From the NCBI GenBank assembly GCA_028534125.1, contig CM052839.1, positions 45,260,001-45,324,000 on the forward strand: a stretch of DNA of 64,000 nt, given 5' to 3'. The stretch is from Lama glama (lineage: Eukaryota). Below, in pieces: positions 1 through 64,000 of the stretch. The translations under genes and the position numbers were made by a program. Positions within the stretch are counted from its first letter, which is position 1, and the number at the start of each line of letters is the position of its first letter. A model generated the notes under the pieces. The model ran no database searches, had not been told where the DNA came from, and worked only from the letters and a program-made list of their open reading frames with translations.

Positions 1-2804
1 CGCGGTGCCTTCCTGCGGGGCTCCCTGGGTCTGGCTGGCCACCTGTAGGTTTCCTCCTGGGTGAGTCCGAGCCTGGCCGCCTCCAGCCTCTGCCCAGCTG
101 CTCCCCTGCCGCACCCCCACCCCCCTATGCTTGGGAGAGGGACTCATTCAGGATCCTCGGGACAGCCCCGTGCTCCGCAGGTGTCAGGGCAGGGTCCCCA
201 GGTGAACAAGATGGGCAGGCCCTGGCCTCCTGAGGGGCCACCCCTCAGGCCCTTGGGGAGGTTGGGAGCCGAAGGATGTGCACATGGTGGAGGGACCAGC
301 AAATGGAGGGTGGGGGCCACATGGGAGGATGTTTGTGCTGGGGGACATCTCGGTGGGAACAGCCCCAGGAACAGAGAGGCGGGGCCCTGGTGCCCGTGTG
401 CCCAGTTCTCACCCAGACCCCGCTGAGCTGCCCCTGCTGTGGGCTTCTTGGTCATTTGGGGGGGCGGGTCGAGGGCATCCTGGGTGCCCACCTTGCCCGA
501 GGACTGGCCTTGGGGTGGGTCCCAGGGCGTCTGGGAAAGAGTGGAGCGGCCTCTGGTGGTGGTGGTGATCAGCTGGGCCAGCTGTGTCACAGGCTGGCAG
601 AAGGGATGTCACTCACGGTGCTGAGGTTCCAGTGTGTTCGTATCCATTGCTGGTCCCAGAAGTGTCCGCCCCCCGAACTGTGAGCACGTGCTTCAGGAAG
701 CACGTGTGAGGACACGTCTCCTGGTGTAAGAGGTGTGTGCCTGTGAGTGGGTGCGACGTGTGTGTGATTGCTGGGAGCCTGTGGGTGCGTGTGTCAGTGT
801 GTGAGTGTGAGCTTGGGCGTGGGGGTCCGAGCACAGGTGAGGACGGAGGAGGCAGTGTGCGCCCACGCAGAAACGTGACAGCATCTGTGTGCACGTGTGC
901 GAGGACGTGGGGACGTGTGTATGTGTTCCCTCCCCCGTTCCCCGGCCCCGTGGGCCCCCATCTAGGACTCTGGGTGACGTCATGGCTCCTGACCCCTGTG
1001 GGCGGCTGGTCGGCTGACACCAGCCACGTTGACTGTCCAGCCACCCTCTGAGGCTCTGTGGTCCGGGGTCTGGGAAAGAACCCTCCCGTGTTGGCAGCTG
1101 CCATGACCCTCGTGACCCAGGGGACCTGAGGGGTGGTGCCTCCCAGAGGCTTGTTCGCGTGTGAATTGGGCTTCGACACTGAAGTGCAGCCGTCGGACCC
1201 CTCGGGGAGGCGGGCGTGCTGGGGCCTAGGGGCCAGTGCGTCTGAGCAGTCAGGTCTCTGGTTTCTGTGTCCATCTGAGCTCAGGGATCTGGGGGAGGAG
1301 GACACGGGTGGGCCTGGGTCCTGCCTGGGAGGCGCCACATGTGTGCCGTAACCTGCGTCCCTCCCCCCACCGGGCAGAGGGTGGCTGCATCCCTGCTGGC
1401 GGGTTCTGCTCCTCACATGTGGGTCCTGGGCCCTCGGGCAGACCTCCACCAAGAAGTGCCCAGGCCCCCCAGCGCTGGCTCTGCCTCCTGGCTGGCAGGT
1501 GGGATCGTGGTCGCCCCGGAGCTGTGCTTGCCTCCTGCCCTGGAAGCCCCAGAATCCTGCTCCTCGCTCCAGCTGGAGGCCAGGGGGTATGAGGGGCAAA
1601 TGCTGGGCCGCTTGGGCTGCGCCGGACCTTGGCCCTGGTGGCCTGGGCGCTTGGACCTCCGCCTTTCACGCTGGCCACTGGCCTCGGCCTTGTAACCCAG
1701 AGAGCACCCGCCCGGGTTGCACAACTCCTTCCTGCCCGAGATCCTGTTGCATCACTGGGCGGGCTTTAGGGGTGGGGGCGCTGGTGCCGGGATGTCCTCA
1801 GATGCCCGGTCAAGGCCCCGCCCAGACCTGCTGGTGACCCCAAGTGTGATGAGCCTCATAGGCTGCAGACCCCTGAGGAGGTCAGGCAGGGCCTGGCCAT
1901 GGCGTGGGGTGGGGGGTCAGTGGCCTGGGTGGGGCTGGACGTGGGGAAGGGGCAAGAGGAATCCGGGAGCAGCTGGGGTCTCCCTCTGGGGAGGGGTGGG
2001 AGGGGCCCAGGGAGCAGGTTTGTCTGGAGGGGGTCACAGACTCCACGCCGGGTTTGGGTTGAGATGCTCAAGTTCACCCAGGGGAAGGGCCAGGGCTGGG
2101 TGGCCACTGGGGTCTGGGGCTCCATAGGAAGTGCTGGGGACCAGGGTGTGGCTAGGGCCCTGATGGGGTCAGGAAGAGGGTGCAGGCTGAGCCTGGGCCC
2201 GCGATGAGGGGTCCAGCCCAGGACAGTGAAGGGGGCTGCTGAGGAAGTGGAGGGTGTGGGGGCCACCCCAGGACCCAGAATGCAGCCTGGCCTGCTGTCT
2301 GTCCTGCGTCCTGGCCTTGAGCCCTCGGAGGGGGTCCACTGACCTCTGGATGGCTGGACTCACTGCCCCTTCTCTTGCCGGGTCAAGGCCACCTCCACCT
2401 TCCATCTCTGTGTCCCCGTCGCTTCCCTGGGGAAACCGTGCTGACATCTGGCCCGGTGCCCCCCCCCTCGTGCAGTTTGAGTGTGGGGTGGAGGGCAGAG
2501 GCCCGGGGCGACCAGCGCAGGGTCTGGGCTCTGTTCTGTGTACACTGAAGCCGTGGGGGTCTTTAAAGACAGGGGTGACGGAGCTGGGTGTGAGTGAGAG
2601 AGAAAATCACACACATTTGATTCTAGACGCAGCACGTACTTGTAGGAAACATGGACGGCGGAGGCAGCCAGGAGGTACTTGCTGCCCAGAATTCTGCCAC
2701 CCAAGACAAGCACTGCTGACATTTTGAGATATTTTCTTCCAGTTTATTTTTTGGATGTGACTGTGATCAGGATTTATAAATAGTTCTGTGTCCTCTGTCT
2801 TGTT

Positions 2805-3690
2805 TTCAGCTCTACTGAGGTCTGATGGAAGTAGACTCAGCTGTGCATGTTTCAAGGGCGCGATCTGATGGGTTTTGGCATACGGGCACGTCACAACCCA
2901 TGAAATGCATGTATTTCTGTGTATCTGGGAGACCCTGTGAACCCTTGACCTGAGTCAGAGCCAGACAGTAAGCGTTTGCACTGAGCTCAAAGGCCTCCTT
3001 GTGCACCTGCTTCTTCTTACAACAAGCATGATGTCGCTGTTGCCCCGTTTATTTCAAACACCTTAAATTGCTCTCTCGGGGTTCTCTAGTGGCTGTGCCG
3101 TTGTTTTTACGGACTCCTTCTTTTATTGTGACTCTTTATGCTGGTTCCTACTCGGGAACCCCCCCCCCCACTGGAGCATCCCTGTGCACGGCGGCCCCTG
3201 CCTGCGGCGGCGATGTGCCCCACCTCAGTTTTCACTCTGGGTTTGTGCGCCCTCCACCCAGGCTGTTCTGTCAGGCGAAGTTCCCAGACCAGGAACTGCT
3301 CGGCCAGGTGCCGGCAGGTCTCGCAGGTCCCGCGTGCCCACCTCTGCCCGCCCGCGCCCCAGCCCTGGCCCCCTGCAGCGCCAGGCCCCGGGGCTGGGCT
3401 GGGCTGGGCTGCGAGAGCGCGGTGCTGGGGAAGCCGGGTCCTGTCTCCTTTCGTTCCTTCAATCAAGGACGAGGCTACGCGTTTTCTGGGGGCTGGATGA
3501 GCTCTGCTTCCGTGTTTGTGGGCCGACTGCCTTCGCCTTGCTTGTTGATGTTTTGGGGCCTGGAAGGGTTTTTTAATCTTTTTTGCTGACTGTGTGTTCT
3601 CAGGAGCGGTGACATTAGTCCTCAACAAATTTTCTGTTTCTGGTTTGCGGTTTGCCTTTAACTTGGGGCTTTTATTGAATGTATTAAAAC
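2805..3690 (-). mobile_element. Highly diverged L1M 3' fragments
   Basis: cagctctactgaggtctgat...tgggttttggcatacg and later ggaactgctcggcc...ttggccg/ttttgct motifs collinear with the antisense L1 3' end. Confidence 0.5.
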
Positions 3691-3694
3691 CATT

Positions 3695-3820
3695 TTTTAT
3701 TGTGTTTCTTAGAAGGGGGGTAATTAGGTGTATTTATTTTCTAACGAAGGTGCTGGGGACTGAGCCCAGGACCTCGTGCGCACTAGACACGTGTTCTCCC
3801 GCTGAGCCGCACCCCCCACA
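3695..3820 (-). mobile_element. Vic-1-type SINE (diverged)
   Basis: Reverse complement shows gggggtgcggctcagcgggagaac...gaggtcctgggctcagtccccagcacc...aaataaatacacctaattacccccc. Confidence 0.8.
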
Positions 3821-6800
3821 ACGTGCATGTTAACGTGGCCAAGCCCACTGACCTTTCGTGATTCCGTCTATTGCTTTCGGCTTAAAAATCCCTCCCCGTT
3901 GAGAAGCCCGCTTACTTGTTTTCCTCTCAGGTGCTACCACTTGACTCGTGGCGGTCACGCTGACGTTATTCTGACGTGTGGTCTGAGGCAAGATATCTGA
4001 CCCCCCTACCCAACCCCCGCCCGCCTGCCGGCTTGGAGCTGTCGGTTTGGGGGTGTCATGGGGGCTGGTCGGTGTCAGGTGAGCTGGCGAGCATGTGCTG
4101 GGGTGTAAATGCCCCCGGTGTCACCGCAGCCCGGGAGGGAGGCAGGGACAGGCACCTTGGCCCCGCACACACCGCCTTCATCATCACCGTTGGCGGGCGT
4201 TTTCCTCGTGTGGACACATCAGCTTTTACAACTTGTGTCTTCGCACGAGGGAGCTGGACTCTGCAGTCCCTTCCCGTGGGAATTCATCTGAGTAAAGCAG
4301 AAGCCTTAATCACACCCAGAAAGAGCGTCTCTTACACCAGAAGCGTGACCCCTGCTGGGGGCGGGGGTGGGCTGCCCCCCACGGTGGGGCTTCCTTCCAG
4401 GGTCCCCGGCCCAGGCCCCCAGGCTGGAGCCGCCCCTCGAGGAGCTTGGGCCCAGGGTTCGCCCTGTGCTCTCGGCCACCCACAGGCCCTGCTTCTCCCT
4501 GTGATGTCACCGCCCTGTTCCCAGTGTCCTGGCTCCCTGCCCCCCTGCCCCCAGTTCTGCCCACAGAGCGGGCATGCAGCAACGGGGAGAGCAGGGAGGG
4601 GGCCAGGCCAGGGGCCCCGGGCTCCTGTCTGGAGCTTCCTTACCCTACCCTTTTGTTGGGGGAAGATAGGCAGCCTGTGTGCCTGCAAGGTGCCCCCGGC
4701 TGTGGGTGCCCCGAGGGAAAGGGGCTGCCTCTTGGGGAGTGAGCTGCACAGTAGTGGAGGGGTGCGTGCTGACGCCCACAGCCACTTGACAGGAACCTAG
4801 CCCGTGGGGCCGAGCAGGGTCAGGTGGCCCTGAGACCCAAGACGCCACCCTCCCCCATCTGGATGATGGGGCCATTCTGGCTGCCTACCACTGCTTAAGG
4901 CGGCTTAGACAGGGGCCGCCTGCCCCAGCGAGGGCAGCTCGGATGGAGGAAGTTCACAGAGCGGCTCCAGGGAGCAGGTGCCGGGGGCCCGGGGTGCCTG
5001 GGGCCTCTCACTCCCATGGGGCACACAGGGCACCTGAGGAGTGGGCAGACCCTGGAAGCAGAGCCCAGAGTTCAAAAGGAGGCTGGCGTGAGCCGAAGGA
5101 GTGGGGGCCACACCCCACGAACTCCCTGCCCCCGCCTGCGTGTAGCACTGCTGGACCCAGTTGGGGTGGTCTGCATAGCCCCAGGGCAGACCTGGACAGT
5201 GAAACGGACCCTCAGAGAGAACCGCCCAGGGCTCAGCAGTCCTGCCGGCTCTGCCCCGTGGGTGGCGAGCCCTCCTCCACCGCAGCTGGACCAGGTCAGG
5301 TGACCTGCTTGAAGTCCTCTGGCACCAGACTGGGGGAGTGGGGCCTGCAGGAGGGCAGGCAGTTTGCAGGAGCCGGGGGCTCATTGAATGGGGTACAGCC
5401 AAGGGCTTGGGTTGACCTTCAGCCACTCCCCAAATTGTCCCTGTGGTCTGGACTTCAACTGGGTGGGGGTTATTTTTTTACCTTTGGCCGTCTCAGCGGG
5501 ATAGGGGTGGGGGCGGCAGGGATGGAGCAGGTGGGGAGTGGCCACCCCGTGGCCTTGTTAGGGGACCAGCCTCTTTCCCTGTGGCCCCCCTCACCCTCCG
5601 CTCAGCCGGCAGGAGGCCTGGGGCACCTCTCAGCCCACCCTTCGCCCCCTGCCCGGGGCTGGGTGAAGTGGGGGAGGGCAGGGGGAGGGTCTTAGGGTGG
5701 GGGCCTCTGTGGTGTGTGCCAGGCCTGGCTGACATTTCGGGGTGGTGTTCCTCTATTGCATGCTCAGCGTGGGGTGTCCCCACTTCCAGATGGGGGAGCT
5801 GAGGCTCAGGGGCCCACAGCTGGCGGGTGGGTGGGCTTCCAGCCCAGGGAGGCCCTGGTGCTCCGACCACCGTCTGCCTGGCCAGGGGAGGGTGGGCAGG
5901 TGGCTTCTTTCCACCAGGAGCCCCCGGTACTGGCACAAGGCCACAGAGACTGGTGCCAGCACCTGCTCGCTGAGGGTAAACAGACATGCCAGGCGTCCAT
6001 CTCCGGTGGGGAGCATCCCGGAAGCAGCAGAGAGGGCAGGACCGCAGGGCCAGTTGGTCCCACAGCGGCCGAGGGCCCCAGAGAGCAAAGGAGGCTTCTC
6101 TGTAGGGGGTTGGGCTCCCCCTCACCTCTGACCCTTCCACCCCCTCTCCCGGAGCTGCACATGGCGGAGGTGGGCTGGGCCCTGGGCAGCCTGGCCTGCG
6201 GCCCCCGACCAGGAGCTGCCCCAGGAGCCGCTGCCCCTCCCCAGGGCCCTCCGAGGCGGTGCCTGTCCGCCTGTGGCCACGTTGCTCTGCAGAACGGGCA
6301 GCAGCTGTGGGTGCTCATGGCGGTCTGGCTTTCCCTCCTGCTTTGGGGGTAGGGATGGGACCTCTGGGGACAGTTCTGTTGGAATAGGTCCTGGAGGCAT
6401 TGAGTGGACAGAAATGCCTGTGGAGGCCTGGGGTCCCCCGAATGGGGCCCAGGCCAGGCATCACCAGCCAGCGGGGCGGCACCTCAGGGGGCACCCTCCT
6501 GTCACTGAGGTGTTAGTGGAGGCCACGGGGCAGGGTGGGGGTGGGTCCCAAGCCCAGCAGCCCCAAGCCTGGACCCTGGAGCTGCATGCACCCCTCTGAG
6601 CCAGCCGCCACCCCCAGTCGCTGCTCCTCCATCCCCACAACCAGAGGCCTACCTTGGCCGCCCAGAGGAAGCCTGGTGCCTGGTGCCCTGCCCTGCAGCC
6701 CCCAGACCCTGACCCTATCCTGGAGCCCCTCATGGTCACAGAAGGGGGCTGGCATGTCCGTACCTGCCTGTCCACCGCAGTGTTCTGTAGCCAGAATCAA

Positions 6801-7081
6801 GCCGGCACCTCACCCACAGCAGGACCCCCGGCCAGGCTCTCCCTGCCCCTGCCCACGTGCTGGCTCCAGTGTGTGGCTTGTTTGCTCTGTGGAATTAAAT
6901 CCCCGCCTGTGGCCGCTCTGCCCTTCCTCATGGCCCTCCGGCCCCACCTCAGGCCGGAGGGTCCTGGCTCCCTCCGCTGGTCAGCACAGGCCGTGGTTGT
7001 TTCCAGGCCCCAGGTGTCTCCCTGGTGTTTGCACCAGAGAGCGGGAGGGAGGGGGCAGTCACACCTCTCGCCAAGGTTGTC

Positions 7082-7581
7082 NNNNNNNNNNNNNNNNNNN
7101 NNNNNNNNNNNNNNNNNNNNNNNNNNNNNNNNNNNNNNNNNNNNNNNNNNNNNNNNNNNNNNNNNNNNNNNNNNNNNNNNNNNNNNNNNNNNNNNNNNNN
7201 NNNNNNNNNNNNNNNNNNNNNNNNNNNNNNNNNNNNNNNNNNNNNNNNNNNNNNNNNNNNNNNNNNNNNNNNNNNNNNNNNNNNNNNNNNNNNNNNNNNN
7301 NNNNNNNNNNNNNNNNNNNNNNNNNNNNNNNNNNNNNNNNNNNNNNNNNNNNNNNNNNNNNNNNNNNNNNNNNNNNNNNNNNNNNNNNNNNNNNNNNNNN
7401 NNNNNNNNNNNNNNNNNNNNNNNNNNNNNNNNNNNNNNNNNNNNNNNNNNNNNNNNNNNNNNNNNNNNNNNNNNNNNNNNNNNNNNNNNNNNNNNNNNNN
7501 NNNNNNNNNNNNNNNNNNNNNNNNNNNNNNNNNNNNNNNNNNNNNNNNNNNNNNNNNNNNNNNNNNNNNNNNNNNNNNNNN
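7082..7581. other. Assembly gap (500 N)
   Basis: Run of exactly 500 N. Confidence 1.
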
Positions 7582-7754
7582 CAAGGGCCGGCGAGGCCCC
7601 CCACCTAGACGGGGCCCTTGATGCTGGTCTACAGCCAAGCTCGAGTGCCCCCAGCTCCCCCGCTCCTGGTGGCCTCCCCGGCCGGGCCACACCCCTGAGT
7701 CTCAGTGCTTCCCGGGAAGCCCCTCCCCGTGCGCGCCGCTGGCGCGGCCCTCAC

Positions 7755-7857
7755 CTTTGACGGTGATCTCTTTGATCTTCCGGGTCTTCTCGCTGATCCA
7801 CTTCTCCCTGCGGACCTTCTCGGTGGCGCTCATCAGTTCTTTGAGCTTCTTGATCTC
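7755..7857 (-). CDS. CEP131: CEP131 coding exon 16 (last visible)
   Basis: [34 protein letters not shown]; donor gtgagg. Confidence 0.94.
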
Positions 7858-10800
7858 CTGCCAGCGAGAACACAGGAGTCAGCAGAGGAGCTGTGGGAAG
7901 TGGGAAGATGCAAGGACAGCCCCCCAGCCTCGGTCACCCCCGACGTTCAGGAGGTGCCTTTCAACAGTGACCACGGGCAAAGCAGGAGGCACCAGGGCTG
8001 CAGCACTCGTCTGACGGAAGCCGGTCCCTCTGCCCAGGGTCCAGAGCGGGGGCCATCACCTCCTCTTCAGGGACACGAGAGGGGTCACACAAGCCCCTCG
8101 GCCCTGCCCCGGGGTCTGGCACCCGTGGGGTGGCAGGAAGCAGCTCCAGTGGAAGGAGGGGACAGAGCACGGTGCCGGGCTGGCCCCTCCCCGGCTGGCC
8201 CGCGGGATGGCTCCAGCCAGGCGGTGCAGGCCCAGACTTCCCCGTGCAGGCACACCGGGTCTGGGGTCAGCGGGCAGAAGAGCAGGGGGCTCACCAGCTC
8301 GTGCTGCTCCTGCATCTGGGTCTCCCTGTCCTTGCGCCTCTGGTCCCCCTGCTTCAGCTCGGCCACCAGGGCCTCGCACTTCTCACCCAAGGCCTTCTTG
8401 TCCTCGATCAGCTACGACCAGGGGTGGAGGTGAGGTCAGGAAACCCTACCTACCTCTCCTCGCCTGGGAGGCCAGCACACCAAATCCTGCCCCCTCCCAG
8501 GTCTGTAGGGGACCCTGGGTCCAAAAAGGTGTGCATATGGACAAAGGGCTTGACCCCTTCCTGAGGGCCGGCTGGTGTCAGCGGAGCCGGGCAGAGTGGG
8601 CACCTTGGCTACTAGCCCCCAACTGTGGCCATGTCAGGAGCCTCCAGGGGTGGGGGTCATCCTGTTGACCCTGTCATCCAGCCTGAGAAGGGCCTGCTTG
8701 TCGCCTAACAAAGGGTCTCGGTGAAGTCCCCAGGTGGCACCCAGCCTCACCGAGGGGTCCAGGCAGACCCCCTGTTTGGAAACACCTATGACTGCGAGGC
8801 GGCGTGTTGAGGCTGCTTGGTTCCTCTGGGCTCCCTCCTCTCCTCACAGACCCCACACCTGGAGCTCTCCTTGGAAAAGGACCTGACGGGGCCCAGCCGA
8901 GCACAGGTGGGCTGGAAGCCTCCACCAGTCCCTGTCGAAGGAGCTCCAGCTGCCCCAGCAGCGGCCTCCCCGGGACAGCACACCAGGAAGTTCAGGGTGT
9001 GTGTCCTGCTGGCAGCCCCCCAGTGGCCGCCAGGGGACCAGCCTGTCCTCTGAGTGACCCCACGTAGCCGGACCCCACTGGGGGGTGTGCTCTGCCCCTC
9101 TGCCCCTGCCACCCGCCACGCTGGGCCTGGGAGCACAGCTGTGGGTGGGCGGAGGGCTGGGGCACTGGGGGAGCCTCGCTGGGGGGGGAGGGGAGGGCAG
9201 CACTCGCTGGGGCTGGTTGCCCCAGAGCAGCCCGGCGAGCAGTCGACACCTGGCCCCCATAGGGGAAGACGCTGCCCGTTTCTACGAAGGTGGGAGGAGG
9301 CCCACGAGGAAGGCCCGTGGGTTTAGAAGTCTCCGTGAGGCCCGCTCTGGTCTGGAACCTGGCCCTGACCCTCTCCCCGACCCCCAGGTCCTGATGCAAC
9401 TGCCCTGAGGCCCCACTCCCCGGGCAGCGCCACCTGGTCAATGAAAGACAGGTGCCGCTGTATGGTGGCCTCGTAATGCTCCCTCTGCTGCCGCAGCTGC
9501 CGGCCCAGCTCCTTCTCCGTCTCTTTGACACGCCGCACGGTCAGGTCCCGCTGCTGTGCCTGCAGGGTGCGGGAGGAGCCACTCAGGGACAGGTGGGACG
9601 CTTGGGCGGCGGGGGGGGGGGGCGGCGGAGGGGCCGTTACCAGCGCCCGCTGCAACAGCACCATCGCCTGCTTCTTCTCCTCCACCTCCAGCTGCAGCCG
9701 CATCGCCGACGTGCTGGCCTCAGACACCGGCCCTGAGCACCCCAGACCCTCCTCCGGCACGTGGCCCTGAGGACGCGGCTGCGTCAGGCAGGCCCTCATT
9801 GCCCAGTGGTGGCCGGCCTCCCTCCCTGAGGCCTCTCCACACCTGGGGGGCTGGGGCTGCCTGGCGCTGCCCAGACTCCTCCGTCTCATCCAGGAAGCGC
9901 AGGATGCTGCGCAGCTTGGCCTCTGAGAGCAGGGCCCCATCCTCGGGGGGGCTGGCGGCCACGCTGAGCCTCCCAAACCTCTCCAGGTTGTGGGCCGTCA
10001 GGGAGCTGGCATAGTCCTCCTGCAGGGGGTGGGGCGTGGCATTGGAGGCTGTGGGGGCAGCGGCGGACTCCAGGCCGGCCTTCCAGGGCCCCCCGGAGAC
10101 TGGCCGAGGGGAGGGCCTCTCAGACTGCCCAGACCCTTGCAAGGGACTGACCGGGGACCACTGCTGGCAGAGACACGGTGCCCACTGCCACCCCCAGGTT
10201 ACTCTGAGGGTCCTAACCTTCGTGAGCCCTCGGATGAGTAGGTAGTTCAACAAGGTCCCATCTGGCCCTCGTGAGGTCCTGACTCAAGCAGGGAGGACCC
10301 CTGGGGGCTTCCCAGGTCCCCACAGCAAGCCTGTGACCTGCATGGATGGTGCCAGGGCCCACGGTCACCTCGTCGGTCCAGGCGTATTTGTCCTTGCGAT
10401 AGGCCCTAGGGCGGGGCAGCGGCTCTGGCTCCTGCTCCAGCAACTTCAGCGTGTCCAGCAGATCGTCCAGGGTTGCCCTGGACTTGACCCTGCCCTCAGT
10501 GGGGGCCACCACCTCCAGGATCTCACCAGCTGCCGTGTCCTGGGAGCTGGCATCCTGCAGCGGACGGATGGGAGGCTGAAGCCGGCGAGGCCATAAGAGG
10601 CAGAGACCACCAGCGAACAGTGGGTAGGCAGGGGCCCCGATCCTTCTGCTCGGGCGCCTGCCTGCCTGCTCACCCGCCTCCAGGGAGACGAGAAGGGACG
10701 CCAGGTGGGACGGCCTGGGCCCGGGCCCCTTGGCCCTTGGGCTGGATGCCATGGCCGGCATCTAACCTCTGCGCTTCTGTGTGGATCCCAACCCTGCATC

Positions 10801-13800
10801 CAAGAACACCCAGTGGGATTCCAGGGCAACTGTGAGACCCCAGCCCTGCATGGGAGCGACGAGACCTGTCTTGGTGAGCGTCCCTGTGGCCACGGCAGGG
10901 CACGAAAGGGCAGGCGCAGGCCACCCCAGCCTGGACATGCCCCGGAGCTGGGCAGGGAGGGCAGGGAGGGCCGTGCTGAGACCTGAGGCTTGTCCTCTGG
11001 AAACTGCTGGGGCTCCAGGGCTGTGTCGGGGGCAGGCTGGCAGGGGTCCTCTGGGCCTGCAGCGCGCAAGCCAGCCCCTGCACGAGGGAACACAGCGTCG
11101 GCCACCTGGGGCAACGACTGTGGAGGAGCCCCTGTGACAGGCTGGGGAGGGGCGGAGGCAGGGCCCGGGGTGGTGCACGCCACAGTGGACCTCATGGAGC
11201 AGGGGCTGCCTGGGGAGCCCTGACCTTCTGGGGTGAGAGGTCAGGGAGCTGGTGCAGTGCTCTGTAGGGCCCCCATGTCCAGCTCCAGAGCAAGCGGGGC
11301 CGGAGCGGAGGAGCAGGGCCTGGGGGTTGCTGAGAGCGAGGCCCCTCCTCCAGGGTGGACGCCATCAACAGGCAGCGGCCCAGGAGCCAGGAGATGTCAG
11401 CAGAGCCCGCACCTCCTCCTCGGCCACAGGCCTCCCTGGGGGAGGGGGGTGTGGGGGTCGGGCACGAGGGTGTCTGCCTTCGGGGATGGCGGTACCCAGG
11501 GGTCACCATACCCAGAGTGTCCACACTGGGGGGGTGTCGACACTGGGATGTCCACACACAGGCTGAGGCAGCGGTGGGCGGGCGGCAGGGCAGCCTCTGG
11601 GCTCTCAGCCACACTCACCGGCATTACTGGCCTTGCGGGTCTCCTGGGCAGTGCTCCCCGGGCTCAGGGGCAGCTCCTGGGTGGGCTGGGGCTTCCCTGT
11701 CTCCCTGGTCCCCTTCAGCAGCCCGAGGTCAGTGTCGCCTGACTTCTGCGCTCGCTTCTGCTGCAGTTCCTGCCGCAGGGAGCGCCTGTGAGCAGCCCTG
11801 CCCAGGGGGTAGCAGGCAGAGGGCGGCCCCTGGTCCTCCCCGAGCCTCGCTGCCCGAGGCCCCACATCCAGGAGCTCGGGGAAAGGGGCGGTGGGGCCCC
11901 CGGTGGTGCTCTCGGCACACAGGGTCGCCCGGGCACCTGAATGGCCGCCCTCCGGGCCTGGCGTGCCTTCTCCTCCCGGGCCCTTCTCCTGGCTGCCTCC
12001 TTCTGCTGATGCTGCTCCAGGAGGGTCCCCTCTCCTAGCCGCTGCCGCTGCCCCTGCAGAGACCAAGCCACAGTGCAGACAGCGGGTTGCCCCACAAGGC
12101 CCCCAGCCTGCCGTTTCTCTGCCCCACAGAGAACAAGCTCCCTCTCCCAGGCACCCAGTGGACCCCGCAGATGGGACACAGCTTGGTGTCGCAGCCAGAA
12201 ACCCGCCCCAACTTTCAGCGGGTGCAACCCAACACCCAGGCACTGCCAACCGAGCAACTGGGGAGGGAGGAAGCTGGGCCCCCAGATGGGGTGGGCCCAG
12301 GGAAATTCTAGGTCCATCCCACCAGTCCGCATACGGCTGGGCCCCCACCCACACACCCACACCCACCCACACCCACACAGACCCACACACCCACACCCAC
12401 ACCCACCGCTCGCTTTGACTCCAGCAGGCGCTGCACGCTGGCCGCTCCTGCTCGGCGCCGCTGCACTTGGTGCCGGTACCAGCGCTGGATGGTGACGGCG
12501 GCCTGGTTCACCTGGTGGATAAACCTGCCGGAGAGCGGGGCTCAGGACTGAGGCAGCAGAGTGATGGGCTCCCCTCCCAAGTCCCCGAAGGCTGGCCAGG
12601 CGGGGACGCCGTGCACAGCGCCCGTCCTCAGGTGCCAACGTCCTGGGGAAAAGGAAACACCCACCCACACAGACTCCACTCACAATCGCCAGAAACCAGA
12701 GAGACCCGAAGGCCCACCACCTGGCTGCGGGGAGCAAGTGTGCGCCCGATGGGACGCCACTCATGGACCAGCGGCAACAAACTGGAGACGCAGCCAGGGC
12801 TGCAGTCGGCCCGTGGGGGAAGGCAAGCTGCAGGGACAGGCTGGTGTGGTCAGGATCACCTGGCAGGGACTGGCTGAGAGGCGTGTAGGGAACCCTGGGG
12901 GGGCGAGACGCTCTTTTTGCAGACCCGGCTGCACACGCGCCAAGCTCACAGACCTGTGTCCTAAAGGGGGCGCGCCCTGTGCACAAAGTGCACTCAGTAA
13001 CGTGGACTAAACCCAAAGCCTCCGTCCTGGCTCCCAGGATGCCCTGTCGATTCACTTGGCGAAGATGCTGACGGACCATCCAGGATGTGAACGGTCACCG
13101 GCCGTGGGACACGTGTGCAGAGGCCCGTCCACCACCTCACCCTGCTCGCCCACTTCCAGGGCCTGTCCCAAGCTCCATGGGGACAGCAGTGGTGACAGCC
13201 CAGCCAGGTGAGGCTCTCCAAGCGCAGCCTCTGATCGCTAGGTGGTTCCGGACTGGGCTCGTGGTCTCCAGCGGCAGGAGGCTCTGCCAGGCCCACCCTC
13301 CGCGGCCCCTGGGACAAGATTCCAGGGGCAGCCCTCCCACTTGTTCCTGAGTTTTTCAGTTGTCTTTCTACCAACAGTTTTACTGATACATACTTGCAAA
13401 ATTCACCCATTTTGAGTACACGACTCAGTGATTTGCAGTAAACTTAAAGAGTTGTATGACCATCCCCAGGGTCCAGTGCTGGGACGGCTCCATCACCCCT
13501 CGGAGACCCCCTCCTGCGCCGCCCCAGCCCCAGGCAGCCATCACTCTCCTTCCTGATTCTGCAGATCTGCCTCCTTGACATCTCTCCCCGGCACCTCAGG
13601 CCCCCTCCCGGCCCCAGCCCCGGGCGGTCACCTCTCGGCCTCCTCCTCAGTCACCTCCTTCCGTCTGAGCTGGCCCGTGGCACCTCCCGAGTTGCTCTGG
13701 ACCGCGTGGCTGCTGCGGGCCACGTTCTTCTGCGCCTTCCCGAAGCTGCAGCTCTCGCCCTCGCCCGTGGTGGCCTTGACGATATTGCTGACCGGAGGGG

Positions 13801-16800
13801 CAGAGAACGGCTCACGGACCTCAACCCTGGGGACAGCTCCACCCGCGGCTATGTCCCAGGCCTGGGAGGAGGTGCCCGCTGGACGCCAGCAGCAGGCAAG
13901 GTCCTGCTCCTGCTCTGATTTGCTGTTCATCTCTTGGGGCCGCCCTCTCCCCCCGGGGCCCATCTGGTGGCACCCAGGTTAAAAGGCTCTATGTTTAAAA
14001 CAGCAAAAAGGTCTCAAAAGCCACAAGATCCCAGAATGGATGGTGACTCAAGACACGCGTGCGCCACCCCTGACTCTGAGCGTGCCCTGAGGGTGACAGG
14101 GGGCGAGGTACCAGGGGATGCTTTGCTCTGCTCAGCCAAGCCCCACCCAAGACCCCCGCCGCTTCGGACTCGGCTGGGGACCCGAGCCAGGGGTTGGGGG
14201 GCTGTGGCTTCCTCAGTGGGCCCCAGGCCGGGTGCGCCCGGGTCCTGGGCCCGCGGTGAGACTGGAGCGAGGCCCTTACTTGAGGGAGGGAGCCGTGTGG
14301 TTGGAGCTCTTGGGGGGCGGCGGCGCCTTCTCCGAGGGAGGATAGCGGTTGTGCACCATGGTGGTCACGCAGTTGCCCACGGCTCCCTTGCTGCTCCTGC
14401 GGGAACAGATGGGAGGCGGCGTCCAGCTCTGGGAAGGAGGCGGACCCCGCGTCTCGCGCTCAGGGCCTGTGCTCACTTGGTGTCATCCCAGAGTCCCTGT
14501 GGGGCCCCGTCCACAGCCACCGCACCCAGCCGTGGGCCCTTCTTGGGACCCAGGACAGCTCCAGCAGGGCTGTTCCACTGAGCAGAACCAGAGGTGTGAG
14601 CGGTGAAAACCACCGCGACCCCCGACATCGGACACGCCTGTGATGGGGGAACGGCCACGGACTGGTCGACGGAGAGAGGGCCTCTCCATGCCGGCCACAC
14701 AGTCACACGGGGCGGGTGGCACAGGCACTGTGCTTTCTCTGCCCCTCTCAGAGCCACTGGAAGGAGTAAAGACAGCGTAATCACACAAAGACGAGAGGAG
14801 ACAGCGGCAGAGAGATGTCCATGAAGCGTTAGAGGTGGAGGAACAGAAGGGCCAGTGGTGAGGGACGCACAAAGTGAGGGAGCGGAGCCCCAGGTGCTGC
14901 AGGCAGCTGGTCTGCACCCCAGAACCCGGGGAGGGGCAGGGAGCAGAGGCACCGGCTCTCCAAGGAAGCCCGTGCCTGGACCCCCCTCCTTGCCCCGAGC
15001 ATCAGACGCCAGCCCCCTCCCCGCCTCGGCCCTGCAGAGGACGAGGCTGGGTCTCCGGTGAAGCAGTCTGTGCTGCGAGCCAGGGCAGCCCCACCCCTCC
15101 CCAGCCGGCCTGCAGCACTGGCGGCCAGGACGCGAACCCCAGCGTAGGAGACAAGAGGACCGCTCCCCGGAGAGGGTGGGCAGCCCCGAGAAAAGGCCCA
15201 GATGCTGACCCCAGCACAGCAGCCTGGCCCCTGCACAACCACCCAGAAGTGAAGCTGCCTGGAAAAGGCTTCCCGGCAACTCGCAGGGCCTTGAACTCCG
15301 GGAACACTTGGGGAAAGACCCACAAGAGAAAGATCAGCAAACAGAATGTGATGGAAATGAGGCTAAACAGAGAACAGCACCGCGCGGGCGGGACGGAGGG
15401 CGCGCTGGGGTGCAAGGTGGAGGCAGGGCGGCGGACAGTGAGCCCATCTTCCACGTGGGTCACGCCCGAGGCTGAAAACCAGTCGACAAGGAGCCGCCCT
15501 GGCATGTCTTGAGAAAGGTTTTCTAGAAAATACGAGAACGAACAGCCTGCACGTGGCTGCTTCTGGGGAGCAGGGCTCGGGGCGGGGAGGGGCGCGTGGG
15601 CGGGCTGTTTTCCTCCTGAAGTCAGTGCCACTGTTCAACTTTCTAGCTGTATGCACGTATCACTGTGATGGGAATTAGAATTAAGTCTTAATTTGAATTC
15701 TCACGTTGAAACCAAGAATCCCTCCTGCGCCGGCTCTGGTGAAGGCCTCTCAAAGGCCATTCCTTTGATAAATGGCTCTAAAGGTTGGGAAATTCTTTCT
15801 TGTACTGAGGCAAATGTGTCTCAGCCCCTCTGCCCATGTGCGGGTCGCGAGTGGGTCCCAGCTGAGGCCGAGAGCCAGGGGGACAGGCGTTCCTGCAGGT
15901 GGGGGCGCTGCCCTCGGCTCCTTCTCTCTGGGCTTCTCCAGATGCCCCCATCTGACCACTCATGGCCACCAGCCCCGACGGCTGAGGTCCCAGCCTGCCT
16001 GGCCCTCCCTCTCCAGCCCCCGCTGCTGTCTTGCTGTGAGTGGCATGGCTGAGAAGTGACCAGCACGGCCAGGATGCTGACCAGTTCTGGGCAGTGAGCA
16101 GGTGCCCCCGAGGCAGCTCCGTCCTCCCCTCCAGACAGACTGAGGCTGAACCTTAAGGTCTCCCGGGGCCCGGAGTGAGCCTCATCCAGGCCTGACTGCT
16201 TCAAGAGTGAAGCCGGGCATCTTGGGTCCTGGGGGGAGTGCTGGGTGCAAAACACCACGTTGCAGCCTCTTCCCTCGGCCCTCAGGTAGGGAAGGCCAAT
16301 CGTTCATTCCCACACTCACTCATTCCAAAGCACCCGGTCCAGCCATGAACAAGACAAAGTGGCTGCCCCGGGAGCTCTGGGTGGGCGGGGCCGCGTGGCC
16401 CCTGCAGCTGCCGCACCTATTGTTGGCAGTGAAGGTGGGCGCCAGGGGCACCGTGCACTCTCTCCTCCGTGGGCCCGCTGGCACGTCGAGGGCGCTGGGA
16501 CTCTGGGCGTCGGGCGGCGAGCTGAAGGCCATGGGCCGGTCGTCCTGTCAGTGCACACAGCCCGTGACCCCGCCGCACACGCCCCTGACCCCCGTCACTC
16601 CCACGCACAGGGGGCGGTGAGGCGGCCCCGGGACGGGGGCGTTCTTTGCTCCCCCTCATGTCCAGCCCTGTGGTCAAAGCTGGCCAACACTGGCGCCCCC
16701 CTCCTGCCAGTCCCCACCCCCAGAGGAATAGTGAGAACAAAGACAGAATGGGGGTCACTCCCCACAGACACCAGCCACCCGACATCCCGTCCGCTCCGCT

Positions 16801-18236
16801 CAGCCGCTGGCCTCACCAGGATGTTCCACGTGGCTCCCTTCTCACTAGAAGTTCTGCTTGGACCAGCCAGCCTCTTTCTCTCACTGGGGCTGCCCTCAGA
16901 GAGCAACAGGGAGTCCGGGGGCTCCGTCGGCCTGTGTCGGGAGAGGGCACAAGCAGGGACCATCCCTCAGCCCAGGAGCCTGGCTCCAGGGACCCAGACT
17001 GGGGGTGTCTTATGAGGGAACAGGAGGGGCCGGCTCTCCAGCGGGGACTTCTGTGCCAAGCCCACAACATAAAGCGTCGTTTCTCAGCCCTGATCTGACA
17101 ACCACGCTTGGGTCAGGCGTCACACCCCATCCTGCGGCCACCAAGACTCCCACAAGGCACAGCACGGACAAAGGGAGAGGAGCGGGCAGGGGACACCAGC
17201 CTCAGGGCCGCATCTCTGTGCACAGACTCACCCCACCCGCCCCGCCCAGGGCTGGCCCCGTGCTCCTGCTGGTGAGGCTGCGGGAAGGGCTGACCAGGCA
17301 GGAGAGGAGCAGGCCGCGGTCCCCTGAGGGGACAGGAGGCTACCTGCGGGGGCCGGTCCACGCATGGTCGGCTTGTGACTGGTTGACCTGCGTGGTGCTG
17401 TTAGATCTGCGAAGGTTGTTGGCAGCCTGGGAGCCTCTGGGCCCTGGGGCCTCCTGCAAAAAGAGGGGAGGCCACCAACCACGTAGCAAAGGTTTCAGTC
17501 ACCCGCCAGTTCACTCAGCTGGTGGCAGGTGGGCAGAGGTAGCAGCGTGGGGGTCTTGGGTGTGGCCTTGGCCTCTCTGGCATGAAGTGGGAGCCCCTCA
17601 CCCCAGACAGGTGGAGGGTCCTAGAGGAGATGCGTGAGGCCTGTCCGGGTGCCACGGCAAAGGCTGATGGGCCCCTGGTCCCCTTCTAACCAGCAAGCCT
17701 TGCTGCCCGCTCCCGGCTGCCCGCCTGCCCTGGGGCTCGTCTCCGTCCCCCCACGTCAGCCCGTTTGCGGAGGGCTCCGACAAATCCAGGCGCTGCTGGA
17801 GCACAACGGACAGAGGGCTCTGCCTGGGGTCAGCCGACCCATCCTCGACCTCTCTTGAGTCAGCTCCCTGGTCCACAAGCCGAGTCCTTCCTGCCCTAGG
17901 ACAGCCCCGGAGTGGACGGGTGGTGGATGAGAGGACGCCGGCTGAGGTGTGGAGCCCACCCAGGGGGCAGACGCCACCCTAGGGCAGGGGCCCTGGATGC
18001 CCAAGGACCAGACGCTAACACTGCTCCAGGCGTGGCTGTCAGATCAGGGCTCTCACACTCACCGGCGCCTTCCTCCCGGGCGCGCCACCCGTGACCATGG
18101 AGATGGAGCGGGTGATGGGCTTGGCGGCAGAGGCGCTGCTGGGGCGCCGGGACACGGGCGGAGGGAGGCCCGCCAGACACAGGTCCACGCTTCCAGGGCT
18201 GCCCGCAGGGCTGCCAATGGCCCTGGGGCCTTTCAT
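7755..18236 (-). CDS. CEP131: CEP131 (AZI1) centrosomal/centriolar satellite protein, 5' 16 coding exons (705 codons); 3' exons missing in N gap
   Basis: join(complement): 18063-18236,17344-17453,16817-16931,16417-16544,14280-14396,13632-13787,12407-12524,11937-12053,11619-11769,10983-11077,10369-10554,9843-10019,9641-9766,9434-9559,8295-8411,7755-7857. All introns are GT-AG and phases are consistent. Peptides MKGPRAIGS..., [24 protein letters not shown]-like [15 protein letters not shown] and [25 protein letters not shown] match recalled mammalian CEP131. Confidence 0.96.
8295..8411 (-). CDS. CEP131: CEP131 coding exon 15
   Basis: [21 protein letters not shown]...QHEL. Confidence 0.94.
9434..9559 (-). 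CDS. CEP131: CEP131 coding exon 14
   Basis: [16 protein letters not shown]...[15 protein letters not shown]. Confidence 0.94.
9641..9766 (-). CDS. CEP131: CEP131 coding exon 13
   Basis: ...[25 protein letters not shown]. Confidence 0.93.
9843..10019 (-). CDS. CEP131: CEP131 coding exon 12
   Basis: [16 protein letters not shown]...[16 protein letters not shown]. Confidence 0.93.
10369..10554 (-). CDS. CEP131: CEP131 coding exon 11
   Basis: DASSQD...[34 protein letters not shown]. Confidence 0.9.
10983..11077 (-). CDS. CEP131: CEP131 coding exon 10
   Basis: [14 protein letters not shown]...PEDKPQ; phase 1 to 0 fits neighbouring exons. Confidence 0.87.
11619..11769 (-). CDS. CEP131: CEP131 coding exon 9
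   Basis: [11 protein letters not shown]...KASNA. Confidence 0.9.
11937..12053 (-). CDS. CEP131: CEP131 coding exon 8
   Basis: [39 protein letters not shown]. Confidence 0.93.
12345..12406. repeat. (CACACC/CACC)n low-complexity tandem repeat abutting a CEP131 donor
   Basis: cccacacacccacacccacccacacccacacagacccacacacccacacccacaccc. Confidence 0.9.
12407..12524 (-). CDS. CEP131: CEP131 coding exon 7 (IQ-like motif)
   Basis: [24 protein letters not shown]... Confidence 0.93.
13370..13585 (-). mobile_element. L1M 3'-terminal fragment
   Basis: acagttttactgatacatac...aaattcacccattttgagtacac...catcacccc...ccccaggcagccatcactct. Confidence 0.7.
13632..13787 (-). CDS. CEP131: CEP131 coding exon 6
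   Basis: [12 protein letters not shown]...[12 protein letters not shown]. Confidence 0.93.
14280..14396 (-). CDS. CEP131: CEP131 coding exon 5
   Basis: [18 protein letters not shown]...TAPSL. Confidence 0.93.
16417..16544 (-). CDS. CEP131: CEP131 coding exon 4
   Basis: [10 protein letters not shown]...[15 protein letters not shown]. Confidence 0.92.
16817..16931 (-). CDS. CEP131: CEP131 coding exon 3
   Basis: [16 protein letters not shown]...[10 protein letters not shown]. Confidence 0.92.
17344..17453 (-). CDS. CEP131: CEP131 coding exon 2
   Basis: [25 protein letters not shown]...; AG/GT flanks. Confidence 0.88.
18063..18236 (-). CDS. CEP131: CEP131 coding exon 1 (ATG at 18236)
   Basis: [32 protein letters not shown]...RKAP; acceptor ctctcag at 18252-18253; donor gtgagt. 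Confidence 0.93.
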
Positions 18237-18519
18237 GTGGCCAGGCAAGCCCTGAGAGGAGAAAGGGAGTAAGGAGACGCCCTCCGAGGAACCGGGCCCT
18301 GCACCCACCACCTTCAACTGGGCCTCAGGGGCTCAGGGCACCTGGGTCTGCGGCCACCAAGCTCTCCACCCTGTTCTCTGGGTGGCCGTCTCCTTGTTGG
18401 GACCCTGAGCGTGAGCTGCAAGAGGAGGGCCTCCTGGGCTCCAGAAGACCCCCCCACCCGCCTGGGAGGCTGCCCTGCCCTGCAGTCGTGGCTGTGAGCC
18501 CCCACCCCTGTGACAGGCA

Positions 18520-18780
18520 CCACGCCAGCCCGGGCCTCGCGCTCCGCATCTGCGGAATGGGCATTTAAGAAGGTGCCTCCATGGCGGGGGTGTAGCTCAA
18601 GTGGCAGAGCGAGTGCTTAGCGTGCACAGGGCCCTGGGTTCAATCCCAGTGCCCCCTCCAAAAACAAACAAATAAATAAATAAACCTAATATCCACCCCG
18701 CCCCCTAAAGAAGGTGCCTCCTCACGGGTTATCACGAGGCTCAGACAAGACGGCCGTGGGGCTGGCGCGTGGTGAGCCCC
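18520..18780 (+). mobile_element. MIR remnant interrupted by the SINE at 18581-18707
   Basis: gggcctcgcgctccgcatctgcggaatggg...cctcctcacgggttatcacgaggctca matches the MIR core pattern (gcctcagtttcctcatctgtaaaatggg...cctacctcatagggttgttgtgagg) with GC-biased changes. Confidence 0.6.
18581..18707 (+). mobile_element. tRNA-derived SINE (camelid Vic-1 type) with 14-bp TSD
   Basis: gggggtgtagctcaagtggcagagc (A box) ... gggttcaatccc (B box) ... aaataaataaataaacctaat. TSD aagaaggtgcctcc at 18567-18580 and 18708-18721. Confidence 0.9.
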
Positions 18781-20259
18781 AGCAGGCGACGTTCTAACTG
18801 GGACTTGGCCTCCAAACTTATCCGGCTACAGAGCCCCCTCCAATCCCTCAGGACTCCCGGAACATCCACAGCCTTCCGGTAGGAGCATCGGCTCTCATGT
18901 CAGGGCTCCCCTCCTCCCCACCTAGAGCGGCTGCCTTCCCAGGGCCCCTCACTGGCCCAACCGACCGCTCCACCCTGGGGCACCGCCTCCAGCTTCAAAC
19001 ACCATCCATGGGCCAACGGTTCCCAAGGGCATACCTCCCGCCCCCTGTGTCTCCTCACTCCCAGCTGAGATGACCTCGGAGCTCTCCACACCTCAGACCC
19101 AGACTCCTGACTGCTACCTCCAGCTGCCCCTCCCCAGCCGGGATCCCAGGCCAAAGACCCAGCTCTCATCCCAACACCTTCCCCTCAGCAACCAGGCCAG
19201 AGTCCTCTACCGTCAGTCCCTCCCCTCCACAAGCCCCCAGCATCTCCTCAAACCTGGACAACCACAGCCGCCCCCCCTCCGGCCCTCCCCAGCCGGCCCA
19301 GCCCCTCCCCACGTGGCACCCAGAGCTGACCTCTGAACCGGGTCTCAGGGCGGGCTGCGCACCTGCTGGACACCCTCCAAGGGCTCCCAGGTAAAGCCCA
19401 TGTGCCTCACCGCTCGGACCTGACCCTGGTCTCTGTGACCTCCTCGCTTGGCCCCCCCTTGATCTGCTTGGGACCCTTCCCAGGATGTCCCCTTCACTCA
19501 GAGGCCTGCCTGTCCCTGTTACTCTTCACGCCCTCATCCCGCTTCATCTTTCTTCACCTGGCCACCTGCCCACACAGGTTGGTGTGTGCACCATCTGAAT
19601 GTCAGCCCCACGAGGACAGGGACCATGCAGCCCAGCAGCTGGCATGCGGCTGGTGCTCAAGGAACAGGAGTGGATGCACCGGCACCAGGGGTGACCAGAG
19701 AGGAATGAGCGTAGCCCTCCGTGCCACCGAGAGCTCTGCTGGGCCAGTGGGCACACACCATCGTCACCTGAGCTCAGGGCTGCAGTCTCCTTCAGCCCCG
19801 ACACCCACAGAGCCCCCACTCTCTAGAGCGAGGGCAGAGGCTGTCCCTGCCACTCACCAGGCCGGTGTCCTCAGTTATGCGTTTCCGGTCGTGTGGGTGG
19901 AATTTAACCCCCTCCTCTCCTCAGGAGAGGGTCCAGCCACGTCCAGCTGCACCCAGGCTGGCCCATGCGAGGAGTGTGCGGGGCTCTGGGACGGCAAACA
20001 CAACCTCTCCGTGGAAACCTCCAGGCCGGACCTCACCTTGTACGCAGAGGTGTCCCTCCCAGGACCTGAAGGTGGGTGTCCGGAGCTGCTGCCTGGGCCC
20101 CCCAGAATGGGCTGACTCAGGGCCCCATGCAGCGTCTCTGTCTGGAAGCTGCTCATCTCCCTGGGGTTTGTTTCAAGGTGGTGAGATGAGACTGCTGACT
20201 AGAATCCACACCATCCTCTGGGGAAGGCATGAGAAGCTCCCCGGCCCTGTGCGGGGGCA

Positions 20260-20560
20260 CCTACACCTTCTCCCTCATCTGAGCAGACCCCGGACATCCT
20301 CACCTGTGCAGGGACCTCCGTTACCAGCGTAAAACCCCTCACTGTGCGAGTGCCAGGCACCCACACCTGCGCTGGCCTCCCCACGTGGGAGGGCCGGGGA
20401 CCACCTCACCTGAGCAGGGACCCCCTCAACAGCACAAGGCCCCACTCACCTACACGGCTCATCTCACCTGCGCAGCCCGGCATGCCCGTCCCTGAGCGGG
20501 CCCAGCAGCCCCTTCACCTGCACGGGCCACGCCACCTGCGCAGGGACCCGCTCACCTGCA
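20260..20560. repeat. Degenerate ~18-25-bp tandem repeat (core ctcacctgcgcagggaccc)
   Basis: At least 8 copies of (c/t)cacctg/cacct followed by gcaggg/acggg-type tails. Confidence 0.7.
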
Positions 20561-20760
20561 CGGGTCGGGCCTGGGACGCAGGGCCTGCGGGACCGAACGG
20601 CGAGAGGTGCGCGGGGCCCTTCAAGCTGGATCGCGCGGGGCCGAGGCCTCGGGCAGCGACCTTGCGCCCCCGGCCCCGGCGCTAACTCCGAGGCTCGGTG
20701 ACAATGAAGCGTCCTGGCGGCTGGGGGAGCGGCGGCAGCTAGCAACCAGAAAACAGCCTG
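20556..20760 (-). other. CEP131: Probable non-coding exon 1 of CEP131 (5' end approximate)
   Basis: Lies in the CpG island just downstream (minus strand) of CCAAT/ETS boxes. CAG|GTGAGC donor at 20555-20554. The first coding exon has an acceptor at 18252-18253, 15 nt before the ATG, so an upstream exon is required. Confidence 0.6.
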
Positions 20761-21630
20761 GCACCTCCTCCCCGTCCGTCACGGAGGCCCGCCTTTCCTG
20801 CCCACGCCGCTTCCGGATTGGCGCCCCGGGGGCCCGCTCCGGGCGTCCCGGGAGCTCATTGGGCCGCTCGGCCGTCCTTCGGGAAGTTTAGGCGTGGGAG
20901 GAGCCGCGGAGAGCAGGGGACCGTGGCGGAGGCGGGCTGCTGATTGGACGTGGCTGGAGGAGGCGGGGTCTGGCTGATGCGGGGGCGGGTCCCAGGAGGA
21001 GCCTCTGGGAGAGGGTGGGAAGGAGGAGGAAGGGGCGGGGCGCGCGCTGCGGCCCCGCACCTCTTCCGCAGGGCTCAGCCTGCCTGTGGGGCGCCCGCGG
21101 GGCTCCGGGCTCCGTCCTTGCCAAGGCCTGTCTGGGCACGTGGGTCTCGCTGCCCGCTGGAGGCTCCGTGCTGGGGTCCGGGCCTGTGAGTCCCAGGGAG
21201 GCCCGCCTGGCGGAGACGCGAAGCTGCGCGCTGGCGGGGAGCGCCTTCCCCGGGCAGCCCTGACACCGCCCCGGCCCCGCGCCCGGCGCCCTCCTCCCGC
21301 CCGAGGCCGCGCGGTGGGTCGCCCTTGCTCCTGTCTCCGTTCTTTCTCTCGACAGTGCCTTCCGTCTTTCTTTCTGCCTGCTCCGAAGTTTCCGGACCTC
21401 CACCCCGCCCCCAGGGCTTTGGGGTTGCCTCCTTTTGTAACCGGCGTCCAGACCACAGGCCCCACCGGCAGGGCTCCCTCCGTGGCGCCCCGCGTGTCCC
21501 ACGCCTGCGCTGCGCGTCCTCCGCAGCCGGCCCGTGGGCCCGGCGCGCCCAGCCCCGCGCCCCTCCGCTGGATTCCGCCGTCGGCACCCCTCTCACGGGG
21601 AAAGCCGCCCCTCCGCCATGCGGCTTCTGG
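20560..21630. promoter_or_regulatory. CpG-island promoter of CEP131
   Basis: Dense CpG. ATTGG (minus-strand CCAAT) near 20817, 20858 and 20943; ETS-like CTTCCGG at 20810-20816; GC boxes; RFX-like half site ctagcaac at ~20739-20746. Confidence 0.8.
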
Positions 21631-21699
21631 TCCCACCAGCAAAGAGTCTCATCTTTCCCTTCGAAGTAATAGCTCGTTGCTGGTCTTTGCCCCACTTTT

Positions 21700-22852
21700 A
21701 AAAATCAACTACTTTTTAAAATTAAAACCTTAAAAATGTGCATACAATAAAAACCACACTTTGGGGGCGTACAGCCAAGTTTTGAGAAGTGATACAGCTA
21801 TGTTACCACCACCACAAACAAGGCACAGAACACTCCCCTCCCCAAACCTGGGGCTGACTCTTTGAAGCCGAACCCTCCCCATCCCGGGCCCCAGCCACCA
21901 CTAACCTGTTTTCTGTCACTATGGTGTTCCCTTTTTACAGTCATCACAGAAATGGAATCCTACATGTAGCATTTGGGGCCTGGCTTCCGTCAGTGTGAGA
22001 GGCATCCGTGTTCGTCTTCACGGCTGACTAGTATTCCACCGCACTTTTGGTGGTGAAAAGGGTGAACCACACTTTTGACTCCTCAACCCACGGACATGCT
22101 GTTGTTTCCAGTGTGGGGCAATTGTGAATGAAACTGCTGTAAACATTCACCTTCAGGCTTTGGTGTGAACCTAAGTTTTCACGTCCCTTGGGTAGATGCT
22201 TAGGAGGAAGCTGCTGGATTGCATAGTAGGTGTATGTCTAACTTTATAAGAAACTTCCAGACTTTTCCAAAGGTGTGTCTTCTTACATCCCCACCAGCAA
22301 TGTGAGTTCTGACTGCTCTCTGTTGCCCTCACACTGGTATTAGTTTTAAATTATTATTAAAGTAATTCTAATATGTGCGCAGTGGTCCCTGTATGGTGTT
22401 CAGTGACATTTCCCTAATAATGCCAAGAATCTACTCGTGCGCTTCTCTGCCCTACACCCACATACCTCCTTTGGCGAAGTCTCTGTCCAAGACTTTTGCC
22501 CACTTTGCAAACAGGGGGTTTTGTTTTGTTGAGTTTTGAGTGTTCCCTACACGTTCTTGATACAGGTCCTCCCTGAGATCTGTGAGTGGCAAACACCTCC
22601 TCCCAGTCTGTGGTTTGCCTCTGCGTTCTCTTAGCTGCCTCATTCAAAGTGAGGTGGTGGTTCTTCCGTTAGTATGTTGATGTGGTGAATTGCACTGACT
22701 TTCAGATGCTGACTCAGCCTTCTATCCCCAGGAAAAGCTCCACTTATCTTGATGTATCACTCTTTTCGTGTGCTTCTGGATTTGTTTGCTAATGTTTGGT
22801 TGAGGATGTTTTTTTCACCTATGTTCATGAAGGAGACTGGCCTGCAGTTTTC
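21700..22852 (-). mobile_element. Old L1 (L1M-type) 3' end plus RT fragment, antisense
   Basis: AT-rich. Typical L1M 3' motifs (gaattgctgg-like, cccaccagcaatg, ttttgcccac). 22650-22852 rc resembles the RT segment ENYRPISLMN...HHIN. Confidence 0.8.
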
Positions 22853-22855
22853 TAG

Positions 22856-23860
22856 ACCAAGTGCACATGGAACATTCACCAAGATAAACTATATTGTGGG
22901 CAACTAAACAAACTTTTAACAAAAGTTTGAAATTTTTAAAAATATAATTGAAGTCATACAAAATATGTTCTCTTACTGTATCAGAACAAAAATAGTAATA
23001 ATAGAAAAACGCATTTCTAAATCAGCCATTACACCACAAGGATCTCTTAAAGGAAATCAGAAAACATTTTGAACTGAATAAAAATAAAAATGTATCAAAA
23101 TTCATGGGATGCAGCTAAAGCAGTGTCTAGAGGAAAATGTATAGCATTTGAATTTTTATCATATTAGAAAAGAAGGTCTCAAATCAATAATCTTAAGTCT
23201 CCACCTTTAAGAAACTAGAAGAAGAAAACTAAACCCAAAGCAGAAGGAAGGAAATAATAAAGAATAGAAATCAATGAAATAGAAAACTCAAAAACCAGCG
23301 GAAAAAATAAAAGTCCAGGCATTTCCTTGAAAAGATCAATAGTATTAATAAACCTCTAATCAGACTGGCCAAGAAAGGGGGAAATGATCAGCATCAGAAG
23401 TGACATACGGGACTCTGCACAAGCTGACAGTGAAGGCAGGCTAGAGACCCCATGGCCATGTCTGCAAGGGACCAATTCCCTGAAAGACACAAACTGCTAC
23501 AACTCACTTATGAAGAAAGAGATAACCCAAATGGCCCTAAATCTACATAAGGAATTGAATTCCATAGTTAAAAACCATGCAATTAAGAAAACCACAGGGC
23601 CAGGGGAGGGGAGGGCCCAGTGGTAGAGCGCACATGTTGCAGGCACCAGGTCCTGGGTTCAGTCCCCAGTTCCTCTGTTAAAGTAAATAAATAAACGTAA
23701 TTACCTCCCCCTCAAAACTGGAAAAAAAATTTAAAAAAGAAAATCACAGGACCAATATTGGACATTAATACCACATTGTAAATCAACTACACTTCAATTA
23801 AAAAAAAAAGGATCAGACAGTCCCCCTGGGGAGTCCTCAAACATTTAAGGAGGAAAAGAC
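22856..23860 (+). mobile_element. Old L1 ORF2 fragment (post-endonuclease to start of RT), inverted relative to adjacent piece
   Basis: aagtgcacatggaacattcaccaagata...gggatgcagctaaagcagtg...gaaaagatcaat...aaacatttaaggagga. Confidence 0.85.
23602..23736 (+). mobile_element. Vic-1-type SINE nested in L1 ORF2 remnant
   Basis: ggggagggagggcccagtggtagagcg...gtcctgggttcagtccccag...aaataaataaacgtaattacctccccc; TSD-like aagaaaa(c/t)cacagg on both sides. Confidence 0.85.
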
Positions 23861-23906
23861 ACCTGCCTGTTTTAGAAGCCCCTACATGTGCCCCTCCTGA
23901 GTGCCC

Positions 23907-23942
23907 GTACACACACACACACACACTCTCTCACTCTCTCTC
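23907..23942. repeat. Compound (CA)n(CT)n microsatellite
   Basis: acacacacacacacacactctctcactctctctc. Confidence 0.9.
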
Positions 23943-24966
23943 AAGGAAAAAGCAAACGGCACAGCTTTGTATTAAAAGCAGTGTTTATCTAGGAGGTGTG
24001 ACCCCAGATCATCCCCGGCTCTTCCAAGAGGAACCAGAGCTCTCATCCAAGGTGCCGTGCGGTCTGGAGGCCACGGTCATGGCAAAGGAAGCTGGCACGG
24101 GCCACATAGGGACCTGATGCTGGAAAGGGCCCCAGACTGATGAAGATAAGGTGCCATGCTGCCTAGGACCCAGCCCACCCCACTCCTTGCTGAGGGAGGA
24201 ATCTGAGCTCAAAAACAAACCAAGACCCGAGCAGTGGTTCCAAACCCACAACAATCCTTGTTCCTGAGGGAAGGCGGGCAGGGGCCTCCCCCGGGGGCCC
24301 GCGGGGAGCACTAGCAAGGTCCTGCCAGCCACTGCTGTGGGGATCCAAGCCCAGGCAGCCGGCCCCTGACAAAGGAGACAGGTCGGGGTGGGGGTGGCCG
24401 AGGTGGCTCTGGGGTCCTCCCAGGACCGTTGCCTGTGAACAGCAGCCGGGGGGGGGGAGGCTGGGCCCCGTCTGCAGGCAGGCCCTCCCCGCCTTCATCT
24501 GGTGCCCTGCTCTGCATGCCTGTGTGGACCCCAGGGACTTGGGGCAGGTCCAAGGGGCGTCACGTCTCAGCTAGGTCACCAGGCCTCTGCTCCCGTGCCC
24601 TCCAGGCAGGCCACGCCAAGCCATCTGCCCCTCTGCCCTCCCTTCTGATCCCTTTGGCAGATGGAAAGATGGACAGTATGCTCATCCTGCCAGACCAGAC
24701 GGCCGTGAGGCAGGAGGCAGGGCTGCCAGTCTCAGCGAGCATTCAGCTCCTCGTTCTGTGCCCGTCCTGCGGGCACTCAGGGCTGCTCCCTGGTCACCAA
24801 ATCCACAGGGCAGGCTGTAGGGGGTCCTGCCCCACCAGAAGAAAAACAGGGAACCTGCCTCTGACGCAAGGTTGGGGAGCAGGCCCCCATGGGCAAGGAC
24901 GACCCCTTCCCGCAGTGCTGGCCTGAATCTGCTGGGTTCGTGGACTCCTGAAGTTATCACCTGGGT

Positions 24967-24972
24967 TTTATT
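24967..24972 (-). terminator. Candidate TEPSIN polyadenylation signal AATAAA
   Basis: tttatt on plus strand, ~240 nt after the stop codon. Confidence 0.6.
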
Positions 24973-25213
24973 GGTGGCTGGTCTCATCACGGGATGGGCC
25001 GTCCACTGAGCCTGCCTGGCTGGCTGCCTGCCTGCACCAAGGCCTCAGTGGGCAAGGGGAAGAGGCCAGGGGGAGGGCGAGGCTGACCGCAGACCCCTGA
25101 GGGGAACCACTCTTTGATGGGACATGGGGGCTGTAGGCACTGGGGACAGGACAAAGTTGGGGGGTCCTGGGAGCATGGGCCAGGGACTCTGCTGGTGGCC
25201 CAGGCTGACGAGG

Positions 25214-25765
25214 TCACGAGTTTAAGAAGGCGAAAGCCGACGGCTCCGAGCCAGACGGTTCTTTGGCTGCCATCCTCTGAGACGACATCCAGGGGGCCTG
25301 GCAGGGCTCCCCCACAGCAGGCCCGGCCCCCACCAGGCGGGGACAGGCCACCAGCTCCATGCCAGCAAATAAGGAGTGGGAGCTGCCGCTGGGGCCCGGG
25401 CCCAGCTCTGGCCCCCACTGTCGGGTGTCCATGCCCACTGGGCCCCGCTCAGATCCAGGCCCCTGCTCTGTGGAAGCTGCCAGTCTGGTTTCAGCCTCCA
25501 CAGCATCCCCAGGGGCTGGAAGCAGGCAGCTGTCCAGGGGGGTGGGAGACACAGGGCCAGGATGCAGCCCTGATGGGGGAGCAGTGCTCCTGGGTGTGAA
25601 CAGAGCTGAACTCAGAGGCTGCAGGAAGGCCTGGTCCCCGGCTAAAGGCAGGGCATCGGTCAGCAGGTCTGATGGGCCCACATGTGCAGCTGTGGGGCCA
25701 GGCTCAGCTGGGGGCTTCCGGGCAGGAGGCCACTGTCGGCAGGAGGCTTCAAAGTGTCTCAGGAT
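25214..25765 (-). CDS. TEPSIN: TEPSIN last coding exon (uses L1-derived acceptor)
   Basis: ILRHFEASC...SLFAGMELVACPRLV...EPSAFAFLNS*; TGA at 25214-25216. Confidence 0.9.
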   Translation of the reverse strand: MLRHFEASCRQWPPARKPPAEPGPTAAHVGPSDLLTDALPLAGDQAFLQPLSSALFTPRSTAPPSGLHPGPVSPTPLDSCLLPAPGDAVEAETRLAASTEQGPGSERGPVGMDTRQWGPELGPGPSGSSHSLFAGMELVACPRLVGAGPAVGEPCQAPWMSSQRMAAKEPSGSEPSAFAFLNS

Positions 25766-28700
25766 CTATACAGGACAGAAATAGACTCATGGACAGAGAA
25801 TACAGACTTGTGGTTACCAGGGGGGCAGAGGGTGGGAAGGGATAGACTGGGATTTCAAAATTGTAGAATAGATAAACAAGATTACACTGTATAGCACAGG
25901 GAAATATACACAGAATGTTATGATAAATCACAGAGAAAAAAATGTGACAATGAGTGTGTGTATGTCCATGAATGACTGAAAAATTGTGCTGAGCACTGCA
26001 ATTTGACACAACACTGTAAAATGATTATAAATCAATAACAAATGTTAAAAAAAAAGTGTTTCAGGATCTGGATGAGGGAAGAAAAGGGGCATCGGTGAGG
26101 CTTCTGTGCTCCGCAGGAATCGCGGACGGCTTGGCCCTCCCCGCACCAGTGCCTGCCTCAGTGCCGCCGCCCAGAGCAGGGGAGGGCCGGCCAGCTGCTC
26201 CCACCCGTTCTCCTGTAGTCCCACCCTGGGGAGCAGCAGCGCTGGGGAGGACAGTTAGGGACAGGTGACTAAGGAGCTGAATTTTCAGCCACCACAGAGG
26301 AAACGGGAAGCCAACAGCGGGTGAAGGGGCCAGGGCCTGGCTGCTGCCTAGAGGCCCCGAGGAAGATCCTGGGCTGCTCCCCAACACTTGTCAGCGGAAA
26401 GAGAACTCAGACACACAGAGCCACTTCCGTCTTCCAGGAGCTGGGGACCTGGAAGCAGAGCTCAGACCCATGAGCTGTGACACAGCGGAGAACAGAGGAA
26501 TAGATCCATCCAAGCAGCCAAGGAGGGCTTCCTGCAGGAAGCCGTGTGTAAGATGAGTCATGAGGGGGACGGCGTTGCCCAAAGGACAGAGCTGCTAGGC
26601 AGCGGGGAGGGCAAGCGTGGGGTCCCAGGAATGGGAAGACACCAGGCCCCCAACTGCTGCTCCAGGGGCAGCAGGCAGGAAAGGGAGGGTCTGTGAGCGG
26701 CGCTGGGGCCTGGGGGCTGGGGATCGGGGCGGGGGCGGCGCTCCGCCACTCACCTTGGTGGCCTTGTTGGTCACGGGTCCGGGGCGGCCCGTACTGAGCT
26801 CCTGCAGCCGCGGCCGGGCGAGCAGCAGGACGCGCTCCTGGGAGAGCAGGTCGGTGCAGCCGAGGGAGGCGATGGCCCCCAGGGCTCTCTGCGGGGCAGG
26901 CCTGCGGTCAGCAAGGGCCCTCACGGGAGTCCTGTGCTCACCCCCCACCTGTCTCCAGGGCAGGACACCCCCCGCCCCGCGGCGGCCGCCCTCACCATCT
27001 GCTCGTGCTCGCCAGTCCCGCCCAGGTGGCGGATCAGCAGCTCCAGCACAGCCTCACAGTTGAGGAGTCCACACCTGCACGGGGGCACCTGGGCAGTGGG
27101 ACAGGGGCCAGGTGGGGGCGCAGAGCTGGGGCAAGGGCGGGGGGTGCAGGGGTGGGGTCCTGGAGTGGCGGGGTGGGGGGCTCACTCTTTGACGAAGCGC
27201 TGCTCCTCCTCTCGGCTCAAGAAGGCGTGCGGCCCCCGAGTCACAGCCCGGACCAGGCTCAGCTCCTGCTGGTAGTCACCCGGGGTCATGGCCTCGACCC
27301 TGTAGGAGACATGCAGGTCAGGACAGAGCAGGGTGCCTCCCCGACCGGTGGGATCCTGGAGCTGGGATGGGGGGGTTGCCCTGGGCCCAGGCTCACCTTT
27401 CTGCCAGGTCACTGGGCGCCCGGCTGGTAACTGAGGGGCTGTCGCTGCCCGACCAACTGCTGGAGTCTGAGGCCCCGCCCAGGGCGCCATCCTCCTGGGA
27501 GGAGCTCTGAGAGCTGGGGCTGCTGTCCAGCTCATCCCAGCCGCCCCCGGCCTGCCCAGGCTGGCGTCTCACTGCTGGGGGAGACAGTGACCGAGGGTAA
27601 GGCCCTCTGGGGCCTCAGGCTGGCCTCGTGTCCGCCTCCCCAGGATCCTAGAACAGAGAGATGCAGGAAAGGCCTGGGGTCTGGGTCCTGAGATGTGGAC
27701 GGGGCGGCCACCTGGGCTCCAGCTCTAGGACACACCAGGTGAGGGGAGATGGGGGCAGAGAGGAGCACATCCTTCCAGGGGACCTGCCCCGCCCGGAAGA
27801 CGCAGGAAGCCGTGTCAGGAACCAGGGCCAGGCGGGGGCTGGATGTGCAGAGCAGCAGGGACACTGCCAGCACAGTGGCTCTCAAATCCTGGTGAGTCCT
27901 GACACCCTTCCTTTGAGCCATGAAAATGACGGCAGCTGCTGAGTGAGGTGGAGGTGGAGGTCACGGACAGCTATCTGGCCGTCCTCTCCCCCAGTGCACC
28001 AGAACACACGTGCCCCAGAGCCTGGTCCTCCTCGGGCGTCCCTGCCGTCCCGCACAGCCACCCAAACGTGTCGAATGCATGGACGAGGGCTGGGGCTGGG
28101 TTCTTGTCCCAGCTCAACCCTAGTCCTGCATCTGAACAGCTGGGACCTGGATAGGACCCACCCCTGGTGGGGCCGTTACACTGAAGCTCCCACCCAGAGC
28201 AGATGGACAGAGACATTGGACAGCGCAGGGACAAGGTATGGTTGGTCTGGATGCAGCCACCACAGAGGCCACGTGGAACTCATCACCTGGGCGGCTGGCT
28301 CTGAGTTCTGAGAGGTGGTGTGGGACAGGAGGGCGGGGCCTGTACACCACCCCACCACAGGTGAGCTGCTTTCTTCCTCCTCCATCTGCTCCCACCCAGC
28401 CAGCAGGTGACAGAAGCCCGGGGCCCTGGGAGGGGAAGCCAGACCCCACTGTGGGAGGGGTGTCACTTGATACCTCGGGCGCCCAGGCCGGCTGCGGGGA
28501 GTGGGTTCCCAGGAGTGGGGGGGCTGAGGCTGGCTGGAGGTGTCACGGCTGGCTGGTAGGCGTTACCCCGCGGCAGGGGCCTCTGGGTGCTGGGGCTCTC
28601 AGGCCCAGGGCGCACAGCGCTGGCCACCACCTCTGCGGCCTTCTGGATGGTGGACAGGAAGGCTTCACCTGCAGAGCCTGCACCAGAGGGAGAGGGGACA

Positions 28701-31700
28701 TGGTGCAGCCACCACCCCCACGCCCTGTCTCCACGCTGCTCCCCACCCATGGCTTGGAGGTCAGGACACAAGCTGCACAGAGCAGAGGGCGCGCAGAGGA
28801 ACCAGGCCCGTCGGGAAGCTTTTCCGGTGAACTCACTTCAGCATGCTCTGGCCCAGTGCAGCCTGAACACTCGGCAGCTTACAGCTCAGCTGTGCCCCTC
28901 GGTCCCCTGGGTCACCGCCTCAGAGCAAGGGGCCTCCTGCTTGTCCTGAGAGCCCCAAACCTCCGTGGGCGCTTAGGGAGGCTCATGTCCAGTGCTGGGG
29001 GCTCTCCTGTGTGAGCACCCCAAGGAAGGGATCCAACCATCACCCCCAAATTAAGAACAGGTGAGGTCTCCAAGGCAGACCCACCTCAGGGATCAGAACT
29101 TCAGAAGGACCAGGGGACTGAGAGCGGGGACCAGGACCAGGACCATTAGCACAACAGTGGGACACAGCCCAGAGCCCACAAGAGGGCCACACGGCCCCGC
29201 TGCAAGCCGCAGGCACCCCCAGCAAGCATGGCTGGCACCGTTCCTGCCCTAGGTCATCTCTGTCACAGCTGGGGCCCCCGCCCTCTGCCCTCAGAGGAGC
29301 AGAGCTGGGGGCCCAAGTGCAGGCTGACCTTCAACCTGGCTTCTCACCTGTCAGTTAAGCAGAGCCGACCACACCTGCCCTGCTGCCAGGGGTGGGAGGG
29401 ATGTCAGTGTGGGGCCTGAGGGGCCCACTCGCCGCCTCGCCCCCTCGCCCCATCGGCCGGCCCCTCGCCCCTTCAGCACTCACCTGTGTGGCCCCGCTCC
29501 TTGCTGTAGCCGAAGCCCTGCAGGGCACTCTGGGGCCTGGACTGGGAGCCCATGCCTGCGGGGACGCCCGTGTCAGTGGCCCTCCGAGGAGCAGTGAGCA
29601 CACCCGGGACACTAGGGGAGGAGGGACCATGAGCCCGCCCAGAGGGGAACCTGGCCCCCCGTGATGGACATGGTTGCATACCTGCTGGAGGCAGGGCCCT
29701 GGAAGGCTGGGAGGGAGGCAGAGGTGACAAGGCGTCTGAGAACAGGGCAGCCCCCAAGTCCTGGGTGAAGACAGCAGACACTCAGCACTGCCGTGAGCCC
29801 ACCGCTGTCGCCCTGCCCCTGCTCCGCACACACCCCTCCCCAGAGGACCACGCACAGGGCTCCAGCCCTGCAGCAGGGGTAGAGCCAGGACCCTGGGTGG
29901 GGGGACAGGGAGCGACCGGGGTCCCGGGCTCACCTGGGCGGCCGCCCGCACCCTCTGGTACAAGCTGTTCCCGTGGAGAGGGTCCGGGGGGCCTGTGAAA
30001 ACTGCAGACGAGGCAGAGAGAGGAGAGCCAAGCTGGGCTCTGTGGACCACCTCGAGGGGCGTGGCCTGCAAGCCCCCTCCCTGCATGGGCAGCCTGAGCT
30101 CCGTGCCCCCCGCCAGCCCGTGTCTGTGGGGCCGGGGTGGGCTTTATAAAGCACAGATGCCCCGCCATCCCAGGCCCGCGACAGCCCGGCCCTCGCAGCC
30201 CCTCGGCTTCCCCCTCGCCCACACCCCAAGCCACGAGGCTGAGATCCGACCTCCGGGGCACCACAGGGCGCGTCGCTCCCTGACCCCACGGCCGCCTCTT
30301 GCCTGGGCTCTCGCACCAGCAGCCCAACCGCCTCCCCGGACCCCTCCACCACCCGGCGGCAACCCGAACGGGGCCTCGTGCAACTCAAAACCCTCGAGTA
30401 TCCCAGGGGCTTGACAGTAAAACTCAGGTTCCTCGGCCTCAATCGTCTCCTCTCGTAAAGCTTCAGTCGGGCCTCATCAGGTGAGCTTCCGCTGCACTAC
30501 ACCCCGCCCAGGCTCTCCCTGCCTCAGGGCCCTTGCACTCCCGGGGGGACAACCCCCACCACCGCGCGTGCCTCACTCCCCCCTCCTCTCAGGGCTCAGA
30601 GCGAGAGCAGGGCCTGCCTGTTTCCTCTGTCCAAACGCATCTCTCTTCTCACCTGGCTGGTGCCAGCCCCAGGATGTGCAGACCATGGCCCCGCAACCAG
30701 TGGGCGGGCAGCCGGACACAGGAGGAGTGAAGGGACAGCAGCACCTCCCTGCCGTTCCTGCTGCAGCTCCCACCCTCCCTGCAGGACCCTGCTGGACCCC
30801 AGACACAGGACTGTCCTCTCTGTGCACCCCCCCGCCCCAGCACCACCTCCTCTCACAGCCCATGCAGGGCTATCTGCGCACCGTCCCCTGGGGCCAGTGC
30901 TCAGAGCTGGAGAGATTTTGGTGCCAACAGAGAACCCGGTCTGCTGCCCTCAGTCCGTTTCACCTGCTCTCTTCCAGGGGACCAGGACAGAGGTGACCCC
31001 CGGCACCCGCCGCAGCTGTGCAAGCTGCCCAGTGGGTCACTGTGACCTGCCAGCTGGTGAGGATGACCCAGCAGGACTGCTGCGGGGCACGAGCTCTGGG
31101 GAGCTCGGCTGTGATGGGTGCACCCCAGCCCTGGTGCCTCTGGGCCCCTTCCCAGGCTGCTCCATCTCCAAAGCACCGACACAGCTGCCCAGGACCACAG
31201 GCAGCCCCGCCCCACCCTGGCCATAGCCCCATCTGCAGTAAAGGATGCAGGCAGGTGAGTCCCAGCACCCGGCGGGTGGGACATACTCTGTAACTGCCGA
31301 GGATCTCCTGCAAGTGGTGGCCAGAGGACTTGGTCCCCATCGTGGCGCTGCCCTCTTGGGGACAGCTTGGTTGGGTGGGTTCTTGCCTGAAGGCCAAGGC
31401 CTCCCTGTTCCATTCGCCCCACCCAAGGAGCAGACCTCAGGCCCCCAGCTCGCAAGTCTGTGTTAACAAGAGGCGCGGGACGACCCTGGCCCGGGGATGG
31501 GTGAGGGACGGGACTCCACCCCAGACCCACCTGTCGCCTGGATCACGACAGGCCAGAGCCCCACCTCTCCTGATGGCCTCACCAGTCCCGTCCTCCCACA
31601 GCCCTTCTGAGAGCGGAAGGTTTACTAGGGCCCCGGGGAGCAGCCCTGGGGAGAAGAGAGAGCCCGTGGCAGGGACGGCAGCACAGACGCTTGCCGAAAG

Positions 31701-34607
31701 CCTACAGCACACAGGTCACAGGGGCAGACAGGAAAAGTCTGGCCACAAAGACCTGGCAGGGCTCAGAGACAGACACGGCCATTCCGCCCTGCGTGGTAAG
31801 TGCAGTGGAGGAGTGGGCTGGCAGGTGGGGGGAGGCTGAGAGGAGGCAGGGCTTGGAGGAGACCCCAGCGGAGTCTGCCGGGCAGGGAGGAGGAAAGGGT
31901 CCTGTGTGGTGGGAGCGGAGAGAGGTGCTGGCAGTGGATGACGGCGTGGATGGGGCCTGGGGAAGCACGGGGGAGGGTCAGGGAGGCGGGGGCCCAGGCT
32001 ACCGATCCGGCTGCGACCTGCCCCAGCCGCCCTGCTCCCTGTGCCTCGGTGGGGCCGGCTGGGCAGACCCCGTACCTGCGGCTTCCTGGATGAAGGCGGG
32101 GTTGCGCTGCAGGATGAGCAGGAAGGACTGGGAGCCGTGGCTACACAGGTGCAGCATGATCTTCAGCACCTGGGGCGACAGATAGGTGGGGCCGAGCTGG
32201 GCCCAAAGGAGGGGACCCCACCCAGCAGAGCCCCCTGCCGCCGGCCTCACCTGGGGCAGGACCTGGGCCTCGACCTGACCCCGGGGAGGGCCTGCCGAGA
32301 CGCTCAGACTCACCTTGAGCTTCACGCGGCCGGAGCCGCTGTGCAGGCGGCTCAGGAGGTACTCCAGGAGGCACTGGCTGCTGCCCAGGGACTCGTGGGA
32401 GATCTCTGGGAGGCACTCGGGTTAGGGAAGGGGCGAGCTGACCCTGGGCCGCAGGAGGCCGGCTGGCCGGGGGGTGGGGCGGGGAAGAAGCCGCGCTGCC
32501 CCGCTGCAGGCACCCACCCCAGGCCCTGGTTTGGGATGAATGCGGCCATTAGGCCCCGCCCACACTGGTTACTACGGGGACGGGGCCCGGGGCCCCTCGG
32601 GCAGGAGAAGCCCAGCAACCCTGCCCCAGCCCCCAGGCGTCCGCGGGAAGGATACTGGCGATCTCCTCAAACAGGTAGCCGGGGCACGGGACATCGTCGT
32701 CCGCCGTGCCCTTCAGGAGGATCGGGAGCTGAAAGGGAGCGGAGCCCCACCCACAGTGAGCGGCCGCGTACACGGGGCCCGCGGCAGCCGGGAGGCCAGC
32801 CGCTGCCGAGGGGGCCACAGGGCCCTGTCCGCAGGGCTGCAGCGGTCCCAGTCTCCACACATCCTACTCCTGACGCGCCATCTGGTCAGGGGGCCCGGCC
32901 AGGACTGCTGCGGTCCCACAGCCACAGAGAGCCCGCAGGAGCCTCCCTGCCGGAGGGTGGGACAAACGCCCCGGAAGGTGGTGGTCTCCACGGCGACGGG
33001 CCCTCTGCTTGGGTCCGGATTTGTCACGGCCCCCAGGGCCCTATGCTTGCAGCCACACAGCAACGTAAAGGCGACTTTACATGTACCCACTTACTGACTG
33101 GCAAAAAAAACCCAGAACAACTCAAGACGAGCCCCCTTCCCGCGCAGGGCACCGGGAAGGTTCCATTTCTCCTGGAGCACAGATCAGCAACGTGACACAG
33201 CCATTCGGCCTGACCGCCCCACAGCTCCACTCCCGGGCATGGGCCTCACAGAAATAAGCCAGAGCAAGAACAACTTAATTCCTTGAGCGTCTCACGGTTA
33301 CCTGTGAGCACAAACGCCTTTACGATACGTGCTCACTCCGCACAGAGACATACTGTTTACAGACGTGAAAACGGGAAACATCCACTCCCCCATCACTGTG
33401 CATCTGCGGGGCGCGAGGCTCGGTGTAGACAGGACAGAAGGCCTCAGGTGCACTGTGAGGCGCTGGCCACAGACGCAATTTGATTGGTGGATGCCTAGTG
33501 TCACAAGACCTGCCTGAATGTCATCTGAGGCTGTGTGCTCACACTGCTTACATGATTTGTCCACCAAGACCAAAAGGGGAGCTGAACTGAGGGGGCTTCT
33601 AAAAGCACCAGGGTAAGCCCAGCCACCCCCCACCCCAACCAAACACCTACCTGAGGAAGTTCAAGGCGCCAGGAGAATTTCCTGTTAGTTCTGGCCTACA
33701 CCTGGTGACAAGCCCCAGCCTCCCACTCCTGGAGCATTTTCTAAAAAGAACCTACAACTGTGCATGTGGACCTCCTACAACTCAGGAGCCTCTTTCTGAA
33801 GGACCTGGAGCCCATTCCTGGAAACATAACCACCAGGAAGGACAGGGCCTGTCTCCCAGTCCCCAAAGGAGGATAACTGCCAGCTATCAGACAGAGCAGC
33901 CTATCCCACCGACACTGCCCCACTCCGCCTAACTCTGCAGCTGGGCACCGCTCCTCCCTAGTTCTGCCTTAAAAACGTCCGGCCCTCTTGCCACAGCTTG
34001 GAGGGGCGCGCAGGGCCTTCCCTCCCATCAGGGCTGCGGAATAAACGGTTTTCCCCTGCTCCCAGGCCAGTGTCTGGTTGTGTTTACTGTGGACAGAGTT
34101 CACGGCTCACTGGGTTTCTTTTTCTCTAATGCTACTTCAAATTAGGTTGAAAAAAACAAAACTTTGGGTCCCACGGCTCTCTTCTCCGACTTGGATACTG
34201 TTCAAGGGGTCTCACAGTCCCCAGTGGACCTGACACTGCGGTGGTCTGACCTGACCCCTCCAAGTACGTGCGGTGCGGCCCCCCAGCCGCGGGAGGGGCG
34301 GAAGGGTCGGAGGGGAGAAGAGGAGGGGTCTGCGGCGTCGGAGGGGCGGGAAGGAGGGAGAAGAGGCGAGGTGAGAGGTGGGAGGGGTCGGAAGGGTCAG
34401 AGGGGATAGAGGGGATGGAGGGGCCGGAGGAGGACGGAGGGGACACCGACCCCGGGAAGAGCCGGAGGGCCCGGAGCGCGGGGACCAGGCTGGGGCCAAG
34501 CAGGGCCACAGAAGTGGTCGGCTTGGGCCCGGGGAGAGGCCGGGGCCGCCCGCACTCACCCGGTGCAAGAAGCTCAGACGGTCCCGCAGCTGCGGCGTGG
34601 CAGCCAT
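25214..34607 (-). CDS. TEPSIN: TEPSIN (ENTHD2), AP-4 complex accessory subunit tepsin, 13 coding exons, 595 aa
   Basis: join(complement): 34560-34607,32656-32728,32314-32405,32076-32169,29934-30001,29682-29760,29484-29555,28474-28677,27397-27574,27186-27299,26996-27074,26754-26888,25214-25765 = 1788 nt. ENTH N-terminus MAATPQLRDRLSFLHRLPILLKGTADDDVPCPGYLFEEIAKISHES; C-terminal LFAGMELV and SAFAFLNS motifs. Confidence 0.96.
25768..26052 (+). mobile_element. 5'-truncated L1 (cetartiodactyl/camelid type) 3'UTR fragment with poly(A) and 17-bp TSD
   Basis: cagaaatagactc...tggttacc...ctgtatagcacagggaa...acacaacactgtaaa...A-tail resembles the recalled artiodactyl L1 3' end. TSD aaagtgt(c/t)tcaggatct at 25751-25767 and 26053-26069. 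Confidence 0.9.
26754..26888 (-). CDS. TEPSIN: TEPSIN coding exon 12
   Basis: RALGAIASLGCTDLLSQE...GPVTNKATK. Confidence 0.93.
26996..27074 (-). CDS. TEPSIN: TEPSIN coding exon 11
   Basis: CGLLNCEAVLELLIRHLGGTGEHEQM. Confidence 0.93.
27186..27299 (-). CDS. TEPSIN: TEPSIN coding exon 10
   Basis: VEAMTPGDYQQELSLVRAVTRGPHAFLSREEEQRFVK. Confidence 0.93.
27397..27574 (-). CDS. TEPSIN: TEPSIN coding exon 9
   Basis: (A)VRRQPGQAGGGWDELDSSPSSQ...DLAER; CAGCAG (NAGNAG) acceptor. Confidence 0.9.
28474..28677 (-). CDS. TEPSIN: TEPSIN coding exon 8 (204 nt, symmetric phase 1-1; probable cassette exon)
   Basis: SAGEAFLSTIQKAAEVVASAVRPG... Confidence 0.88.
29484..29555 (-). CDS. TEPSIN: TEPSIN coding exon 7
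   Basis: (G)MGSQSRPQSALQGFGYSKERGHT. Confidence 0.92.
29682..29760 (-). CDS. TEPSIN: TEPSIN coding exon 6
   Basis: DLGAALFSDALSPLPPSQPSRALPPA. Confidence 0.92.
29934..30001 (-). CDS. TEPSIN: TEPSIN coding exon 5
   Basis: (V)FTGPPDPLHGNSLYQRVRAAAQ. Confidence 0.94.
32076..32169 (-). CDS. TEPSIN: TEPSIN coding exon 4
   Basis: VLKIMLHLCSHGSQSFLLILQRNPAFIQEAA. Confidence 0.94.
32314..32405 (-). CDS. TEPSIN: TEPSIN coding exon 3
   Basis: (K)ISHESLGSSQCLLEYLLSRLHSGSGRVKLK. Confidence 0.93.
32406..32655 (-). other. TEPSIN: U12-type (minor spliceosome) GT-AG intron, TEPSIN intron 2
   Basis: 5' end GTATCCTT; branch site TTCCCTAAC (32421-32429) ~16 nt from the AG; no long polypyrimidine tract. Confidence 0.88.
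32656..32728 (-). CDS. TEPSIN: TEPSIN coding exon 2
   Basis: LPILLKGTADDDVPCPGYLFEEIA; U12-type donor GTATCCTT follows. Confidence 0.94.
33500..34120 (+). mobile_element. Probable solo ERV LTR in TEPSIN intron 1 (boundaries approximate)
   Basis: LTR-like layout: TATA-like cttaaaaa at ~33968, AATAAA at 34040-34045, U5-like ccagtgtctggttgtgtttactg. Confidence 0.45.
34290..34445. repeat. Purine-rich degenerate tandem repeat (GGAGGGG-T/C-CGGAAGG units) at start of TEPSIN intron 1
   Basis: ggaggggcggaagggtcggagggg ... ggaggggtcggaagggtcagagggg. Confidence 0.7.
34560..34607 (-). CDS. TEPSIN: TEPSIN coding exon 1
   Basis: MAATPQLRDRLSFLHR; donor gtgagt. Confidence 0.94.
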
Positions 34608-34973
34608 GATGCCGGTCACCTTCCGGCCCCGCCCCGCTTCCGCCAGGCCTGGGCCCCCTCCAGTCACTGCGCTGGCCTGGGCTCGCTGGCCAATCGCTCG
34701 TGTGGGGCGGGCCCTGAGGCCGACTTCAGTAAACAATTTGAGCCTGAACCAATCTAAAGTCCAAGGTCAAAGATAGACAAGGCCACAAGCCAATTGCAGG
34801 GCTCTGAGGAACAAGGCGCGGTTCCGGAGGAGAGACCGAGGCGAGGAGAAGCCTAGCCAATTACAAGGCAGAGGAAAGGTGATGGGCGGGACCGCCGACC
34901 TATCAAGCTGTTGAGCGCCGGAAGAGGATGGACCTAAGATGGCGGCGCCCACGAGTGCCAGGAAGAGCCGCTC
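34608..34973. promoter_or_regulatory. Bidirectional CpG promoter TEPSIN/NDUFAF8
   Basis: ATGs are 366 bp apart, head-to-head. CCAAT at 34690, 34749, 34790 and 34857; ETS CCGGAAG at 34918; YY1 AAGATGGCGGC at 34936-34946; GC boxes. Confidence 0.88.
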
Positions 34974-35057
34974 ATGTCGGGGAACGGGGCGGTGTGGGGT
35001 CGCGTGCGAAGCCGTCTCCGCTCCTTCCCCGAGCGCCTGGCGGCCTGTGGGGCCGAG
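34974..35057 (+). CDS. NDUFAF8: NDUFAF8 exon 1
   Basis: MSGNGAVWGRVRSRLRSFPERLAACGAE | gtgcgg. Confidence 0.94.
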
Positions 35058-37284
35058 GTGCGGAGCCTTCCCGGGGGCAGGAGGGGCTGCGTGGGGCGGC
35101 GGTGGGGTGGTGGTGACCGGGGAGCGGCGGCGACGGGGTCTACACGGATGACCGGCGGATGCAGGGGTCGCCGCGACCCTCGCCCGTCTCCTTCCCGCCC
35201 CCAGGCCGCGGCCTACGGCAGGTGCGTGCATGCGTCCACGGCCCCGGGCGGCCGTCTGAGGAAGGACCTCTGCGCGCAGGAGTTCGAGGCCCTGCGGAGC
35301 TGCTTCGCCGCCGCGGTAGGTGGGCTCCGCCCCGCCCGGGGGAGGGACACTGGGGGCGGAGACCCACGTGTCTGCCCGGGACCGCCGGCATCCTTCTGGG
35401 TTCAGCGGTGGGCGCTAGCCTCAGACGCGGCCCTCTAGCCGGCGCGATCCCCGCCGCCATAGAACTCGCGCGTCCGTGAGGTGGGGGAACACCACCCTCA
35501 TCGTGTGCCCCCCCAGCGCCTTGTAACCTTATGTGGTACTGTCGCGGGGGTTAATACCAAAACGAACCTCAGCCCAGGGCTCCAAGAGCGGGCGTCCTGG
35601 CACCTGCTGGTGTTTAGGACCCACGTGTGTGCTGCGCATGGGCAGTGACAACCGAGGGTCTACCTAGCGTGTGCTGAGCCCGGGCACCCCGACTCCCGGC
35701 GCACGACTACCCCATTTAGGAGGGGAAAGAGAACCAGTAGAGCGTGTATCTTGGGTTTGCCATTATTACCGAGGCTGCAGCGGCTGTGGAGTCCTCCACC
35801 CAGGCCACCGGCCCCTTCTTGAGCTGGGAACAGTCTGTTCTCCTGGCTCAGGACTCAGTTCTTCCTCTGACCACTCAGGTCGGCTGCCTTCCATTCTGAG
35901 GTGCCTCACCTTCAGATCCCCATCTGGTCAGATGCTATGCGGGTGAAAATCGCTAAACCCTGTGCACAAGAGAGAACCACGGTGTGGCGTTGGTGCATTT
36001 TCAAAAAGGATGAGGAGGAAGCAGGACTGGAGGAGACCAACTCTTGGGAGCCCAGGGGGGAGGAACTGTCTGGGGAACCAAGCTGGAAGTTCAGAGTCCC
36101 AAGGAGAGGGGAAAGGGGCTGAGACTGCCTGTCATGAGCCTTTAACATAGGGTCTTGAGCTAGTGCCCAAGGTGTCACAGCTCTAAGTCTCCATGGCCTG
36201 GGGTGTCTGGGATGGGCCATGATACCAGTTAATCAGAGCTGCTGACCCAGAAAACTGAACCAGAGAGAGGGCACTTGGGTCAGCTCGGCAGAATTCAGGG
36301 AATCTGAGACAACTGACTGACGTTGCGGGATGGCCGAGACTACGCGGGCTGTCCCTCGTTTCCCGGAGCGCTCAGAGAACTCCTTGCTCCATCCTCGCCA
36401 TTGTGGCTGGGACGTGCGGCCTCGGCCCTTGTCACCAACTTCCGATCCGACGTGGGCCGTTCATCCGCCCTGCACGTGTTCCTTGGACTTCCTTCCTGCC
36501 TCTTGGTAGACACCCTGCTTTACTTACAGCACTTCCCCAGGAGGGGACAAACCTCCTCTGCGGTCACGGCTGGGGGGATTCGCACGTGAGATGAGATCAC
36601 TCTCCTTCCCTGCCGCGCTTCGTGGTTAGGCAGGAGTGACCCACCACACGCACCTGGTCATCAGTGAGTCCCAACGCGCTCTGTCTTTGTCATGTCTAGC
36701 CCCCAGGAGCACCTCGCTGCCTCTAGTGCCATTTTCCACTGAGGGGGACCCAGCCACAGGCCCCGGGATCTGGAAGGTCAGGACAGGGAACCTGGGAGCT
36801 TCTCACCTGAGGGCATGTGCCGATGAACCCATTTTTGCCCATCCTGCTTGGAACCTGAGGCCCCATGGGCCCACATGTGGGGCAGAGGGCTCTGGGCTCC
36901 ATTTCCAGCCGTATCCCAGGCGCCCTGTCCCTGGGCCAGTGTTTCAGCACCTCTGACCTCAGAGTTTTCTCTGTAGAAGGGGTTCCTGCCACCTGGTGAG
37001 GACTCAACCTGACATGGTGGTGGCCCTGCATGGGGCCTAACACAGACAGGCATGGCTCATGTCACGGGGCAGAGCCCCGTGGCCTGTGAAGGCTGCACTG
37101 GAGACCCAGTCCCAGGGGCCCCCGCCACACATCCAGAGCCGTGCTCTTTGTAAGGTATTTGCCAGAAGGTGGCATTTGGTGTGGTAGTTTTCTTACTTCA
37201 ATGCCACGTCTCACCTGGAAACCACCCATTCAGACAAAACACTTTCTTTTCCAGGCCAAGAAGACCCTGACGGGAGGCCGCTAG
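34974..37284 (+). CDS. NDUFAF8: NDUFAF8 (C17orf89), complex I assembly factor 8, 74 aa
   Basis: join: 34974-35057,35205-35315,37255-37284 gives MSGNGAVWGRVRSRLRSFPERLAACGAEAAAYGRCVHASTAPGGRLRKDLCAQEFEALRSCFAAAAKKTLTGGR*; twin CX9C motif. Confidence 0.95.
35205..35315 (+). CDS. NDUFAF8: NDUFAF8 exon 2
   Basis: AAAYGRCV...DLCAQEFEALRSCFAAA | gtaggt. Confidence 0.94.
37255..37284 (+). CDS. NDUFAF8: NDUFAF8 exon 3 (coding part)
   Basis: tttcttttccag | AKKTLTGGR TAG. Confidence 0.9.
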   Translation, partial: AKKTLTGGR

Positions 37285-37466
37285 GAAGGACCAAATGCTC
37301 CACTTCACGTCCCGGGTGCGTGGCACGGACGGCCCCCAGGGGCAGACATGTAACACCTCGAAAGCTCTTGGGACTAAAAGGCCCAGAAGACGCGAGCAGA
37401 GGGGAGTGGGTTTTCCAGCCTCGCGCAAGTGAGGGTTTGGGGTAGAACAAGATGCAGGGAACCAAC

Positions 37467-37472
37467 AGTAAA
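37467..37472 (+). terminator. Candidate NDUFAF8 polyA signal (AGTAAA variant)
   Basis: AGTAAA followed ~25 nt later by GU-rich tgttttgttgtct. Confidence 0.4.
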
Positions 37473-39992
37473 GCACAGTCAGGTGGCACCAGATCTGTTT
37501 TGTTGTCTGCAGGGTGAGCGTGTGGGCCTGGAACACGCTGCTTTACCAGTCTCACTTTTTAAAGAATCTTCACCAAAAGCACGTCATCTGAGTCTAGTGA
37601 AGTCACTAATAGTTTATGAGACAGAGAGAGAACCACGGCACCAAGAGGGGAAGATGGCTCTGCAGGGCTGAGACACTGATGATTCATTCCGGCCTGGAGG
37701 AAGGGGTGGGTTAGAACGCAACAGTGGTGAGACCACTGAGGCAGCAGGGTCCATTCCCCAATGGGGAGCGCCTCACCTCCCTGCAGCCTCTGGAGTTAGA
37801 GCCCAGACACATCCCGGCCAGGCTCCTGCCGGCTCTAGCCCCCTGCCCCTTGTCCTGAGAAGAAGGTTAGGCTGCAGCAGTGTGCGGGGGTCCAGGGAGA
37901 CTCGGCAGGACCCCCAGGGCTGCGGCCCCAAGATCCCAAGGTCCTGAGCACCGCCTGTGGGGTACACAAGGACTGCTCCCAGAGACCCCTCCCCAGGGGG
38001 TGGGGGTCACACTGTCCTCTGGCTCCACCCAGCCCCTGTGTCCCAGAGCCCCAGAGCTGTTTCCTCGTAAACGCTCGTTAGTCCGACCCTCCCCCTAGTG
38101 GTGAAACCCCACGGCTCCGGGATGCCCATCTCAGTGAAACGTGGCTCCCAGGGCGGCCTCAGGGGAAGCCACAGGCTGTGTGAGGGCGTCATGGCTGTCA
38201 GTCTGTCCCAGTGGGTGGTCACATTTCACAGCAGACTCGGATTCGGGATCAGGAACTAATGACACAACTCCCCATCCCTGGGGTGAGGGAGACCCACGGG
38301 TCGGCTGTGGGCCAGAGGGAGGAGGGCAGGCCAGGAAAATGGACTTGCTAAGCGCCTCCACTCAACTTTCCTGTCTGCCTGGACCTGATGTGCGGCCCCA
38401 GCACGTGTGTCTGGCCTAAGGATGGGCTTTGCCCGACCCTTTGTGCTCTCTCCGCTCTGACCTTTGACAGCCCGCTGGCCAGAGCTCCCGGCATCTCCGC
38501 TGAGCACATGTGCTCCGGTCCCTTCTAGGTGCTCTTTGCTGCCAGCCTTCAAACCCCAATCCACAGTGCTCGCGTCTCACGCCCAGGGCTGCAGACTTGC
38601 TTGGCGACCAGCCAGGCCGCTCCCCACACACCACACTCAGCTTGCAGGCCTCCCGGGCGACCCTGCCCTCCTGACCTGCCCAAACTCACTCGTCTTCCAG
38701 ACGCTATGTATTGAAGGGAATTCAACAAAGTGGTGTCAGGATGCAGCAAAGAGCGTTTCTACTGCTGCTGCAGCTGCATCGCTGCATAGAAGTCACCATG
38801 TGCAGCTCTGTACTGTCCACCTGTCTTAGCTGTGGGTTGAGGGCTCAGCCCCACCAGCGGGGACCCTGGCCCTACACAGCTTAGGCCTTGGCTCCTTACT
38901 CCCAGAGCTGGGCGTGGTGGCCTCACTCTAGAACAGGAGTACAGACAGGGTCCTGTCCCTGTCGCCCAGGCCAACCTGGCCCCGTGTCTGCCAAGTGAAG
39001 CTGCCAACACGAGGGGCTGCCCACTGGTGGCCTGACGGCCTGCTCTGGCTGGACCACTGGCCACGGAACCCAGATGGAGGAAAGCAAAGCACTGTCCCCC
39101 GGCCCCTCTTGGGTCTGCCGATCAACCTCGGGGGCAGGGGGTGACCATCGGCTTTTCTGCCACTTGAAAACAAAATACAACATAAAACACCACAAAAACC
39201 CTTCCAACAGTTGAGCAGTTTGGTGGGGGTGGCCTGTAGCAGAGGCAGAGCAGGGGTGGGGGGAAGTGAGAGGCAGCCTCTGTCACCGCCCCCCCAGCCC
39301 TGCAGCGGGGCCCCCAGCACACGTCACCCGGGCACTTAACGTCTGTGGTTTGGGATCCTGGACTGAAGCTGTCGTCTGGGTGAGTCACCTTGGTACTAAC
39401 CACACTGATTAGATGTCAGCGGTGTGTTTTGTTTTTTAAACCTCACAACAGCATGGCTGGGAGACCAGAGCGTGTGCAGAGCAGGGAGTGGGGTGGGGCA
39501 GACGCGGCTGGACTCCTGGGCCCCCCTGCCCCTCAGAGGCAAAGCAGCACTCGCTGTGGGTGGGGTGAGGGCAGAGATTTACTCAGGGTTTGCAGGACAC
39601 TCAGGGAGCCTCAGATAAAGCAGCGTTTGGAGTCACAACAGCTGCGGTCAGGTGACTGCTTCTCCCAGCAGCTTGGGGGCCAGTACAGGCGGGGGCACCT
39701 CAATCTGGAATCCGGGCTGATCCCCAGCTGCACGGGAGGTAGTGGGTCACAGACCTCAAGGCCACACGCAGACCCACACCTCCATGGTCTCACCAAGAGG
39801 CTGTCTCTCCTCTCAGCTGAAGTGGACTAAGTCACTGCAGGAGCAATGGCAGGGCTCGTCTGGAAGGCGAGGCCGCAGCACAAGAGCGGTCAGACTCCAC
39901 TCCCGGCCTGACCTCCGGGATTTCCAGGTTCACTGGCGGCCTGGGTGAGGCCGAGCGAGACCAGCTGACCGGAAGCAGGCGCTTAGCTGGGC

Positions 39993-63237
<23,245 letters not shown>

Positions 63238-63901
63238 CTGTGTGAGGAGAGGACAGCGGAGCTCGGCACTGGCCGGCAAGCACAGGTGGGGCCCGCGCCA
63301 TGGTGGGAAAGAGGCAGGCTGGGGGCTCCATGTCTGGCCCCAAGCTCCCTCGCGGCGAAGCCTGGGGCTGCCAGCTGGAGGGGCCCAGGGTCTGGTGTGG
63401 TCCCAGGGCCGCTGCCCTCTGCTGTGCGGCCGAGCACTGCCACGAGGAGCACACACAGCAGGGCCTCCTGAGCGCAGATGGTCAGCAGTAAGGCCCCCTC
63501 GCTGTGCCTGCCCCCAGTGCCTTGGGTGACAGGACAGTCCCCTGGCCTGGCAGGTCCCTGCTGGTCCTGCGCAGACATAGGTCCTCCAAACCCACCAAGG
63601 ACAGGACTGTCTAAGCGGAGAGGGCCGGTCACCGGGCTGGCCGTCGCGGCAGAGGGACGCCGGCTCACCACCAGGGCTCAGTCCCCTAAGGAAAGCCTGC
63701 TGCACAGACTCTCAGGTTCAGCTCTCGCAGGAGAGATCAGGTCCGACCTTCCCAGGGCCGGGGCAGGCCTGAGGGTTCAGGTCCGGGAGCTCCCACCAGG
63801 AGGCCTCCCAGCGCTCAGAAGGAAAGAGGCACTCAGTACCCATGCCCTGCGACATCCCCCGTCCTGCTGGTCATAAACTCTCAAGGGAAAATAACCGCGA
63901 A

Positions 63902-64000
63902 GGGGGAGGGCAGAGCTCAGGGGAGAACGTGTGCTCAGCACAAAGGAGGGCGTGGGTTCAATCCCCAGAACCTCCTCTAAGAGTAATTAAACTAATTTAC
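63902..64000 (+). mobile_element. Vic-1-type SINE truncated by window end
   Basis: gggggagggcagagctcagg...gggttcaatccccagaacctcc...taaactaatttac. Confidence 0.8.

What the first reader, a model, noticed from the sequence alone, without database searches (positions are those of the whole stretch)
25751..26095. L1 insertion duplicated the last-exon splice acceptor of TEPSIN; the L1 itself provides the rescuing 3' splice site
Seen in sequence: a ~285-bp L1 3' fragment (25768-26052, poly(A) on plus, antisense to TEPSIN) is flanked by a 17-bp TSD, aaagtgt(c/t)tcaggatct (25751-25767 and 26053-26069). On the gene strand the TSD is AG plus the first 15 nt of the exon. The upstream, apparently ancestral acceptor (ctcac branch-like site, ccccttttcttccctcatccAG, AG at 26068-26069) now reads ILKHFFFNICY-stop into the L1 poly(T). 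The downstream copy (ttctctgtccatgagtctatttctgtcctgtatAG, AG at 25766-25767) draws its entire pyrimidine tract from antisense L1 and gives the intact 183-aa exon. The single TSD mismatch keeps the conserved Arg of ILRHF in the downstream copy and changes it to Lys upstream, consistent with selection on the L1-derived acceptor. Established knowledge: the tepsin C-terminus carries the AP-4 beta4-ear motif LFxG[ML]x[LV] (here LFAGMELV, 25349-25372) and the epsilon-ear motif S[AV]F[SA]FLN (25217-25240). Inference: this is either a lineage-specific splice-site exaptation that shifted the intron end by ~300 nt, or a switch making a truncated tepsin (ENTH+tVHS only, unable to bind AP-4) that would escape EJC-dependent NMD because the stop is in the last exon.
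Basis: partly seen in the sequence, partly recalled or inferred. Interest (0 to 1): 0.88.

Follow-up and report, generated by a model that had tools for sequence, protein, structure and literature searches.

The report
Retro-insert duplicated TEPSIN's last splice acceptor
In a camelid (alpaca-like) genome a 285-base retrotransposed fragment landed exactly on the splice acceptor of the last exon of the trafficking gene TEPSIN and duplicated it. This is a real and tidy natural experiment in splice-site choice of an already known kind, but which copy the cell uses could not be measured here.

Summary
A 285-bp A-rich segment ending in a short A run (25768-26052) is flanked by a 17-nt direct repeat (16/17), unique in the window. 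On the gene strand the repeat is AG plus the first 15 exon bases. A pig contig and read-through ORFs from deer, bats and a mustelid show an empty site. So this is a camelid-lineage insertion on the 3' splice site of TEPSIN's last exon.

- The upstream, ancestral acceptor is intact and looks stronger by sequence. It gives a stop after 11 codons.
- The exon-adjacent copy has only insert sequence upstream.
- Indirect evidence favours use of the exon-adjacent copy. All 8 alpaca and 13 Camelus protein models join ...ATK|ILRHFEASC. The 183-codon exon is intact. Alpaca-lineage changes are few.
- No junction reads were obtained.
- L1 identity rests on hallmarks and memory, because no repeat library was available.
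- The single repeat mismatch has no statistical weight.
- The age within camelids is unresolved.

The closest known case is the canine merle PMEL SINE. I file this as a new member of a known kind, of moderate interest.

The parts
25217..25765 (-). TEPSIN last coding exon, 183 codons, from ILRHFEASC to SAFAFLNS. The stop codon is at 25216-25214. The exon carries the two AP-4 ear-binding motifs.
   Evidence: Translation. dN/dS against pig is 0.38.
25751..25767 (+). Target-site duplication copy 1. On the gene strand it is the exon-adjacent AG (25767-25766) plus the first 15 exon bases. It keeps the ancestral Arg codon AGA.
   Evidence: Pig has the same AGA.
25768..26046 (+). Body of the retro-insert. 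It is L1-3'-end-like, sense on the + strand and antisense to TEPSIN. Its reverse complement supplies the whole tract upstream of the exon-adjacent AG.
   Evidence: It is absent from the pig contig, which shows a 302-nt gap. It is 42% A on the + strand. AATAAC lies at 26034. No other copy is in the window. The family was not tested against a repeat library.
26047..26052 (+). Short poly(A) tail of the insert. The A run continues to 26055 into the duplication. On the gene strand it reads as a T9 run placed 16-24 nt after the upstream AG.
26053..26069 (+). Target-site duplication copy 2. On the gene strand it is the ancestral AG (26069-26068) plus 15 duplicated exon bases with one G-to-A change (Arg to Lys). 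Splicing here reads ILKHFFFNICY then stop at 26034-26032.
26070..26099 (-). Ancestral polypyrimidine tract (95% pyrimidine) and a CTCAC branch-like motif (26099-26095, A at 26096, 28 nt from the AG). Both are conserved in pig.
26754..26888 (-). Penultimate TEPSIN exon, 45 codons ending ...VTNKATK. The donor GT is at 26753-26752 and the phase is 0.
26014..26015 (-). Cryptic AG inside the insert, just after the T-rich stretch (ttttacag|TGTTGT; the exon would start at 26013). It scores 6.2 bits, is out of frame and meets an early stop. It corresponds to the cryptic acceptor of the merle SINE.
   Evidence: Comparison with PMC7349775.

Best explanation
A 5'-truncated, polyadenylated retro-insert of 285 bp was integrated by target-primed reverse transcription exactly on the 3' splice site of TEPSIN's last exon. 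It resembles an L1 3' end and lies antisense to the gene. This happened in the camelid lineage, after its split from pigs, ruminants and whales.

The staggered cut duplicated AG plus 15 exon bases. As a result the ancestral branch site, pyrimidine tract and AG now sit 302 nt upstream and open a dead-end frame of 11 codons and a stop. That stop is in the last exon, so the transcript should escape nonsense-mediated decay. The true exon is preceded by a second AG whose tract is antisense insert sequence.

Most likely the exon-adjacent, insert-fed acceptor is the productive and main site, so that full-length tepsin with both AP-4-binding motifs is still made. The intact ancestral acceptor probably also yields some truncated transcript.

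Shown here: the insertion, its exact geometry, the empty site in outgroups and the intact, constrained exon. Inferred: which acceptor is used, L1 family membership and fixation.
For: **Geometry and non-chance repeat:**

**Empty site**
- The pig contig L001 is 172 of 174 aa identical to pig tepsin. Its intron end abuts the exon directly, and the alignment gap is 302 nt.
- Read-through ORFs from a cervid, bats, a mustelid and others all show a translated pyrimidine tract plus CAG directly before ILRHFEASC.
- The window's upstream flank is homologous to those intron ends.

**Use of the downstream site (indirect)**
- 8 alpaca and 13 Camelus protein models all join ATK|ILRHFEASC. None carries the ILKHFFFNICY tail.
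- The exon has 183 intact codons with both motifs.
- Polarised by outgroups, about 2 amino-acid changes fall on the alpaca lineage and about 5 on the Camelus lineage.
- dN/dS against pig is 0.38 with dS 0.46. A neutral exon should therefore have gained many more changes since the camel-alpaca split.
- The 14 RNA runs listed as holding part of the stretch, from 5 studies, hold at most 0.30 of the sampled words. Exonic words would amount to 0.40 with the downstream acceptor and 0.58 with the upstream one.
- The insert-fed acceptor scores 6.7 bits, within the 6.4-9.6 range of three other TEPSIN acceptors.

**Insert present in independent reads**
- Four likely-DNA runs (library type not recorded) from two samples hold 0.88-0.89 of the words. 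The ceiling is 0.82 if every word touching the insert were missing.
Against: - No junction read was seen.
- The ancestral acceptor is unchanged up to +15. It is stronger by the approximate matrix (9.3 against 6.7 bits, 95% against 70% pyrimidine), keeps its CTCAC branch motif and is transcribed first.
- The insert-fed acceptor has no yUnAy motif within 80 nt, and an AG lies 20 nt upstream of it.
- Protein models can be driven by homology. I could not verify that the annotated alpaca assemblies carry the insert. The window differs from each alpaca annotation at one residue.
- A truncated model would probably fall outside the clusters and lists I could see.
- The word-share arguments are arithmetic on coded runs of unknown species.
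Confidence: 0.6

Rival explanations
1. Both acceptors are used at substantial levels. The duplicated pair then acts as an alternative 3' splice-site switch. It makes full-length tepsin and also a stable truncated tepsin (ENTH plus tVHS plus 11 foreign residues) that cannot bind the AP-4 ears.
For: - The ancestral acceptor is intact and the strongest AG in the interval.
- The stop lies in the last exon, so by the established exon-junction rule the transcript should escape nonsense-mediated decay.
- In the merle allele, acceptor choice at such an insertion is graded rather than all-or-none (PMC7349775).
Against: - None of the 21 camelid protein models seen has the truncated tail.
- RNA contigs hold no more words than the true exon can supply.
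- No reads are available to quantify either form.
Confidence: 0.22
2. The ancestral upstream acceptor dominates. The insertion is then a truncating, hypomorphic allele, and the downstream exon is intact only because the insertion is recent.
For: - Sequence-based strength and position favour the upstream site.
- The repeat copies differ at only 1 of 17 positions, so a young age cannot be excluded.
Against: - The tail has shrunk to a pure A6-A9 run and the repeat already carries one substitution. This argues against a very recent event (inference).
- Alpaca-lineage protein change in the exon is low.
- All models are full-length.
- Likely-DNA runs from two samples appear to carry the insert.
Confidence: 0.08
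3. The insert is a rare polymorphism or an assembly peculiarity of this haplotype rather than a fixed feature. Its consequences for the species would then be negligible.
For: - The window's tepsin differs at one residue from each alpaca annotation (W/R and G/D), so it is a distinct haplotype.
- Presence of the insert in the annotated assemblies was not checked.
Against: - A perfect retro-insertion signature (tail, 17-nt duplication, endonuclease-like target) is not what misassembly produces.
- Runs X15-X18, from two samples, hold more words than is possible without the insert.
Confidence: 0.07

Closest known systems
Canine merle allele: SINE insertion at the intron 10 / exon 11 boundary of PMEL (PMC7349775)
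   Same: - A retroelement in reverse orientation sits exactly on a 3' splice site.
- A 15-bp target-site duplication contains the original acceptor.
- The tail reads as a T tract on the gene strand, and a cryptic acceptor lies just beyond it.
- With a short tail, splicing at the exon-adjacent original site gives normal protein.
   Different: - Here the element is an L1-like 3' fragment, not a tRNA-derived SINE.
- The exon is the terminal one, so the aberrant product is a truncated protein that escapes decay rather than an insertion.
- The T run is only 9 nt.
- The allele appears to be the normal state of the genome rather than a coat-colour variant.
- Splicing outcomes have not been measured here.
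Antisense Alu/L1 exonization and its repression (PMC2176070, PMC3629564, PMC6108849)
   Same: - Antisense retroelement sequence supplies pyrimidine tracts and AGs that the spliceosome can use.
- U-tract and LINE-binding proteins (hnRNP C, MATR3/PTBP1) are known to repress such sites. This could modulate either acceptor here.
   Different: - No new exon is created.
- The element lengthens the intron by 302 nt and replaces the tract of a pre-existing, conserved exon.
- No binding data exist for this locus.
Disease-causing L1-endonuclease-dependent insertions near splice sites, e.g. in NF1 (PMC3219598)
   Same: A target-primed insertion with a duplication at or near an acceptor alters splicing.
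   Different: Those insertions are de novo and pathogenic, typically causing exon skipping. This one seems tolerated and is probably old.

Membership tests
L1 (LINE-1) 5'-truncated insertion by target-primed reverse transcription | Flanking target-site duplication of about 7-20 bp | tested here: met
   A 17-nt repeat, 16 of 17 identical, unique in the window with 0 expected by chance.
L1 (LINE-1) 5'-truncated insertion by target-primed reverse transcription | 3' poly(A) tail abutting the downstream duplication | tested here: met
   The A run at 26047-26055 directly precedes GTGT of the repeat. It is short: 6 As plus 3 shared with the repeat.
L1 (LINE-1) 5'-truncated insertion by target-primed reverse transcription | Empty site in outgroup species | tested here: met
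   Pig contig L001. Read-through ORFs of a cervid, bats, a mustelid and others.
L1 (LINE-1) 5'-truncated insertion by target-primed reverse transcription | Endonuclease-type target (TT/AAAA-like) at the insertion point | tested here: inconclusive
   The pre-integration site reads ...CTTC/AAAGTG... on the insert's sense strand. That matches 4 of the 6 consensus positions. The consensus is recalled from established knowledge.
L1 (LINE-1) 5'-truncated insertion by target-primed reverse transcription | Sequence homology to an L1 3' end | not testable with these tools
   - No repeat library is on hand.
- No second copy in the window.
- Blank or chance-only results in viral and genome contigs, the protein atlas, Pfam, papers and earlier findings.
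- The resemblance to laurasiatherian L1 3' ends is from memory only.
TEPSIN (AP-4 accessory protein) orthologue | All coding exons present and collinear with tepsin | tested here: met
   Hippopotamus tepsin maps exon by exon across 34607-25217 on the minus strand. The last two exons are 100% identical to the alpaca models.
TEPSIN (AP-4 accessory protein) orthologue | ENTH and tepsin VHS-like domains | tested here: met
   Precomputed PF01417 and/or PF25827 are listed for the camelid proteins (both for P0145, PF25827 alone for P0146). These proteins match the window's exons.
TEPSIN (AP-4 accessory protein) orthologue | [quoted passage not shown] | tested here: met
   Both motifs were seen in the translation and are conserved across 15 mammals. 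Their role is stated in PMC6627992. The exact motif patterns are recalled, because the primary papers are not held.
Merle-type allele (antisense retroelement on a 3' splice site with the acceptor inside the duplication) | Reverse orientation, and a duplication that contains the acceptor AG | tested here: met
   compared with PMC7349775.
Merle-type allele (antisense retroelement on a 3' splice site with the acceptor inside the duplication) | Splicing at the exon-adjacent copy when the T tract is short; shift to a cryptic site when it is long | not testable with these tools
Only protein models speak for the exon-adjacent site.
Exapted transposable-element-derived constitutive 3' splice site | Tract and branch region of the used acceptor lie in element sequence | tested here: inconclusive
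   True by geometry if 25767-25766 is the AG that is used, since all 285 nt upstream of it are insert. Its use itself is not shown.
Exapted transposable-element-derived constitutive 3' splice site | Fixed in the species or lineage | tested here: inconclusive
   Likely-DNA runs (library type not recorded) from two samples hold 0.88-0.89 of the words, against a ceiling of 0.82 without the insert.

The most novel reading that the evidence does not exclude
The duplicated acceptor pair is a lineage-specific, regulated switch. In some tissues camelids would splice to the intact ancestral acceptor. That would make a stable, decay-immune tepsin consisting only of the ENTH and tVHS domains. Freed from AP-4, such a protein could act independently or as a competitor, while the insert-fed acceptor maintains the canonical protein.
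Probability: 0.2. Interest if true: 0.6.

Novelty: new member of a known kind. Interest (0 to 1): 0.4.

Why it matters
- **A clean natural competition experiment.** The same AG and the same first 15 exon bases occur twice. One copy sits behind the ancestral branch site and tract. The other sits behind foreign, antisense retroelement sequence.
- **If the foreign-fed copy wins.** That would show how completely a conserved gene's terminal 3' splice site can be re-founded on transposon sequence. It would also give splice predictors and exon-definition models a hard test case.
- **If both copies are used.** Camelids would then carry a natural tepsin isoform that lacks both AP-4-binding motifs. That bears on what tepsin's folded domains do on their own.
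- **Limits.** It is not a new kind of event. The merle PMEL allele and many element-derived splice sites are known.

Tried and rejected

There is therefore no read evidence.
- One exception must be declared: a local tblastn inside run_python used the unmasked window as its database. From then on, my local copy is masked there.

**L1 identity: nothing usable**
- blastn of the insert against the window: no other copy.
- Viral contigs pattern search: 0 matches.
- Genome contigs pattern search: 90 stretches, about the number expected by chance for a 16-mer. None extends beyond about 26 nt when compared by blastn.
- Protein atlas, Pfam on the sense frames, sequence strings in papers and earlier findings by sequence: all blank.

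**Protein alignments**
- Alignments of one full-length tepsin with many separate exon rows were misaligned and discarded (A2 and A4). Only A3 was used.
- I never joined exons into a spliced model. A search for the predicted truncated isoform as a joined sequence was therefore left out.

**Other**
- P0009 looked human and was not compared or searched further.
- RNA folding of the 401-nt interval gave z = -0.77, so nothing suggests that structure hides the upstream acceptor.
- The idea that the Arg/Lys mismatch shows selection is rejected as untestable, because it is a single event.
- Use of the ancestral branch point with the downstream AG is rejected. They are about 330 nt apart with many AGs in between.
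Full report
**1. What is in the sequence**

The + strand carries a 17-nt direct repeat at 25751-25767 and 26053-26069, identical at 16 of 17 positions. These are its only two occurrences in the 64-kb window at up to two mismatches, and none is expected from 100 shuffles.

The 285 bp between the copies (25768-26052) are 42% A on the + strand. They end in an A run at 26047-26055 that merges with the AAA that starts the repeat, and a variant signal AATAAC lies at 26034.

On the minus strand, which is the gene strand, each repeat copy is AG followed by 15 bases, ATCCTGA(G/A)ACACTTT. The penultimate exon is 26888-26754 (…VTNKATK). Its donor GT is at 26753-26752 and the phase is 0.
- Splicing to the upstream AG (26069-26068) reads ILKHFFFNICY and a TGA at 26034-26032.
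- Splicing to the downstream AG (25767-25766) opens an uninterrupted 183-codon exon, 25765-25217, ending …SAFAFLNS.

**2. The gene and the species**

Hippopotamus tepsin maps exon by exon to 34607-25217 on the minus strand. The window's last two exons are 100% identical to eight Vicugna pacos tepsin models and 95% identical to Camelus models.

Elsewhere the window differs from the older alpaca models at one residue (G for D) and from the newest models at another (W for R). It is therefore an alpaca or very close Lamini haplotype, not demonstrably one of the annotated assemblies.

A review confirms two points (PMC6627992). Tepsin needs AP-4 for membrane recruitment, and two C-terminal motifs bind the epsilon and beta4 appendages. 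The primary papers are not held, so the exact motif patterns are recalled knowledge.

**3. It is an insertion, and it is camelid-specific**

A protein-guided scan of metagenome contigs returned one locus, L001. Its last-exon translation matches pig tepsin at 172 of 174 residues, so it is suid host DNA.

In L001 the intron end (…cctcaccgacaccccttcttcctgtgtccag) abuts ATCCTGAGACACTTTGAAGC directly. Aligned with the window, it shows one 302-nt gap, which is the insert plus one repeat copy. The pig intron end is homologous to the window's upstream flank, down to a CTCAC branch-like motif 27-29 nt from the AG.

ORFs called on genomic contigs of other mammals read through the intron end, and they give independent support. 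Seven of them show a translated pyrimidine tract plus Q (CAG) immediately before ILRHFEASC. Their nearest named relatives are a cervid, several bats and a mustelid. The window's upstream flank translates to …KPHRCPFSSLIQ|ILK…, which resembles the cervid …KSPHQFPSSLVQ|ILR….

So the upstream copy is the ancestral acceptor. The pre-integration site was …CTTC/AAAGTGTCTCAGGATCT/GG…, and the event happened after Tylopoda split from other artiodactyls. Pig has AGA at the variable position, so the upstream copy is the one that mutated.

**4. Is it L1?**

The hallmarks of L1-mediated retrotransposition are present: a 17-bp duplication, a terminal A run, a TC/AAAG target close to TT/AAAA, 5' truncation and an A-rich sense strand. 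From memory the sequence resembles laurasiatherian L1 3' ends.

I could not test this. No repeat library is available, and every substitute came back blank. 'Retro-insert' is shown. 'L1' is a well-founded guess.

**5. Which acceptor is used?**

This is the crux, and it could not be measured. What remains is indirect.

For the exon-adjacent, insert-fed acceptor:
- All 8 alpaca and 13 Camelus protein models retrieved join ATK|ILRHFEASC and run to the normal C-terminus. None contains the ILKHF… tail.
- The exon is intact with both motifs.
- Polarised by 12 outgroups, about 2 amino-acid changes fall on the alpaca lineage and about 5 on the Camelus lineage.
- With dS = 0.46 and dN/dS = 0.38 against pig, a neutrally drifting exon should have collected many more changes since the camel-alpaca split.
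- The 14 RNA runs listed as holding part of the stretch, from 5 studies, hold at most 0.30 of the sampled 31-mers of 25150-26900. Purely exonic words would be 0.40 with the downstream acceptor and 0.58 with the upstream one.

Against it:
- The ancestral acceptor is untouched up to +15.
- The insert-fed site gets 6.7 bits and 70% pyrimidines.
- Three other TEPSIN acceptors score 6.4-9.6, and the pig site 7.9.
- The insert-fed site has no yUnAy motif within 80 nt, only a GTAAC at 49 nt. AGs lie 41 and 20 nt upstream of it.
- A further cryptic acceptor follows the T-rich stretch, with the exon starting at 26013 (6.2 bits).
- RNA folding gives no reason to think the upstream site is hidden (z = -0.77).

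Known repressors of U tracts and antisense LINEs (PMC3629564, PMC6108849) could tip the balance. That is conjecture.

Two caveats apply. Protein models can be homology-driven. I also could not confirm that the annotated assemblies carry the insert.

**6. Is the insert real DNA, and how old is it?**

Four likely-DNA runs (library type not recorded) from two samples of one study hold 0.88-0.89 of the words. The ceiling would be 0.82 if all words touching the insert were missing. The insert is therefore present in reads-derived contigs, although one of those samples may be the assembly's own source.

One difference in 17 nt and a tail shrunk to A6-A9 suggest an event that is not recent, but the error bars run from under 1 to tens of millions of years.

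**7. Comparison with what is known**

The closest described case is the canine merle allele (PMC7349775).
- A reverse-oriented SINE sits on the PMEL intron 10 / exon 11 boundary.
- A 15-bp duplication contains the original acceptor.
- A T tract is followed by a cryptic acceptor.
- Splicing at the exon-adjacent site is normal when the tail is short.

The present locus has the same architecture with an L1-like fragment, a terminal exon and a 9-nt T run. Antisense L1 and Alu sequences that provide splice sites are also well known (PMC2176070 and others). I therefore file this as a new member of a known kind.

**8. Verdict**

Best reading (0.6): a tolerated camelid insertion whose exon-adjacent, insert-fed acceptor makes normal tepsin, with some truncated by-product likely. 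A true two-isoform switch (0.22), a truncating allele (0.08) and a non-fixed variant (0.07) remain open. Interest is about 0.4.

**Procedural notes**
- Exons were searched one by one by reference and never joined.
- P0009 looked human and was set aside.
- Places 25322-25377 were kept out of all search tools. The one lapse was a local BLAST database.

Noticed in passing
window 27572-27576 (minus strand): There is a tandem NAGNAG acceptor (cagcag) at the exon that starts …(A)VRRQPGQ. Alpaca models and dromedary P0145 read GARAVRRQ, whereas dromedary isoform X2 (P0147) reads GARVRRQ. Both AGs therefore appear in annotated camelid isoforms.
   Followed up: partly
window 27453-27455 (minus strand): The codon TGG (Trp) in …SDSSSWSGSDS matches the older alpaca models. 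The newest alpaca models and all Camelus models have Arg. This is a CpG-type C/T difference and is probably a polymorphism within alpaca. Conversely, the window has Gly where the older models have Asp (PCPGYLF).
   Followed up: partly
L001 (ERZ794959 NODE-1600, 1404 nt): A contig in a public metagenome assembly is mammalian host DNA. It holds the last exon and intron end of suid TEPSIN, 172 of 174 aa identical to pig.
   Followed up: yes
window 7082-7581: A 500-N assembly gap. I did not examine it.
   Followed up: no
window 25749-26009 and 26045-26224 (minus strand): Mechanical ORFs of 86 and 59 aa span the two insert junctions. Exact look-ups of them could reveal the insertion in other assemblies. 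I did not try this, because their GTG starts cannot be given by reference as Met.
   Followed up: no
proteins P0106, P0128, P0164, P0147 (deer and dromedary tepsin models): Several annotated artiodactyl tepsin isoforms are 30-80 aa longer than the canonical form and contain intron-like read-through segments. Automatic models at this gene should be treated with caution.
   Followed up: no
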